Source: Octopus sinensis
Lineage: Eukaryota
Reading direction: 5' to 3'
DNA: 64,000 bases
Assembly (NCBI RefSeq): GCF_006345805.1
Contig: NC_042997.1
Coordinates: 125,488,001 to 125,552,000, forward strand
Positions within the stretch are counted from its first letter, which is position 1; each line of letters starts with the position of its first letter. This document shows positions 1 through 64,000 of the stretch, one piece after another. Below the pieces are notes generated by a model. That model ran no database searches. It was not told the origin of the DNA and was given only the letters and a program-made list of their open reading frames with translations. Position numbers and translations under genes: made by a program.

Positions 1-514
1 TTATTTAAAGTTTTCTTGGCATGTCACTTCTTAATAATCTAATTATCGTGTTACCGAACGCTGCTTTCTCTAAGTCAAACTGAAAGGTCACAGCGTGTTC
101 ATTCAACCTGATAATTGTAGCAGCTAAATCTCACCTTAAATCACATCCTATAGTCTCAAAATCAATCTATATTAGACAATATAGTCCTGAATATGTGAAC
201 TTTTGGGATGATAATGGTTGAAACGTCTTTGGTCAAAGGTAAGCTTGAATAGACCTGAATTAGGGTCAAAACAAAAATGATAGCAAAAACAACAATGATG
301 TATAATGTGATCAAAATGTCATAAAAATCATTTCTATTCTAATATTTCATTTGCTTAATTAATTAATTAGCACCGGGAAGGAAATAAAATGCCGACCTTG
401 GCTAAAGTCGGTATATTAAGATACCGTTGTGCCGAATGTCTGTTATTGCTGTTTAGTCTGTTATCCGCGTTTCAGCAGTCCTATGGCATTCCATAAGATC
501 TAAGCCGGTGGCTA

Positions 515-900
515 TCTCTCTTCTACTTGTTTCAGTCATTTGACTGCGGCCATGCTGGAGCACCGCCTTTAGTCGAGCAAATCGTCCCAGGACTTATTCT
601 TTGTAAGCCTAGTAGTTATTCTATCGGTCTTTTTGCTGAACCGCTCAATGATGGAGACGTAAACACACCAGCATCGGTTGTCAAGCAATGTGTTGGGGAC
701 AAACACACAAACATATACACACACATACATATATACGACGGGCTTCTTTCAGGTTCCGTCTACCAAATCCACTCACAAGGCTTTGGTCAGACCAAGGCTA
801 TAGTAGAAGACACTTGCCCAAGGTGCAACGCAGTGGGACTGAACCCGGAACTATGTGGTTGGTAAGCAAGCTACTTACCACACAGCCACTCCTGCGCCTA
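515..900 (-). mobile_element. tRNA-derived SINE, family A, near full length
   Basis: Minus-strand head GGAGTGGCTGTGTGGTAAG...CCGGGTTCAGTCCC (A/B-box-like), internal CA/TA microsatellite, 3' end ...ATGACTGAAACAAGTA; many matching copies in the window. Confidence 0.9.
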
Positions 901-1846
901 TCAACTACTTTTTATCTATGGTCCCCTTTGATTATTATTTTATTCTGTATAAACTCCACAGACACTTGATTTTTAAAAGCTAGTTTTATAGATACTTCTT
1001 TCAAAATACCGATGTTGTTCATAACACATTCACTTGTGTAGTTGGACTATGTAAATCGTTAAAGAAACCTGTTTCTTGCAATAAATAAATCTATAGCGAA
1101 ATTTATCATGAGCTCTTGGAATAAATCTGTGAACCTAATTTACTATTTTTCTTATATGAATCCCCAAAAATCTTATATGAGTTCCAGGAATTATATAGGC
1201 CCCGGTTGAGAATCACTGGTCCGTGAGGATATGCTGTCTTTTCTTTTTCAAGAATAATGTAACCAGTGATTTTTCCTTTTCAAGCCAGATGTAGCGTGAT
1301 TTGAAGGAGGCCATGTTGTTATTTCTATCAGGTCACTGACGCTCCATCGTTGTTTCATTCTGTGATAAAATAATCGAAGCTAGTGTATAAGGGAAATGGG
1401 GTAGAACAGTCAACTGTTTGCACCAGTGAAACTCATTTTATCGACTTCTCAAGAATAAAAGATTTGAACTGAAAACAAAACAGCGATACCACTTGCAGAA
1501 GTAAAAAATAGATATTCACTTCCGAAGTCTCTGGTTAATTAAAGAAAAAATACGACATACAGTTCATGTGTAAAAGTCTAAACAGCATTCAGTTGTAAAA
1601 CGGTGACGGGTGACGAAATTAAATAAAATCCGTAGAGAACTTTCTGGTTTGCGTCTCGGCCCTACCTTCTTTTCCATTCAAATTTGTATTATCATGAACA
1701 AAAGAAATAAATAAGTCTCCTTTAATGAAATTCCTAATCTATGGGGAGCTGCAAATGCTATAAGCAATGATCTGACAACTAAGATTAAAGTATTAGAATA
1801 ATGAAAGTTTGTCTTTATATACATTAGTCAAATAAAGATGAGAAGT

Positions 1847-1875
1847 AACTTTTGAAGGTTGTTTTTTATGTTTAT

Positions 1876-1922
<47 letters not shown>

Positions 1923-1958
1923 TATATATATAAACATAAAAAACAACCTTCAAAAGTT
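1847..1958. repeat. Fold-back palindrome: 28-bp inverted arms around (TA)n
   Basis: aacttttgaaggttgttttttatgttta (1847-1874) is the exact reverse complement of 1931-1958. Confidence 0.9.
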
Positions 1959-2479
1959 TTTTTTGCCACCCTATATTGATTAATTATGAATTTTCTGGTT
2001 ACTTCCGTAATGGAATCGACGGCTTATATTTATTTGCTGCCGATAAATTTGGCGCGAGTGCGATGATTTGAAAATTTTAGGTCAGATATTACCTTGGCAG
2101 GGTCGGAAATGCCTCGTGAAAATATCTGTTCCGACTTGGGCTATTTCTTACTGAAGAATCTGAGGGCCTATGGAAGATTGGCTTGATTTAATTTAATCAG
2201 GTTAGTTTACCATTAAACAGCAGATGAAACGGTGCATCGTATAAGAAATTACAGGGTAAATGTTTTTTAAATTTTCTCCTGTTTACGGAATTGATTTTTA
2301 TTTGCGGTTGAAGCTTTGGCTGTTATTTCTAGTGGGTGAATGGCCTATTATGGCCGTTCCTTGATTGTTGATGTTGAACTTAAAAATGGTCTATGACTAT
2401 TTAATTTTTTCCCACTAGGCCGCTGGTGGCAAAAAAATTCTACAAAATTTTTTTTTGCCACCCTATATTGATTAATTAT
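1951..2479 (+). mobile_element. Terminally redundant HHR-bearing non-coding element (retrozyme-like / Penelope-derived)
   Basis: 37-bp direct repeat at 1951-1987 and 2443-2479 (period 492), internal HHR, (TA)n on the right and a TA fold-back on the left, no long ORF. Confidence 0.7.
2143..2249 (+). ncRNA. Type I hammerhead ribozyme, intact core
   Basis: Stem I atttctta/taagaaat; CTGAAGA 2151-2157; stem II atctg/cagat with long GU-rich extension; GAAA 2226-2229; stem III cgg-tgca-tcg; GTA site, predicted cut after 2241. Confidence 0.85.
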
Positions 2480-2494
2480 ATATATATATATATA

Positions 2495-2640
2495 AGGAAA
2501 ATTCACGAAAAAAACAAAAGACGAAGACAGGTGGTGTAGAAAACAAACAGATGTATTAGTATAACGCTCGGAAAATGAAAAAGTCTTTTACGCTTCGAGC
2601 CTATTCTCTTTCACAAAAAGGAACACAGAAAGAAACAAGG
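2495..2640 (-). mobile_element. Short Penelope-like terminal fragment with degenerate minimal HHR
   Basis: Minus strand ...gaaagagaataggctcgaagcgtaaaag resembles GAAGAG..CTCGAAACGT motif of other copies; between TA/TG tracts. Confidence 0.45.
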
Positions 2641-2648
2641 ATATATAT

Positions 2649-2682
<34 letters not shown>

Positions 2683-2922
2683 ATTTTTCAAACAGATGAA
2701 ACTGTTGACCTCAGGTTTTGCGGGGAAAATATTAGCCAATAAGGAATCCTTGAAGATTGTGATTATGGTAAGGGAAAATTCAACGACGTATTTAGTGTAG
2801 GGTCTAAGAGACTTAACATAATAAGGGTGTTAGTAGGGATAATGATGGATTGTTGAGTGAAAATTGTATGAGCTTATTCAGATAAACGGTGGCCATAGTG
2901 GTTGTAATATAAGAGAGTGAAA

Positions 2923-3507
2923 GAAGGCGGTGAGCGGGCGAAATGCTTAGCGGTATTTCGTCTGCCGCTACGTTCTGAGTTCAAATTCCGCCGAGGTCGA
3001 CTTTGCCTTTCATCCTTCCGGGGTCGATTAAATAAGTACCGTTTATGCACTGGGGTCGATATAATCGACTTAATCCGTTTGCCTGTCCTTGTTTGTCCCC
3101 TCTGTGTTTTGGCCTTTGTGCGTAGTAAAGAAATAGGTATTTCGTCTGCCGCTACGTTCTCAGTTCAAATTCCGCCGAGATCGACTTTGGCTTTCATCCT
3201 TTCGAGGTCGATTAAATAAGTACCAGTTACGAACTGGGGTTGATATAATTGACTTAATCCGTTTGTCTGTCCTTGTTTGTCCCCTCTGCGTGTAGCCAGT
3301 AAAGAAATAAGAAACGTTAGTACGCAGGGCGAAATGTTTAGCGGTATTTCGTCTGTCCTTACGTTCTGAGTTCAAATTCTGCCGAGGTCGACTTTGCCTT
3401 TCATCCTTTCGGGGTGGATAAATTAAGCACCAGCTGCGCACTGGGGTCGATCTAATCGGCTGGCCGCCTCCCCCAAAATTTCAGGCCTTGTGCCTAGAGT
3501 AGAAAAG
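2923..3507 (+). mobile_element. SINE family B, trimeric composite with 17-bp TSD
   Basis: Three copies of core gttctgagttcaaattccgccgaggtcgactttgcctttcatcc; TSD aatataagagagtgaaa at 2906-2922 and 3508-3524. Confidence 0.9.
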
Positions 3508-5049
3508 AATATAAGAGAGTGAAATGGGAAGTAACCTGTGTGTAGCATGGTGAATACCTTAGCCAGGATGTCTCGCTGGAATATTAAACCTGTTCCATTA
3601 GTTTACAGTTACTTTGCTTTATAGATCCCGCAATGAAGAAAAGGAAATCTGATCTCAGCGAGATTTGAGCGCAGAAGGTAAAGCACCATGACTGAATATC
3701 GTAGCCATAATGTCTGCCGCTCTAATGATTCTGCCAGTTCGTTTCCTATCAGACGCTCACCCTTGTAGAAGCAATGTCTTATAAGTGGGGAGCAGTGCAC
3801 CAGTACATGTCTTATTTTATCTTCTCTGGGGGGTGGTTAGCAAATAATCTGATGAAGTATGTTGCAGTATTAATTGTTATGTTCACTTCATTGCTGTAAT
3901 TGATCGGTTTCTTCATGCTGTAAGATAATTGAAGCCGCAAAGTTAATCAGACATATTGGAGACTAAGTGTTTCTTATCGTGTGTGACTAATAAAGTTCTT
4001 ACGATTTACCAAAGTAATCGTGACGAGATATCAGAAGATAACATCATAACACGACCCTGTAGGAAGAATATAGATTTACAAGCAATTTCCATTCTATTGT
4101 TACTAAACAAAATTAAATCGCGTGGGAAATGTGATTCTTTTAATTTACTACATAGAAATACGAACTGCAATGTGCAATATGCACAAATGAGAACTAAACA
4201 TAGTAAACAAGAGACTACAAAAGAGCGAGAAAACCTTTTAAAACTACGTAATTATTTCCAGGAGGTGACGCTCGAGTCGTTTAACCAATCGTGTATGTGG
4301 GCTGATCTGAAGACTAATATTGCCTACATTTTTCTTAACTTCACCTAACTGATCGTCAGAGAACTTTATTATTTAGTTCTGATATGCTAGATAGAATCGA
4401 CGTTTGGCAATTCAATAGATATTGATAGAATAGCTTTGCAGTTGAAAAGCATAGTTATAGTAGAGTTAGTATGAAGGTTAGTTCTAGAATTATTATTAGT
4501 AGTAGTATTTGGATTTTATTAGATGTTTGCCTTTGCATCAATGATATATCATTTAGTTGTTTTTTTTCTAAAATATATCATCTCGCTGAGATGGGGGTTT
4601 CTGAAGTGTATAATTCAATTTATAGGGGAAATAGAGAAAGAACATTTACAGGGAACAACAAGCTAGGGTTAATAAAATTGACACGATACTATAAAACTCT
4701 ACTGAATTACCTTCTCCTGCTTTTTCACTAAACTGCCTGTTATTTTCTATCGAAAGATACACAAACAAATGGTTTTCGATCATTAATATAGAAGATCAAA
4801 CACACTGCGATTGCTATAGACAAGCTAACACGAGCAGAGAGCATGACGTGTCTGTGAGACAGATTTCCCTCATCGCACACTTTCAACAATCTCTATTAAA
4901 TTGCTATACTATTCACATTTAGAACGTCCGTGAAGATAGTGTTTTTCAGCATGTGATTACAATGTCACAATGGGTTTTATGTACATAAAGGACATAGAAA
5001 TTTCATTGTACATATCGTGTGAGTGTTTGTATCGATGAATATTATTATA

Positions 5050-5360
5050 TCTATCTGTTGCTATATCTCTATCTAGCTATCCACTAAACACGGAAGCCTA
5101 CATGTGCGTATGTATATATTCTTAAACATGTCTGTTTGAATCAATTTGGTTATACAAGTGCGTGTGTTTGTGTGTACGTGCGTGGGGGGTATGTATATAT
5201 GCAAATACATGTATATATTTGTATATATACATATATATGTATATATTGTATATATACATATATGTAAATATATGCACATATATGAATATATATATATATA
5301 TAATATATATATATATACATGTACGTATATATGAATATATACATATATAAGTGTATATAT

Positions 5361-5424
<64 letters not shown>

Positions 5425-5487
5425 CATGTCTATGTGTCTGAATGCAAATATACATGAGCATGGGAGTGCGTGTGTGTGTGCGTATAC

Positions 5488-5535
<48 letters not shown>

Positions 5536-5887
5536 TGAGAGAAATAGAGAAAGCTAAACGAGCACTCACATTTGTACATACATACATACATATACTCACA
5601 AGCTCGCGAACACAAACACTCACCTATATATAATTTTCTATGTACTCGTACTGTATGTATATTCCTCAAAATTACCCAGCTTGGTGATAAATATATTTAT
5701 ATATATATTTATCAATATCATATATATATAAATGTATGATGTACGCACGCATGTGTATATACGTGTCGGTGTATGTATTTATGTATGTGTGTGTGTATAT
5801 ATATACGCGTGGGTAAATGTATTTATATATGTGTGCATATGAGAGAACATATATTTGTAAATACATGTGTATTTCTATTTGTTGATC

Positions 5888-5929
<42 letters not shown>

Positions 5930-5971
5930 TAGTAGTAGTAGTGGTGGTGGTGGTGGTTGTGGTGCTGGTAT

Positions 5972-6015
<44 letters not shown>
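5050..6015. repeat. Compound microsatellite block (TA, TG, GA, TAG, TGG)
   Basis: Directly visible simple repeats. Confidence 0.95.
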
Positions 6016-6950
6016 AGAGGAGAAGGAGAAGGAGGAACGTTTCCATACATGTACCATTAGTGTTGTAGGCTTTCCCCGACTACTGGTGTAATTGATAAGC
6101 ATGATATTCCACTTCAATATTTGTTGAACTTGAATGAGTGAACAGAGAGAGAGAAACTTCCCTAGGCTACAGAGAGATAAGATGGTCGATATGCCACGTT
6201 GCATGGTTCATATATTTTCACTGTTGATCGAACAAGCGAGCAGCTTATGCATACGGCGCTGTTCAGCCAAAAAAGCCTCCACAGGGAGGATCCGGCGTGT
6301 GCTAGTCGTTCATTCAATCCCTCCTTACTGATCGTCCGGCGGATTGCAGCAGTTGTTTTCTCGTTAAAATACGGCAGTCTCGAAAGACAAATGTTATCCC
6401 TGGATGGGTGGGTCTTGCTAGATACTCTGATATTTAAGTGTTTGGTGAAAGAAACTAAATAGCCATTCTCTCTAAGGATTGTTCAGAATTCTATGGTGAT
6501 GGTCTTTTTGTCACCTGTCTTGTTGCATTTACTATGTATCTTATGGATCATATTTCTTACTTAAACTGACTTAGTTCTGATGGGCAGGGCTGAATTATAA
6601 GGCACATTTAGGCCCCTGCGTACAAACTTTTTCTTAAAGTAAATGGTAATGTATCCTTTTCTCTGTAACTTTGAATTCAAAGTCAAGTAGAGATAAAGAA
6701 CTTGTGATATTCGAATTTTATGCGCTCATTAATGTTATTGAATATGTTGCATATTTTAAAGACCTTCGCGTGGGAGAATGTCAGCAAGAGGATATCTTGT
6801 AATCATCTGACGAAAAAAAGGCGGAACAATGACGGGTGTTGAATGTCCTGGCTGTTAAGTGGACCGTGTGTGCATGCATATATATATTTATCCTGTTCAT
6901 GCTATTTTATTAGCATTATTACGCGTTTGAGAATAAACTATTTCTGTATC

Positions 6951-6981
<31 letters not shown>

Positions 6982-7274
6982 AAACTGGGACAAGAATGCA
7001 AAATATTTAGGAGACGATACAAAGAACACGGACGGGACATTCGAAGCCTTCAATCTTCAGTCAAGAACAGGATCATCATCGCAATTTCGGCTGATTAATC
7101 TTGAGATTGCTCCAATCTGGCCAGCCTAAAGGAAAAACTAAGCTAAGCGCATTAGATTCCTTGGAAGAAAGCTTCGAATGTATACAAAACAAGGACGGAA
7201 AAACGGACGATGTTACCCGAATATGAATTCAAAAATAATACGTAAAAACAATAATGATAATAATACGTAAAAAC

Positions 7275-7338
<64 letters not shown>

Positions 7339-7766
7339 TAATAATAATAATATAAAATAATAATAGTAACAATAACAGGACATCACAAACAGGCGTCTTT
7401 CGACTTAGACGAATTAAACCCAGCTGGCGTGTTGGGAATGTCCCTTGGGGCAGAGAAAAAAATGTTGATATTACCACGACCGCTGCCAGACCCAAAAGGC
7501 CAGTAGTCGGTTAGTCAGTCATCTGTGAAGAGAAGAGAGAGGAAAAGAGGGACAGAGGAATTAAGGAGGGGTAGAAGAGAGAGAACAAGAGGAACAGGGA
7601 ATTAAGGAGGAGGAGAAGAGAGAAAGAGCGAGGAAAAGAGACAGGGACAAAGTGAAGTGCAAAGTAAGAAAGGCAAGGAATTGTTGGAAAGTGGGGGGAG
7701 AGACAGAGTCGTACCAAGTTTAGAGAAATGTGTACATACATATAAGAGAGAGGATACGTACGCCGC

Positions 7767-7802
<36 letters not shown>

Positions 7803-7875
7803 ATACGCACGCACACATATATGTATGTATGCGTATGTATATATGCATGTATGTACGTAAGTATGTATGTATGTG

Positions 7876-7914
<39 letters not shown>

Positions 7915-7990
7915 GTGTGCTGCTGTGCGTCGAAGTGATAGAGTGGTAGGAATGTTAGAGTCGCAGACATATATATACTGTATATATGTA

Positions 7991-8049
<59 letters not shown>

Positions 8050-8381
8050 GTATATATATATATATATGTGTGTCTGTCTGTATGTACGTATGTATATATA
8101 TAAGATTAAAAATTCAAAAGGAAACGGAGAATACATACAAAAGAATTCAGAATTTTTAAGCTTTTTTCTCCTCTGTCGAAAGTGAAGGAAATATCCATAG
8201 CGACAACTGGAAATTCAGAGGTGTAAAGTACTAATATTGAAGAAGAAGAACCAACCATAAACACTAGTACACACAATTTTCAAGGACACATGGAAACTTT
8301 CCAGTATCGTTAAACGATACTAGTGCAAAACTGGTGTAGGCTTGGATAATATATGCCTAAGAAAGAACTTCTTTCTATACC

Positions 8382-8424
<43 letters not shown>

Positions 8425-8434
8425 GTGTGTGTAG

Positions 8435-8465
<31 letters not shown>

Positions 8466-8467
<2 letters not shown>

Positions 8468-8508
8468 CACTTATATGCGCATGTATGTGTGTATGTATCT
8501 GCATATGT

Positions 8509-8560
<52 letters not shown>

Positions 8561-8609
8561 ATATATACATATGCAGATACATACACACATACATGCGCAT
8601 ATAAGTGTA
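8466..8609. repeat. Fold-back palindrome: ~42-bp inverted arms around (TA)n
   Basis: tacacttatatgcgcatgtatgtgtgtatgtatctgcatatg is mirrored by catatgcagatac...catataagtgta. Confidence 0.85.
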
Positions 8610-9469
8610 CAAAAGTATTTTGTTTTCAAAGAACTTTATCTGAAAATGATATTGATTGATTGAGGGGACAATAGCTAAAATTCCATCAGCTACAGACAGC
8701 ATCAAGCCGCTAGAGGAACCATCAGTCTCTATGACGTCATCATACCAATACAGATATGACCACACCACTACAAATACGACCACACAACTTGAAACACCAC
8801 CATACCACCGCACAAATATTATCAAATTACTACAGAACACCACCATGTCACTACGCAATTACGGTATCATTCAACAGCCGCACACCGTTCTTTTTAAGGA
8901 CATCTACGACTGAATCATCTAATGTATTTTTATCATTATTATTCAAGACTGTATGAAGACAGAATCGTTAGCGCATCCGATCAAATGCTTAGTGATATCT
9001 CTTCCGTCTCTTTACGTTCTAACTTCAAAACCCGCCAAGGACAACGTTGCCTTTCATCAAAGTGTATGATAATAGCCTTTTGATTTTTACCCTGATTATT
9101 GATTCACTCTTATGTTAACAGATTCCATTCAAGGAATCTAGAATTATCTGATTACTTGAAGGTAAAATACAAAAGTCAAGATCAGTGATCAATTAGGTGG
9201 GATTTTGCTTTTTTTTTTGTGGGGAGGTGTTTGATTTTTTTTTTTTTTTTGGAAGAAATAAATGTAGGAATTTCATTGCCAACAATTTTATTTTATTTTA
9301 TTCCATACTCGAAACAGTACTCCATCTTCGTTCATCAATTTCTGGTATATGCATGTGTTATGTACGGAATCTATCTATGTGTGATTGAGTATGAATGTGT
9401 GTATGTGTTCATTTTCTCTTTTTAAATTAGATTTAGTTTCGACCGGCCATCAGCTTGGTGGCAAGGTTA

Positions 9470-9471
9470 TG

Positions 9472-9538
<67 letters not shown>

Positions 9539-9605
9539 TAATAATAATAACAATAATAATAATAACAACAACAACAACACCAACAACAACAACAACAACA
9601 ACAAC

Positions 9606-9640
<35 letters not shown>

Positions 9641-9665
9641 TAACAATAACAATAACTAATAATAA
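9470..9665. repeat. (AAT)n/(AAC)n microsatellite
   Basis: Directly visible. Confidence 0.95.
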
Positions 9666-10545
9666 AGGGCCATGAAGAAGAATTACGCAAGAAAGGACTA
9701 CAAAATCAACTCTATGCAGCCTCAACAGAATCTGCCGGAAAAAATAGGTGATATTGACTGATTAAAGGAACACTAAAAAAGAGACCGAGAGCACTATGCT
9801 GGCAGCGCAAGATCAAGATTTGGCCATGAACTGGGGGTGGGGTCAACCTTAAGAATGAGCAAGTGTCTCCGCTGTGCTGCATCTGCAATAGAGTGCATGA
9901 AACCATTGCCCATATCACGAACGAATGCCCAAGACTTGCCCAAAATCACTACAAGTTGTGGCGACACGATCAGGTAGTGAAAGTGCTGTATTGGAAACTG
10001 AGCGAAAAGTGGTGCTAGAGTAAGGGAAGACGTGGTATGAGCACAAACCGCAGAGAGTGACGACGTCGGAAACTAGCAAAATCCTCCGGGATTTCCCAAT
10101 CCAAGCAGATCAGGTCCTAGAGCATAACAGACCTGGCCTAGTGGTGGTGGTCAAGGTGCACGACATATGTTATATAGTTGTTGCATACCGCTTTCACCCA
10201 CGAATAGTCAAGAAGGAAGGCGAAAAGATAGATAAATACAACCCTCTTAAGTACGAAATAGCCCGGCTATGGCAAATGAAGAAGCTGAAGATAGTGTGCG
10301 TGTCAATTATTGCTGGGTCCTTGGGAACACCATTAGAAGGTATCAAGGGAAATATACAGGAAATTGGAATAGAGTACCCAGTAGAACTGTTACAGAAGGT
10401 TTGCCTCCTTGGCACGGCCAGAATAATCAGGAAAGTATTAGATAGCTAAAAATAACGGATAGCATGGTACCATAGGCTACATGGAGCAAGCCCGCTACGC
10501 ATGCAAGACTCCGGGAGCTCCAATAAAACCTGTGATAAAGAGAAT
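9665..10545 (+). mobile_element. 5'-truncated R4/Dong-like LINE (CCHC finger + restriction-like endonuclease), disrupted
   Basis: Translations give LKKETESTMLAAQDQ, CxxC...ETIAHITNEC...RHD, HNRP(G)LVVV, KEGEKIDKY, LQKVCLLGTARIIRKVL; starts right after (AAT)n and ends in taataatgata. Confidence 0.85.
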
Positions 10546-10554
10546 TAATAATGA

Positions 10555-12990
10555 TAGGTACAAATCTAAAACTGTATATTGAGTACTGAATTTGCAAATT
10601 TCTTATCATTGGTCCATAGAAGTGTTATTTCTCTCTTATTTTTCTGACCACGTCAGTGTCCATCGGGTGGCCGACTTCCACAACACAGCATTTTATACTA
10701 CAGTTACACATGTATGTATATCAGGTCTGTTGTGCTTATATTTTATTGAGGTCTTCACTGGTACATTCTACCAGTATTTTTTTTTATTATGAGTGGCTAT
10801 GGCTTCTACCATATTGTGAGTTCATTGTGTCCTAGCTGCGTCATGTCTCATCGGTAGATAATAGCGTGATGACATTTTCAGACAACTGCTTATGATATGC
10901 GTGATATCTTCAGTGTAAAGCTATCACGCCTTTGCTGCATCTCTATCCCTTTTGTGCATCAGGTATTTGGTTGATATTTCCTGTTCCTGGATTGCAAACG
11001 CATACCCTTCAAAGTGGGAGGTAGTAATCTGGCTATTGGTCGATGATAAACTGCTTTGATGATCGATGTTACCATCATCGCGGAGCTTTCTACTAACATA
11101 TCCATGCCTAGTCTTCTGCTCATACAGGCTCATCCTTTCATCTGGTGATATGTTGCGGTAGAGTCGTGCGACTTCTTTCAGCATGTATTCTAGGTTATCA
11201 GACAATGAGTGTTGCTCAAAGAGCTGCCTTCTAAGTCTTATGATGTTATCAACCTCATGTATGCAGACTTGGTCAAGGGATCTACTTCGACACTTGGTGG
11301 TTAAAAGATGTTGCCGGGGGGGGGGGTATGATGCGATATTCAAAAGCATTTTAAATCGATGTTAAGCCTCTACCGCCTTGTTTTCGTTTTAGGTAGAGGC
11401 GGTGTACACCACTGTTTATGCGGAAATTATGTGTGCTTGTTAGTATTTTTCGGCTTTTCACATCAATGGCTCGGATCTCATCAAGCGTCCAATCAAGCAT
11501 CCCTAATGTTGGTATAGGTACTAGCACTGAAAACACATTGTTGGTCACTGTTTTATTGAATGCAGGGAGTTCTAAGGTCCAAATTTTCTTTATTCAACTG
11601 TTATATTCTTTAGTGATAGTGTTTTGTTGCAGGGACCATTATAAGATATATTTTCATCCACCCCTAGATACCTGTAATATTCCTCGTCAGATACAGGGCA
11701 AACAGTCAAATGATTGATGGAGATATTGCTAGTTTGGTTTATAGTCTTCCCCCTTTTCACAATCATATAACATTTATCTTGACCAAACTCCAACCCTACA
11801 TCCTTTGAAAATGTTGTAATTAGGTCAAGGCTCTTTTTCATCTCATGCATATTCTTCGCATAAAGTTTTAAGTCATCCACAAAGAAACAGTGTGTAATTT
11901 TAGTATTTCTGTTACCTTGTGAACCAGTGAGATACCTTCAGACCGCTTTAACAAAGGGTTTACAGAAAGTATACACAATATCACAGAGAGGCTGTCTTCT
12001 TGGAATATGCCTTTGCGATATTGTATTCTATCGGTGATAATACAGTCACTCTTTGCGTTTAATTTCAAGATGGTGGTCCACGATGAAGTCAGGTCAGCTA
12101 TGGCTTTGACTATTCTCACTAGAACTTTAGCAAGCTGAAGGGCTTCTAGCATCCATGAGTGGGGAACAGATTCAAAGGCCTTCTTGCAGTCTAGCCACAT
12201 TGAAACTAGGTTGTTCCTATTCTCTCGCATCTCAGACAACACAGTTTTGTAGATTAACAATTACTCGGTACATCCTTCTTCCCAGCCGCATGTTTTGATG
12301 TGATAATGTTATTGGTTTCACAATGGTCGTAGAAAAAGAGGTTTAAACACGCTGTATATATTTTGTACATTAAGTTCTGGCATGCAATTGGCCGGTAGCT
12401 TTTTTGCCATGTGGGTGGTTCTGCATTTGGGGATCAATTTTGTCTCTGCCAGAGCTAGCCGGTGTGGTATGCTACTGTTCCCAATGAAAGCTTGCCGATA
12501 CAGATTGATAAGATATGGTCGATAGAATGTTTGCTTCTTGTACCAATATCCAACAATCAAGTCTCTTCTAGGAGCTTTTCTATCTTGGAGTTTCTGAATC
12601 AGAGTTTGCAAGAGTTTCACTATCAATGTTGTATGTCTTGGATGTAACGCAGAAGTAATAACTTTTTCGGATTTCTCCCAGCCACAGAGCATCCTGGTTA
12701 AATTCCTCCTCTTCACTCCAGATTTTCCTCCAGAAGGAGTCTATGTCTTCTTGTGAAGGAGCTTCCATAATGTTTACTACTCCTCCTCTCATGTCTCTAT
12801 CTTCTGATGTCGAAGTTTTTCACTGACAGCTTTTAGCTCCTGCTTGAGGGTAATCAGTTTGAAAGTGAGTGTATTCTTTTTGATGTCTCCAAACATCACA
12901 TCTATCTCCTTCTTCACTTTCTGTTGGTGGGACTTTCTCCTCGACAAAGTCCTTCAAAGCCAAATTTCTTTTTCTCGGGAAATTTCAGTA
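10555..12990 (-). mobile_element. Decayed R4/Dong-like LINE with RT domain (frameshifted)
   Basis: ORF pieces WLDCKKAFESVPHSW, GIFQEDSLS, MDDLKLYAK, YRYLGV, RLYLKRKQGGRGL, YAFAIQEQEI in collinear order. Confidence 0.9.
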
Positions 12991-13824
12991 AGGACACATT
13001 TCACCGGCATATAATACTGACTACCACTACTATTACAATTGTATGTATGTATGTATGTATGTATGTATGTATGTATGTATGTATGTATGTATGTATGTAT
13101 GTATGTATGTATGTATGTGTATGAGTAAGTGTGTAAGTGTATGAGTAAGTGTATGAGTATGTATGTAAGTGTATGAGTAAGTGTATGTATGTAAGTGTCT
13201 GCGTTAAATCTACCAACCACTGTTATGTTCAGATCGTTACATACACACTTTCGTTTGTTCCAGCCATCAAAGTTAAGACTATACTGGAACATCATTTTCA
13301 AAATAATATCAGTCATTATAAGTTTCTTAAGACATTGTATCGTGCGACACAATGCATTTTGTTTGCCTTAAAAAAAATCTTAGCTATAAGGTGTTTTGCC
13401 TATTGTGTGGTGACACGCCAGAAAAGTTAAACAATAACATAATTACTGTTAAATGTAAAAGAAATTTCGTGCCAAAAGTCTATAAAAGTCAACACATGAA
13501 AGAGGTTTTGTTTTGCCTTGTTTTTTTTAAAGAACCGAAGATAAAATGATATATAATTTCATCTCGTTAATATAAACTAAATTCAAAAACCTTTGGCAAA
13601 GAAAGATGTCGAACAAGCTCTTCAAATGTGTTGTGATTGGCGAAATAGTGAGTTAGAGGTATTGTCTGTATTTATGTTATATGCCTGATGACATGACGGT
13701 CTCACATTGGAAGAGTTACTTTGCGAGATGGGGGTATCGAGACCGGAAGCAAATAAGACGAATCGTTCTGTACATTGTTAAAACTGAAAGGTGCAGTGAG
13801 AGAAGCGAGATGAAGAGAGAAGCA

Positions 13825-13871
<47 letters not shown>

Positions 13872-13917
13872 TAGATAGATAGATAGATAGATAGATAGAT
13901 TGATAGATAGATAGATA

Positions 13918-15197
13918 TATTTCTTTATTGGCCACACAGGGCTGAACACAAAGGAGACAAAATACAAAATAGGGTTTTTCTTTTTGGGAAGGAAAAAAAG
14001 GGTGGGGTAGAATTTCGATCAAAAAGGATCGTGGAACAAAATGGGTGGAATCCGATCAATAGGGATCGTGTATCACAGAAATGTCATGGTGTAAAATGGG
14101 AAACAGATTAGGTTTCTCTGTGGAAAGAAAAGCCTACAGAAAAGACCACGGTAACCGCAGGCAATGTCATGCAAAAAGCATATTATAGTAAGTGACTCTC
14201 TTTTTTTTTCTTTTTTTTCTTGTTCATAGGATCATGCTCAAGGTGGCTCCGTCATTCCCTCGTGCCATCCTTGCTACATTCACTCATATTTTTTTGAAAC
14301 ATTAACTAAACAAAACTTCCATATCTGCTCTCACCTTCCCCTTCAAGCGATACTTGAAGAAGTTGATGAGAGATTCACCTGAGAGGAAAGTGTTTGTCTC
14401 TAGAACTTTCAGACACATCCACCATACACATTCTTTCACCATAGCCACAAGTACGATGAAAATGGCTCTTCCTTCCCATTTCAGGGAAGCGCGACAATAT
14501 TCATGATAGACTCAGTTGATAAACTGACTCGTCCCATACTCGATAGCAGTCGTTCGACATAAGCCCACAGGTCGGAAATGGTTGAACACTGTACGAGTGC
14601 GTGCAGAACGGTTTTGTCGCTCTGAACGCATCTCGGGTAGGTCGGCCCCGTCTTTCTCGAGCCATGCTTATAGAGCTTATCCCGAACGGGTGGCGCTTCT
14701 CGAGAGCACTGCCAGGCCAGGGATTTCTGGAAGTTGTCCATAGGTCCCGTCCCGAAATTCGTCTTGAACAGGCGGGTCAGGTATTCCTCATCGACGCCCA
14801 GGTTCACTCCGAGATCGTTGTCGTATCTCGCCCCCATTAATCCCCAATAGAATGCTTTGGTTGTGCTGCAGTCGCCGAAGGTCGACCCGGGACGGCAGAC
14901 TTGGTCGAGAGCAGCGCGACACACGCAGTGCCATTCGTCCTTTTTCGGCCTCATTTTGATCCACAACTGCAGTTTGGTCATGGAGACGAGTTGTGGGAAA
15001 GTGCTTCTCACAAACGGCGACCACATCTATTCGCCGTCGTCTATGTAGAGTCGGAGATGTCGCAGTCTCAGCGCGTGTCTGCGCATCATCAGCCACGGCA
15101 TGTCCAGCCGACCATTGGAAATCATCCTTTCCACAAAAAGCGGAAGAGAATGCGTTCTAGTTTGGTGATGGTCGGGTCGGGATAAGGCACGACGGTC
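13918..15197 (-). mobile_element. 5'-truncated L1/Tx1-like LINE 3' portion
   Basis: LERILFRFLWKG, PVRDKLY and zinc-finger-like PRCVQSDKTVLHALVQC; 3'UTR ends aataaagaaata; (GATA)n on both sides. Confidence 0.75.
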
Positions 15198-15722
<525 letters not shown>

Positions 15723-15725
15723 TTA

Positions 15726-15770
<45 letters not shown>

Positions 15771-16307
15771 CAGACAGACACGTATGTAATGCATGTATGT
15801 ATGTATGTATGCATTTACGTATGTATGTATGTATGTATGTATGTATGTATGTATGTATGTATGTATGTATGTATGCATGCATGCATAACCATACGACATT
15901 TTCGACGGTAATCGTCATCTCAATTTATCTGTCCAACACTAATAGTGAAAATAGCTTCTCACCTCCTTTCCCGCCTAACCGTGTATAGCCGGCCGCCATA
16001 TCATAGTCATTTGTTTGTTTTGTAATGAATGTTTTACCCCCCTCACAGTAACCCTACTAGTAATTCGAAGAGTGAAAAGATATTTCATAGCTCTCATTCA
16101 TCAAATATATTTCCTCCGGGGTTTTTATACTGTTTACGTTTCCCAGATATTTACAAGTCTATTTAGATTTCGATGAAAACAAAACTGTAATAAGATAGAG
16201 GATAGGGCGGAGGCTGAAGAGGAGATATAAACTTGATTGAGAAAAGAAAGGCAGACAGACATACAGCGATCAGCGTAGAGTCGGGTACGGAGAGATAGAG
16301 AGACGTT

Positions 16308-16347
<40 letters not shown>

Positions 16348-16482
16348 TGTGTTTGTGTGTTTGCGTGTGTGCGTGTGTGCGTGTGCGTGTGAGTGTGCAT
16401 GTGTCTGCGCGTATATATATAAAAATATGTGAGTGTATCTGTGTGAGTATATATATATATATATATATGTATGTGTATATAT

Positions 16483-16533
<51 letters not shown>

Positions 16534-16691
16534 ATATATATATATGAACGTATGTGTGTGCGTGTGTGTGTACGCGTGTGTGTGAGTGTGTCTGCGGGTA
16601 TACATATAAAAATATGTGTATATGTGTGTAAGTGTATATATATAAATATATATATATGAGCCTATCTATGTATCGATGTTTGCCTCTCTCG

Positions 16692-16755
<64 letters not shown>

Positions 16756-17866
16756 CTCTATTTTATAGGAAATAAAGATTGATTGATTGATTCTGAAGAC
16801 AAATTAAATATGTCAGCTCCTTTCTAAATTTAATCGGAATGGCGAACCGAAAGTAAGCAGACAGCGGTGGCAGGACGAACGGTGGGAGATGAAACTTGTG
16901 TGACACATAGGTGGAGCTGCAGTATTTAATTACATATTGCTTCTCCTATTACTTTCATTACCAAGGAACTTGTTCCGGTGGGGGAAAGTTAACTTTCAAC
17001 AGTTAAAAACATTTTCGTGTCACTTTACTAAAGAACAACACCGAAAATCTTATGGATTGCTCTAAGATAAAACCGTACTTAATGTTTTTAATAAGCGTTT
17101 CATTGGCGCCGACTAAATTTTATTTAAGAAATGTTTGGTTTTCTTATTCGGTTTTGTTTCGGTTGTTTTCCTGTTATTTGTGTCTTTCATTTTTTCAGAT
17201 ATTTTATTATTCAACGGGAATATATTTCTGTCTTATTTTTCCTTTGTCCTTTTTTTTTCATCTCTCTGATTGTTTATTTTTCTATGATGCCGGAATAACT
17301 GCCACGCTGTTGTTTTGATGGTGCTCTCATTGCCGAATTCAGTGTACTTATACTGCGGTGCTTTTCAAGTAATTTTAAGCATACCCTGTCTAGCATTCCT
17401 AGAGTGTAAATTATGTTAATTTATTCCAAAGACAACCATAGAAACCATTTATAAACGACCAATTGAGAGGGAGATGATGAGAAAACTCCGCCTAAAATGT
17501 TCTCCGAGTGGGCGTAGTTCACAAACTCGTAAAAAATAATCTTTTTCAATCCGTTGCTAAGGATATCATTCATTCCATTAATGGATCAAACAGCTAATTT
17601 GAGAGAGTAAACATTTATCTGAATGTATATATTTGTGTGTGTGTGTGAGAGAGAGAGTGTGTGCGTGTGAGTGTGTGTGCGTGCGTGTGTATGTGTGTGT
17701 GTATTTGCATTCCTTTATATATGGGAAAACACCGGTTGGAGAACAGAAGTTACGGTGTCCTACCTTCTACATCAATATAATACCATTGTGTGTGGAGTAG
17801 CTTTGCTTATCAATATATATGCCTCTGTGTGCATATATGTACACACACACACACACACACACACAT

Positions 17867-17908
<42 letters not shown>

Positions 17909-18574
17909 TTATATGATGCATTGCATGTATGTTCAGATTTGTAAGCATAAATACATTCACACAGAGACAGACATACATATATCTACATGTATATCTACAT
18001 GCATATGTATTAGTCTATCTATTTCTATATGTGTGTGTGAATATATGACTGTATGTGTATGTTTGTATACTTATATACATATATGTATATGTATTTATGT
18101 ATCATGTTTGTATGTCTGTGTGTATGTATGTATGTATGTATGTATGCATGCATATACACAAGCTTATGTAATATAGACATACATATTTGATGTATTTGTA
18201 TTTGTGTGGAGATTGATTGATGGAGGGAGATAAATCCACAAATTTATAGACAGACAGACAGACAGACTGAAAGACAGATAGATAGATAGAGAGAGAGATA
18301 CATACACAATTACAGCAACATTTATAAATATATGCGTATGTATACATATATAGTGATACCCATATGTTTATCATTTATGTAATTAGTCTTGCTCAGTGGT
18401 AAAACTTAATGGCTGTCAGTCAAGTCATACCGATAAATTTCTTCTTTCACATGGTAAGCATCGACTCACTATCGAAAATTTCTGTCGTATGCGCTTCCTT
18501 CTTTCCCTTTTATATCTAGCACCACTTTGTCATGAGCTCTAATGATGAATAAAGTACATACCAATGTAAAGGGT

Positions 18575-19046
18575 AAAGGGTAAAGAGTGAAGACCCCCTT
18601 CGGTTATGAATGACCATGGGATTGCACCTAGAAAGCTCCCCTCCGAGGTATAAGTCCGGACAACGTTGTTTATCGAAGACAAGCAGTCACCCATGCTTAC
18701 CAGCCTCTTCTCCCGCACGCTACCAATGTTATCTAGGAGAAAATCAAAAGCTCCCCTCCGAGGTATAAGTCCGTACAACGTTGTTTATCGAAGACCAGCA
18801 GTCACCCATGCTTACCAGCCTCTTCTCCCGCACGCTACCAATGTTATCAAGGAGAAAATTAAAAAAACACCGGTACAGCTTGGCACCTGTGAAGTCGCAA
18901 CTCATTTATACAGCTGAGTGAACTGGAGGAACCTGAAATAAAGTATTTTGCTCAAGAACACAACACACAGCCCGATCCAGGAATCGAATTCAGTACTTCA
19001 TGGTTCAGAGCCCGACGGTCTAACCACTGAGTCATGCGCCTTCACT
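18575..19046 (-). mobile_element. tRNA-derived SINE (family C, CORE-like body) with ~113-bp internal duplication
   Basis: Minus head gtgaaggcgcatgactcagtggttag, B-box-like ttcgattcc, body tgtgttcttgagcaa...ccagttcactcagctg; gctcccctccgaggtataagtccg occurs twice. Confidence 0.8.
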
Positions 19047-19179
19047 GTCACACCCATGTGGAAAGACTAATACCCTACACCCTAGCCACGGGCGATAAAA
19101 ACATACATGCATACATGCATACAGAGATGATAATAACATTGATCACCAAAGCAGTCTATCATGGACCAACGACCAGATT

Positions 19180-20400
19180 ACAACCTTCCTCTCTACAATC
19201 CAGGAACAGGAAATATCAGCCAAATACCTGATGCACAAAAGGGAGAGACGTGTAAGAAGAGCAGTAAAATGTGACAACCGATGCAGACTTTGTGGAGTTA
19301 ACACCGAGGATATTACCCACATCATAAGCATTTGTCCGAAAAAGGCATCACAGTATATCTGCTGATGCGACATGACGTTGTAGGTAGGACGCTGTATAAT
19401 GAGGTCCGTCGAAAGGATAACTCCGAGGACAAAGAAATAAGAACCCACTGTATGGTAGAAGCCATAGCCACTCATAATAAAAAGGAGTACTGGTGGAATG
19501 TCCCAGTGAAGACCTCAATAAAATGTAAACACAGTAGACCTGATATAGTGATTTGTGATAGAAAAGAGAAACTGTGCATAGTCGTGGAAAGTAGTTGCCC
19601 AGCGGATATTAACATAAAGCTCAAGATCAGTGAAAAGGAGAAAACCTACGCTGAATTATTGAGAGATGTGTAGTTTCTCTATCCAGATTACAAGTTCAGG
19701 TTTATACCTGTAATTATCGGGACACTGCCATATGTAATACACTGCCTAAATACCAATCTTGAAAAATTAGGCTTCTCAAAACCAGAAGGGAGAAAGTTAA
19801 TTCGAAAACTACAAATCCAAGCCGTCACTGGAATGGTAAAACCTGTAAAACTTTCCAGAAGCTTATCATTTAAGTATATAGAAGCATGTCTAGTTATGCT
19901 AGTATATGAACGAGAATACAAGAATACATACATGATACTAAGCATACAAATCTGCACATATGCATAAATACCCTGTTACTATATTATTTACATTCGACGG
20001 ATATTTGTCCTGATCCTGTTTATTGTTAACACAACGTTTCGGCTTCTCCAGGTGTCTTTGTGAAATTTCGAACCTGAGTTCTCATTCCTAAGGTATTTTT
20101 CGATGTTGTTGTTGTTGTTGTTGTTCAGGTCACTGCTTGGAATCAAACTGGGAATTTCCCCAAGACACCTGAAGAAGGCCGGAGAGTATATCAGTTGAAA
20201 TGTGTTAACAACAAAGAAGATGAGGACAAATATTCGTCGAATATAAATAATGTAAAAAATGTACATAATTCCTCATCTCTTAAATATAGAACTGTAATAT
20301 CCTGTTGCCGATATTGAAATTCCAGTGAAGTAGCCTTGAATTTAGGTGAGAAACCGGCCCTTTCTCTATTGGCAAGAAATCTTGTAATAGAACTGAACAA
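19180..20400 (+). mobile_element. R4/Dong-like LINE 3' portion, 3'UTR interrupted by an inverted HHR element
   Basis: IQEQEISAKYLMHKR, CRLC...DITHIISIC, MRHDVVG, HSRPDIV, EKEKTYAEL; same family as 10555-12990. Confidence 0.85.
19980..20300. mobile_element. Inverted-repeat element with degenerate minimal HHR in each arm
   Basis: Arms ~19980-20069 and ~20151-20254; + arm gacac-CTGAAGA-...-GAAA-tgtgtt; - arm gacac-CTGGAGA-agcc-GAAA-cg-TT-gtgtt. Confidence 0.65.
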
Positions 20401-20409
20401 TTACATACA

Positions 20410-21150
20410 TATATATCCGGATTACAAATTTACATTTATACCAATAATAATTGACGCATTTGGTTTTGTAAGTAAATGGCTAACAGTCAGACTGGATAAG
20501 TTTAGATTTTCAGAAAAAGAAATCAATCGATTCGCACATTACAAATACAATCTGTAAGCGGAAGAGTAAAAATATGCAAGACTTTTCTTAGATTTAAAGT
20601 GCGACATTATTTTGTTATCTATATTCCAAAGATGGAGTGTTGTATCTTTGTTACAAACCAGCTCCTTTAGAGGAAGAATTTAAATGATTATATACAGATA
20701 TGTAACACACTGCCTAAATACCAGTCTTGAGAAATTAGGCTTCTCAAAATCAGAAAGGAGAAAGCTAATTCGAAGGCTACAGATCCAATCTATATCTGGA
20801 ACTGTAAAAATCTGTAAAACTTTTCCAAAAATCAAAGAGAAACGTGGTTAACTACAGACAACGACTTCGAAGCATTCACCTTGTGTATCCAGATTATAAA
20901 TTCGTATTTATACAAATAATATTTTTTGCTCTTGGTTTTGTTAGCTATTGTTTTCAGAAAAAAGAAATCTAGAAACTAACATGCATATTATGAATGCAAC
21001 CAGTAAGTGGAACAGTAAATATATTCAAGACTTTTTCAAGTTCAAAATGTTAACTTGTTTTGTTATCTGCATTCCAACGATGGAGCTTTGTATCTTTGTT
21101 AGATACTAGCTCTTTTTTACAGGAATACTTTAAATAATTGCAAATAGAAG
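20410..21150 (+). mobile_element. Three stacked short 3'-end fragments of R4-like LINE
   Basis: Repeated tatccagattacaaatt...gtaaaaat...aagactttt and 3'UTR gatggag...gtatctttgtta similar to 19680-19870. Confidence 0.7.
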
Positions 21151-21153
21151 AGA

Positions 21154-21250
<97 letters not shown>

Positions 21251-22606
21251 CATAATACATACATACATACATACAATGGAGGGGCTTTGTTTCTGAGTTA
21301 GAAACCATCCATTTCTCCTGTTAGAAATTCGATAAACGTAACCAAAACATCCATCCGGCCAGTCAGCTGTTCAAGAATTTGGACCTGGAGATCACCATTT
21401 CGAGCGACTTCGAGACCCATCTCCCAGTGGTGTCAGGCGTCAACGAAGAGCCCTCGACTACAACAAGACGACCAAAGTTATTTTTTCCAAAGTCTGGGGT
21501 CTCCGCCCCTAAGCCCTAGACCATCACCTAATCACCCTTACCCGTCTTGTTACTAAACAACAACAACAACAACAACAAAATCCGGCCAGCCAGTCATGCA
21601 GACAGAAATACGTGCATAAATGCATACATACATATATACACTCATAAAAATATACATACATGCTCTGATACACTTCCACAGTATAAAAGGGAAGTGTGAC
21701 AAGTTTAAATTCAAGAAATCAGAGCACGGGATAAATATATCTAATTTTCTTCGTGTCCTTTCATCACATGAACTATGAAGATCTAGAAATTTCTTTTTAC
21801 TGAAAAATCTTAACTAGATTTTGTTACAGTTCAACAATTTTGTGATTCGATGAACAAATGTATAAAATACAAGCCAAAACTTTTGTTAAGGACTCAGCAG
21901 GTTCATTTTATGTCTAAAATGGTTTTATTTATTTTATTTCTTCTTGTATTTATTTTGGTTTTATTTTATTTGTTTAGTGTTACTTTGTGTTTTGTTGTGT
22001 TCTTTTAGAAATATCATCCTATAAAACAATTAGTACATGTTATTAACATTTTCCTGATTGATATTTGTTGGGGCTTTTTTTACTTCCTTTGATCCGGATA
22101 TTAGGCGAGTGTTGTTTCTTTTTTATCTGACATTCACGTGCTGTGATATTTACTGATTAACGGTGACTGTAAAAAAAAATATAAACCAATTTGTCATCGA
22201 AATTTTTACTTTAATTTCGTTTATTTACTTATTAATTCATTTATTTATTTATACATTTTTCGAGTGATATCAGTCACGCAAACCTAGTTTATGCTTTGTT
22301 GTACTAAAATGTTTCATTCTTATATTTTTATGAAGAACGTAGTGTATTGATAGAGAAAAGGAAGAGAAGATGTACTGTACGCTTACATATATAATACAGT
22401 CAAACATACACTTAAGGAATAGTTCGAGTGAAAAACTCTTGATCAGTGATGTTTCGAAACCTACCTGCTTTTTTACTTCTAGAAAAAAAATAAAAGTAAT
22501 TTGGTGCAGTTTATACATAAAGTTAGAAGGATATCTAAGACAGACACACACTGTATGTGTGTTTTAAACAGATAGGCAGTGTGTATAGGTTTCGACAGAA
22601 ACTAGA

Positions 22607-23019
22607 CGGCGAGCTAGCAGAAACGGTAGCACGCCGGGCGAAATACTAAGCGGTATTTAGTCTGCCGCTACGTTCTGAGTTCCAATTCCGCCGAGGTCAA
22701 CTTTGCCTTTCATCCTTTCGGGGTCGATAAATTAAGTACCAGTTACGCACTGGGGTCGATGTAATTGACTTAATCCGTTTGTCTGTCCTTGTTCGTCCCC
22801 TCTGTGTTTAGCCCCTTGTGGGTAGTAAAGAAATAGGTATTTCGTCTGCCGCTACGTTCTGAGTTCAAATTCCGCCGAGGTCGACTTTGCCTTTCATCCT
22901 TTCGGGGTCGATTAAATAAGTACCAGTTACGCACTGGGGTCGATATAATCGACTTAATCTGTTTGTCTGTCTTTGTTTGTCCCCTCTGTGTGTAGTCCCT
23001 TGTGGGCAGTAAAGAAATA
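22607..23019 (+). mobile_element. SINE family B dimer with 10-bp TSD
   Basis: agaaactaga at 22597-22606 and 23020-23029; two core+tail units. Confidence 0.9.
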
Positions 23020-23324
23020 AGAAACTAGAGAAATACACAATGTGCAGATGTTAGCCGGATGGATAGCAAGTGTTTGCATTTTGAGTAGGTAGACAAACAC
23101 AGCGAATGGCTGTTAACTGGGTAGATAGATATAATGTGAGGATGTTTGTTGAATAGACACAATCTGGATGTTGGATGGATAAATAGACTCTATGTGTAGA
23201 TGTTGACTGGATAGAGAGACTTATTGTAATGTTGTGAACCTAATAGACTGAGCAATTTATACATTTTTAATGTAGTCATAGACGCAGCGCATAAATGTTG
23301 AGTGGATAAAGGTTGTGTGTAGAT

Positions 23325-23545
23325 ATTGATTTCAAATTTTGGCACAAGGCCAGTAATTTCGGGTGGGGGGGAGTAAATCGATTATATTGAACCCAGGGCT
23401 CAACTGGTACTTATTTTATCGTCCCTGATAGGATGAAAGGCACAGTCGGCCTCGGTGACATTTGAACTCGGAATGTAAAGACGGATGAAATGCCGCCATG
23501 CATTTCGGCCGGCGTGCTAATGATTCCCGCCAGCTCGATGCCTTA
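23325..23545 (-). mobile_element. SINE family B monomer, older, alternative tail
   Basis: Core matches; tail ggccttgtgccaaaatttgaaatcaat. Confidence 0.8.
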
Positions 23546-23977
23546 GACAGTGTCTACATATTGAATATATACGCACATAGCCAATATGTGAATAGGACAA
23601 AGAGGAAAGTAACTAGATGCTGATCGGATAGAGGGACACGTGTTGATATTCATTATTTAGATAGTGCGTATATGTTGACTGGACAGACACTGTGTGTATA
23701 TCTTCACTGGATTTATAGACTCAGTGTGTGTGTATATGAAGACAGGATAGATAGGCACATAATGTATATGTTAATTGGAAACGTAGACACATTTTATAGA
23801 TGCTGACAGTATAGTAAGACGTGTGTAGATATAGACTTAGTAGTAATTGGATATGTAGACGGGCTTTGAACAAACAGATATAATGTCCAAATAACTATTG
23901 GATTTATAGTTAGATCGATGAATATTGTGTACAGATGGCCAGTGGATAGCCTCGGGATTTACATGTAGACCTAAGAG

Positions 23978-24073
<96 letters not shown>

Positions 24074-24108
24074 ATATATGTATGTATGTATGTATATATA
24101 TATGTATA

Positions 24109-24219
<111 letters not shown>

Positions 24220-24380
24220 AGTAGAAGAAGTTGCGAGTTAAGATATTTGTTTCCAACCACATGGTTTTGGTTTTGGTTCTGTCCCACTGTCGTATATAAA
24301 CTCGTTAGAGTTTTTAACTGTAAAATATATGCATACACAAACGCGCACGTGCGCATGCACACACACTCACACACACACAT

Positions 24381-24416
<36 letters not shown>

Positions 24417-24530
24417 ATGTCATTATGTTTCGGGTTCCGTCCCAATCCACGGCATCTTGGCCGGCTCGAGGCCGACCAGTACATTGTAAGCAATGAATCT
24501 GGTAACGGTGACCGTGTGTACGCCCGTTGT

Positions 24531-24570
<40 letters not shown>

Positions 24571-24575
24571 GTGTG

Positions 24576-24646
<71 letters not shown>

Positions 24647-25348
24647 TGATTGATAGATAGATAGATGATAGATAGATAGATAGATAGATAGATAGAAGTA
24701 TGTGTACCTACGTGCTTATCCCCACCATCATTTGACGACCGGTGCTGGTTTGTTTACGTCACCACTTAGCGGTTCGGCAAAAGAACCCGATAGAATGAAT
24801 ACCAGACTTTAAAAAAAAAATAAACACTGGCCTCGATTTTTTTTTTTTTTTTTACTAAACTTTCCAAACTGCCGCAGTCCAACGAATGAAAACGTAAAAG
24901 ATAAAAAGATAAAGACATAAAGTGTCCAGACCATTTATCACATTGTATTTACGCTGATGTAAATATTAAAGCATTTAGCATAAAGTTAATTGTCTGCGAA
25001 ATATTAATCGTATTAACAATAACTCCTCTCAGACAACTGGACGTTTTACTGTTTGTTAAATTGATTTTGTTTGATTTGTTTTTAATCGTGAGATTTACGA
25101 CCGGACATTAATCATTAGTTTGTTGTGTCATTAGTCCGTTGAATCAGTAGGGTATTTTGATGGTAACACGTGTCATTAGAGCCCCTTGTCATTAGAGAGG
25201 TGTTTGTTAGTTCAACGTGTGTAACTTGTCTATATTGCGATTTGATTGTTCTGCTGTAACACTGCCGGTTCGTTAGAGTTTTAGCTGTATAATAGAACGA
25301 TGCGGTTGAAGTCAGGTTTGAAGAGTTGTGGCTTAATACTTGCGAGTA

Positions 25349-25915
25349 TTGGCTTGTCCGGAAAGTTCGTACCGATTTTTTAAGGCAAGTAAAAGGTCAC
25401 TAAATACATGTCATTACATTTTCAATCAACCAAATAGGAAACATTTTGTTGCACAATGCGTGCCCATCTTTCCTTTAACTTGAAAATACCTTCTTCCCAG
25501 AATTGAGGTGGCTTCAGGGCAAAGAACTCATCAAGGTATGTTTTTTACATCATCCAAGGAATTGAAATTTTTACCATTAAGACTATTCTGCAGAGACCTG
25601 AATAAGTGGAAATCCGAAGGAGCAATATCTGGTGAATACGGAGGGTGGGGTAACACATCCCAGCCGAGCTGCAACAATTTTTGTCTGGTTCCCAAAGCAT
25701 CAAGTGCCAAAAATGAACTTTCTTATCTTCCATTTTAAAGGGTTACAGAATTAACACAGGTTATAGGAACATAAACATTCTTCCACGAAAAGATAGCTTA
25801 AACTGTGCTTTAAATGGAGGTGTAGTCAAATCCTATTTTATGGACTCAACCATGTTCTAAAATAAGTCGAAAGGTAAGCTGCTATAAATCGGCACGAACT
25901 TTCCGGACAACCCAA
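25349..25915 (-). mobile_element. Internally deleted mariner (DD34D-type) transposon
   Basis: ~30-bp TIRs ttggcttgtccggaaagttcgtaccgattt / aaatcggcacgaactttccggacaacccaa, TA on both sides; N-terminal MEDKKVHF joined to GWDVLPHPPYSPDIAPSDFHLF. Confidence 0.9.
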
Positions 25916-26294
25916 TAAAGTGTGGACTGAAAGGATTTCTAAGGGATTGTAATTTTGGAAGCGAAGAACTGGGTAAATGTCTTTACGTGAGTGAGACTTA
26001 GTGACTGTAACAAGACAAGAAAAAATTAGGCATGGTGGCCTTGGTGGTGGGATAAGACAAGCTGAGATAATCAGAGATCGTGGAAATATAGACAGATTAT
26101 GGAGAGAAGAAACAGGAGTAAATAATAGCCTTTTGTATAGCCTTTTGGACGTGATCCAGACTGTTTGTGTGGCAGCAGTATCACTGTTCGATACACAGTA
26201 ATTCAGTACCAGCATCACCACATCATATACGTGAGCATCATTTCAATTTTACAATTCAATAATTACTGAATGGTACTTCAGTGTGAGTACTATC

Positions 26295-26450
26295 TGTGTG
26301 GTAAGTAGCTTGCTTACCAACCACATCGTTCCGGGTTCAGTCCCACTGCGTGATACCTTGGACAAGTGTCTTCTGCTATAGCCTCGGGCCGACCAAAGCC
26401 TTGTGAGTGGATTTGGTACACGGAAACTGAAAGAAGCCCGTCGCATTTAT
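26295..26450 (+). mobile_element. SINE A 5' half
   Basis: Head through gaagcccgtcg. Confidence 0.85.
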
Positions 26451-26492
26451 GTATATATATATATGTATATATATATGTGTGTATATATATAT

Positions 26493-26867
26493 ACTCTTTT
26501 ACTCTTTTACTCTTTTACTTGTTTCAGTCATTTGACTGCGGCCATGCTGGAGCACCACCTTTTAGTACTTATTCTATCGGTCTCTTTTTGCCGAACCGCT
26601 AAGTGACGGGGACGTGAACACACCAGCATCGGTTGTCAAGCAATGCTAGGGGGACAAACACAGACACACAAACACACACACATATACATATATATACATA
26701 TATACGACAGGCTTCTTTCAGTTTCCGTCTACCAAATCCACTCACAAGGCATTGGTCGGCCCGGGGCTATAGCAGAAGACACTTGCCCAAGATGCCACGC
26801 AGTGGGACTGAACCCGCAACCGTGTGGTTGGTTAGCAAGCTACTTACCACACAGCCACTCCTGCGCC

Positions 26868-26870
<3 letters not shown>
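26493..26870 (-). mobile_element. SINE A near full length
   Basis: Family match, (tactcttt)n tail. Confidence 0.9.
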
Positions 26871-26903
<33 letters not shown>

Positions 26904-26941
26904 ATATTATATATATATATGTATGTATGCATATATATGTA

Positions 26942-26990
<49 letters not shown>

Positions 26991-27000
26991 TATATATATA

Positions 27001-27394
27001 CTAGCAGTATCGCACGGCGTTGCTCGGGTTTGTAAGGGAAATATTATACAAGCATTTTTAGAGATGTAAAGTATTATAGCCATCTCAATATGGCTAACCA
27101 CAAAGGGGGAGGGGTGTTACTGTAGCTTTTTACGTTCTGAGATTTAATAATAAATTTTAGAGAGTTACTTCCCTTATATATGTCAAAAATGGATTAAAAA
27201 TGGGAAAAATTGATGGTAAATTTTTTTTTTAATCGTAGACTCATCGTAGACGCGCGCTAATACCCAGACGACGGTCTCGATAATCACGACTATAAGATAC
27301 CCGGTTTTGGTTAAACTGCACCGCAAAATGTGGGAGTAGTTAGGAATCTAAATCGTAGGAGACAGACACACAACCTCACTTTTATATATAAAGA
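27001..27394 (-). mobile_element. Non-autonomous Helitron
   Basis: Minus strand A|TCtttatatataaaag ... cccgagcaacgccgtgcgatactgCTAG|T; no TSD. Confidence 0.85.
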
Positions 27395-27489
27395 TTTCCT
27401 CTATTTACATAATATTGAGGTCTCTTTCTTCTTGTTATCTTACTGTTTTTACCAATATACATATATATATATATATAATATATATATAG

Positions 27490-27810
27490 TTACAGAGATG
27501 TACTTGCATAGCAAGTGACTTGATCTGAGATCGTGTGCTGGAACGAAAACAGTTGCAGCGTTGAAGGTGTTATAAGCCATTTAAGAAACACACAAAAACC
27601 GTTAGATTCACTTCAACATTTAAATTTAATTGTCAAAATATTTTCATCGCTTTGAGACCGCGACCTGTTAGCACGATATTTTTGTCAGTGAACAGGTCGC
27701 GGTCTCAAAGCGACGAAAATATTTTGGCAAATTAAATTTAAATGTTGAAGTAAATGTAACTGTTTTTGTGTGTTTCTTAAATGGCTTACAAACACCTTCC
27801 ACGCTGCAAT
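27490..27810. mobile_element. Long palindromic element (~120-bp arms) containing HHR-like fold
   Basis: Arms ~27552-27669 and 27691-27809, ~21-nt spacer, TA tracts on both sides. Confidence 0.8.
27681..27731 (+). ncRNA. Candidate minimal type I HHR with G3/C8 core variant
   Basis: tttgtca-GTGAACA-g-gtcgc(ggtctcaaa)gcgac-GAAA-atat-TT-tggcaaa. Confidence 0.5.
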
Positions 27811-28169
27811 ATATATATACACACATATATATATATGTATGTATGTATGTATGTGTGTATATGTGTATGCATGTATGTGTGTGTGTGTGCGTGTCTGTGC
27901 TTGTGATTGTCCTCCACCACTGCTTGACAACGAATGTTGGTTTGTTTACATCCCTGTCACCTAGTGGTTTGACAAAGGAAACAGATAAAATACGTACAAT
28001 GCTTACAAAAATAAAACGAGTTGATTCATTAAACTACAATTTTTCAAGGCATTGCCCCAGCATGGCCACAGACCAATGGCTGGAAAAAGCAGAAGAATAA
28101 AAGAATACATTCTCTGCTTTGGTCTTATGTTCAAGGCATGAGAAAGCTTGAGTTTACATGAGAAGGCCT

Positions 28170-28650
28170 AACAGACCTGGTAGAAACAGCAGCCAAATCT
28201 CCCTCAAATCACACTTACTGTCTTATGTATGTATATATATATGAGCCAATGAGGGGGACCTCTACATGGTAGCTAGACCTGGTAGAAATAGCAGCCAAAT
28301 TTCCCCCAAATCACACCTTACTGTCTTATCTATGTATATATGTATGTATGAGCCTATGAGGGAGACCCCTACATGGCAGCTAGACCTGGTAGAAATAGCA
28401 GCCAAATTTCCCCCAAATCACACCTTACTGTCTTATCTATGTATATATGTATGTATGAGCCTATGAGGGAGACCCCTACATGGCAGCTAGACCTGGTAGA
28501 AATAGCAGCCAAATTTCCCCCAAATCACACCTTACTGTCTTATCTATGTATATATGTATGTATGAGCCTATGAGGGAGACCCCTACATGGCAGCTAGACA
28601 TGGTAGAAATAGCAGCCAAATCTCCCTCAAATCACACCTTACTGTCTTAT
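28170..28650 (+). repeat. 107-bp tandem repeat, ~4.5 copies
   Basis: Period 107 (ORF starts 28266/28373/28480/28587); central units near identical. Confidence 0.95.
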
Positions 28651-28919
28651 CTTTCTGCTACTTGGATATAGGTGTTATATTCGTAGTAAAAAACTTTCCT
28701 GTCACACACTCACGCACACGCACACACACACACACGCACCCTCACACACACACACGCGCACACCCACTCACACACCCACTCACACACACGCACGTTAGCT
28801 TACAATTTTATTTATATATTTGCGTGTCTGTGTGGAAAGAGGAAGTGGGAGGCAGAGTGAAAGAATCACTCACTACAGTAAGTCAATACTTTCATTTTAT
28901 TCGTTGCCCACTGTGTGTG

Positions 28920-29157
28920 TGCGTTTGCGGTGTGCTGTAAACCAGACTAAGAAAAGCATTTGACACACACACCAGAATGTGAGTTTTCTGTAAATTTTGC
29001 TTAATTGGAGTTTAAATTTTAAAAACTGGACCTGGCATGACGCGATGCATTGTACTCTTAAAAATGCAAGGTAAATTGTAATTGAAGAAATCCTATATTG
29101 TAGATTTGTATAACTCCCAAAGGGAGGCAGATAAAATCTGCCTTTTATAATAAGAGA
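28920..29157 (-). mobile_element. Possible Helitron 5' fragment
   Basis: A|TCtcttattataaaaggcagattttatctgcctcc start resembles the other Helitron 5' ends; no CTAG end found. Confidence 0.4.
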
Positions 29158-29429
29158 TATATATATATATATGTATATATATATGTATGTATGTGTGTGT
29201 GTGCGTGTGTGTGTGTGGATGTTTGTGTGTCTGCGTTTGTCCCCCAACATCGCTTGATAACCGATGCTGGTGTGTTTACGTCCCCGTAACTTAGTGGTTC
29301 GGCAAAAAAAACCGATAGAATTAGTACTAGGCTTATATATATATACACACATACATATATATAGTGGCTGTGTTGTAAGTAGCTTGCTTACCAACCACAT
29401 GGTCAAGTGTCTTCGGCAGCTGATCCGTG

Positions 29430-29850
29430 GGTCGTTCGTGTGCCGTGTCGCTAATGTCATATTATAAGGGTATTTTATTGCTAGTGCGTTGTGTTATCAT
29501 TGCACTGGTTCGTTCGTGCACTATGCCATCAATGAGCCGTATAGTTCGTGTTAGCACTTCCGTGTTATTAGCGTGTCGTTCATTAGCGCAGCATGCATTT
29601 AATGTGCCATGCCATTAGTGTGCTGAGTGACTTGTATGCTATGTTCTTTGTGTTCCGTATTATTAGTACATTGTGTCATTAAGATGCCGTGTTATTAGGG
29701 TTCTTTGATGTGGAGGTACTGAACATTTAAAGCAACGTTTCACTGAGCTAAAAGCATCATTATGGTGCCGTGTCGATAGTGTACAGCGCCATTATGCTGC
29801 CAAGGTATTAAAGTGGATGTATTATTAGACTGAATTAGTGTTATTAAACC
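29430..29850 (+). repeat. Degenerate ~16-bp minisatellite (gtgccgtgtcattagt-like)
   Basis: Periodic ...cattagt/gtgcc units; similar tract near 25110-25230. Confidence 0.6.
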
Positions 29851-29884
29851 ACTCTCTATGCACTACAATTTACAGTTAATATTA

Positions 29885-30288
29885 ATATTGGTTTCAAATT
29901 TTGGCCCAAGGCCAGCAATTTCCTGGGAGGGAGTTAGTCGATCATATCATGCCCATTGCTCATCTGGTACTTATTTTATCGATGCCGAAAGAATGAAAGG
30001 CAAAGTCGACCTCAGCATAATTTGAACTCAGAATGTAAAGGCGGACGAAATACCTATTTCTTTATTGCCCACAAGGGGCTACACATAGAGGGGACAAACA
30101 AGGACAGACAAACGGATTAAGTCGATTACATCGACTCAGTGCATAACCGGTACTTAATTTATCGATCCCGAAAGGATGTAAGGCAAAGTAGACCTCGGTG
30201 GAATTTGAGCTCAGAACGTAGCGACAGACGAAATACCGTTAAGCATTTTGCTTGGGATGCTAACCACTCTACCACCTTGCCGCCTTAC
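29885..30288 (-). mobile_element. SINE family B composite (tail-1 unit + tail-2 unit)
   Basis: Two cores with different 3' tails. Confidence 0.85.
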
Positions 30289-30838
30289 CACTACTTTTAA
30301 TATTGTTACCTAAACTAAAGTACCAGTTAAGTATGGGAATAATTTAATCGACAATACCCTCCCTGAAAATGTGTGGCCTTGTGCCAATGTTGAAAATCAA
30401 TTTCATTATCTAAAATACACCAACGGCGTACTAAACAATTTCTCTCGGAGTTATGAACGAAATCAATCAATCAGTCTACTGCGCATGTGCTGTACACCGA
30501 TTACCAAAACCTTCTCTTTCAGACATTGGTATATAAATAGAAAGTATGAAACTACAGATATAATTCTGTAGATATAAACTATAGATATAATTCTATTACA
30601 TAAGTTTACGGTCAGCGCTTCTCTCATAATTAAATTATCAATTAATCATATTCCCCGGCATAACTCAATGTTTTTCACGAACATTTCCATACAGTAAGAT
30701 TAGCTACAACAGGGCGAGCGAGTAATCGCGAAGATTATATTTCTACTGTCAAAATATAACTTTAGCTATACTTCTGAGAATCTAGAAAATATCCAGAGTT
30801 GTCTTTCTTGTTTGTTCTACCAAACAATAGTAAACCAA

Positions 30839-31230
30839 TCTATATATATAAAGCTGAAGTTGTCTGTGTGTGGCAGGTTTGGTAGCCTTCAACTAACACA
30901 ATCTCCTCAGACAGCCGGCGGTGCAAATTGACCAAAATTGAGAGTATGGTAGAAGAAGGCTTGCTCTTCCTTCCGTAGAAGATAAAATTCCATTCGGACC
31001 GTGTTAAGACCAAAAATTATTTACATAAGAAGGGAGCTTTTTTTTTTCTATGAAAACCCCTATTTTTTACGATTTTTTGACTGTTGTGTCACCATTTTTC
31101 GGTGTATTACAACCAGAAAAATGTTCACTTAAAGAGAATAACAAGCTACAAAATGCAAAATTTTTACTTTTCAAAAATTCCAATTCTAACGGGTGGAACA
31201 AACCCGAGCAACGCCGGGCGATACTGCTAG
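30839..31230 (+). mobile_element. Non-autonomous Helitron
   Basis: A|TCtatatatataaagctgaagttg ... cccgagcaacgccgggcgatactgCTAG|T with subterminal hairpin. Confidence 0.88.
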
Positions 31231-31490
31231 TTTCTGATATTCTTTAAAGATCTCTGTGATTATGAAATCACTGTAGATACTGTGATTATTTCTGGTGTTA
31301 AAAACATTGGAATTAATATCAGATATGAATGTTATTACTTAATTAATTTTAATGGTTTATTTAATCAAAATAATCAAAATAGTTTATCAAAATATTTGTG
31401 TGTGAAAAACAATAACTTCCATAGTAACTACTAAAGGTTGTCCAGGCTTTTCAAATGAAGAACTCTAATATAGGGTGGAAGTAGAACACA

Positions 31491-31908
31491 TATTTCTTTA
31501 CTGCCCACAAGGGGCTACACACAGAGGGGAGAAACAAAGACAGATTAACGGATTAAGTCGATTACATCGACCCCAGTGCGTAACAGGTACTTATTTAATC
31601 GACCCCGAAAGGCTGAAAGGCAAAGTTGACCTCAGCGGAATTTGAACTGAGAACGTAGCGGCAGACGAAAATACCTATTTCTTTACTACCCACAAGGGGC
31701 TAAACACAGAGAGGACAAACAAGGACTGACAAACAGATTAAATCGATTATATCGACTCCAGTGCGTAACTGGTATTTAATTTATCGATCCCGAAAGGATG
31801 AAAGGCAAAGTCAACCTCGGCGGAATTTGAACTCACAACGTAGTGCCAGACGAAATACAGCTACGCATTTCGCCCGACGTGCTAATGTTTCTGCCAGATC
31901 GCCGCCTT
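31491..31908 (-). mobile_element. SINE family B dimer
   Basis: Two core+tail units; imperfect TSD tggaagtagaacaca / tggtagtagaataca. Confidence 0.9.
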
Positions 31909-32434
31909 ACATGGTAGTAGAATACAACCCTTTGCTGTCTTGTTTTGAGGCTCCCGCCTAAAAAGAATCATGTTGAGTCTCTGTGTCGTCGATAGATCAG
32001 CTTGTAGCAACTGCTAAATCTCTTTCAAAACGTGTACTGGCGTTCTTTAAAAAAAGCGAAGGATACACTCCCAAAATGTAAACCTGGATATTTAGATTAT
32101 GTGATGATCAAGGCTGAATGTCTTTAATCATATGGCTACTCGATTGAAACTGACTGTTAACAACAATAGCATCAACATCAATGGCAATATTTGAAACAAG
32201 CACCAGTGCCTTAAATTATTTTTAAAGCTGAACGAGCTGACACCGCAACAAATGCCAAATTGTTTTCCTAGTGTCTCAAACTTAAAGTTCGCCATTAGCT
32301 TGACACGTGTGCCTTTATCCTGACAGGCACTGACTATTACATAAGCGTTCAGTGCCGCCTACAGAATTACCATTCTCAGAGCGTGCAATCGAATTCCAAT
32401 AGCTTTTATGATTCTACTAAGGTCAGGACTAAAA

Positions 32435-32650
32435 TGTTGGTTTCAGGTGTTGGTACAAGGCCAGCAATTTCCTGGAAGGGTTAAGTTGATTATATCCACC
32501 CCCAGTGCTGAACTAATATTTACTTTATCGACCACGAATGGATGAAAGGCAAAGATGACTTCGGCGAAATTTGAACTCAGAACGTAAAGGCGGACGAATT
32601 GCAGCTAAGCTAACGTTTCTGTCCGGCGTGCTAACGTTTCTGCCAGCTCG
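32435..32650 (-). mobile_element. SINE family B monomer, older
   Basis: Core and tail-2 similarity. Confidence 0.75.
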
Positions 32651-32880
32651 TTGTTTTTAATAACTTAAATATCACAACCAACGACGTGGTCCTCCTGACA
32701 AAATATTTTTTTCACACTCTACAATATGTAGCAAAAGGATACACACGAGCTTCAAATGGTTATCATTCATTTTTTCTTCTTTTAATCTTGCTTACTTCTT
32801 TTCCTTTTCCTTTTTTTTCGGCGTACAATTCACTGTTCAAATCATTTATTTCTTTGTGTGTGTGTGTGTGTGTGTGTGTA

Positions 32881-33330
32881 TACTCTTTACTCTTTTACTC
32901 TCTTACTTGTTTCAGTCATCTGACTGCGGCCATGCTGGAGCACCGCCTTTAGTCGAGCAAATCGACCGCAGGACTTATTCTTTGTAAGCCTAGTACTTAT
33001 TCTATCGGTGTGTTTTGCCAAACCACTAAGTTACGGATAAATAAACACGCCAGCATCGGTTGTCAAGCGATGTTGGGGGGGACAATCACACACACACACA
33101 TATATACACACGCATGCATGCATATATATATATATATACATATATACGACGGGCTTCTTTCAGTTTCCGTCTACCAAATCCACTCACAAGGCTTTGGTCG
33201 GCCCGAGCCTTTGGCCGGCCCGAGACTTTAGTAGAAGACACTTGCCCGAGGTGCCACGCAGTGGGACTGAACCCGGAACCATGTGGTTGGTAAGCAAGCT
33301 ACTTACCACACAGTCACTCCTACGCCTATG
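32881..33330 (-). mobile_element. SINE A
   Basis: Family match. Confidence 0.9.
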
Positions 33331-34114
33331 TGCCTACATTTTGTCCATCACTTTTCGAATTTCCATCTATTTGTTATAACTTCTCACGTTGTCCATCTGT
33401 CTGTCTCTTATTCCCTCGTTCCATTTATGCTATTCCATTTATCATTTTTCATATTATATTATATTGTTTTTTTTCCCTTTCATTAGAGAGAATATGACGG
33501 ATGGTAAAAATGAAAGGAAGTGATAGTGGGTAATCATTTTATATCAAATAATCTCAAAGTCTAGCAATTGAATATCATTTGATATTGCTTATGAAATTAT
33601 TATTCCACTGGTATTTTATTCCGACTAAATCTGATACGAAAATAGTAAACCACAACCTGAGATAAAGTAACAGAAGAAATATTGGTGATTAATATATGGT
33701 AGTGTACACTGATGAAAATCGCTTTAGTGTTTAGTTATTAGAGATTGAACAGTAGCTTGGTGATTGGTCCGTTTCTTGTGACCATTACTGCTCTGTGTCT
33801 ATGAGAGAGATATTCAATTCATACCAACGACACTGTCCATACAATGTAAATAGAAAGAGACGTCTGAAATTATGTTAGAGAACTGGTGCTCTGGTTTTTG
33901 TTTTGTTTTTGTTTTTTATTTTTTGTTTTTTTTTTGTGGTTGTTAGCCTCGGGCAGGAGTAGATCTATCGAATTCATTCCCTTTGTAACCGTTCCAGCTT
34001 TCTTTTTTCTCATTCAGACATATCAATTGCGAATCTAGAACAAGATCCAATATGTTCTTTATTTTACAACTGCACAGTATGGTATGAGGATGATTTGGCA
34101 GCTATTTTCTTGTG

Positions 34115-34146
34115 ACATCATCATCATCATCATCATCATCAATCAT

Positions 34147-34233
<87 letters not shown>

Positions 34234-34347
34234 GTGGTGGTGGTGGTGGTGGTGGTGGTGGTGGTGTTGGAAGGTGATGGTGTGAAGGTGATGTCGGCGG
34301 TGACGGAGGGAACGGCAGTAGCAGCAGTAAAATTAGTAGTAGTAGTG

Positions 34348-34412
<65 letters not shown>

Positions 34413-34436
34413 TATTATTGTTCTTCTTCTTCTTCT
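34115..34436. repeat. Stepwise trinucleotide array CAT-CAG-TAG-TGG...TAG-TAT-CTT
   Basis: Directly visible. Confidence 0.95.
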
Positions 34437-34638
34437 TTATGCCCATGTTAGTTTCTGATCCAGTACACCTATAGACAAAGATATCCCAACAGTGATTAGT
34501 TCGTCTATATTATTCAGGCAGAGAGTATATAGAGCTAAAAGAACCTTCCTGTCCTTGATGGAATTTAAAATTGATTTTGGTTGCTATACCTAACTGCCTA
34601 TGCGAGCATTTAGAGCTTACCTCATCTTTAATCTTGGC

Positions 34639-34983
34639 CAGTTATTCTCAAATGGTGCACCGCAGATTTTTAAAACAGTATGATTCAAAAAAACATTAGA
34701 AAATCTCTATTAATGTTTGAGTGCATTCAAAAAATATGTCATACATTATTTTGTTATGTACAAGCCTGATAAATAAAAAATACTAAGCATTACTCTTTTA
34801 CTCTTTCACTTGTTTCAGTCATGTGACAGTGGCCCTACTGGAGCACTGCTTTTAGTCAAGCAAATAGACCCCAGGACTTATTCTTTGTAATCCTAGTACT
34901 TATTCTATCGGTCTCTTTTGCCGAACCGCTAAGTTACGGTGATGTAAACACATCAATATCGGTTGCCAAGTGATGTTGGGGTG

Positions 34984-35057
<74 letters not shown>

Positions 35058-35374
35058 CGGACTTCTTTCAGTTTCCGTCTACCAAATTCACTAGCGTGGC
35101 TTTCGCTGGCCCGAAGCTATAATGGAAGACAATTGCCCAAGGATCCACGCAGTGGGACTGAACCCGGAACTATGTGGTTCGTAAGCAAGTGACTTACCAC
35201 ACAGCCACTCCTACGCCTCTTTAGTTAACAATATCTGCATCTAAATATCTAAAAAATGTTAAACCTTGTGTACGTCTATATGAGTATTCCTTAAGTTTTC
35301 CATACAAAGTGCTCCAGTATTTTCTTTTATTTGATCTCCAATATAATCTCGAAGTCAAAGACTGAGAACCACTT
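34639..35374. mobile_element. Possible hAT-type MITE with nested SINE A (34790-35218, minus)
   Basis: Degenerate TIRs cagttattctcaa / ctgagaaccact; similar end gttgagaatcactg at ~1205-1218. Confidence 0.45.
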
Positions 35375-36619
35375 GTACAATGTTTTGTTATTTAAGATGG
35401 TGGCCATATTTAACTATGATCCACTGAAATTAGGAAATAGGGATTAATCAAGGAAATTGAGTATATAACTTTGAAAAGAATTTTATTTATAGTGTGGATT
35501 CAGCGATCGCCTGCATCTCCCATCCATTTTTATCTACTGTTTCTTCTCCCAACGCTACTCTCATAACTGTTATTAGATCCCTTCTCTTATATTCTTTAAA
35601 AAATGGTTTATCATTTATTTCCACGTATTACATTCCTGACCATCTGCTGACCTTCATCTCTTCCACTTAATCTTTTCATATCTCTGTCTCTCCCTTCTTC
35701 CTCTACATTTTCTATAGCCTTTCTTTCACATCTTTTCTTTAACTATTTTCTTCTGCTCTGTTCTTCTCTTTTCTTCATCTCACTTTTTACTTTCTCCTAA
35801 CTTCACCACGGTTATCACGAATTCTTCCTTTCTTTCTCGTTATTGTTATGTTTATTATTTTTATATTTTTATTTTTAATCCTTTTTATTTCACTTTTTAT
35901 TTTGTATTTATTTCTATCCAACCAATTTGTCTCTTTATGTTCTAACCCTGACCACTTCCTGTGCTTCAATCCCTTCACCTTATCTCAACCTTTTCTTCTT
36001 TCATATTGTTGTCGACATGTTAGCCATCCTTTTCTAACTTCCCTTTCTTTCTTTGATATCGATTATTCTCTCTGTACATATCAGTTTTGACCATTTTCTG
36101 ACCCTTTATTCATTCCCTCCAGTCGGCTTTTCTTATTTCACTAGCCCCTTGCTTTCCCCTTACCCATTTCCTCCCTCCAATTTTAATTCTTCTGTCCCTC
36201 CTCTTTCTATTGCCCCTAATGTATTTCCTTCCACTGTATTACTTCGCTAAACAAACCATTTCCTCTTATTCTCCAAAGAAAAACTCTGCCTAAAACGCTG
36301 CAATCCACTCCATTTCATGCTACACTAATATTATTTGCTTTTGTTTATTATAACAGACTTTTGCCGATCCAAAGTAGTACTGTTTTCAGAGAATTCTGCT
36401 ACAATTCATTTATTCTTTTATTGGCTTCAGTCACTGAAATGCGGCCATGCTGGAGCACTGCTTTCAATGGTTTTCATTGATCATATCTAACCCGATGTAA
36501 AGAATTCGAACGACATTCATTTCAAGTCACTCCAACCAATCTGAAATCGATTTTACATTACCTCCAAAGATATCCTGAATTTGATGTCATATTCGTATCA
36601 GCACGATCCGTATTACCTC

Positions 36620-36683
<64 letters not shown>

Positions 36684-37130
36684 AACTAAAATGACAAATT
36701 CCTATTTTGACAATCCGTGATACGATTATTGCACAAAATACATGAAACAACACTAAAAGGTAGTCTTAAAATCTGAAGAAATTAAAATGTCACAAAAAAC
36801 GTTTAATGGTATTAAAAAACATTCTTGCTTTCGTTTCAATTGCATTTAAATTAAGTCTGATTGTAATATAATTTATGATACAATTGCTTAAAGCAAAAAA
36901 GAGTGCGAATTATTATCGCTATGATTGTTGTTGTTAGTAGTAGTAGTAGTAGTGTGAGTATTATCTATACAAACATAAATAGAGCTGTTTTGAGTTATCT
37001 GAAGTCGTAGACCCGTAAGATGAAATTATCATCTGTCACCTACTTTTTACTCATAGCTGTCTGTAAGTTATATAATAGAAATCTATTTACGAAATGGCTA
37101 AGTTACTTTTTCGACCAAAAGACACTTTGT

Positions 37131-37558
37131 TACTCTCTTTTACTCTTTTACTCTTTTACTTGTTTCAGTTATTTGATTGTGGCCCTGCTGGAGCACCGCC
37201 TTTAGTCGGGAAAATCGACCCCAGGACTTATTCTTTGTAAGTCTAGTACTTACTCTATCGGTCTCTTTTGCCTAACCGCTAATTTACGGAGACGTAAATA
37301 CATCAGCATCGGTAGTCAAGCGACGTTGGGGGTACAAACACAGACACACACACATACACACACACATACGCACACACACATATATACATATATACGACGG
37401 GCTTCTTTCAGTTACCGTCTACCAAATCCACTCACAAGGCTTTCGTCGGCCCGAGGCTATAGTAGAAAACACTTGCCCAAGGTGCCACGCAATGAGACTG
37501 AACCCGGAACCATGTGGTTCGTAAGCAAGCTACTTACCACACAGCCGCTCCTACGCCT
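37131..37558 (-). mobile_element. SINE A
   Basis: Family match. Confidence 0.9.
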
Positions 37559-37815
37559 TGTTATATACAAAGATGTACGAGCGCGCGCGCAACGTGCTTC
37601 TACATAGTTTAGTTTACCAAATTCCACTGATAAGATTAACCCGAGATAAGAATAAGAGACATTTGCTGCTCACATAGGATCGAACTTGGCATATCTTATC
37701 TACGCCTATAAATTTCCTGCTATGCTTTAACAAGTCTTCAGAAATAACCACATTTCGCGTATTTGATCCCATATCTTGACTTCTAACTAATTTGTATAGC
37801 TTATACATGTACATT

Positions 37816-38320
37816 GCGGAGGCGCGTGGCTTAGTGGTTAGGGTGTCAGCATCATGATCGTAAGATTGTGGTTTCGATTCCTGGACCGGGCGACGCGTTG
37901 TGTTCTTGAGCAAAACACTTCATTTCACGTTGGTCCAGTCCACTCAGCTGGCGAAAATGACTAACGCTGCGATGGACTGGCGTCCCATCCAGCTGGGGAA
38001 CACACACGCCATTGAAACCGGGAAAACGGGCCCATGAGCCTGGCTAGACATTAAAAGGGCGCATTTAGTGGAAACGCGAGGCCTAGTGGTTAGGGTGTCA
38101 ACATCATGATCGTAAGGTTGCGGTTTCGATTCCTAGATGGGGTGACGCGTTGTGTTCTTGAGCAAAACACTTCATTTCCCGTTGCTCCAGTCCACTCAGC
38201 TGGCAAAAATGAGTAACGCTGCAATGGACTGGCGTCCCATTCAGCTGGGAAACACATACGGCATTGAAACCTGGAAACCGGGGCCATGAGCCTGGCTAGA
38301 CTTTAAAAGGGCGCATTTAT
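37816..38320 (+). mobile_element. Two head-to-tail tRNA-SINE (family C, CORE-like) copies
   Basis: A box tggcttagtgg, B box gtttcgattcc, tail gaaaccggg...aaaagggcgcattta; second copy starts ~38068. Confidence 0.88.
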
Positions 38321-38573
38321 TTTTTATTTATATTTACTATTATCTTTCCAACAGATAGCATATTGCGAATGAGGATCTTCTCGAGCCGATCTTAAAATAA
38401 AAGGCATTTCAACCATATCCATCAGTATCTATTAGGACCTTATTTATTTTTTATTTATATTTATTATTATCTTTCTAACAGATAGCATATTGCCAATGAG
38501 GATCTTATCGAGCCGATCTTAAAATAAAAGGCATTTCAACCATATCCATCAGTATCTATTAGGACCTTATTTA
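38315..38573 (+). repeat. 127-bp tandem duplication
   Basis: aaggcatttc at 38401 and 38528; few mismatches. Confidence 0.9.
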
Positions 38574-41326
38574 ATGTGGCCATTTTTCAGGATTTGAGTG
38601 AGATTTCAGGAAATATGATAGTGTGATATTTTATTTATTTTAATAATTTAGTCAGAAAAGAAGGAACAACGTCTGCAGCCCTTTTCAAAATTCCCGTGAC
38701 CTGTAAAAGAAAGTTATCCACCGACTGAGACCAGCTAAGCAGGATTATTACAAAAGTATATACTCCTTTAAAGGCAGCCAAATTCCCAGGTACTAGTGTA
38801 AAAGAAGAACGGGATAGATCTCTCTGACGAACTTTTACATATTTTCCTTCCCTTAAACTTCACGCCAAAGGCTTTCATCAGTCAGATACCATCTTAGAAG
38901 ACACTGATCCTCGGTATCATTTTGTTGGAATGAACATGAAACAACGTGGTTGCGAAGCAAACATCTTAATTACAAACTCAGGTCTCTGCTCAAAGTACAT
39001 AATCAAGATAAGTGAATTGATCTTGAGTCAAATAAGAATTACTAATAAGCTTTTACTCACTGTTTCTTGTGCATATGTATTCACGAGTAGACCCTGCAGA
39101 ACATCGAAGCTGCTGAGAAAGAGAAGAAGAGAGAAAAAAGGAGGGAGAGAGAGAGAGATGCACAGCACTCGACTGGCTGAGTAGACTGGATCTGCTGATA
39201 ATCGCAAGGACAGAGTGTTGCATCGTGTGTTTTGTGAAGGCACTTCATTTCCCGTTGTTCTAGTCCAGTCAACGCTGAGACGTGCCTTCTCAAAGCCACA
39301 ATGCACAGCTCGGTCTCGGTATCAGACCCAAGAGCTTAGGATCATGAGCAGGTCACCCTGACCACGAAACAACTCACCTCCATCCAGGATATTTATTTAA
39401 AATCTGTAGCACACAATAATTTACCACACAGTGAAGATAGATGAGTTTAGATGATTCGCGCTAGGCCCTTATTCTATAAAGTCTGCTTTTGTCCGCATTG
39501 AAGGTAGAGAGCTATTTTAGACTTGTAGCTAGTCGAATGACCACATACAGACAACCTCATTGCAAAATAAAGTTAATCGATGATTTTCTGCAAGAAAAAA
39601 TTCGAAATAGGACGTTGGTATTTCTCAGTAAGACTAGGATTGCAGCATTCAGATACTCCCGAATGAAGATGAGGTTTATACTTCGTGCGGTCAGAACATA
39701 TCGAATTGATTATCAGTGTTTTTAGGGAGAGATTTACATCACGTGGAAAGAGTATCTTTCTTGACCTGAATGGCAGGTTATTTGTCTTGGACAACTCTGG
39801 CTACCATTGTGTTCTAACCATCATATTCTAGTTAGAATAAAATGCTTATCATAGTTGTATTTGAGTTTTTTTCTATTACTTTCTTGCTTTTCTATTTGTT
39901 TCCAGTATGGGTTTAATGGTTTTGTTGTCGTCGTTGTTGTTGCTGCTACTGTCGTTGGTGCTGCTACTGCTGTTGTGGCTGCTATAGTTGTTGTGGCTGT
40001 ATATTCCCTAGCTGGCCCTGATAGAGCAGACCTTTAGTCGTCAGTGTAGATCTTTAGTAGTCAATGCTGTACTCCGACACTGATTGCCAATTATTTTCTG
40101 ACATTGGTGTCAGGAACAGAATTCTTCTGGCGACAGAGGACGTTCCTGACATCTCAATAATTAGTGCTTCTGAGGACTAGAATGGCATCTTATCTGCACA
40201 CTGGGATTGTGTAGGTATAATAGATAAGCGAGAGAGTAAACTTCCTTTAAATTTCGTCAGACAATTTCAGTTGTTTGGAAGCTGTCGAATTTATCTCTTG
40301 AATGCACCTTTATGTGTTTAAACAAATTGCAGCGAATCGTTCGATTCAAACGTTGAAAGCGTTAGCGGATAGAAATTGCGTAAGGCGTTTCAGATTTTCG
40401 ATGGCTATCTTTAAAAACAGCATGTTTATGACAAGTAAAGTGAACTTAGATAAGATTTATAGGTATTGATTTGATTACTTGAAGCTGAACGTGTCCTTTC
40501 CGGCAGAGCAATTCCGAGTAGTTAATTAGTTAATTGGGAATTGACGAGTTATATTATAAATAATAAATGTTGAGTGAGGTTAAAAAGAAAAATTGGATTA
40601 GAATCGCCGAGGTTCACTAATTAATTACGGATAGAAAACAATATTTCAGAGAGGGAGTTAGTCGTTAGCCAAGAAGAGGCTTCTGGGAAAGACATCGTGA
40701 CCGAAATGAAATTAACAAGAATAGCCTTTGACCATTACTTCTACGCTAAACACGAACGTTATATTGTTCATTCTAAGATGCCAGCGCAAAGACACTGTTG
40801 TAAGAAATATGCTCAATGGGATTGGATGTTAGAAAAGTGACGCATTACATTGTGTACAATACGTGCGTTGTATCCAAAAATGTGCGATCTTTCAGCAGCC
40901 TCTTCTGAACTGTTTGGCTGGAGAGGGGTTAAAAACAGTGTTCTTTAAATGTACAGGCATACAGTCATATCGACTTGTTTACCAAATATACATTTAGCTT
41001 TACTGTAAAAAGCATCGAGATGTAGAATTTCAGAATAAACAACCCTACACACACCAAAACATTTTTTTTTTAAGAAAATGTTTTCAGTGTTCTCTGTTTT
41101 AAACACAACTGTAATTACTCTGCAAAAGTAATTATAAACATAATCAACGAAATATAAATAAATAAATATAAATTGTTGTTTCTAAAGTTCGCAGTTAGTT
41201 AAAAAGTTTGTCTTTAAATTAGATTAACTCAACAAAAATATATTCCAAAAGAAGGAATTTTTGTCAAACGTTCTACTTCTTTCAGATAACTACATTTCGT
41301 ATTTCTGAAAGCCATATGTGGCTTTG

Positions 41327-41630
41327 TGGAGGCACATGGCTTAGTGGTTAGAGCAGCGGACTCGCGGTCGAGGGATCGTGGGTTCGAATCTCATACCGGG
41401 TGATACATGTGTTTATGAGCGAAACATCTAAGCTCCACGCAGCTCCGGCAGAAGGTTATGGTGAACTTCTGCTGACTCTTTCGCCACAACTTTCTCTCAC
41501 TCTTTCCTTCTGCATCTTGCAGCTGACTTGCGACGGACCGGCGTCCCGTCTAGGTGGGGAACCTATACGCCAAGGAAACCGGGAAACCGTCCCTGTGAGC
41601 CAAGCATGGCTCGAGAAGGAACAAACAAAA
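41327..41630 (+). mobile_element. tRNA-Arg-like SINE (OR-type)
   Basis: tggcttagtggttagagcagcggacTCGcggtcg...ggttcgaatc head; tail gaaaccgggaaacc shared with family C. Confidence 0.8.
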
Positions 41631-41899
41631 ATCTGCGGCTTTAACGTAGCAGTTTCTCAGTCTCTGATGAACATATTCTTTATATGACCCAGCTCATAAA
41701 ATTATAAACAGCGGGAACACTGAAAATTTGATGATTGTTTTGTCACGTCGCAGTGCTGAGTTCAAGCCTTATCGTTAATATCTACTGAAGAGAGCCGCCC
41801 ACTTCTCAACTCCTTTTTTCTAGATATTTCTCTCATGAAGAGACGTATTCATTTGTGGCGCTCCCAGTAGGTTATGGATCATTACTTGAATTAAAAGGT

Positions 41900-42250
41900 G
41901 AAGACTATGTGATAAAAAGCTTGCTTCCCAATCACATGGTTCCAGGTTCAGTTCTACAGCGTGGCACCTTAATCAAGTGACTTCTACTGCAGCCTCGGTC
42001 CAACCAAAGCCTTGTGAGTATATCTGGTAGAGGGAAACTGAAAGAAGCTCGTTGTTGATATACATATGTGTGTCTGTCTTTGTCTCCCACCATCACTTGA
42101 TAACCGATGTTGGTGCGTTTACGTCTCAGTAACTTGGAGGTTCGGTAAAGAGTCCAATAGAATTAGTACCAGGCTTTAAAAAATAAGTACTGGGGTCGAT
42201 CCATTCGACAAAAATACATTCAAGGCAGTGCCCCAGCATGGCCACAGTTT
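41900..42250 (+). mobile_element. SINE A, older subfamily
   Basis: Diverged family match. Confidence 0.75.
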
Positions 42251-42765
42251 AATTGATTTTTGTAATTCATTCCTATGTAAGCATCGTTCGGGCATACCAG
42301 CAATTGGATTTTCAACCATTTTACATTTAGTCATGGGCGGGCATTTCAGTGTAACTCCGGTACGGTTCAGGTATTTGATGTTTGTAAGCCACAAAAATGG
42401 TGAAACATTGATATCCATTGCTCCTGAATGAGTCTTGGGTTAGCTATCTCGTCTGTCTATGACTATAAATTTGAGAGAGTCATCTTTGAGGGAGTTATCT
42501 CTTTGAGTGAGTCATCTCAGCCGACCGGTGAACAAGCAAAGCACATATATCGTGCATGTATGTTCGATAATGTTTACAACATACGTGCTGCTTCTAATTC
42601 ATATTTTTAATTCTTTTCTCGGTGGATTTCATATTCGTTTCTCTTTTTCCATCTGTAACTTTATTTTTTATCTTCTATATAAATGAAGATATTTCATCCG
42701 TCAGGCTGCTTTTCTTTCAACAAAACGAGAAGTTACATTGCAGAGCTATTATTTTAACGAGTTGT

Positions 42766-42887
42766 ATTTATTTATCACCCGAAGAGACACATCTGCACCG
42801 AAGGATGCTCCTGAACCAGGTGTTGAGTGTCCCACCCATGAGAGATCGATGCTAGACATTTCGAAACAATTGTTGTGATTAATAAAT
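42766..42887 (+). ncRNA. Degenerate type I HHR with long stem II insert
   Basis: atttatttatcac-CCGAAGA-...-c-GAAA-caattg-TT-gtgattaataaat (12/13 stem I pairs); 35 bp upstream of (TA)n. Confidence 0.55.
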
Positions 42888-42945
42888 TCTCGTATATTCC
42901 ATCTTCCATCTTTCATTGGCCATATATATATATATATATATATAT

Positions 42946-43350
42946 TACTCTTTAATCTTACTCTTTTACTTGGTTCAGTCATTTGGCTTCGGTCATGCTG
43001 GAGCACCACCTTTAGTCGAATAAAATTGACCCCAGGACTTATTCTTTGTAAGCCTAGTACTTATTCTATCGGTCTCTTTTTGCCGAACTGCTAAGTTACG
43101 GGGACGTAGACACACCAGCATCGGTTGTCAAGCAATGGTGGGGGGACAGACACAGACAACAAACACATACATACATATATATATACATATAGATATATAT
43201 ACGACGGGCTTCTTTCAGTTTCCGTCTACCAAATCCACTCACAAGGCTTTGGTCGGTCCGAGGGTATAGCAGAAGACACTTGCCCAAGGTGCCACGCAGC
43301 GGGACTGGTTGGTAATCAAGATACTTACCACACAACCAGTCCTGCGCCTA
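42946..43350 (-). mobile_element. SINE A
   Basis: Family match. Confidence 0.88.
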
Positions 43351-46119
43351 CTGGTGTCGATTTGTTCCATTAAATCCCTTCTAGGTGGGGGAGCTCGGCA
43401 TGGCCGCAATCCAGTAATTGCAGTAAGTAAAAGAAAAACAAAAGATTACCCGCTCACAAAGATTCTTTTAAATTTGTACAGTCATCAGTATTCATAAACT
43501 AAAATCCAATACATCCTCTCTAAATCTCCGCTGGTAGGAGGTAAAACTATGATTCACCGATGAGGTTTAATAAGACTGGAACCTGACTGGAGTTACCATA
43601 TTACTGCCAAAGATTAAACTCACGTCTCACTGCAATCTATTGTTAATTCATTTTAATTAATTTAATTACTCTGACTTGAATGCTATTATTAATCAAGTTA
43701 TTTTCTTATTATCATGAATGTAAGTCTACTTAAAATGTCTTGCTTGTCTACATTGAGTGAATTAACTACCATTTTACTCATATTCTATCCATTAGGATGT
43801 TACTGTTCACTAAAACATCACATCGATATGATTATTTGGAGAGATTTATGAAGAGTGTTTATTCAAATATCTGTGAGATGCGATACTGACACATCACCGA
43901 TATTACAAAGTAGATGCAATGGTCACACCATTTATTTGTAAGTATGTGCATGCAAAAATACCACAAGTACATACCACGCATACAATACATACACACACAC
44001 ACACACACACACACATACACACACACACACAATACACAAACACAAATACGTACACAGAGGCTCACATACACACTCACACGTGAACACAACCTTCCAAACA
44101 GAAATTTAATAGCCACGTTTTATCGACAGAGATAAAGTTAATAGCCACACTAAATATATATCTGTACACACAAATTTCTAACTAAACAATTATCTATCAT
44201 ATAATATCTCTCCCTCTCCCCCTCCTTCCTCCTTTCTCACCTCTTTCTTCCCCACCCCTCTCTCTATCTATCTATCTGTCGATCTACCTGTCTGCTTGTC
44301 TCTTTCTATCTCTATCTCTTTCTATAAACATACCTACACACATCGCTTCAGAAGCAGTAGGTATATGCGTATGATTCTATCTGTGCGTTCGTCCTAGCAT
44401 CTGTGTACGGCTGTGTACACAGTGACTTCATCGGAATTAACACCGTATCAATAGCATTACTGACATCTAATCAATAGATGAAAAGTCAGTCACCCATGGC
44501 TCATCATAAGTCTATCGAAATGAGAATCTAGAATCAATCCACATATCAAATTCCCATCGAATTTCGACCGATTTGAAACGCTTGTCGGCTGATTTCCATT
44601 AATTTGTTCAGTGTCTCTACGGAAAAGCTAATCCTAGTGTACTGTTGGATGCACACATCTAACAAACTGTTAATACCAACCTGTCTGTGTGAGTATGTTT
44701 AATGATCCCTGATGTTAACACTGCGATAATGCTCTCATTTGACATCACGAGGTACAATCGTTTCCCTGTGTAAAGAGAAAGTTACAGTATTTTCACAATA
44801 CGTTGGAGAGGGGGCATTTTGTTTGAACATTTTCAGATTTATTCAGTATTTTATACTGTTTTGCGTACGTTTGGTTTGTAGATAAGGTTTTTGATAAGAG
44901 GAGGTAAGGTTTGTGCTTGATTATTTTGTTGTGGTTTCTTTTATTTGATGGGGTATGGGGATCAATCAAAGGCAAAACATTGACCATTGAAGGAAAAGGT
45001 TTTAGACGAAATGGCTGAGAAAAAAATTAAATGAAATTTGTAGCATTTATAGGCAACGATTGAAATATGTTTTCTACGGCTTGAAGGGTATATTTTACAA
45101 TAAATGGTTATTCATAATGATGTACTGATTGTAGATAGCATGATGGATAGTTGAGAAGGAGATGAATGGCGAGAAAGTGGGAGCGAGAAAGAAAGAGTGT
45201 TGTGCGTGTGAGAGAGAGAGACAGGAACATATACATTGTATACAGATACACAATTTCATGATTCATCTCATGGATGCACTACAATGCATCATCAGTTATG
45301 TCTCGGGAGGCTTAGTGTAGTTCAGATCTTTCAAATCAGAGAACTCGCTTAGTTGACACAGATGGGGACCATAAAGTTCTAATTTTCAGGCCCGTATTCT
45401 CTGCAACTTTAGCAATGGAAATTTCTCAATGAAAATTTCACAAGACAGTCAGTCGCCCGCTGACACTCGTTGACGCTACATCGAAGAGGCCAGGGAACAG
45501 AAGAAAGAAGAAGAAAGAAGACATGCATCCAACACCAGAGCTGAAGACACCTCCAAAAGAAGGGGCGTCAAAACGGTAGAGGAGTAGGGGCCGAAACCGG
45601 ACGTGGTTCCTCCTGATGATGTCTTGAGCTAACTGGATCATATAAAGGAGCTGCTGTGGTAACAGACCACGAAACACGGTTGAAATTCCTATGGCCACTC
45701 CTAACTGTACCAATAACTTTAAGTCCAGTCTCCGCTTTGCAAAGTAAACCCCTCATAAAACCCTGTCAGCATGCCTCAATGGTTTGGCAACCCACAAGCC
45801 AGCATTGGTGTTTACATTGCTCTAACAACCCTTTGTATTTGGAAAACTTTCTCTCATGGGCCCCACCCTGTATTCCTCCAAGGCACAGTCAGTTCCTAAC
45901 ATGGTTATATGTTTGGAGGGATAACTATGTCTGGGTAGAGTATCGTTAGCAAAGTTCAAGTGCATAATATTTCCATAAGGAAATCCATTACATTTGGTTG
46001 CAAAGGTTTAATGAATTTAGTGATTTTAATTAGATCAGATATGACATAGCACTCCAATATTCTCCAGCGAGTAAACTATAATGTGTGTAACAAATATACA
46101 TCACTAATATAAAGTATGT

Positions 46120-46328
46120 TCTTTTATTCGCTTATTGGTTTCGGTCATTTTACTGCGGTCACACTGAAGCACCGCCTTTAGTCCAACAAATCGACCCCAG
46201 GATTTACACTTTGTAAGCCTAGTACTTATTCTATTGGTCTCTTTTGCTGAACCGTTAAGTTATGGGGATGTAAACACACCAACATCTGTTGTCAAGCGAT
46301 AGTGGGGGAGACAAACATAGACACACAA

Positions 46329-46388
<60 letters not shown>

Positions 46389-46540
46389 GAAGAGCTTCTT
46401 TCAGTTTCCGTCTACCAAATGCACTCACAAGGCTTTGGTTGGCCCGAGGCTACCGTAGAAGGCATTTGCCGAAGGTACTACGTAGTGAGACTGAACACGG
46501 AACCATGTGTTTGAGAAGCAAGCTTCTTAACACGCTGCCA
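46120..46540 (-). mobile_element. SINE A
   Basis: Family match. Confidence 0.85.
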
Positions 46541-47042
46541 TCTTGTGTCGTACTTCAAGAACAACAAAGTGTACTGAAAAAAATAGTACTAAAATTCCTG
46601 GAACCTACCGTGATACCATGCTACAGAAGTGGTTGCAGATATTAAATATACACACACATATAAAAAATGTACGCACACACATACACATACACATGAGAAT
46701 GCTGTAAGGTGATGCACAGGAACACAGATCTCAGTGTGCTGCACCTTATTGAAGAAACAGCCGTAGGTTAATGAAGTTGTTTACATAATTTCAGTTCCCA
46801 TGTCATATATTTAATTTCATGCTGCGCTCTATACTCGTCAGACCCTTTATTCTGAAGCTTTATTCTGGGTTCTAATACCAGATTATTAGTGTCGCTGTGT
46901 CTAATTGATATCTTAAAATGCGTGTGTATGTGTGTGTGTACGATAAAATTTGGTGCACGATGACGACAAAGGAGCACATGGAAAACACAAAAGAAGTACG
47001 TCCATCCTTCATTAATTATCGACCATAAATCGTCATAATTTC

Positions 47043-47151
<109 letters not shown>

Positions 47152-47154
47152 AGT

Positions 47155-47227
<73 letters not shown>

Positions 47228-47819
47228 TTAAGAACCACACAAAGTGATTTAATAAAGCAGTTTTATTGCTTGCTCACTTTATTTTTATTTTTGCTCTGTT
47301 TTTGTATTTTGTCTCTTAAATTTTCGAGTTCAGAGAACTCTTTTCAGAAGTGAATTTAACAGAACATGAATGACTAAAAGAAAGAAAACATATAATGAAG
47401 TAGACAGACATCTCGTCTGTCGAAGGCCGGAGAGCAACTGACATACTCAAAGTAGAAGCAGCATGTCGAAACTTCCCACTAATCAGACGAACTGTCAGAT
47501 GAACGGCAAAGTTTGCTTTCTCGGAGATGGCAAAGGAAATCGGTCGATCAAAGAGAAATACAAAGGATTGCCTCGAATTCATCTTGTTGGGTGTGATTGC
47601 TATATGATGGTGTCGTTCCAAGTTAATTTGATACATTGTATCAAGTGAAACATTAACAGATATGAAAGTCAATGTGACGTAATGCAACATATTTTATAGT
47701 TATATATATGCGTCTCAAATCTTGCTATATATATACATATATATACTATCTGTATTTCTCTTTCTCTCTCCCTCTCCTTCTCTCCCTCTCCCTCTCTCCC
47801 TCTCTCCCTCTCCCCCTCT

Positions 47820-47970
47820 AATCCAAACATGAACAAAGAGAAAACAAAACAACGCGAGGACGTGGAACAAGTATAGTATTATTGGACGGTCAGGAAATGA
47901 AAGAAAGGAGGATTTAACGTTTTGAGCGGAGCTCTTCGTCAGAAATAGAGAAAGAAAATCGCCAAGATAT
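47820..47970 (-). mobile_element. Short Penelope-like fragment with minimal HHR at 47912-47946
   Basis: attt-CTGACGA-agagc-tcc-gctc-AAAA-cg-TT-aaat; homologous to 52040-52245. Confidence 0.6.
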
Positions 47971-48132
47971 ATGTATATATATATATATATAGCATATATC
48001 ATATACCATTTAAATCTGCTTATGGTAACGTTCACAATATGCCGATAGAGCTCCTATTCCGTAACGCCGTCTACCGCCTAATTACACTGACTAGCGATTC
48101 AGTTTTACGGTGTTGCATCAAGTTATACATAC

Positions 48133-48188
<56 letters not shown>

Positions 48189-48544
48189 ATAACATAGGAT
48201 GTGTGTATGTTTGTGCGTTTGTCATGACGTTAAAACTCAACATCCGCCAATTTTACACACACATTACATAAGATCTGTGGAGTGGCATGGGCCAAAAATT
48301 TTCAGCTTCTTGCCTGATCTGGACCCAAAGGCAAATAAGCTGCATTTTTAAGCATTTTCGCAGCGTTAAGGACCGTAACTTGAAGAGTATCTAGTCGCTT
48401 TCCTCCAAATTTGCAACAAACATTAATCAGGCTCCTCCAATTGCTGTTGATTAAAAAAAAATTCCGACGCCGACTATGGGTCCCACCAAAATGAAGATTA
48501 ATCAGATTTTAGTATACTAGCCCATTTTCCGACGATAAAATATT

Positions 48545-48937
48545 CTTTTCTACTCTAGGCACAAGGCCTGAAATATTTGGGGAGGAAGCCAGTCGATTAG
48601 ATCGACCCCAGTACGCTACTGCTACTTAATTTATCGACCCCGAAAGGATGAAAGGCAAAGTAAAAACAGACGAAATATCACTAAGCATTTCGCCCGACAT
48701 GCTAACGTTTCTTATTTCTTTATTGCGCACAAGGGGCTAAACATAGAGGGGACAAACAAGGACAAACAAAGGGATTAAGTCGTTTACATCGACCCCAGTG
48801 CGTAACTGGTACTTAATTTATCGACCCCGAAAGGATGAAAGGCAAAGTCGACCTCAGCGGAATTTGAACTCAGAACGTAACGGCAGACGAAATCCCGCTA
48901 AGTATTTCGCCCGGTGTGCTAATGTTTCTGCCAGCTC
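48545..48937 (-). mobile_element. SINE family B composite with ~15-bp TSD
   Basis: cgacgataaaatatt / cgacgaaaaaatatt flank the element. Confidence 0.88.
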
Positions 48938-49569
48938 GACGAAAAAATATTGACACTACTTATACATTATAAGTAGCGTAGGAAGAGGAAACGAGAAGAA
49001 CATTAAACTTTTGTCGGCGCCCAGTTGGTGCTTCATGTTACCATCCCGCGCACCACCGAGCCATGTGTGCGGCCGGGTAAAGGCACAACAAACCCATTCA
49101 TCCATTCTCCAGAAGTGCCCTGTTGATGTTTCACGTTTCCAATCCTGTGCAACGCAGCATGGCTCGGCAGCATGTCTGCTTTCTATGTCTGAACTATATA
49201 ATTCAGAATGTTCATACCAAAAGACAAACTATTGTTGTGACTCACAGCCATTTGAATTTGACCGCGTGACCACTTCCGGAAGCTACGCTCGCCACCTGCG
49301 ATTTGTCCTCTTCCTGTGTTCCTTCCCCCGTTTAGTCGGACGAGTAAATACAGGGTATCCCAGAATTAATGATGATTTCAGTGAAATCAGTTGCATTTTT
49401 TAAAACTCACTTTTATGTTTATCATGTTTCATATGTGTTAAAAGGGTATCAATTTTGAATTTTGTCTATAATTTTATTTTCATTCCTGTTGGACCCCTCT
49501 TATTTGTCCATGACAGCTTCTTTACAATTTGGCAGCAATCATTTTCTTTACCTCCATCCCCACGATGGA

Positions 49570-49757
49570 GCAATCGTTTAGCTGAGCTTTTAGTCGAACG
49601 AATTGATCCTAATACTTATTTTTTAAAACCTGGTACTTATTCTATCGGTCTTTTTGCGAACCGCTACGTAACGAGAAATTAAACAAACCAACACCGGATA
49701 TTCAGCCGAGGTGGGGGACAAACACAAGCACAATGACATATATTTATATATATATAT

Positions 49758-49813
<56 letters not shown>

Positions 49814-50243
49814 TATATATATATAGGCACAGGAGTGGCTGTGTGGTAAGACGCTTGCTCCCCAACCACATGGTTCTGGGTTCAGAACTTCTAGTATAGC
49901 CTCAGGCCCACAAGAGCCTTGTAAGTAAATATGATAGACGGAAACGAAAAGAAGCCCGTCGTATACATATATGTATATATATATATATATATATATGTAT
50001 TTGTTATTTGCGTCTGTGTTTGTTTCCTCTCCATCGTTTGACAACGAATGTTGGTGTGTCCCCGGCACTTAGCGGTTCGGCAAAAAGAGACCGCTAGAAT
50101 AAGTACTAGGCTTACAATGAATAAGCCCTGGGGTCGGTTTGTTCGACTAAATGTGGTGCTCCAGCATGGAGGCAGTCAAATGACTGAAACAAGTATATGT
50201 AAAAAAAAGAAAGTATATGTAAACGTATACATATAAATATACA

Positions 50244-50301
<58 letters not shown>

Positions 50302-50420
50302 CAACGTAGTTCCGGGTTCAGTCCCATTGCGTGGCACCTTGGGAAAGAGTTTTCTACTATAGCCGCGGCCGACCTTGTGACTGGATTTACTAGAGGGAAA
50401 TTGAAAGGAGACTGTCGTAT
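49570..50420. mobile_element. Cluster of SINE A pieces in both orientations
   Basis: Minus 3' half ~49570-49735, plus copy ~49825-50195, plus head fragment ~50305-50420. Confidence 0.8.
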
Positions 50421-51495
50421 TTATATATCTAACAAATAAGTAACAAGGATGTCCAAGTATTAGTAAATTACGGCTCTGTTTCAAGCGGCTCCATTTAATC
50501 GATCAATGCAAGCATTACATCAACCTGAAATAACTCGCTTTCCTTGGATGCATTAGACCATATAGGTTTTCAACATACAGGACACTGAATTATAATTTTT
50601 TTAGCAAATTTCTCATCGGAACTAGAGAATAAAAGAATAACATGCTTATTGCTATTACTGTAGCTGAATGAACTTTGAGAGAGAATACATAAAGCCTTCT
50701 GTAATTTGGAGTGACAGAAGCGAATAACAATGGGGATCAAGAAATTGTAATGTAGCCACATTCATCTTTCTCTTTATCACAATCAAAGGATTCAATGCAG
50801 CTAGTATTCTACATCCACTTAGAATTAATGCCACTGGAGAGTGACAGTTAAGTTCTTGCTGCTGGTGATAAATTAATTAACGTCAGACGCTCTTCCCTAT
50901 AAATTCACCATGACTACATAAAAGAACATGCCTCAGAAGATGTCAGCAAGGTAATGGTATACATCCAGAAAGAGGAAGGTCAGGGGTGCTTTACACTATA
51001 TTATGATTATCAATTAAAAAGGGTCTAAAATAGAAAACAAAGGAGGTCACAATGAGATCTAAGTTAGGGTAGAGGAGAAAGATATCTAAAGTTAGCAAAA
51101 TTTATATACTATTACATTTTGTATATTAGATAGTAAAATTTGGAAAGGGTTTTAAGGACCAAGTAAGAGAAGAAGGGCAGATAAACCAATCCAAGCCTCC
51201 AAAAATGGGGTACAATTATATAAAATAGAAACCTCATAATGTTTCATCCTAGCATATTGTTAAGGAGGTCATGATAAAATTATTCAACAGTGAACCTATT
51301 ATTAAATTCAGATTTCATCCGAGAAAGCGTACACATTTTCTATTGACTGAAAACCAAAGATTAAGGGCAAAACAATACGATAATCAATTCTATAACAGAT
51401 ACACCTTTTTAAAAACCTTGAAAAAATTTAATTATATAAAAAGTTTTCAACATTATGAAAATGCCTTAAAGGATATAAAAAGATATAAAAATACT

Positions 51496-51537
<42 letters not shown>

Positions 51538-51539
<2 letters not shown>

Positions 51540-51983
51540 GCCTCCTAGGGCTATACAACGGTGGTGTGCCCCCTACTGTCACGTTCTTGTTAGATTGACA
51601 GTATACAACCATTCTATCGCCCCACCACCGTACATGTCTCTACGAGAGATTTAGAAATTCAATATTTCTTATTTTGATAATCAGTGAATAAACTTCACTG
51701 AGTATACATATATACAATTATGAAGTCGAGGCAAATATCACCAGCCGGCCGGTGTCTGCTACTCTAGACCGATGAAGGACAATGATCCTGAAACACGGTG
51801 TCCCTAGATGCAGTTCCGGCGGCCGGGGGTGTTTGTCTCCCCTTCGTATAAGTATATAAGGACAGAGGGAAAGAAATGTGTCGAAGCTATCAGGAGGCGT
51901 TCGATGCCTCCTAGGGCTATACAACGGTGGTGTACCCCCTACTGTCACGTTCTTGTTAGATTGACAGTATACAACCATTCTAT
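51538..51983 (+). mobile_element. Terminally redundant HHR-bearing non-coding element (retrozyme-like), 366-bp period
   Basis: 80-bp direct repeats 51538-51617 and 51904-51983 (1 mismatch), (TA)n on both sides, central HHR. Confidence 0.75.
51728..51839 (+). ncRNA. Type I HHR with extended stem I
   Basis: tctaga-CCGATGA-agga(caatga)tcct-GAAA-cacggtg-TC-cctaga; outer pairing gaggcaaatatc/ggtgtttgtctc with GU pairs; GTC site at 51800-51802. Confidence 0.75.
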
Positions 51984-51994
51984 ATATATATATT

Positions 51995-52028
<34 letters not shown>

Positions 52029-52039
52029 ACCTCGTGAGT

Positions 52040-52243
52040 ACCGTTGGCGATTTTTTTTCCTCTGTCTTCCCTTCTCGGGATCTTTCCTTCTCCTATGTTT
52101 CCGACGAAGAGCTCCGCTCAAAACGTTAAACCTTCCTTCTTCCCTTCTTTCCTGAGCGTCCAACAATACTATATTTGTTCCACGTCCTCGCGTTGTTGTG
52201 TTTTTTTGTTTTTTTTTTTGTGTGTTTTCTTGTTTGGATTAAC

Positions 52244-52245
<2 letters not shown>
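52040..52245 (+). mobile_element. Short Penelope-like fragment with minimal HHR at 52097-52131
   Basis: gttt-CCGACGA-agagc-tcc-gctc-AAAA-cg-TT-aaac. Confidence 0.6.
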
Positions 52246-52279
<34 letters not shown>

Positions 52280-52679
52280 ATATATATACACGTATATTTT
52301 GTTTTTTACTGTCTATATTTTTGTACTGTCGTTACTGTCTCGTTTTTTTACCATTCTTTACCCCTCTGCGAAAAGATCTCAGAATTTTAATTGATTTGCT
52401 TTTCGCAGGAAGGAAAGTTTCTTGTCGAAGATACGTCTCGCTTTTATCCTTCGAAACGTAGAGTAGATGAAACCTTAGCGACTGAAGAAGGGGTTTTTTC
52501 GTTGTTTTGTTGTTTTTAAAAAAATGTCCTGTTCCTTTGGTTTGTGTCTATGTTTTCGTTTCTCTATGTGTTCGACGTCCCTTTGGTGTCCTGTACTCAT
52601 ATATGCGTGTATATGTACATGTAGAGGTAGGTACGTACATATATGTTTATATATACGCATATGTTTTATTTCTTTTATT

Positions 52680-52852
52680 AATATATATATATATATACAT
52701 GCATACGTAGACATAAATACATACATACATGTATACATACATGCATGCATACATACATATATACATACATGCCTACATTCATACATACATATATACATAT
52801 ATGCATACATACATGCATACATACATACATATATACATGTATGCATGCAACA

Positions 52853-52886
<34 letters not shown>

Positions 52887-53420
52887 CATAGATGCGTACA
52901 TGCATACATACATATATACATACATATATACATACATGCAAGCATACACACATACATGCATACATGCATGCTTACACTTATGCATACATACATATATTCA
53001 TACATACATGCATACATACATACATATATACATACATACGTGCATACAAACATACATATATACATACATGCATATATATACATACATGCATACATACATA
53101 TATATATATATACATACATATATATATATACATACATACATACATACATAACATACGTAGATACATACATACATAATCATGGTTTCTATGCAATTGCATA
53201 TGTGCCTATATGCACATATTTTCAGTTTCGAGTATGGAGTCTTCTTACTCGTGCTTACGAAACAAAAACAAAATCCCTATACACAAATAAAGCCACACAT
53301 ACATACATACATACATACATACATACATACATACATACATACATACATACATACATACATACATACATACATACATACATGTATAAATGTATTTGTACAT
53401 GTATATATGTATGTATGCAC
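52680..53420. repeat. Complex TACA/TGCA/TA microsatellite
   Basis: Directly visible; source of the 338-aa and 231-aa pseudo-ORFs. Confidence 0.95.
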
Positions 53421-54038
53421 GCTTGTATGAAAGCGAGTGAGAGAAAGGGAGAGAATGCGAGAAGGGCATATATACATATATACGTTCTTAAATATATCGG
53501 TAAAGACTATATCGTTGGATATTGCCATACGCGAGTGTAGGACAATAAACCACGTACAAACAACAAGTCTTGTAATAATTGCTGGTGTAAGTTAATAACA
53601 TGACTGAAAAATCCAATAATCTCCACTGAACAATCCATTAGCGAGATGGATGGTAATCATTTTTTTTACGTCACGTGTCTATGATCCGCATGATAAAAAT
53701 GTTACACATCGCTTCCTGTTTTTTTACGTGTGATTAAATAAGTTATATTACTATCTGAACGAACAATGTGGCTTGGTGACGATCAGTTCCTCGGAGCGTG
53801 TCCCTAAAAAAAATATGTTCGTCTCAATAGACAGACACACGCACGCATTCACACACACGCGCGCACACACGCACACATACACAAAAAAGCATACATACAC
53901 TCACGAACGCTCACACTCAGAATTTGATATGTTGTATTACATCTAAATTTATATATATACACATGACTAGTATAAATACTTATATATGTGTGTGTGTATG
54001 TCTGTATGTATGTATGTACGTACGTATACATATTTGGT

Positions 54039-54119
<81 letters not shown>

Positions 54120-54158
54120 TGCCATGCGTAAGTATTTGTGTGGTATGTGTGTGTATAA

Positions 54159-54201
<43 letters not shown>

Positions 54202-54289
54202 GTGTGTGTGTATATACATTCATCGTTTGTAATGTAGAGAAACATGTTGCCGAATCGATAGTTTTACTCCTGAGAACAAACTAACTATT

Positions 54290-54960
54290 GATAACATTTT
54301 CCGCCAGAGGCGCTACGTTCTGTCTACAGAAGTACTCGACTCTCAAATCTTCCGAATCACCTTACGTTTAAAGTTTGTCTGAAACTCACCGTGCTATAAA
54401 TAGGAGACAATACGAAATGCTGCGGATTGTTTATGGATTAAATTGAGTAAGCCGAACATCTATTTTTTCGCAATCACAAAAAGCCAGGCAAACTAAGGCC
54501 GCCGGGATGCTCAAAATGGTCCCCTTTTTTCTACAGCAAGGGCACCATCTACACCCACTGGGCTGTCTCTTGCTAGATGGTCAACAAAGAGTAATTTGTG
54601 GAAGTTTTGAAGAAGAGATTTCGTCTGAAAAGGCCAGTGCACCTGTACCAGGGCAATACCCCAGTTCACAAATTCATCTGGTAACCACTAGTCAGAAATG
54701 GACATCAAACCACTCCACGGTTCAGACCTTGTTCTCTGTGACTTTTGCTTTTGCCCCAAGTTGAAAATGAAAAGAAAGGAGGCCGAGATGAGGTTCCTGG
54801 ACCCCTTTTCTTTCAAGGACTTCCACGAAGCCTTCACAAAGTAACTGGAACGCTACAAGTACATTGAAGTCAGAGGATCCTACTTTAAAGTAGATTAAAG
54901 TTCTGTACTTATCCGAAAATAATAAACATCTCTCCTAAAAAAGCCTTCTAAAATGCAATT
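54290..54960 (+). mobile_element. Highly decayed mariner-like remnant
   Basis: 3' segment gaacgctacaagtacattgaagtcagaggatcctacttt resembles mariner C-terminus (R..KCI...G.YF); TIRs not resolved. Confidence 0.4.
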
Positions 54961-55027
54961 TGTAGCTTCTCATTACAATGAAGTTTATACATTAGTTGCT
55001 AGTTATACACAAAAAAACCCACAAACG

Positions 55028-55332
55028 TGACCCTTTTCAAGCCTAGCCAGGATCATGGGCCCGGTTTCCCGGTTTCTGTGGCTTATGTGTTCCCCCCAGC
55101 TGGACGGGACTCCAGTCCCTCGCAGCGTTACTCAAGAAACAGGAAAAGAGATTGAGAGAAAGTTGTGGCGAAAGAGTACAACAGGGGTCGCCACTACTCC
55201 CTGCCGGAGCCTCGTGGAGCTTTATAGGTGTTTTCGCTCAATCAACACACACAATGCCGGGTCTGGGAATCGAAACTGCGATCCTCCGACCGCGAGTCCG
55301 CTGGCTTAACCACTGGGCCATTGCGCCTCCAC
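55028..55332 (-). mobile_element. tRNA-Arg-like SINE (OR-type)
   Basis: Minus head gtggaggcgcaatggcccagtgg...gcggactcgcggtc; tail shared with 37816 copies. Confidence 0.85.
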
Positions 55333-55891
55333 AATTATGCACCTAGTTTGATTCAATTAAGCAAAAACTGAAATGAATATTAAAAAACACCAGTCTCCAT
55401 TTTTTTTACTGGTAGCAAAAGGTTTTTGCTTTTCAAGTATCTTGACGCTCTAATGTCAAAGCTATCCTTTCTACAATGAGTAACAATGTAGAAAAGTAGT
55501 GAATTCTCAACACAGCTCTGATTTTTCGAAAATAGTTCTTGAACAATACTCCATGTCAAACTCGCTTTATCTAGAATACAAGTTTCAATTCTAGGATATA
55601 CAAAAATACAGGAAACTCCTACTCTACACAGCAAATATAAATTTGAAATAACTCTATTATTCATTTACATTTCTGTTGTTTTAGCATCTTTTTACATGAA
55701 GTGTCTTCCGGTTTCATTAAAGCTCTTCATAAACCGAAACCATAACGAAGGTTAAGTATGTTTTCATATTTCTTGTAGTGTGTAAATGTAGAGTTGTTAT
55801 AGCATAAGTGGTCACTAGTATACGGTGTTATTAGTTGTCATACACCTGCTCAGTAGAGTCTACAAAATCTACTGTATAACGACGGTTTATA

Positions 55892-56298
55892 TTACTCTCT
55901 TACTCTTTTACTTGTTTCAGTCGTTTGACTGAGGCCATGCTGGAGCACCGCCTGTAGTCGAGCAAATCGACCCCAGGACTTATTCTTTGTAAGCCTAGTA
56001 CTTATTCTATCAGTCTCTTTTGCCGACCCGCTATGTTACGGCGACGTAAACACACCAGCATCGGTTGTCAAGCGATGTTGGGGGGAACAAACACAGCCAC
56101 AGACACACACACAAATATATATATTACATATATACGACGGGCTTCTTTTAGTTTCCGTCTACCAAATCCACTCACAAGGCTTTGGTCGGCCTGAGGCTAA
56201 AGTAGCAGACACTTGCCCAAGGTGCCACGCAGTGGGACTGAACCCGGAACCATGTGGTTGGTAAGCAAGCTACTTACCACACAGCCACTCCAGCGCCT
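55892..56298 (-). mobile_element. SINE A full length
   Basis: Family match. Confidence 0.92.
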
Positions 56299-58014
56299 GA
56301 TACATTAAATATTTCAAAGTTAATTATTTCGTACACATGTATGTAACACATCGCTGCTTCATTTCACTTTCTCTTTATCCTAAAGGAAACCCAAGTTTTA
56401 TAGTTCCTATTTTTCGTTAAGGATAGATGTACTAAACCAGGTTTTACTCGATTGGATTGGATGGCTTACGATAGTAATTTGGATCGTTAGATATATTCCA
56501 AAGGTTAGAGATATTCACACAGAAGATATCGCCAGAATACTCACATTCACGAAACGCTATTAATTTAAATTCGGTTTGTCAATAACCATAAATCTCGCTG
56601 CCAAATTACTAGTCTTGCATAGATTATATATCTCCAAACGAGCAAACTCAACTTGCATTCTTCAATTTACATTGAAACACAGATTTATAAAATAACAATC
56701 ACAACTAATATTTATATCAAACATGGGCATAGCATACGGATAAAGAGAAGACAACTCTTAATAAAAGGGAGTGTAACTGTGATGTATTGTCGTCAAAGTT
56801 TCTCTCCCTCCTGGATTTGTTGTCTTTGTTATTAAATCTTTGGAAATATTTTGCGTTTCAACCACACCTTCCCTTGATCAATCATCGATTGTTTTATTTC
56901 TCTTTGACACTGGGCATCAATTCCCATATGGTTTATCAACCAGTTGCAACCGTAAAACATCCGAAATGTAAGTGAAATGGTCACGCAAATATAACATGGA
57001 TATTAGCAGGAATGGAATGAGATCCGTTGGCTCTAATCATTAACACTTCAAACACCTCTCTTTAATAAACGGTCGATAATTGCTGTTTCCGTGACAAAGG
57101 ATCGCAGAGGAAACTTACACATACAAAACAACAACGGACGTTAGTTTCACACATTATTTTTAATGATTCATCACATACAAGGCTCAGCGATCGATAATAA
57201 ATTCTTGACTAGATTATACCAATAATTTGCTTCTCCGATACCACTGAATTACCGGTCTTCAGAGAATCCGGATAAATGCTGAATGTTGTTGCCTCCATAA
57301 CTATGGACGAATATTTTGGCTTCTGTTTTCGATAGTTATTTTTCTTATTATTTCTGTTCGATGGAAAATTGCAGCCAGACATGTTTTGCCATGAATAATA
57401 GATGTTTTCAACCAATTTATAAATAAAGTATTTTGTTGTCGCTAAATAACAAGGTTTTTCAACAAACGTGTGAACAGAAAAGTTAGAAGTTGTCACTTTA
57501 AAGCTCCGTTTTGTTTTTATACCCAAATTACTAGCGTTGCCAAAATTACAAGAAATTCGATAATGTTTTCATGAGATATTGGTGGAATTGCTGCAATTAA
57601 TATATTATAAGACTGTAGCTAAATGTTTATTCTTGCTGTTTTATTTTCCCGAACATTTTCACTCATAATATATCTTAATTAAGTGTCTGTTTGTTTGGAG
57701 TACAAACCTTCATTTTAGACTGTTAAGTTTCTGACTTAGGTTGAAATAAAATAAACCTCTCGAAGACCTCAAACTGAGAACTGTCCAGGAAAAAAATAAA
57801 GATTCGGTAATACATATGTATATAAATATACAAGACTATCCTGGATGTCTACACTTTCTTTCATTACAGATCTTTAAATGAATACAATTCGCTGCCTATA
57901 TATTTGCACTATCAACCTGTCTGTGTGTATATATGCATACATAAATACATATAAATATATACATATATATGTGTGTTTTGGAATGTATGTATAAATATAT
58001 ATGTGTGTATGTAT

Positions 58015-58422
<408 letters not shown>

Positions 58423-58430
58423 TAATATAT

Positions 58431-58472
<42 letters not shown>

Positions 58473-58474
58473 CA

Positions 58475-59717
58475 GTATATAAGCAGTATATAGGCCATAC
58501 AAAAAATAGCTTACGTAACAGGATGGCGGTGCATAAATCACAAATTAGAAACCCTGATTACCGCAAAATACCGGTCAGCGGACACATAGATAGATGTGCT
58601 GGAAATGTAAATCTGAAATTTACAACTAACCCGCTCTATAAATTCAGTGACAACGCAACCTTCACACAACGCCAAAATAAAGAACTATATTTCATAAAAA
58701 AAATTAGACCAAGTTTAAACACCCTGGGCCAGGAATACTAAAACAAAAGATAAGTCCTCCGAAAAGGAGAAGCAAAATTCCACCACGGCCGCTACTTTAA
58801 ACAGACACTCGCTCTGACGGAAATATGCCTTAGTAAAAAAGGAAAAAAATTCTTTCGTGCAAATCTGACCCTGATACATACGATACAGCTAAGGGTCAGA
58901 CCCGATTCTGATTGGTCAACAAGTTGATGACGTCTAGCTCTGCTAGAATGGACAGGACACAAACAGGGGACAGTCATTAGTCAGAATATTGATGACGTCC
59001 TTTTCTGCTTGACTAGTTACCTAACAAGTACAGACAGGGGGCAGATCTAATGTAGCTATAAGTCGTGATTGGGCAGAATCTGGATGACGTCCCGTTCTGC
59101 TTGACTAACGAAGCGACTGGTCAAAACAGGAAACAAACAAGAGGCAGTTATAATGCAGCGATTGGTCAAAATGATGATGACGTCCCGTTCTGCTTGAATA
59201 AAGCCACCTAACGAAACGATTGGTCAAAACGTTGATGACGTCACGCTACGCTAGATTGACCACCTAACAGGCATTATAAAACCGAGCACTTCACAAAACC
59301 CACTAGATCCACCCAGCGAACATCCACCATGGGTCATCACAATTGCTTAAGGTAAAAATGAATTCCTCGCTCTTTCGGAAACATCAATCTTCTGTATTGA
59401 CCGCTTTCCACCACTTTGATCTGTTTTTTGTATTGAATACGTATCACCACCGTGGGCCACTGCATCGAACACTTTGAACATATACTTCAAACTATATATC
59501 AACTATACATGAACTATATATCAACTATACATGAACTCTAAGATGTCTGACTCCGTTGTGTATTATAAATGAATTTCTTGTGTTTGACGGCATGAGCTGT
59601 CTTTTTTTATATATAACTTTTTTGATAAGGTTCATTTCAGGAACTGAAACATGTTATAATGTATATATAAAAATTAAAAATTGTATAATACAGCAGCATT
59701 TTCGAACTTCATTTTTT

Positions 59718-59720
<3 letters not shown>
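58475..59720 (+). mobile_element. Penelope-like element 3' end: GIY-YIG C-terminus plus pseudo-LTR
   Basis: HKSQIR...VSGHIDRC...RQNKELYFIKKIRPSLN; degenerate HHR TTGATAA-ggttc..gaact-GAAA-catg-TT at ~59622-59655; (TA)n on both sides. Confidence 0.75.
58911..59281 (+). promoter_or_regulatory. Five ATTGG-N12-TGACGTC modules followed by TATAAAA
   Basis: ATTGG/ATTAG at 58911, 58976, 59068, 59161, 59219, each with TGACGTC starting 17 bp later; TATAAAA 59275-59281. Confidence 0.65.
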
Positions 59721-59794
<74 letters not shown>

Positions 59795-59914
59795 GTATGT
59801 ATGTATGTATGTATACATATATACATACACACACACATACACACACACACTCATATATATATATTCTTTTCTTCGTTTCAGCCTTGCAGCTGTGGTCATG
59901 CTGGAGCACCACCG

Positions 59915-60590
59915 TGGTCTTCCTATTTTCCTCATGCTGAATGGGTTTCACATCACCACTCCTGTATGCACCTTTGACCCAGTTGTTGGCCCATTTGGTG
60001 TGAGAGGAAGTCTGATTCTGCTGCCCTCTTCTGTACCTCATGTAGAGCCGCTGGTTCATCCGGTATTATGAAAAGGAGGATGTCTAGTTCCTTTTTGAAG
60101 ACATCTACGTCCACATTATGTAGATTTCTTAGTTTTTGCCGCAGGATATTGAAGATCAGTGGGCCTTTGAACCCTAAATATTGCAGTACCTGGTCTTGAA
60201 TTTAGATGGAGTGAAAGGTGTCTTTGGTACAATACAATGGTATCTAGTTCTAGCGTTTGTATAAAATTCGATGCCGGAATTGGGTACTAGCCCTTGTAGA
60301 GTTAATAATATATAGACTATTACATAACTGTCACGCCTTCTCTTCAGGGACTAAAGTCGCTGTTTTTTCGGCCTATCCCTGTAGCCCATCCTCTGCACTG
60401 TTTCGATCTCTTTAATGTAGTGGAATTGAACTGCTTCAAGCTCCGCTGTTAGTTTGACTCTATGTGGTGACCATAGCTGAGAGCAGTAGTCCAGGCAACT
60501 GAGAACAAAGGTCTTCCACAGGGTCAATAAAACTTCTTGGCTGCTTGTCTTAAAGGACCTGACTATCCACCCTGCCAGTTATCTGCACTT
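59915..60590 (-). mobile_element. CR1-like LINE ORF2 3' fragment, decayed
   Basis: Minus translation WIVRSFKT...[23 protein letters not shown]...LEAVQ...SLKRRR. Confidence 0.8.
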
Positions 60591-60677
60591 GCTCCTATAT
60601 TGGTATACAAATATGTATGTATGTATATATATCAATACACACACACACAGACACACACACAGACACACACACATACC

Positions 60678-60756
<79 letters not shown>

Positions 60757-60768
60757 TATATATATATC

Positions 60769-60800
<32 letters not shown>

Positions 60801-60812
60801 CACACATACATA

Positions 60813-62078
60813 CAGGGGTTGGACAAAATAATAATGGAAACACCTAGCATTATAGCATCATAATTTTGAAATATCTATAAAACCGTCAAAACCTTGTTTA
60901 TTTTTTATGTTTTTTTTATTTATTAGTAGTGTTGTTTAATATGTTTTGCGAAAATTGCTGTTTCTTTGCAGATATCATCAGAAAAAGGTAATTAAAATTC
61001 ATTAAAATGACAGATCTATCGAACTTTCAAAGAGAGCAAATTGTTGGTGCTCATATGGCAGGCACTAGCATAATGAAAACAGCCAAAATATCTGGTGTAT
61101 CAAGAAGTACTGTCTTGAAAGTAATGACAGCCTTTGAGAAAGAGGGATAAACATCCTCGTCGAAACAAAACTCTCGAAGAAAACCAAAACTTTCAGATAA
61201 GGATCGTCAGACTCGTATACGAATTGTTAGAAAGGATCACAAAAGTACAGCTCCCAGAGTTACTGCCGAGCTTAATGACCACCTCGAGAACCAAGTTTCC
61301 ATAAAAACTGTTCGCCGGGAGCTGCACAAATGCGGATTTCACGGGAGCTGCACAAATCCGGATTTCACGGGAGGGCTACAATCAGAAAACCACTACTTTC
61401 AAAAACAAACGTTGCAAAGCGTTTAGAGTGGAGTAAAAGCTTACAGAATTGGTGCCTAGAGCAATGAAAGAATATTATTTTCTCGGACGAGTCCTCCTTT
61501 ACCTTATTTCTGACCACCGGCCGGGTATACATGTGGAGACAGCCAAAAGAAGCATTTGACCCAGACTGCTTTCTTCCAACTGTTAAACATGGAGAAGGAT
61601 CTGTAATGATCTGGAGGGCTCTATCTTGGAAATCCGCCAGCCCAATGTTTTCTCTTCATGTCAGAATTAAGACTTTTTAAGCATTTTATCTGATGAAATA
61701 CACTCTATGGTTGCGGGACTGTTTCCGGAGGGAAACGCAATCTTTCATCTTGATAATGCACCAATTCAAACAGCTAAAGTTGTTACTGAATGGCACGAAG
61801 AACATTCTAGTGAAGATCAGTGCACAGTTCTCAATATTATTGAACATTTATGGTGCATTTTTGAAAACCAGGTAAGGAATCGATATTCTCCACCATCAGT
61901 ACTAGAAGAACTGGAGACTGTTTTATTTTAAGAATGGGGAAAAATTCCTTTGGAAACAATTAAAACTTTGTATGAGTCCATACCTCCAAGTTGTAATTAC
62001 TGCCGAAGACGGTCCTATCTCATATTAAAATAATTTTGTTTGAAATTTTAATGTGTTTCCATTATTTTGTCCAACCCC

Positions 62079-62080
<2 letters not shown>
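60813..62080 (+). mobile_element. Full-length Tc1-family transposon
   Basis: TIRs caggggttggacaaaataat(aat)ggaaacac at both ends, TA on both sides, inserted in TA-rich microsatellite. Confidence 0.95.
61007..62027 (+). pseudogene. Tc1 (DDE) transposase pseudogene
   Basis: MTDLSNFQREQIVG...GVSRSTV (HTH), IIFSDES, LDNAPI, LNIIEHLW; in-frame stops, deletions and a short internal duplication near 61315-61372. Confidence 0.9.
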
Positions 62081-62154
<74 letters not shown>

Positions 62155-62290
62155 TGTATGTATGTATGTATGTATGTATGTATGTATGTATGTATGTGTG
62201 TATGTATATACATATATATATATGTATGTATGTATGTATGTGTATATACATGTATGTATATGTGTATGTTTGTATATATATATGTATATA

Positions 62291-62359
<69 letters not shown>

Positions 62360-62360
<1 letters not shown>

Positions 62361-62760
62361 GGTGTGGCTGTGTGGTAACTAAATTGCTTCACAATCTCAT
62401 GGTTCCGGGTTCATCCCCACTGCACGATACCTTGGGTAAGTGTCTTCTACTATAACCCGGGGCTGACTAGAGTTTTGTCAGTGGATTAGGTAGACGGAAA
62501 GTGAAGGAAGCTCCTTGTATATATATTTTTTACTCTTTTACTTGTTTCAGTCTTTTGACTGCGGCCATGCTTGAGCACAATATATATATATATATCTGTG
62601 GTCGGGAGTGTCATTGTTTTTATGGTTCCTCCCACCAACAATTTACAACCGGTGTTGGTTTGCTTACCGACCTGTAAGTTAGCGATTCGACAAAAAAGAC
62701 TGATAGAATAAGTAACAGGTTATTAAAAAATAATTTCTGGAGTTATTATGTTCGACTAAA
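62360..62760. mobile_element. Fragmented SINE A pieces
   Basis: Plus head, minus tail, plus 3' half. Confidence 0.7.
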
Positions 62761-63004
62761 ATCAAGAAAGAGCGAAAAATAAAGATTAAGGAAGTCAGAT
62801 GAAAAATCACCGATTCAAATGCACTCATGAAGTAAGCTATAACACCCAGCAACAAAGTTCATTCCAGACCACACACCATATATAGGGTAAACTATCTGTC
62901 TTTCTATCTAACAATCGAACTAGATACGTGTCTATTCATCTGTCTGTCTGTCTGCTTCTCTATCTGCCTATCTATTTATCGATCAATTCGTCCGTTTATC
63001 TATC

Positions 63005-63238
63005 TCTCTTTTTTCTTACTCTTTAACTTGTTTCGGTCATTTGACTGCGGCCATGCAGGAGAACCGCCTTTTAGTCGAGCAAATCGACCCCAGGACTTAT
63101 TCATTGTAAGCCTAGTATTTATTCTATCGGTGTCTTTTGCCGAACCGCTAAGTTATGAGGACGCAAACACATCACCATCAAGCAATGTTGAAGGGGACAA
63201 ACACAGACACACAGACACACAAACATATACACACAAAG

Positions 63239-63304
<66 letters not shown>

Positions 63305-63465
63305 GGCCGGGCTTTCAGCTTCTGTCTACCAAATCCACTCACAAGGCTTTGGTCGGCCCGAGGCTATAGTAGAAGACACTTGTCCAAGGTGCCACGCAGT
63401 GGGAATGAACCCGGAACCATGTGGTTCGTAAGCAAGCTACTTACCACAGAGCCACTCCTGCGTCT
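63005..63465 (-). mobile_element. SINE A
   Basis: Family match. Confidence 0.9.
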
Positions 63466-64000
63466 ATGTATCTGTCTATCTGACTGCCTGGCAGACAACT
63501 TATCTATCTGTATGTCTCCTTCCATATCCATAAACCACTTATATATCCTTCAACTTTTATATCTCTGAACATTTAAACTATAATATCCCAAGACTTATTA
63601 CAAGAAATTAGACTAATATCTCTTTGTACTGAACTACCTTTTATTGCAATTTCATTTGTTTTGTTCTACCCTCCTTTAACTTTCCTTATTTCTCCTACTG
63701 AGGGTATTATTCTGTTATACTATACTCTTACCAAGTTGCCTGAGATACACCAACACATTATATATATATATATATATATAAAACATATCGAATGTATAAC
63801 ATATCGAATGGTAGGTTTTTAAAATTTGAAGTAATATCATAAAATGATGTTTGTTTGAAATAAAAATTAAGAACTTAAAATTACTGCTTTTGATGAGAGT
63901 CTTCCTTGTTAGTCTTCTGTAATAATCCATAATATTCAGATGTAAAATCCGTTATATTATCTTGTATTCCAAATATAGTTCATATACTTAGATAATATAG

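What the first reader, a model, noticed from the sequence alone, without database searches (positions are those of the whole stretch)
1951..2479. Retrozyme-like unit: intact hammerhead in a 492-bp terminally redundant non-coding element
Seen: a canonical core (CUGAAGA, GAAA, GUA site), an 8-bp stem I and a stem III capped by palindromic TGCA. Stem II is extended by a 14-bp helix (agattggcttgatt/aatcaggttagttt) that pairs fully only if G-U is allowed, which points to RNA-level structure. The ends carry a 37-bp direct repeat. Known: Penelope-like elements carry type I HHRs, and metazoan non-LTR retrozymes make small circular RNAs. Inference: this is a slightly-more-than-unit-length cDNA copy of a ~492-nt circular or tandem self-cleaving RNA mobilised by a Penelope RT.
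Basis: partly seen in the sequence, partly recalled or inferred. Interest (0 to 1): 0.85.

Follow-up and report, generated by a model that had tools for sequence, protein, structure and literature searches.

The report
Octopus hammerhead retrozyme with Penelope ends
A 492-base non-coding repeat in what is likely an octopus genome carries a complete hammerhead ribozyme motif and ends like those left by Penelope-like jumping genes, so it is likely a new family of 'retrozyme', a known kind of genome parasite predicted to spread through a self-cutting, possibly circular RNA.

Summary
A complete type I hammerhead lies at 2143-2249; it is the only hit in the window, with no equal in 60 shuffles. The ends repeat at 492-bp spacing (36/37 bp; 31 bp exact). 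The unit is non-coding and a high-copy repeat. Contigs of 4 of 4 runs join its end back to its start, and variants in other copies spare the ribozyme: 0 of 9 break a pair or hit the core, against 3.2 expected. Two copies are predicted to fold into a double hammerhead. New here: a 27-bp inverted copy of the flank joins the unit where it resembles the unit's own end (13/18, P about 4e-4), as expected from a longer-than-unit cDNA; both flanks are (TA)n. The host is likely Octopus. Best reading: a monomeric insertion of a non-LTR retrozyme moved by a Penelope-like RT, a link already proposed in print. Cleavage, circular RNA, full tandem arrays and the partner element are not shown. The scan met similar Penelope-type units on other DNA, but not this sequence. 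New member of a known kind.

The parts
1847..1873 (.). Left flank stretch that is duplicated in inverted orientation at the insertion's 5' junction
   Evidence: Exact reverse complement of 1932-1958
1873..1932 (.). Left (TA)n tract, likely the target site; holds a 29-bp direct duplication with an AA interruption
1932..1958 (-). 27-bp inverted copy of 1847-1873, likely made during integration; its end resembles the unit's own end (1939-1956 vs 2431-2448, 13 of 18)
   Evidence: depth at 1932-1955 is about 1/40 to 1/130 of the next bin in X6 and X4, about 1/9 in X8 and 0 in X18, so it is not a regular part of the family
1951..1987 (+). Left copy of the terminal repeat (exact part 1957-1987, 31 bp); start of the unit
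1957..2447 (+). One whole repeat unit (490-492 bp, by T-run length), non-coding, 36% GC, high-copy
   Evidence: Joints 2447/2448 to 1957/1958; longest stop-free frame 55 codons and longest Met-start frame 34 in a head-to-tail pair
2135..2255 (+). Type I hammerhead ribozyme domain: helix I 2143-2150/2242-2249 extended by 2135-2138/2252-2255 across an internal loop; core 2151-2157 and 2226-2229; predicted cut after A2241
2158..2225 (+). Helix II (5 bp, A-U first pair), a 7x7 internal loop (2163-2169/2214-2220) and a 19-position hairpin 2170-2213 with 5 G-U pairs in its 14-bp core
   Evidence: variant 2174 A>T closes the single mismatch in 16% of depth in X6
2229..2240 (+). Weak helix III with palindromic loop; predicted to form a 12-bp duplex with a second copy (double hammerhead)
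   Evidence: hairpin -0.1 vs duplex -17.5 kcal/mol; free two-molecule fold -81.7 vs 2 x -33.7; variants 2234A and 2235T, at equal depth in X6, keep the loop palindromic
2425..2462 (+). 13-bp hairpin at the unit's end, overlapping the tail; candidate recognition signal for a Penelope-like RT (speculative)
2443..2479 (+). Right copy of the terminal repeat = Penelope-type 'tail'; 3' end of the insertion, merging with (TA)n
   Evidence: tail of 30-40 bp described in PMC8557442, PMC11167929 and PMC3846280
2477..2494 (.). Right (TA)n tract
2495..2640 (-). Separate high-copy repeat sharing the (TA)n site; about 2585-2620 on the minus strand reads as a decayed minimal Penelope-type hammerhead (not part of the unit)
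   Evidence: Own depth profile and variants; majority letters at 2593 (96%) and 2605 (94%) in X6 give GAAA and a 4-bp stem II; no significant alignment to the unit

Best explanation
This is a 1.06-unit copy of a high-copy, non-coding ~491-bp repeat that carries a complete type I hammerhead motif, and it is likely a non-LTR retrozyme that a Penelope-like reverse transcriptase copied from a head-to-tail (tandem or circular) RNA into a (TA)n tract of a likely octopus genome. Steps: (1) inferred: tandem copies are transcribed by read-through; (2) predicted: neighbouring hammerheads pair their palindromic loops III into a double hammerhead and cut after A2241, releasing ~491-nt monomers, while a lone copy mostly misfolds; (3) inferred from other animals: a host ligase closes monomers into circles; (4) inferred: a Penelope-like endonuclease nicks (TA)n and its RT starts at the tail (right end, 2479), copies one whole unit and runs on past the start into the next unit's end; (5) inferred: that overhang paired with a similar stretch of the left flank, and repair left the 27-bp inverted flank copy. 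Shown here: the motif, the repeat, high copy number, head-to-tail joints in contigs, variants that spare the ribozyme, and the junction anatomy.
For: Motif far above chance. 20 of 24 listed runs hold the stretch, 19 with half or more of its words, under 5 organism codes and 10 studies. 17,867 records were laid in X6 on 1932-2640 (both repeat families together), with totals of 2.7e5 to 1.4e6 at unit positions against 25-80 for single contigs; this is no copy number, but hundreds to thousands of copies are likely. Head-to-tail joints: X6 5 contigs (one with 35 letters on the shorter side at exactly 492), X18 1 contig of 184 nt with 77 letters before and 107 after the joint at the run's whole depth there (109), X8 1 contig, X4 one in table 5c. 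The lowest per-place totals are alike near the start, middle and end (271k at 2019, 289k at 2237, 291k at 2293), with no rise to the 3' end as 5'-truncated copies would give (weak). Of 26 listed variants in the unit, 5 break a predicted pair against 9.0 expected (P 0.04); in 2135-2255, 0 of 9 break a pair or touch the core against 3.2 (P 0.01). 2234 G>A and 2235 C>T have equal depth in X6 (86,443; 25-28%) and keep loop III palindromic; 2237 T>C turns G-U into G-C. A double hammerhead is the free two-molecule minimum. Junction resemblance 13/18 is reached by 47 of 127,964 window 18-mers, self-hits included. No ORF, no tRNA. Tail, (TA)n bias and inverted 5' pieces are Penelope marks (PMC8557442 passages). 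Monomers of retrozyme families are common and dispersed (preprint). O. vulgaris has 31 recently active Penelope-like families (PMC13282606 passage).
Against: No cleavage or RNA evidence was obtained; the two 'RNA' runs are only guessed to be RNA and are contigs. The exact end repeat is 31 bp, the length of the words that the run index samples and likely of the assembler's words, so many dispersed copies with the repeat at both ends could be stitched into a false head-to-tail contig; joints with sides of 24-31 letters may also reflect T-run length alone. No listed contig spans two whole units or two hammerheads (longest listed piece on the unit 178 letters; 32 of 20,293 pieces shown). Only 24 of 292 loose ends and 40 of 55 variant rows were shown, and the right tail (2463-2503) was skipped as a repeat, so an ORF-linked form could be hidden. 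The variants come from a few subfamilies and are not independent; a 1-nt deletion at 2138 (22% in X6) and a loose end behind 2139 in X4 were not in the pairing test. The first pair of helix II is A-U, not the conserved G-C, and helix III has only 0.05-0.10 pairing probability in the monomer. In the preprint, 8 of 9 predicted Xenopus dimers did not cleave. No autonomous partner was identified.
Confidence: 0.72

Rival explanations
1. The unit is the pseudo-LTR (terminal repeat) of an autonomous, ORF-bearing Penelope-like element; this locus is a truncated insertion with a tail at both ends, and no independent small RNA exists.
For: Tail of 31-37 bp, (TA)n target and an inverted 5' piece are all marks of autonomous Penelope insertions. 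pLTRs carry hammerheads. Many retrozyme families are related to pLTRs. 268 of 292 loose ends were not shown and the right tail was skipped.
Against: The tail runs straight into the unit's start at family-wide depth (bins 1956-2027); in an ORF-bearing element the tail leads into the ORF. None of the 24 best-supported loose ends shows a foreign upstream partner at high support. The hammerhead is not of the minimal pLTR type (helix I 8+4 bp, 4-bp helix III, no bulge after A9). No ORF adjoins it in the window.
Confidence: 0.14
2. The family is a dispersed, terminally redundant non-autonomous Penelope element (SINE-like) that is copied from linear read-through transcripts of monomers such as this one; arrays are rare, no circle is made, and the hammerhead is a passenger or only trims the RNA.
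For: A monomer with the tail at both ends is itself a template for an identical daughter. The 31-bp exact repeat could give the head-to-tail contigs by assembly alone. Hammerhead cleavage was not needed for insertion by the anole Penelope protein in vitro (PMC11167929).
Against: The left junction resembles unit sequence upstream of the tail (13/18), which a monomer transcript would not supply. One X6 contig crosses the joint at 492 with 35 letters on the shorter side at low depth (10). Selection to keep a palindromic loop III fits partners in tandem.
Confidence: 0.11
3. A satellite-like DNA repeat spread by DNA-level recombination, in which the hammerhead is a dead relic.
For: High copy number; both strands fold better than shuffles; contigs cannot show RNA.
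Against: Variants spare the core and helices, with G-U-tolerant changes. A lone 1.06-unit copy with tail and inverted junction inside (TA)n fits retrotransposition.
Confidence: 0.03

Closest known systems
Metazoan non-LTR retrozymes (coral Acropora 220-245 bp, mussel Mytilus 350-390 bp, axolotl 330/350 bp; Cervera and de la Pena 2020, PMC7229834; read: Results and Discussion, parts 2-4 of 6, supplement unreadable)
   Same: Non-coding, GC under 50%, a type I hammerhead with short helix III and palindromic loop, head-to-tail organisation, a self-paired predicted circle that leaves the hammerhead nearly free to fold (constraint costs 1.5 kcal/mol), and proposed Penelope mobilisation with more-than-unit cDNA.
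   Different: Larger unit (491 bp, above their 150-450 bp). Helix II starts A-U and is capped by a 7x7 internal loop and a 19-position hairpin rather than a short loop. The host is likely a cephalopod, which my searches did not find reported. Circular RNA and cleavage are shown there, not here.
Non-LTR retrozymes as non-autonomous Penelope derivatives (Li, Clavereau, Pollet 2026, bioRxiv 10.64898/2026.07.22.740005; read: abstract to discussion, parts 1-3 of 5; supplements closed)
   Same: Same conclusion on origin; unit sizes of 51-972 bp include this one; dispersed monomers are described.
   Different: 35 species, none a mollusc. Their argument is co-occurrence and sequence trees; this locus adds junction anatomy (tail, TA target, inverted 5' piece). 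Their 'active' criterion of two consecutive hammerhead units was not seen directly here.
Pseudo-LTRs of endonuclease-positive Penelope-like elements (Penelope/Poseidon, Neptune, Hydra clades; PMC4209133 parts 1-2 of 4, PMC8557442 passages, PMC11167929 parts 1-2 of 4, PMC3846280 passages)
   Same: 30-40-bp tail, AT-rich or (TA)n target, inverted piece at the 5' end, microhomology at the 5' junction, hammerhead with palindromic loop III.
   Different: No RT/GIY-YIG ORF. The hammerhead is full-sized rather than minimal. The inverted piece is flank DNA, not a truncated element copy.
Hammerhead satellites of newts and cave crickets, and Schistosoma Sm-alpha (newt case seen in PMC7229834; cricket ~500-bp unit recalled, not from a call)
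   Same: Tandem non-coding units of a few hundred bp with one hammerhead each; dimer-dependent cleavage in newts.
   Different: No sequence comparison was possible; these are now grouped with retrozymes.

Membership tests
Non-LTR retrozyme (animal) | Type I hammerhead with intact core in the unit | tested here: met
   no core change among the 26 unit rows of the 40 (of 55) variant rows shown; the 10.1-11.1 pair is A-U
Non-LTR retrozyme (animal) | Occurs as tandem arrays of two or more whole hammerhead-bearing units | tested here: inconclusive
   Head-to-tail joints in contigs of 4 of 4 runs and junction resemblance, but no piece spans two units and a 31-bp exact repeat can mislead contigs; the window copy is a monomer
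Non-LTR retrozyme (animal) | No protein-coding capacity | tested here: met
   Longest stop-free frame 55 codons and longest Met-start frame 34 across the head-to-tail pair
Non-LTR retrozyme (animal) | Unit of a few hundred bp with GC under 50% | tested here: met
   490-492 bp, 36% GC; above 150-450 bp (PMC7229834), within 51-972 bp (preprint)
Non-LTR retrozyme (animal) | No hammerhead-bearing LTR pair as in plant LTR retrozymes | tested here: met
   The only end repeat is 37 bp and holds no hammerhead; primer-binding site and polypurine tract were not searched for
Non-LTR retrozyme (animal) | Multi-copy in the genome | tested here: met
Non-LTR retrozyme (animal) | Predicted stable, self-paired circle | tested here: met
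   -133.9 kcal/mol, z -5.1, 60% paired; the minus strand also scores z -4.1
Non-LTR retrozyme (animal) | Self-cleavage as monomer or dimer | not testable with these tools
   Only predicted
Non-LTR retrozyme (animal) | Expressed as unit-length linear and circular RNA | not testable with these tools
   No run on record as RNA was listed; all runs laid are contigs
Non-LTR retrozyme (animal) | Target-site duplication longer than 4 bp, when present | tested here: inconclusive
   Both flanks are (TA)n, so a duplication cannot be read
Pseudo-LTR of an autonomous Penelope-like element | Adjacent ORF with RT and GIY-YIG endonuclease | tested here: inconclusive
   None beside this copy and none among 24 of 292 loose ends shown; other copies could not be read whole
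Pseudo-LTR of an autonomous Penelope-like element | Minimal hammerhead (helix I 4-5 bp, helix II 7-8 bp, bulge after A9, little or no helix III) | tested here: not met
   Helix I 8+4 bp, helix II 5 bp, no bulge, 4-bp helix III against the description in PMC4209133; some Penelope families do have a small palindromic helix III
Pseudo-LTR of an autonomous Penelope-like element | 30-40-bp tail at an end of the insertion | tested here: met
   31 bp exact, 37 bp with one mismatch
Pseudo-LTR of an autonomous Penelope-like element | Insertion in AT-rich or (TA)n DNA | tested here: met
   This locus; one X18 contig leaves the unit at 2372 into (AT)n
Pseudo-LTR of an autonomous Penelope-like element | Inverted 5'-truncated element copy at the 5' end | tested here: not met
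   An inversion is present, but it copies the flank, not the element

The most novel reading that the evidence does not exclude
Octopuses carry thousands of copies of a retrozyme that yields a ~491-nt circular RNA whose hammerhead is switched off as a monomer and on as a dimer, and that uses an unusual architecture: helix II runs through an internal loop whose GCC (2166-2168) pairs with GGC (2139-2141) of loop I as a Watson-Crick pseudoknot in place of the usual loop-loop contact. Its insertions would record rolling-circle copying by a Penelope-like RT (tail, overshoot into the next unit, inverted flank), making the long-proposed retrozyme-Penelope partnership testable junction by junction in a cephalopod. 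The pseudoknot has only weak support: 2139 G>A and 2168 C>T have equal depth, one contig each, in X8 and X18, but differ in X6 (29% vs 4%).
Probability: 0.2. Interest if true: 0.65.

Novelty: new member of a known kind. Interest (0 to 1): 0.4.

Why it matters
Animal retrozymes are a known route to abundant circular RNAs, but which retrotransposon moves them and whether the template is a circle are still argued from co-occurrence. This copy shows Penelope-type ends and a junction that points to a longer-than-unit cDNA, so a survey of all junctions in the family would test the rolling-circle, Penelope-driven model directly. It would also extend retrozymes to cephalopods: five literature searches pairing octopus or cephalopod with hammerhead, retrozyme or Penelope terms listed no such report, and the 2026 O. 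vulgaris repeat annotation does not mention ribozymes in its text or its one supplement. Repeat databases were not available to check, and the supplements of PMC7229834 and of the preprint could not be seen.

Tried and rejected
No whole genome is held for this window, so copies, arrays and ORF links could not be counted. Rfam gave no hammerhead hit. No second copy of the unit lies in the window. A metagenome pattern scan gave 9 loci; none aligns to the element or reads as a hammerhead, so they are chance. No RNA holder was listed; X8 and X18 are guessed RNA, kept as contigs, and say nothing on expression, level or circularity. The idea that the left flank (1817-1846) is the tail of an older relative was tested and dropped (P 0.07-0.29), and 1500-1873 does not align to the unit above shuffles. 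The decayed frame at 6162-6800 (minus) looks Penelope-like only by recalled motifs: Pfam, the Atlas and a homologue search gave no support, so it is not used as the partner. One X6 contig (depth 25) joins 2075 to 2242, the first base after the predicted cut; with 3 internal joints the chance is about 0.02-0.04, so it is a single, after-the-fact hint. No tRNA; the bacterial promoter scan is irrelevant here and at chance level. An Atlas search with a repeat-derived frame gave nothing usable. The paper on dimer cleavage by Penelope-associated hammerheads (PMC5785218) is not held; it is known here only through a review passage. The scan's own records held no look-alike of this DNA.

Full report
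Verdict. It is a complete type I hammerhead inside a ~491-bp, non-coding, high-copy repeat with Penelope-type ends. The kind is known (animal non-LTR retrozymes), so this is a new family member, likely in octopus, with a well-preserved insertion junction. Cleavage and circular RNA remain untested.

Observation. The hammerhead parts lie as stated: helix I 2143-2150/2242-2249, core 2151-2157 and 2226-2229, helix II 2158-2162/2221-2225, helix III around the palindromic loop 2233-2236, and GUA at 2239-2241. A descriptor scan found it as the only hit on both strands of the window; 60 shuffled windows gave 0.017 loose and 0 strict hits each. The 14-bp helix holds 5 G-U pairs and belongs to a 19-position hairpin. 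The end repeat is 36/37 identical at 492-bp spacing, with 31 bp exact. Folding z-scores are -3.6 (domain), -4.9 (whole stretch) and -5.1 (circle; minus strand -4.1). Rfam misses the motif. The first pair of helix II is A-U, not the usual G-C.

Host. No genome is held. A repeat-derived frame at 497-862 matches predicted proteins named from Octopus vulgaris (61% identity) and O. bimaculoides (74% over a third of the query); the third of 3 hits has no name. The host is therefore likely an octopus.

Other copies. 20 of 24 listed runs hold the stretch, 19 with half or more of its words, under 5 organism codes and 10 studies; none is on record as RNA. I laid 4 of these runs on 1932-2640: X6 and X4 (DNA guessed), X8 and X18 (RNA guessed); all are contigs. 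Cover is very deep from 1956 to about 2459 and falls away left of 1956. Totals at unit positions in X6 are 2.7e5-1.4e6 against 25-80 for single contigs; the tool warns that this is no copy number, but hundreds to thousands of copies are likely. All 4 runs show a joint from the unit's end (2437-2451) back to its start (1953-1963). The clearest are an X18 contig of 184 nt with 77 letters before and 107 after the joint, at the run's whole depth there, and an X6 contig at exactly 492 with 35 letters on the shorter side. Caveats: the exact repeat is 31 bp, so an assembler using 31-letter words could stitch such a path from dispersed copies; the shorter joints may reflect T-run length; no listed piece spans two units (32 of 20,293 pieces shown); 24 of 292 loose ends and 40 of 55 variant rows were shown; the right tail was skipped as a repeat. 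None of the shown loose ends points to an ORF-bearing partner.

Selection on the RNA. Of the 26 shown variants in the unit, 5 break a predicted pair against 9.0 expected (P 0.04); all 5 lie in 2094-2108, outside the ribozyme. In 2135-2255, 0 of 9 break a pair or touch the core, against 3.2 expected (P 0.01). Changes at 2150 and 2221 go to G-U, 2237 turns G-U into G-C, and 2174 closes the hairpin's one mismatch. 2234 G>A and 2235 C>T have the same depth in X6 and keep loop III palindromic. These come from a few subfamilies and are not independent events; both loop changes are transitions; a 1-nt deletion at 2138 and a loose end at 2139 were outside the test.

How the ribozyme likely works. In the monomer, helix III is weak (-0.1 kcal/mol; pairing probability 0.05-0.10) and an inactive fold wins by 1.5 kcal/mol. 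Two copies fold freely into a double hammerhead at -81.7 against 2 x -33.7. This fits dimer-dependent cleavage as described for short-helix-III hammerheads (PMC4209133; PMC7229834; review passage). It is a prediction; 8 of 9 predicted Xenopus dimers did not cleave in the preprint. Helix II is capped by a 7x7 internal loop and a long hairpin, unlike canonical type I motifs. A pairing of 2139-2141 with 2166-2168 is possible; the matching changes have equal depth, one contig each, in X8 and X18, but run at 29% and 4% in X6, so it stays a guess.

The insertion. Both flanks are (TA)n. The right end is a 31-37-bp repeat of the unit's start, matching the 30-40-bp Penelope tail that marks where the RT starts (PMC8557442; PMC11167929; PMC3846280). 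At the left end, 1932-1958 is an exact inverted copy of the flank 1847-1873 and is not a regular part of the family. Where it meets the unit, it matches the letters that precede the tail at the unit's end at 13 of 18 places; 47 of 127,964 window 18-mers do as well, self-hits included. The simplest reading is that the cDNA ran past one whole unit into the next unit's end, and that this overhang guided a template switch onto the flank. That needs a tandem or circular template and does not depend on the contig joints. It is one locus, read after the fact. The left tract also holds a 29-bp direct duplication that this model does not explain.

Neighbours. 2495-2640 is a separate, deeper repeat on the other side of the (TA)n; its minus strand reads as a decayed minimal Penelope-type hammerhead, and the majority letters in X6 give GAAA and a 4-bp stem II. 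Penelope elements tend to insert beside each other (review passage). A decayed frame at 6162-6800 looks Penelope-like by recalled motifs only, and four searches did not confirm it. O. vulgaris has 190 Penelope-like families (6.8% of the genome), 31 of them recently active (PMC13282606 passages and supplement), so a partner is plausible but not identified.

Comparison. It works like, and most likely is, an animal non-LTR retrozyme (PMC7229834, parts 2-4 of 6 read; PMC7761336, passages). Motif, size class, GC, lack of ORF and copy number are met; arrays are inconclusive; cleavage and circular RNA could not be tested. The Penelope link is proposed in those papers and argued in a 2026 preprint on 35 species without molluscs (parts 1-3 of 5 read). 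As a plain pseudo-LTR it fails the minimal-hammerhead test and shows no ORF, but that rival is not excluded. Searches listed no cephalopod retrozyme; PMC10886601 names octopus only in a reference. Repeat databases were not available, and the supplements of PMC7229834 and of the preprint, which could list octopus, were not seen. The scan's notes describe similar Penelope-type units in other genomes but not this DNA.

Scores. Retrozyme monomer from a head-to-tail template 0.72; pseudo-LTR fragment 0.14; linear dispersed non-autonomous element 0.11; dead satellite 0.03. New member of a known kind; interest 0.40.

Noticed in passing
window 2495-2640: A second, deeper high-copy repeat on the far side of the (TA)n; about 2585-2620 on the minus strand reads as a decayed minimal Penelope-type hammerhead, and the majority letters at 2593 and 2605 in all four runs give GAAA and a 4-bp stem II.
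   Followed up: partly
window 1873-1932: The TA tract is a 29-bp direct duplication with an AA interruption in each half, sitting inside an inverted duplication of the flank; origin unexplained.
   Followed up: partly
window 2075 and 2242 (run X6, one contig, depth 25): A copy in which 2075 is joined to 2242, the first base after the predicted cut; could record a cDNA that ended at a self-cleaved 5' end.
   Followed up: partly
window 2372 (run X18, one contig): A copy leaves the unit at 2372 into (AT)n, so ends are not always at the tail.
   Followed up: no
window 2139-2141 and 2166-2168: Possible Watson-Crick pairing between the internal loops of helix I and helix II; matching changes have equal depth in two runs but differ in frequency in X6.
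   Followed up: partly
window 6162-6800, minus strand: Decayed frame that looks like the thumb-linker part of a Penelope-like ORF by recalled motifs; not confirmed by Pfam, Atlas or homologue search.
   Followed up: partly
window 10024-12740: Broken frames of a non-LTR retrotransposon on both strands; 11868-12257 (minus) has a weak RVT_1 match (E 3e-4, under the curated cut-off). A second RT-like remnant lies near 14481-15185.
   Followed up: partly
window 2952-3480: Two to three tandem copies of a ~184-bp SINE-like repeat.
   Followed up: no
window 2338-2359: A GC-rich 8-bp hairpin with palindromic arms followed by a T-rich run inside the unit.
   Followed up: no

What the first reader, a model, noticed from the sequence alone, without database searches (positions are those of the whole stretch)
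51538..51983. Second, unrelated retrozyme-like unit (366-bp period, 80-bp redundancy) in (TA)n
Seen: 80-bp direct repeats with one mismatch and a central type I HHR with a GUC site and near-palindromic stem III (acac-g-gtgt). Stem I extends ~40 nt with several GU pairs. Extra hairpins include aggaggcg-ttcga-tgcctcct, whose loop coincides with the start of the repeat. The core reads CCGAUGA (U4C) in this copy. No similarity to the 1951 unit is visible, yet the architecture is the same. Inference: a separate family of structured circular RNAs; the size fits reported animal non-LTR retrozymes.
Basis: partly seen in the sequence, partly recalled or inferred. Interest (0 to 1): 0.85.

Follow-up and report, generated by a model that had tools for sequence, protein, structure and literature searches.

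The report
Penelope-type retrozyme with damped hammerhead core
A 446-base non-coding insert in a TA microsatellite carries a hammerhead RNA motif with an unusual core letter and belongs to a repeat family with two recurring ends; it is likely a small parasitic retroelement (retrozyme) of an octopus-like animal that Penelope-type enzymes would copy, and its self-cutting and RNA circles are untested.

Summary
51538-51983 is a 366-bp unit plus an 80-bp terminal redundancy (one mismatch) inside (TA)n. It carries a real type I hammerhead: canonical helix lengths and all three tertiary-contact nucleotides of the Schistosoma ribozyme; 1 of 3000 shuffles gave such a motif. Contigs of four public runs show a many-copy family, so the repeat is element sequence, not host DNA. 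Two corrections follow. Second, copies are not randomly permuted at their 3' end: they stop at two recurring sites (51617 and 51669-73) in AT-rich DNA, which resembles the Penelope 'tail' left by internal priming. Stem III varies only in its loop (0, 1 or 3 nt) and stays near-palindromic, which fits cutting as a dimer. This copy has one ribozyme and cannot release a circle alone. Best reading: a solo copy of a non-autonomous, Penelope-mobilised retrozyme family with a damped ribozyme. Cleavage, circles, tandem masters, expression and the host (likely octopus, from recall) are untested. New variant of a known kind.

The parts
51496..51539 (.). Left flank (CA)9(TA)n microsatellite, the insertion target; with 51984-52027 it forms a 44-nt inverted repeat around the element
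   Evidence: (I1, 98% complementary)
51538..51617 (+). R1: first copy of the terminal redundancy (75-80 bp); begins at the 3' arm of the hairpin whose 5' arm is missing at this end
51558..51631 (+). Stem-loop formed between R and the unique part, with an AC-rich internal loop that contains the first recurring 3' end (51617)
   Evidence: end site table 7
51618..51673 (+). 'Tail' between the two recurring 3' ends of the family (51617 and 51669-73); laid 1.8-7.0 times deeper than the ribozyme, so probably shared with sister subfamilies
   Evidence: tables 2 and 7
51709..51858 (+). Long rod that extends hammerhead stem I (46 bp, 5 G-U)
51759..51810 (+). Type I hammerhead: internal loop UAC 51760-62 opposite U51809; stem I 51763-67/51804-08 with A51768·C51803 mismatch; core CCGAUGA (U4C); loop 2 CAAUGA; GAA; near-palindromic stem III; predicted cut after C51802
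   Evidence: tertiary nucleotides compared with PMC2632901
51853..51859 (+). TATA-like TATATAA, 45-50 nt upstream of the element's 5' end position; weak promoter candidate because it is also part of the base of the rod
   Evidence: sequence; pairing; TATAAGG kept in variant loose ends
51892..51912 (+). 9-bp hairpin across the unique/R2 junction; the copy's 5' end maps to its loop/3' arm
51904..51983 (+). R2: second copy of the redundancy; its end is the first recurring 3' end, with TAT microhomology to the target
51984..52027 (.). Right flank (TA)n(TG)9 microsatellite

Best explanation
The element is a single, 1.2-unit copy of a many-copy non-coding repeat family that carries a type I hammerhead with a U4C core, and it is likely a retrozyme that a Penelope-like retrotransposon's enzymes would copy into TA microsatellites. 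Shown: the anatomy, the many-copy family, U4C and the A·C mismatch as majority states, loop-only variation of stem III, and two recurring 3' ends in AT-rich DNA. Inferred: tandem master copies elsewhere are transcribed into multimeric RNA; the damped ribozyme cuts slowly and mainly as a dimer through its palindromic stem III; a host ligase closes the 366-nt monomer, in which the core is predicted to be blocked by an alternative pairing so that the circle stays closed; a Penelope-type endonuclease nicks (TA)n, and its reverse transcriptase starts inside the RNA at one of two sites, copies through the cleavage site and stops after more than one unit, here at the loop of a strong hairpin. This copy has one ribozyme and would not release a circle by itself.
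For: Hammerhead beyond chance, with helix I of 6 and helix II of 4 positions as in canonical metazoan motifs (PMC4209133), and with IL1.U1, IL1.C8, L2.A6 and the C:A opposition described for the Schistosoma ribozyme (PMC2632901) at 51809, 51762, 51785 and 51780. Many-copy family: 1092 and 2262 contigs laid in X1 and X2, all 30 bins covered; 20 holder runs in 11 studies. Stem III variants keep ACAC/GUGU and change only the loop: 51797 left out in 15% of X1 depth, and a 3-nt loop form in loose ends of 7 X1 and 4 X9 contigs that also restores the 2.1-1.1 pair. Self-duplex of stem III is -9.3 kcal/mol, and -10.3 without 51797. The monomer fold blocks the core: the active fold lies 6.3 kcal/mol above the minimum, and the core is unpaired with P = 0.007. 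3' ends with unrelated AT-rich flanks: 8 contigs at 51617 (X1); 13 (X1), 15 (X2) and 5 (X13) at 51669-73; depth falls 2.1- to 5.2-fold there. This matches two internal start sites bounding a tail, an AC-rich stem-loop start and AT-rich targets in the anole element (PMC11167929). Size 366 and GC 45% fit metazoan retrozymes. Solo monomers and a Penelope origin are described (10.64898/2026.07.22.740005). Minimal-hammerhead remnants of Penelope type lie in the same window.
Against: One ribozyme only; no tandem copy was seen, and contigs cannot show arrays. Two departures next to the active site (U4C, A·C) could make the ribozyme nearly dead. Eight of nine Xenopus retrozyme dimers did not cleave in vitro, and the anole element uses uncut RNA. 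Conservation of the ribozyme region is not significant on its own: 0 of 22 C/G letters inside against 16 of 155 outside in X1 (p = 0.11), and 0 of 26 A/G letters against 17 of 163 in X2 (p = 0.07). Variants at paired sites keep pairing in 14 of 20 rows against 10.8 expected, and 6 break it, one of them (T51805C, X13 only) in stem I; the data carry no phase, so covariation is untested. The tail here is 52-56 nt, against 30-40 nt described. No autonomous partner was identified.
Confidence: 0.5

Rival explanations
1. Same kind of element and same Penelope-type helper, but no circle is needed: an uncut, more-than-unit linear transcript (from tandem masters, started near the TATA-like box) is the template, and the ribozyme is damped or vestigial because cutting would destroy the template.
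For: U4C and A·C are majority states in X1 and X2 although C4 sits in a CpG, and 6 of 18 CpG sites show transitions in X1. Every full copy must be read through the cut site. In the anole element ribozyme mutants do not affect insertion and uncut RNA is the main substrate. The 5' end lies 45-50 nt downstream of a TATA-like box.
Against: The tertiary-contact nucleotides and palindromic stem III are kept, which suggests selection for a working ribozyme. U4C supports viroid infectivity in vivo (citing sentence in PMC3088659). The TATA-like letters are also explained by pairing in the rod.
Confidence: 0.3
2. The piece is the pseudo-LTR end of an autonomous Penelope-like element, left as a truncated partial tandem, and not a short family in its own right.
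For: The 3' segment 51594-51670 is laid 1.8-7.0 times deeper than the ribozyme, so longer relatives share it. Some X13 contigs leave the stretch at internal points. Partial tandems and tails are typical of these elements.
Against: The unit closes on itself with a period of 366 and has no frame above 95 codons. Contigs run across both R/unique junctions (table 8). The ribozyme is canonical in geometry, whereas metazoan Penelope ribozymes are mostly minimal. Three 10-12-nt motifs did not match Naiad or other consensus ends in the supplement of PMC8557442, apart from one unrelated context (one strand only, wrapped lines).
Confidence: 0.12
3. A miniature LTR element (TRIM-like or LTR retrozyme) in which the 80-bp repeats are LTRs.
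For: Repeat-unique-repeat layout; TG near the start of R; a 13-nt purine run at 51864.
Against: R does not end in CA and no TGG primer-binding start follows R1; the purine run is 27 nt from R2 (LTR end rules recalled). The family has two 3' ends. The ribozyme is type I and central, not type III within the repeats.
Confidence: 0.04
4. The 80-bp repeat is host DNA duplicated at insertion, or the hammerhead is a chance look-alike.
For: No Rfam hammerhead hit; two departures from the consensus.
Against: R is among the deepest-covered parts of the family, is continuous with the unique part in contigs and pairs with it. Motif chance is 1 of 3000, and the tertiary signature adds about 3 in 10,000 by base composition, counted after the fact.
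Confidence: 0.02

Closest known systems
Metazoan non-LTR retrozymes (Cervera and de la Pena 2020, PMC7229834; parts 1-4 of 6 read, supplement not readable)
   Same: Canonical-geometry type I hammerhead in a short non-coding unit; 366 bp is within the mussel range of 350-390 bp; GC below 50%; strongly self-paired monomer.
   Different: Described as tandem repeats with shown cleavage and circles. Here there is a dispersed 1.2-unit copy with one ribozyme, a U4C core and an A·C closing mismatch as majority states, a core predicted to be blocked in the monomer, and two recurring 3' ends.
Retrozymes as non-autonomous Penelope-like sequences (Li, Clavereau and Pollet 2026, 10.64898/2026.07.22.740005; parts 1-3 of 5 read, supplements closed)
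   Same: Solo monomer copies dispersed through the genome; proposed mobilisation by Penelope-like elements.
   Different: Vertebrates and four invertebrates only, no mollusc named in the text read; their search needs two complete motifs in tandem, so this copy would not count as active.
Penelope-like element PAc of the green anole (Frangieh et al. 2024, PMC11167929; parts 1-2 of 4 read)
   Same: AT-rich targets; two internal start sites downstream of the hammerhead that bound a tail; first site in an AC-rich stem-loop.
   Different: Autonomous, 30-40-bp tail, ORF starting in the ribozyme. This element is non-coding with a 52-56-nt tail.
Schistosoma mansoni type I hammerhead (as described in Dufour et al., PMC2632901; passages read)
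   Same: UAC internal-loop strand, opposite U, six-nt loop 2 beginning with C and ending with A.
   Different: C at core position 4, A·C at 2.1/1.1, A-U at 10.1/11.1.
U4C hammerhead of a viroid (Ambros and Flores 1998; not read, seen only as cited in PMC3088659)
   Same: Same core change, reported as much slower in vitro yet sufficient in vivo.
   Different: There a rare variant of a viroid; here the majority state of a many-copy animal repeat family.

Membership tests
Type I hammerhead ribozyme | Three helices around the core, helix I open-ended | tested here: met
   1 of 3000 shuffles
Type I hammerhead ribozyme | Core CUGANGA / GAA / NUH | tested here: not met
   One departure, U4C, in this copy and as majority in X1 and X2 (all 9 C>T places of X1 are among the listed rows and none is 51770). 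All other core letters are canonical. U4C is a known natural working variant.
Type I hammerhead ribozyme | Loop 1-loop 2 tertiary nucleotides | tested here: met
   U51809, C51762, A51785, C51780 against PMC2632901
Type I hammerhead ribozyme | Self-cleavage | not testable with these tools
   needs an in vitro assay
Metazoan non-LTR retrozyme | Short (about 150-450 bp), GC below 50%, non-coding unit | tested here: met
   366 bp, GC 45%; stops in all six frames; no tRNA gene
Metazoan non-LTR retrozyme | Many-copy dispersed family | tested here: met
   (different flanks at recurring ends)
Metazoan non-LTR retrozyme | Tandem units with at least two ribozymes | tested here: inconclusive
   Not met in this copy (1.2 units, one ribozyme). 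Not testable for the family: no genome held, and contigs collapse an 80-bp repeat.
Metazoan non-LTR retrozyme | Expressed as linear and circular RNA | not testable with these tools
   only contigs were available
Penelope-like elements (non-autonomous derivative) | Two internal 3' ends bounding a tail; AT-rich or (TA)n targets | tested here: met
   51617 and 51669-73 against PMC11167929; tail longer than described; only 24 of 266 loose-end rows were shown
Penelope-like elements (non-autonomous derivative) | Sequence homology to the pseudo-LTR of an autonomous partner | tested here: inconclusive
   No partner in the window; three short motifs against the PMC8557442 supplement gave no relevant match; no library or genome to search
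Autonomous Penelope-like element | RT and GIY-YIG ORF | tested here: not met
LTR retrozyme / TRIM | Type III ribozyme in LTRs, PBS, adjacent PPT, fixed LTR ends | tested here: not met
Coding viroid-like circles with endless ORF | Stop-free frame around a circle whose length is a multiple of three | tested here: not met
   366 = 3 x 122, but 2-9 stops in every frame

The most novel reading that the evidence does not exclude
A retrozyme family has spread to many copies with a tuned-down ribozyme (U4C plus an opened closing pair) that CUGANGA searches and Rfam miss, and both ends of its copies record the Penelope mechanism. The 3' ends mark two internal priming sites. The 5' end falls in a hairpin loop, here and in the unrelated 1951 unit, because the copied hairpin folds back to prime the second strand and is then opened in its loop. 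This would give a minimal 366-nt model for how Penelope-type elements finish integration and for whether ribozyme cutting helps or hinders them.
Probability: 0.15. Interest if true: 0.75.

Novelty: new variant of a known kind. Interest (0 to 1): 0.44.

Why it matters
The role of hammerheads in Penelope-like elements and retrozymes is stated as open in the papers read. A successful family whose majority ribozyme has a damped core, next to a sister form with the closing pair restored, is a natural experiment on whether cutting is needed for spread. It also suggests that descriptor-based counts miss whole animal families. If the host is an octopus, it would extend retrozymes to cephalopods, for which my searches found no report. 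The limits: retrozymes are known from many animals including a mollusc, and U4C is a known natural variant.

Tried and rejected
Own genome: none held, so there is no copy alignment, no phased covariation test and no covariance model. Expression: no RNA holder listed. Two runs guessed to be RNA (X9, X13) cover all 30 bins, but their type is not on record, no silent control was laid, and their profiles follow the DNA run X1 (Spearman 0.90 and 0.75), so they are not used as evidence. The 'goes back 366/367' joints are explained by the terminal redundancy and do not show circles. Rfam: nothing at gathering and only chance microRNA-type hits. Collection scans: 6 viral and 4 metagenome matches to a ribozyme pattern were all 10 unrelated beyond the pattern; a 21-nt R pattern gave 0 in viral and 0 in genome contigs. 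Host: a protein search with a LINE fragment returned 3 unnamed proteins and a SINE motif was in no paper, so 'octopus' rests on my recall of the SINE and microsatellite landscape. Octopus Naiad elements target (TA)n but are described as long inactive in cephalopods and lacking canonical hammerheads, and the end excerpts seen did not resemble this element by eye, so they were not taken as the partner. The bacterial promoter scan is not applicable. Endless ORF, TRIM and host-duplication readings were rejected. Earlier findings by sequence and by place gave nothing. Supplements that I could not see (PMC7229834 PDF, the 2026 preprint's tables, the O. vulgaris repeat library on Zenodo) may already hold this family.

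Full report
Observation. The stretch 51538-51983 lies between (CA)9(TA)n and (TA)n(TG)9. It has two 80-nt direct repeats, 99% identical and 366 apart; the end letters overlap the TA target, so 75-80 bp is safe. The plus strand folds far better than shuffles: z -7.2 linear and -6.4 as a 366-nt circle, against -4.3 and -3.8 for the minus strand. A type I hammerhead is present with core CCGAUGA at 51769, a 4-bp stem II, GAA, stem III ACAC-G-GUGU and a predicted cut after C51802. A descriptor allowing U or C at position 4 was met by 1 of 3000 monomer shuffles and by 0 sites in 20 shuffled windows; the real window had this hit and one weak AT-rich hit. Stem I extends to 46 pairs with 5 G-U. There is no similarity to the 1951 unit. 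Rfam finds no hammerhead.

The ribozyme is genuine in architecture. Dufour et al. (PMC2632901, passages) give the Schistosoma internal loop and loop 2, and name IL1.U1, IL1.C8 and L2.A6 as the tertiary motif, with a C:A opposition in loop 2. The element has UAC at 51760-62, U51809, and loop 2 CAAUGA. Helix lengths of 6 and 4 and a small palindromic helix III are the canonical metazoan form that works as a dimer (PMC4209133, parts 1-2 of 4).

Family. No genome is held. Twenty public runs in 11 studies and 5 organism labels hold the stretch or a part of it, 10 of them half of its words or more. I laid 4 of the 24 listed runs, all contigs, on 51568-51953 at 80% likeness: 1092, 2262, 166 and 75 contigs, all 30 bins covered in each. 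Depth there is no copy number, but unrelated flanks at the same end points show many loci. X1 may be the window's own sample; X2 carries another organism label. R is among the deepest parts and is continuous with the unique part, so it is not host DNA. The table showed 40 of 61 difference rows, but its tallies by kind close the gap. In X1 all 9 C>T and all 7 G>A places are among the listed rows and none lies in the ribozyme, so C51770 and C51803 are not T at 5% or more; one A>G place is unlisted and could be 51768. In X2 all A and G changes are listed and none is in the ribozyme, and one C>T is unlisted. U4C and the A·C mismatch are therefore majority states among contigs that could be laid. 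This holds although C4 is in a CpG and 6 of 18 CpG sites show transitions in X1. Subfamilies under 80% alike are invisible. Loose ends of 7 X1 and 4 X9 contigs show a sister form with a 3-nt loop III and U at 1.1; its position 4 is not visible. A form without 51797 makes a perfect palindrome (15% of X1 depth, 0.1% of X2, 23-24% of X9 and X13). Stem III thus varies only in its loop.

Results that do not help my reading. The lack of variation in the ribozyme is not significant alone (p = 0.11 and 0.07). Of 20 variant rows at paired sites 14 keep the pair against 10.8 expected, and 6 break it; one of these (G51821A) pairs with the majority U51746, three lie in a weak helix, and one is in stem I in X13 only. 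Seven of the 20 rows at unpaired sites would add a pair. The data have no phase, so covariation is untested.

Ends. Among the 24 of 266 loose-end rows shown, copies leave into unrelated AT-rich DNA at 51617 (8 contigs, X1; this copy's own end position) and at 51669-73 (13 in X1, 15 in X2, 5 in X13). Depth drops 2.1- to 5.2-fold at the second site, and the segment before it is 1.8-7.0 times deeper than the ribozyme. Frangieh et al. (PMC11167929, parts 1-2 of 4) showed that a Penelope-type enzyme nicks AT-rich DNA and starts inside the RNA at two sites that bound the tail, one in an AC-rich stem-loop; 51617 lies in such a loop. The tail here is 52-56 nt against 30-40. (TA)n preference is described for Naiad and suggested for Neptune elements (PMC8557442, passages and supplement rows). 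5' ends of other copies were not among the rows shown. This copy's 5' end lies at the loop of a 9-bp hairpin, and that of the unrelated 1951 unit at the loop of a 13-bp hairpin; such positions make up 4% and 15% of the two monomers for stems of 8 bp or more, and 18% and 21% for any hairpin. That is two cases noticed after the fact.

Mechanism. Shown: anatomy, family, majority states, recurring 3' ends. Inferred: tandem masters give multimeric RNA; the ribozyme cuts slowly and as a dimer (stem III self-duplex -9.3 kcal/mol); in the monomer the core letters 51768-71 pair with 51796-99, the active fold costs 6.3 kcal/mol in a model without tertiary contacts, and the core is free with P = 0.007, which would keep a circle closed; a Penelope-type enzyme copies more than one unit into (TA)n. 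I put about 0.8 on the class (Penelope-mobilised, retrozyme-type element), split 0.5 for a circular and 0.3 for an uncut linear template. The linear rival is serious: the anole enzyme uses uncut RNA, and 8 of 9 Xenopus dimers did not cleave. This copy has one ribozyme and is a solo copy either way.

Comparison. It works like the metazoan non-LTR retrozymes of PMC7229834 (parts 1-4 of 6; review passages in PMC7761336, and PMC6155905) and fits the Penelope origin argued in the 2026 preprint (parts 1-3 of 5). Formal membership is open, because tandem copies, cleavage and circles were not testable and the strict core is not met. U4C is a known natural variant (PMC3088659, passages and section 8; the 1998 source was not read), and unchecked earlier notes report it often in phages. 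Searches for 'U4C' and 'CCGAUGA' with 'hammerhead' gave one paper each, neither on an animal repeat family by title and abstract start or passage. Searches pairing hammerhead or retrozyme with octopus or cephalopod listed no report of one (listings only, 25 of 203 shown). The host is likely an octopus, from recall of its SINE and microsatellite landscape; searches did not confirm it. If so, helpers exist: O. vulgaris has 190 Penelope-like families covering 6.83% of the genome, 31 with recent copies (PMC13282606, parts 1-2 of 3 and supplement search).

Verdict. A real element and a new variant of a known kind, more ordinary than the first score of 0.85 implies. Its worth lies in the family-wide damped core and in ends that record the Penelope mechanism. 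Interest 0.44.

Noticed in passing
window 52028-52243 (+), motif about 52097-52135; second copy 47957-47832 (-): A separate repeat between microsatellites, directly right of the finding, with a minimal hammerhead of Penelope type (stem II GAGC/GCUC, no loop III). The two copies are 85% alike; position 4 is C in one and U in the other, and both have A in place of G12, so they are probably dead.
   Followed up: partly
window 1939-2479 (+): The '1951 unit': 492-bp period, canonical CUGAAGA core at 2151, 68-nt stem II domain, near-palindromic stem III, predicted cut after 2241, 238 nt before its 3' end (233-237 nt for the second end of the present family). Fold z -4.9. Its 5' end lies in a 13-bp hairpin loop.
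   Followed up: partly
window 1847-1958: 56-nt inverted repeat around (TA)n directly left of the 1951 unit; it looks like a fold-back duplication of the target flank made at insertion.
   Followed up: no
window 51496-51539 and 51984-52027: The microsatellite flanks are near mirror images (44 nt, 98% complementary), so the element sits at the centre of a palindrome; 4 other CA-TA-TG palindromes occur in the window.
   Followed up: partly
window 52290-52600 and about 20160-20220: Further CUGAAGA-containing pieces that look like decayed Penelope-type ends; neither met the descriptor.
   Followed up: no
run X13 on window 51739-51825: One contig (depth 12) joins 51739 to 51825, skipping or replacing the whole ribozyme hairpin; it could be a ribozyme-less variant or a template switch.
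   Followed up: no
window 10024-12740 (-) and 14481-15026 (-): Broken LINE reverse-transcriptase regions; the second matches three unnamed proteins, one with PF13966.
   Followed up: partly
window 2952-3288, 15304-15670, 22652-23019, 31491-31855: Tandem pairs of a 184-bp SINE-like unit; my recall of this repeat is the main basis for the octopus guess.
   Followed up: no

What the first reader, a model, noticed from the sequence alone, without database searches (positions are those of the whole stretch)
58861..59720. Penelope pseudo-LTR with fixed-spacing CCAAT/CRE array, TATA, micro-exon and a splice acceptor inside the HHR
Seen: five ATTGG(ATTAG)-N12-TGACGTC modules with identical spacing but variable spacers, then TATAAAA (59275) and CCACCATGG (ATG 59329). 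A donor-like AAG|GTAAAA follows at 59351/59352, and an acceptor-like ttcatttcAG| (59640) lies in the stem II loop of a degenerate HHR. Known: CCAAT binds NF-Y, TGACGTCA binds CREB/ATF, and Penelope elements can retain introns. Inference: a cAMP- or stress-responsive element promoter that could seed enhancers, with splicing and self-cleavage mutually exclusive.
Basis: partly seen in the sequence, partly recalled or inferred. Interest (0 to 1): 0.7.

Follow-up and report, generated by a model that had tools for sequence, protein, structure and literature searches.

The report
Neptune retrotransposon tail with multimerised promoter
This is the tail end of a truncated Penelope-like retrotransposon that carries five duplicated CCAAT/CRE-like modules, a TATA box and a hammerhead ribozyme motif; it likely forms the element's own promoter, with a predicted intron ending inside the ribozyme, which is a variation on a known layout.

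Summary
All listed motifs are at the stated coordinates. They sit in a 1.25-kb, 5'-truncated Penelope-like element between (TA)n arrays, most likely Neptune-type: the C-terminal half of a GIY-YIG endonuclease (58472-58741), then a 980-nt pseudo-LTR. The five modules are duplicated ~40-nt units, so equal spacing is partly inherited. Even so, their cores are far better kept than their flanks (1 change in 14 columns against 22 in 26), and the geometry matches the mammalian bZIP-10/12 bp-CCAAT arrangement. TATA (-30), Inr and a 47-nt first exon echo Drosophila Penelope (intron at +46). Two corrections. The hammerhead core is not degenerate: it is the known U3-A8 covariant, shared with related elements. 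Either acceptor removes the catalytic core, but exclusivity with cleavage is not strict, because this ribozyme type works as a dimer. An intron overlapping the hammerhead is already described for Penelope. I found no report of such a promoter array. Promoter activity, splicing, cAMP response and enhancer seeding are untested; only one copy was available.

The parts
58280..58470 (.). Left (TA)n array, the likely insertion target
58465..58495 (+). 5' truncation junction: 11-nt stutter (2.8 copies) of the TATATAGG that encodes Y-I-G, likely microhomology with the (TA)n target
   Evidence: mechanism inferred
58472..58741 (+). C-terminal half of a GIY-YIG endonuclease, 89 aa, ending in TAA; 3' end of the element's ORF
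   Evidence: PF01541, E 3e-4, below the curated cutoff; 395 relatives at E up to 0.001, best 70% identical
58742..59721 (+). Pseudo-LTR (3' UTR, promoter, hammerhead and probable ORF start), 980 nt
   Evidence: no second copy in the window
58911..58934 (+). Module 1: ATTGG-N10-GATGACGTC
58976..58999 (+). Module 2 (ATTAG variant)
59068..59091 (+). Module 3
59161..59184 (+). Module 4
59219..59243 (+). Module 5, the only full TGACGTCA; its CCAAT box is at -86 from the predicted start
59275..59281 (+). TATA box (TATAAAA)
59303..59309 (+). Initiator-like YYANWYY; predicted +1 = A59305, 30 nt from the TATA
   Evidence: consensus recalled
59305..59351 (+). Predicted first exon, 47 nt, with Kozak ATG at 59329 and 23 coding nt (phase 2)
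   Evidence: predicted
59352..59629 (+). Predicted intron, 278 nt to the in-frame AAG at 59629 (289 nt if the CAG at 59640 is used); branch-point candidates A59587 and A59625
   Evidence: predicted
59604..59673 (+). Type I minimal hammerhead: distal helix I 59604-15/59662-73, core UUGAUAA 59622-28, helix II 59629-45, GAAA 59646-49, palindromic helix III 59649-54, predicted cut after 59655
59631..59720 (+). Open frame of 30 codons running to the element's end, in phase with the ATG exon through the 59629 acceptor; candidate ORF N-terminus
   Evidence: homology test inconclusive
59722..59827 (.). Right (TA)n/(TATG)n array

Best explanation
This is the 3' end of a 5'-truncated Penelope-like element, likely of the Neptune type, lying between (TA)n arrays; its enlarged pseudo-LTR likely works as an upstream RNA polymerase II promoter for the next copy in a tandem, in which five duplicated modules would bind NF-Y and an ATF/CREB-family factor, a 47-nt first exon would supply the ATG, and a predicted intron would join it to the start of hammerhead helix II. 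Shown: the element's anatomy, the motifs, their conservation pattern, the hammerhead geometry, and the reading frames after each AG. Inferred: factor binding, the start at 59305, splicing, and use of the AAG at 59629, which is in frame and lies 42 nt after a branch-point match. Splicing would remove the ribozyme's catalytic core from the 5' end of the mRNA. Unspliced or read-through RNA would keep a full hammerhead, which would cut only with a second copy as a dimer. In this lone copy no ORF follows and no partner ribozyme lies in the window, so it would at most drive transcription into flanking DNA.
For: Element identity: an endonuclease half ending in a stop, whose long relatives are RT plus C-terminal GIY-YIG proteins. 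115 of 124 long hits carry the Zn-finger linker pattern before the YIG motif. The window fragment falls in a 98/97-supported clade with those proteins. Hammerhead: 1 descriptor hit in the window, against 0.17 per shuffled window (30 shuffles). The same U3-A8 core, ACAUGU helix III and U17 occur in L006; U3-A8 is in 3 of 7 hammerheads found in related loci and is reported for Schistosoma PLEs (PMC4209133). Promoter: core 1 change in 14 columns against 22 in 26 non-core columns, binomial P 7e-4, with no indel in the 40-column unit. The Inr is 30 nt from the TATA and the proximal CCAAT is at -86, against a reported preference near -80 in either orientation (PMC3730095). A bZIP site 10-12 bp 5' of CCAAT is a reported geometry (PMC3730095, PMC7793273). 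CRE-type hexamers lie between the stop and the hammerhead in 3 of 6 related elements: 5 sites in 1155 nt against 0.29 expected, 0 of 3000 shuffles reaching 5, and 3 sites in 10119 nt of coding control. Intron: the donor is the best of 14 GTs in the region, and D. virilis Penelope has its intron 46 bp after the start (PMC2377424). [quoted passage not shown]
Against: One copy only: no family consensus and no expression data. The 14-column core includes two columns added after seeing the alignment, and duplication alone explains equal spacing. The exact ATTGG-N12-TGACG composite is in none of the 48 related loci, and the CRE enrichment was noticed by eye before it was tested. The frame after 59629 was not shown to be a PLE N-terminus: its best placement fits the register of distant relatives, but 406 of 2000 shuffles score as well, and a 30-codon open frame has P 0.05. 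Two more in-frame AGs exist (59542, 59596). The CAG at 59640 is the better-looking acceptor, with its own branch-point match 15 nt upstream. Related pseudo-LTRs are much shorter (52-386 nt from stop to core, against 881) and often have a TATA-like box 26-44 nt before the core; here a second TATAAAT lies at 59564. As a monomer, helix II has only about 5% pairing probability, against about 75% for a rival hairpin, and the fold is no more stable than shuffles (z -1.2).
Confidence: 0.55

Rival explanations
1. One reading: same promoter and donor, but splicing goes to the CAG in loop II (59640). The ATG exon then makes a 9-codon upstream ORF and the real start lies beyond the end of this copy; or both acceptors are used, as a productive/unproductive switch.
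For: TTTCAG|G looks like the stronger acceptor, and the hammerhead core itself matches the branch consensus (A59625) 15 nt upstream and only 4 nt from the 59629 site. In L013 the ORF's ATG lies about 75 nt after the core. D. virilis has its intron in the 5' UTR.
Against: It puts a stop two codons into exon 2 behind a perfect Kozak ATG. It is the only one of 6 AGs that closes the frame. The site is buried in the favoured local hairpin (about 75% pairing).
Confidence: 0.22
2. The array, TATA, ATG exon and donor are captured host DNA (a gene promoter with its first exon) carried inside the pseudo-LTR; the element's own promoter is the TATA-like box at 59564 just before the hammerhead.
For: The pseudo-LTR is 2 to 17 times longer than in 6 relatives. 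Capture of 0.9-1.5 kb of host DNA before the pLTR is described for Adineta Pen1 (PMC3846280). The composite is absent from 48 related loci.
Against: Head-to-tail module duplication is typical of retroelement enhancers. CRE hexamers are enriched at the same place in related pseudo-LTRs. The donor position matches Penelope.
Confidence: 0.13
3. The promoter array is real but there is no intron: the Kozak ATG, donor and acceptor are chance matches, and the modules might serve host silencing as much as activation.
For: Donor-like sites occur at 2 per kb per strand. No splice reads were available. Most NF-Y-bound LTRs lack active marks (PMC3730095).
Against: Without splicing, the first ATG closes after 8 codons. 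TATA, Inr, the window's only CCACCATGG and the region's best donor fall within 80 nt in the Penelope order.
Confidence: 0.1

Closest known systems
Penelope of Drosophila virilis (PMC2377424; PMC4209133)
   Same: Promoter in the pseudo-LTR, intron about 46 nt after the start, intron end overlapping the hammerhead, helix III with a 2-nt palindromic insert.
   Different: Penelope's promoter is internal and TATA-less, its 75-nt intron lies in the 5' UTR and ends at the 5' side of helix I, so the core survives splicing. Here the promoter is upstream and has a TATA box, exon 1 carries an ATG, and the predicted intron (278-289 nt) contains the core.
Poseidon PAc of Anolis carolinensis (PMC11167929)
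   Same: [quoted passage not shown]
   Different: Its start codon is at stem II rather than in a separate exon; it is in the Penelope/Poseidon clade with a C3-G8 core; no promoter array is described in the parts I read.
Neptune clade of EN+ PLEs (PMC8557442)
   Same: C-terminal GIY-YIG, Zn-finger linker in relatives, 3' hammerhead, microsatellite target.
   Different: This copy is cut before the linker and RT; its pseudo-LTR is much longer than in 6 relatives and holds the module array.
Schistosoma mansoni PLE minimal hammerhead, U3-A8 variant (PMC4209133)
   Same: Same covariation in the catalytic core; needs a dimer.
   Different: Here there is a 6-nt palindromic helix III, a long distal helix I and U at position 17.
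NF-Y composite modules in mammalian LTRs: LTR12, MLT1, MER57B (PMC3730095, PMC12065363, PMC7793273)
   Same: Repeated CCAAT modules in a retroelement promoter, with a partner site 10-12 bp 5' of CCAAT.
   Different: Those are endogenous retrovirus LTRs with AP-1, E-box or MARE partners and measured binding. This is a non-viral element with a CRE-type partner, and binding is unmeasured; the likeness would be convergent.

Membership tests
EN+ Penelope-like elements | GIY-YIG endonuclease at the ORF's C-terminus | tested here: met
   C-terminal half ending in a stop; PF01541 at E 3e-4, under the curated cutoff; long relatives carry RT then EN
EN+ Penelope-like elements | Telomerase-related RT in the same ORF | not testable with these tools
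   Absent from this truncated copy; RVT_1 found in 5 of 7 long relatives scanned
EN+ Penelope-like elements | Hammerhead motif in the pseudo-LTR near the 3' end | tested here: met
   Descriptor hit at 59622, 1 in the window against 0.17 per shuffle; Rfam models did not detect it
EN+ Penelope-like elements | Pseudo-LTR repeated by a tandem or inverted partial copy | tested here: not met
   Single solo copy in the window; lone truncated copies are the common state per PMC4209133
EN+ Penelope-like elements | Pseudo-LTR overlaps the ORF's first codons | tested here: inconclusive
   Open frame to the element's end; profile match not significant
Neptune clade | CX2-5CxxC Zn-finger linker before the GIY-YIG motif | tested here: inconclusive
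   Lost by truncation in this copy; pattern present in 115 of 124 long relatives
Neptune clade | RT phylogeny groups with named Neptune elements | not testable with these tools
   No RT here and no named reference set; the EN tree groups it with linker-bearing relatives
Naiad clade | N-terminal EN followed by RT, no canonical hammerhead | tested here: not met
   EN ends in a stop and is followed by non-coding DNA and a hammerhead
Type I minimal hammerhead | Core YUGANRA with a 3-8 pair, helix II, GAAA, palindromic helix III, UH site, helix I | tested here: met
   G-U closes helix II and one proximal helix I pair is mismatched
Type I minimal hammerhead | Self-cleavage as a dimer | not testable with these tools
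   Needs a cleavage assay; self-duplex of 59648-59655 is -6.4 kcal/mol
NF-Y/bZIP composite promoter | CCAAT with a bZIP site 10-12 bp on its 5' side; proximal CCAAT near -80 | tested here: met
   12 nt in 5 of 5 modules; -86 against PMC3730095 and PMC7793273
NF-Y/bZIP composite promoter | Factor binding and motif-dependent transcription | not testable with these tools
   Needs binding and reporter assays

The most novel reading that the evidence does not exclude
A Neptune lineage has evolved a retrovirus-U3-like enhancer by multimerising an NF-Y/ATF module, and has folded its splice signals into its ribozyme. The hammerhead's catalytic core doubles as a branch point, and two acceptors 11 nt apart in helix II choose between protein-coding mRNA and a 9-codon decoy, so splicing sorts transcripts into messenger or cleavable template. 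Because the promoter sits at the 3' end, every truncated copy deposits an intact inducible promoter with a splice donor across the host genome.
Probability: 0.15. Interest if true: 0.72.

Novelty: new variant of a known kind. Interest (0 to 1): 0.42.

Why it matters
Almost nothing is known about promoters of Penelope-like elements outside Drosophila, where the promoter is internal and TATA-less. A TATA-containing upstream promoter with repeated NF-Y/bZIP modules would show LTR-style enhancer building in this class. A catalytic core inside the intron would give a simple, testable link between two unexplained PLE traits, retained introns and weak hammerheads. If function is not borne out, this is an ordinary truncated retrotransposon end.

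Tried and rejected
Rfam found no hammerhead: 0 matches at gathering level in the window, and none among 36 weak matches in the region. The first protein search with the endonuclease half found nothing; the exhaustive search did. The N-termini of long relatives start near the second ORF or exon and gave no match to the element's 3' frame. A profile of ORF1 N-termini from distant relatives (6 non-redundant rows) placed the frame in register but not significantly: rank 271 of 46162 windows, and 406 of 2000 shuffles as good. Pfam had no match to that frame. The ESM Atlas gave only scores of 0.77 or less. A covariance model of related hammerheads was not built, because the alignment was poor. The bacterial promoter scan is not applicable. 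One-mismatch composite hits in related loci were inspected and look like chance. A Naiad identity was rejected because the EN is terminal. Other copies of this family could not be obtained: the open collections hold no animal genomes, and the source organism of the closest protein (P0002) stayed undetermined. The host is unverified; the window's SINE-like repeats look like octopus SINEs to me (recalled, from no call).

Full report
Observation. The composite ATTRG-N10-GATGACGTC occurs 5 times in the window, all within 58911-59242. At up to 2 mismatches, 100 shuffles give a mean of 0.76 and none reaches 5. The modules are copies of one ~40-nt unit: the N12 spacer is 70% identical pairwise, the 13 nt after the CRE 71%, and the upstream flank 28%. 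Modules 2-4 are part of longer 92-93 nt duplications (69% identity over 166 nt). Equal spacing is therefore partly inherited. The pattern of change still points to selection: at least 1 substitution in 14 core columns against 22 in 26 non-core columns (binomial P 7e-4), with no indel. Two of the 14 core columns were added after I saw the alignment. Only module 5 is a full TGACGTCA.

What it sits in. The region lies in a 1.25-kb insert between (TA)n arrays (58280-58470 and from 59722), single-copy in the window. Its first 270 nt encode the C-terminal half of a GIY-YIG endonuclease ending in a stop. An exhaustive search gave 395 relatives at E up to 0.001, the best 70% identical. Long ones carry RT and a terminal GIY-YIG (RVT_1 in 5 of 7 and GIY-YIG in 6 of 7 scanned), and 115 of 124 long hits have the Zn-finger linker pattern that PMC8557442 gives for the Neptune and Nematis clades. 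The copy is cut at the Y-I-G codons, with an 11-nt stutter that suggests microhomology with the target. I file it as a 5'-truncated EN+ Penelope-like element, probably Neptune. The linker and RT are missing from this copy, so the clade rests on its relatives.

The hammerhead. Rfam misses it. A structural descriptor finds it once in the window, against 0.17 per shuffled window (30 shuffles). The core UUGAUAA is the U3-A8 covariant reported for Schistosoma PLEs (PMC4209133). A scan of genome contigs returned 48 loci with PLE-type RT in bacterial genome records; they look like eukaryotic contigs binned into those records (inference). Thirteen tails after an EN stop, in 12 loci, were examined, and 6 held a hammerhead. 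L006 has the same core, the same ACAUGU helix III, U17 and the following AUAAU; U3-A8 is in 3 of 7 hammerheads found. So the variant is conserved, not decayed. This copy does have blemishes: one proximal helix I mismatch and a G-U closing helix II. As a monomer, helix II pairs with about 5% probability, against about 75% for a hairpin that hides both GAAA and the loop-II AG. The palindromic helix III means it needs a partner copy, and none is in the window.

Promoter. TATAAAA at 59275 has an Inr match with +1 at 59305, 30 nt away, and the nearest CCAAT is at -86. TATA-plus-Inr pairs occur at 5 places in the window. On the minus strand each module reads CRE, 12 nt, CCAAT. This is the geometry reported in human cells for AP-1, E-box and TALE partners of NF-Y, with positional bias also for ATF2 and ATF3 (PMC3730095, PMC7793273). 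CRE-type hexamers lie between the stop and the hammerhead in 3 of 6 relatives: 5 sites in 1155 nt, 0.29 expected, 0 of 3000 shuffles reaching 5; coding control 3 sites in 10119 nt. I saw these by eye before testing. The full composite is in none of the 48 loci. This pseudo-LTR is long: 881 nt from stop to core, against 52-386. A CRE-containing promoter thus looks ancestral and the array lineage-specific. The invariant GATGACGT flank fits ATF2/ATF7 or CREB3/XBP1 better than CREB1 (recalled, from no call), so a cAMP response is not the default guess.

Splicing. The donor at 59352 is the best of 14 GTs in 59305-59600 (7 of 9) and gives a 47-nt first exon. D. virilis Penelope has its intron 46 bp after the start (PMC2377424). 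Unspliced, the Kozak ATG closes after 8 codons. 59542, 59596 and 59629 join a frame that is open from 59535 to the end (62 codons; about 0.005 in that frame and 0.015 in any frame by shuffling, with ends chosen after the fact). The other two AGs are within 30 nt of the end. I favour 59629: it is the first AG after the U tract, it lies 42 nt after a branch match, and it sits at the start of helix II, where the Anolis PAc ORF begins (PMC11167929). Against this, the frame's likeness to PLE N-termini is not significant, and 59640 is the better-looking acceptor, with a branch match in the ribozyme core 15 nt upstream.

Exclusivity. Both acceptors lie after the catalytic core, so splicing removes it. 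In D. virilis the intron ends at the 5' side of helix I and a ribozyme survives (PMC4209133), so intron-hammerhead overlap is known and the position here is the variation. Exclusivity is not strict. The spliced RNA keeps the palindrome and the cut site, and in a dimer the intact 3' ribozyme could still cut it (inference from the dimer model in PMC4209133). In PAc, cleavage needed protein, was dispensable for insertion in vitro, and left no read ends in RNA-seq, which lowers the weight of any such switch.

Novelty. Searches for Penelope + retrotransposon + CCAAT + CREB found 0 papers. Listings for Penelope-like with pseudo-LTR, promoter and transcription factor binding, and for hammerhead with Penelope, splice and branch point, showed no report of such an array or of a core used as branch point. 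The library lacks most subscription papers, and repeat databases were not available. What I saw: PMC4209133 and PMC11167929, parts 1-2 of 4 of the text; 10.64898/2026.07.22.740005, part 1 of 5; PMC8557442, passages and supplement search hits; PMC2377424, PMC3846280, PMC13282606, PMC3730095, PMC7793273, PMC12065363 and PMC12602865, passages only. Figures were not visible. Figure 1 of PMC8557442 marks conserved PLE introns and may bear on the intron position.

Verdict. A real and well-formed feature in a known class of element: a new variant of a known kind. cAMP response and enhancer seeding are untested. Interest 0.42.

Noticed in passing
window 61007-61423 (+): Broken Tc1/mariner transposase remnant 1.3 kb downstream on the same strand (HTH and HTH_Tnp_Tc3_2 matches), with a TTTGCAG acceptor-like site just before it that the element's donor could in principle reach.
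   Followed up: partly
window 11590-12260 (-) and 14481-15026 (-): Fragments of LINE-type retrotransposons (RVT_1 and zf-RVT matches).
   Followed up: partly
window 684-918, 26653-26887 and 6 more; 15295-15719, 31483-31908 and others: Two SINE-like dispersed repeat families (235 nt, 8 copies; a 184-nt unit often in tandem pairs). They look like octopus SINEs to me (recalled, untested).
   Followed up: no
window 58864-58900: 9-bp inverted repeat just 5' of module 1 (read); role unknown.
   Followed up: no
window 59481-59537: 22-nt tandem duplication inside the predicted intron, consistent with relaxed constraint.
   Followed up: no
window 59586-59601: Small hairpin before helix I that covers the branch candidate A59587 and the AG at 59596.
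   Followed up: no
L001 3-1268 and 1199-3514; L013 2819-3997 and 3658-4167: Related elements have a long upstream ORF1 overlapping the RT-EN frame, as in a frameshift arrangement.
   Followed up: partly
L001-L048: 48 loci with Penelope-type RT in records titled as bacterial genomes; probably eukaryotic contigs binned into them.
   Followed up: no
L006 2050-2200: Relative with the same hammerhead variant has an ATG and donor-like site upstream and TTTTAG at the 5' side of helix I, the D. virilis position; the frame after it closes quickly.
   Followed up: partly
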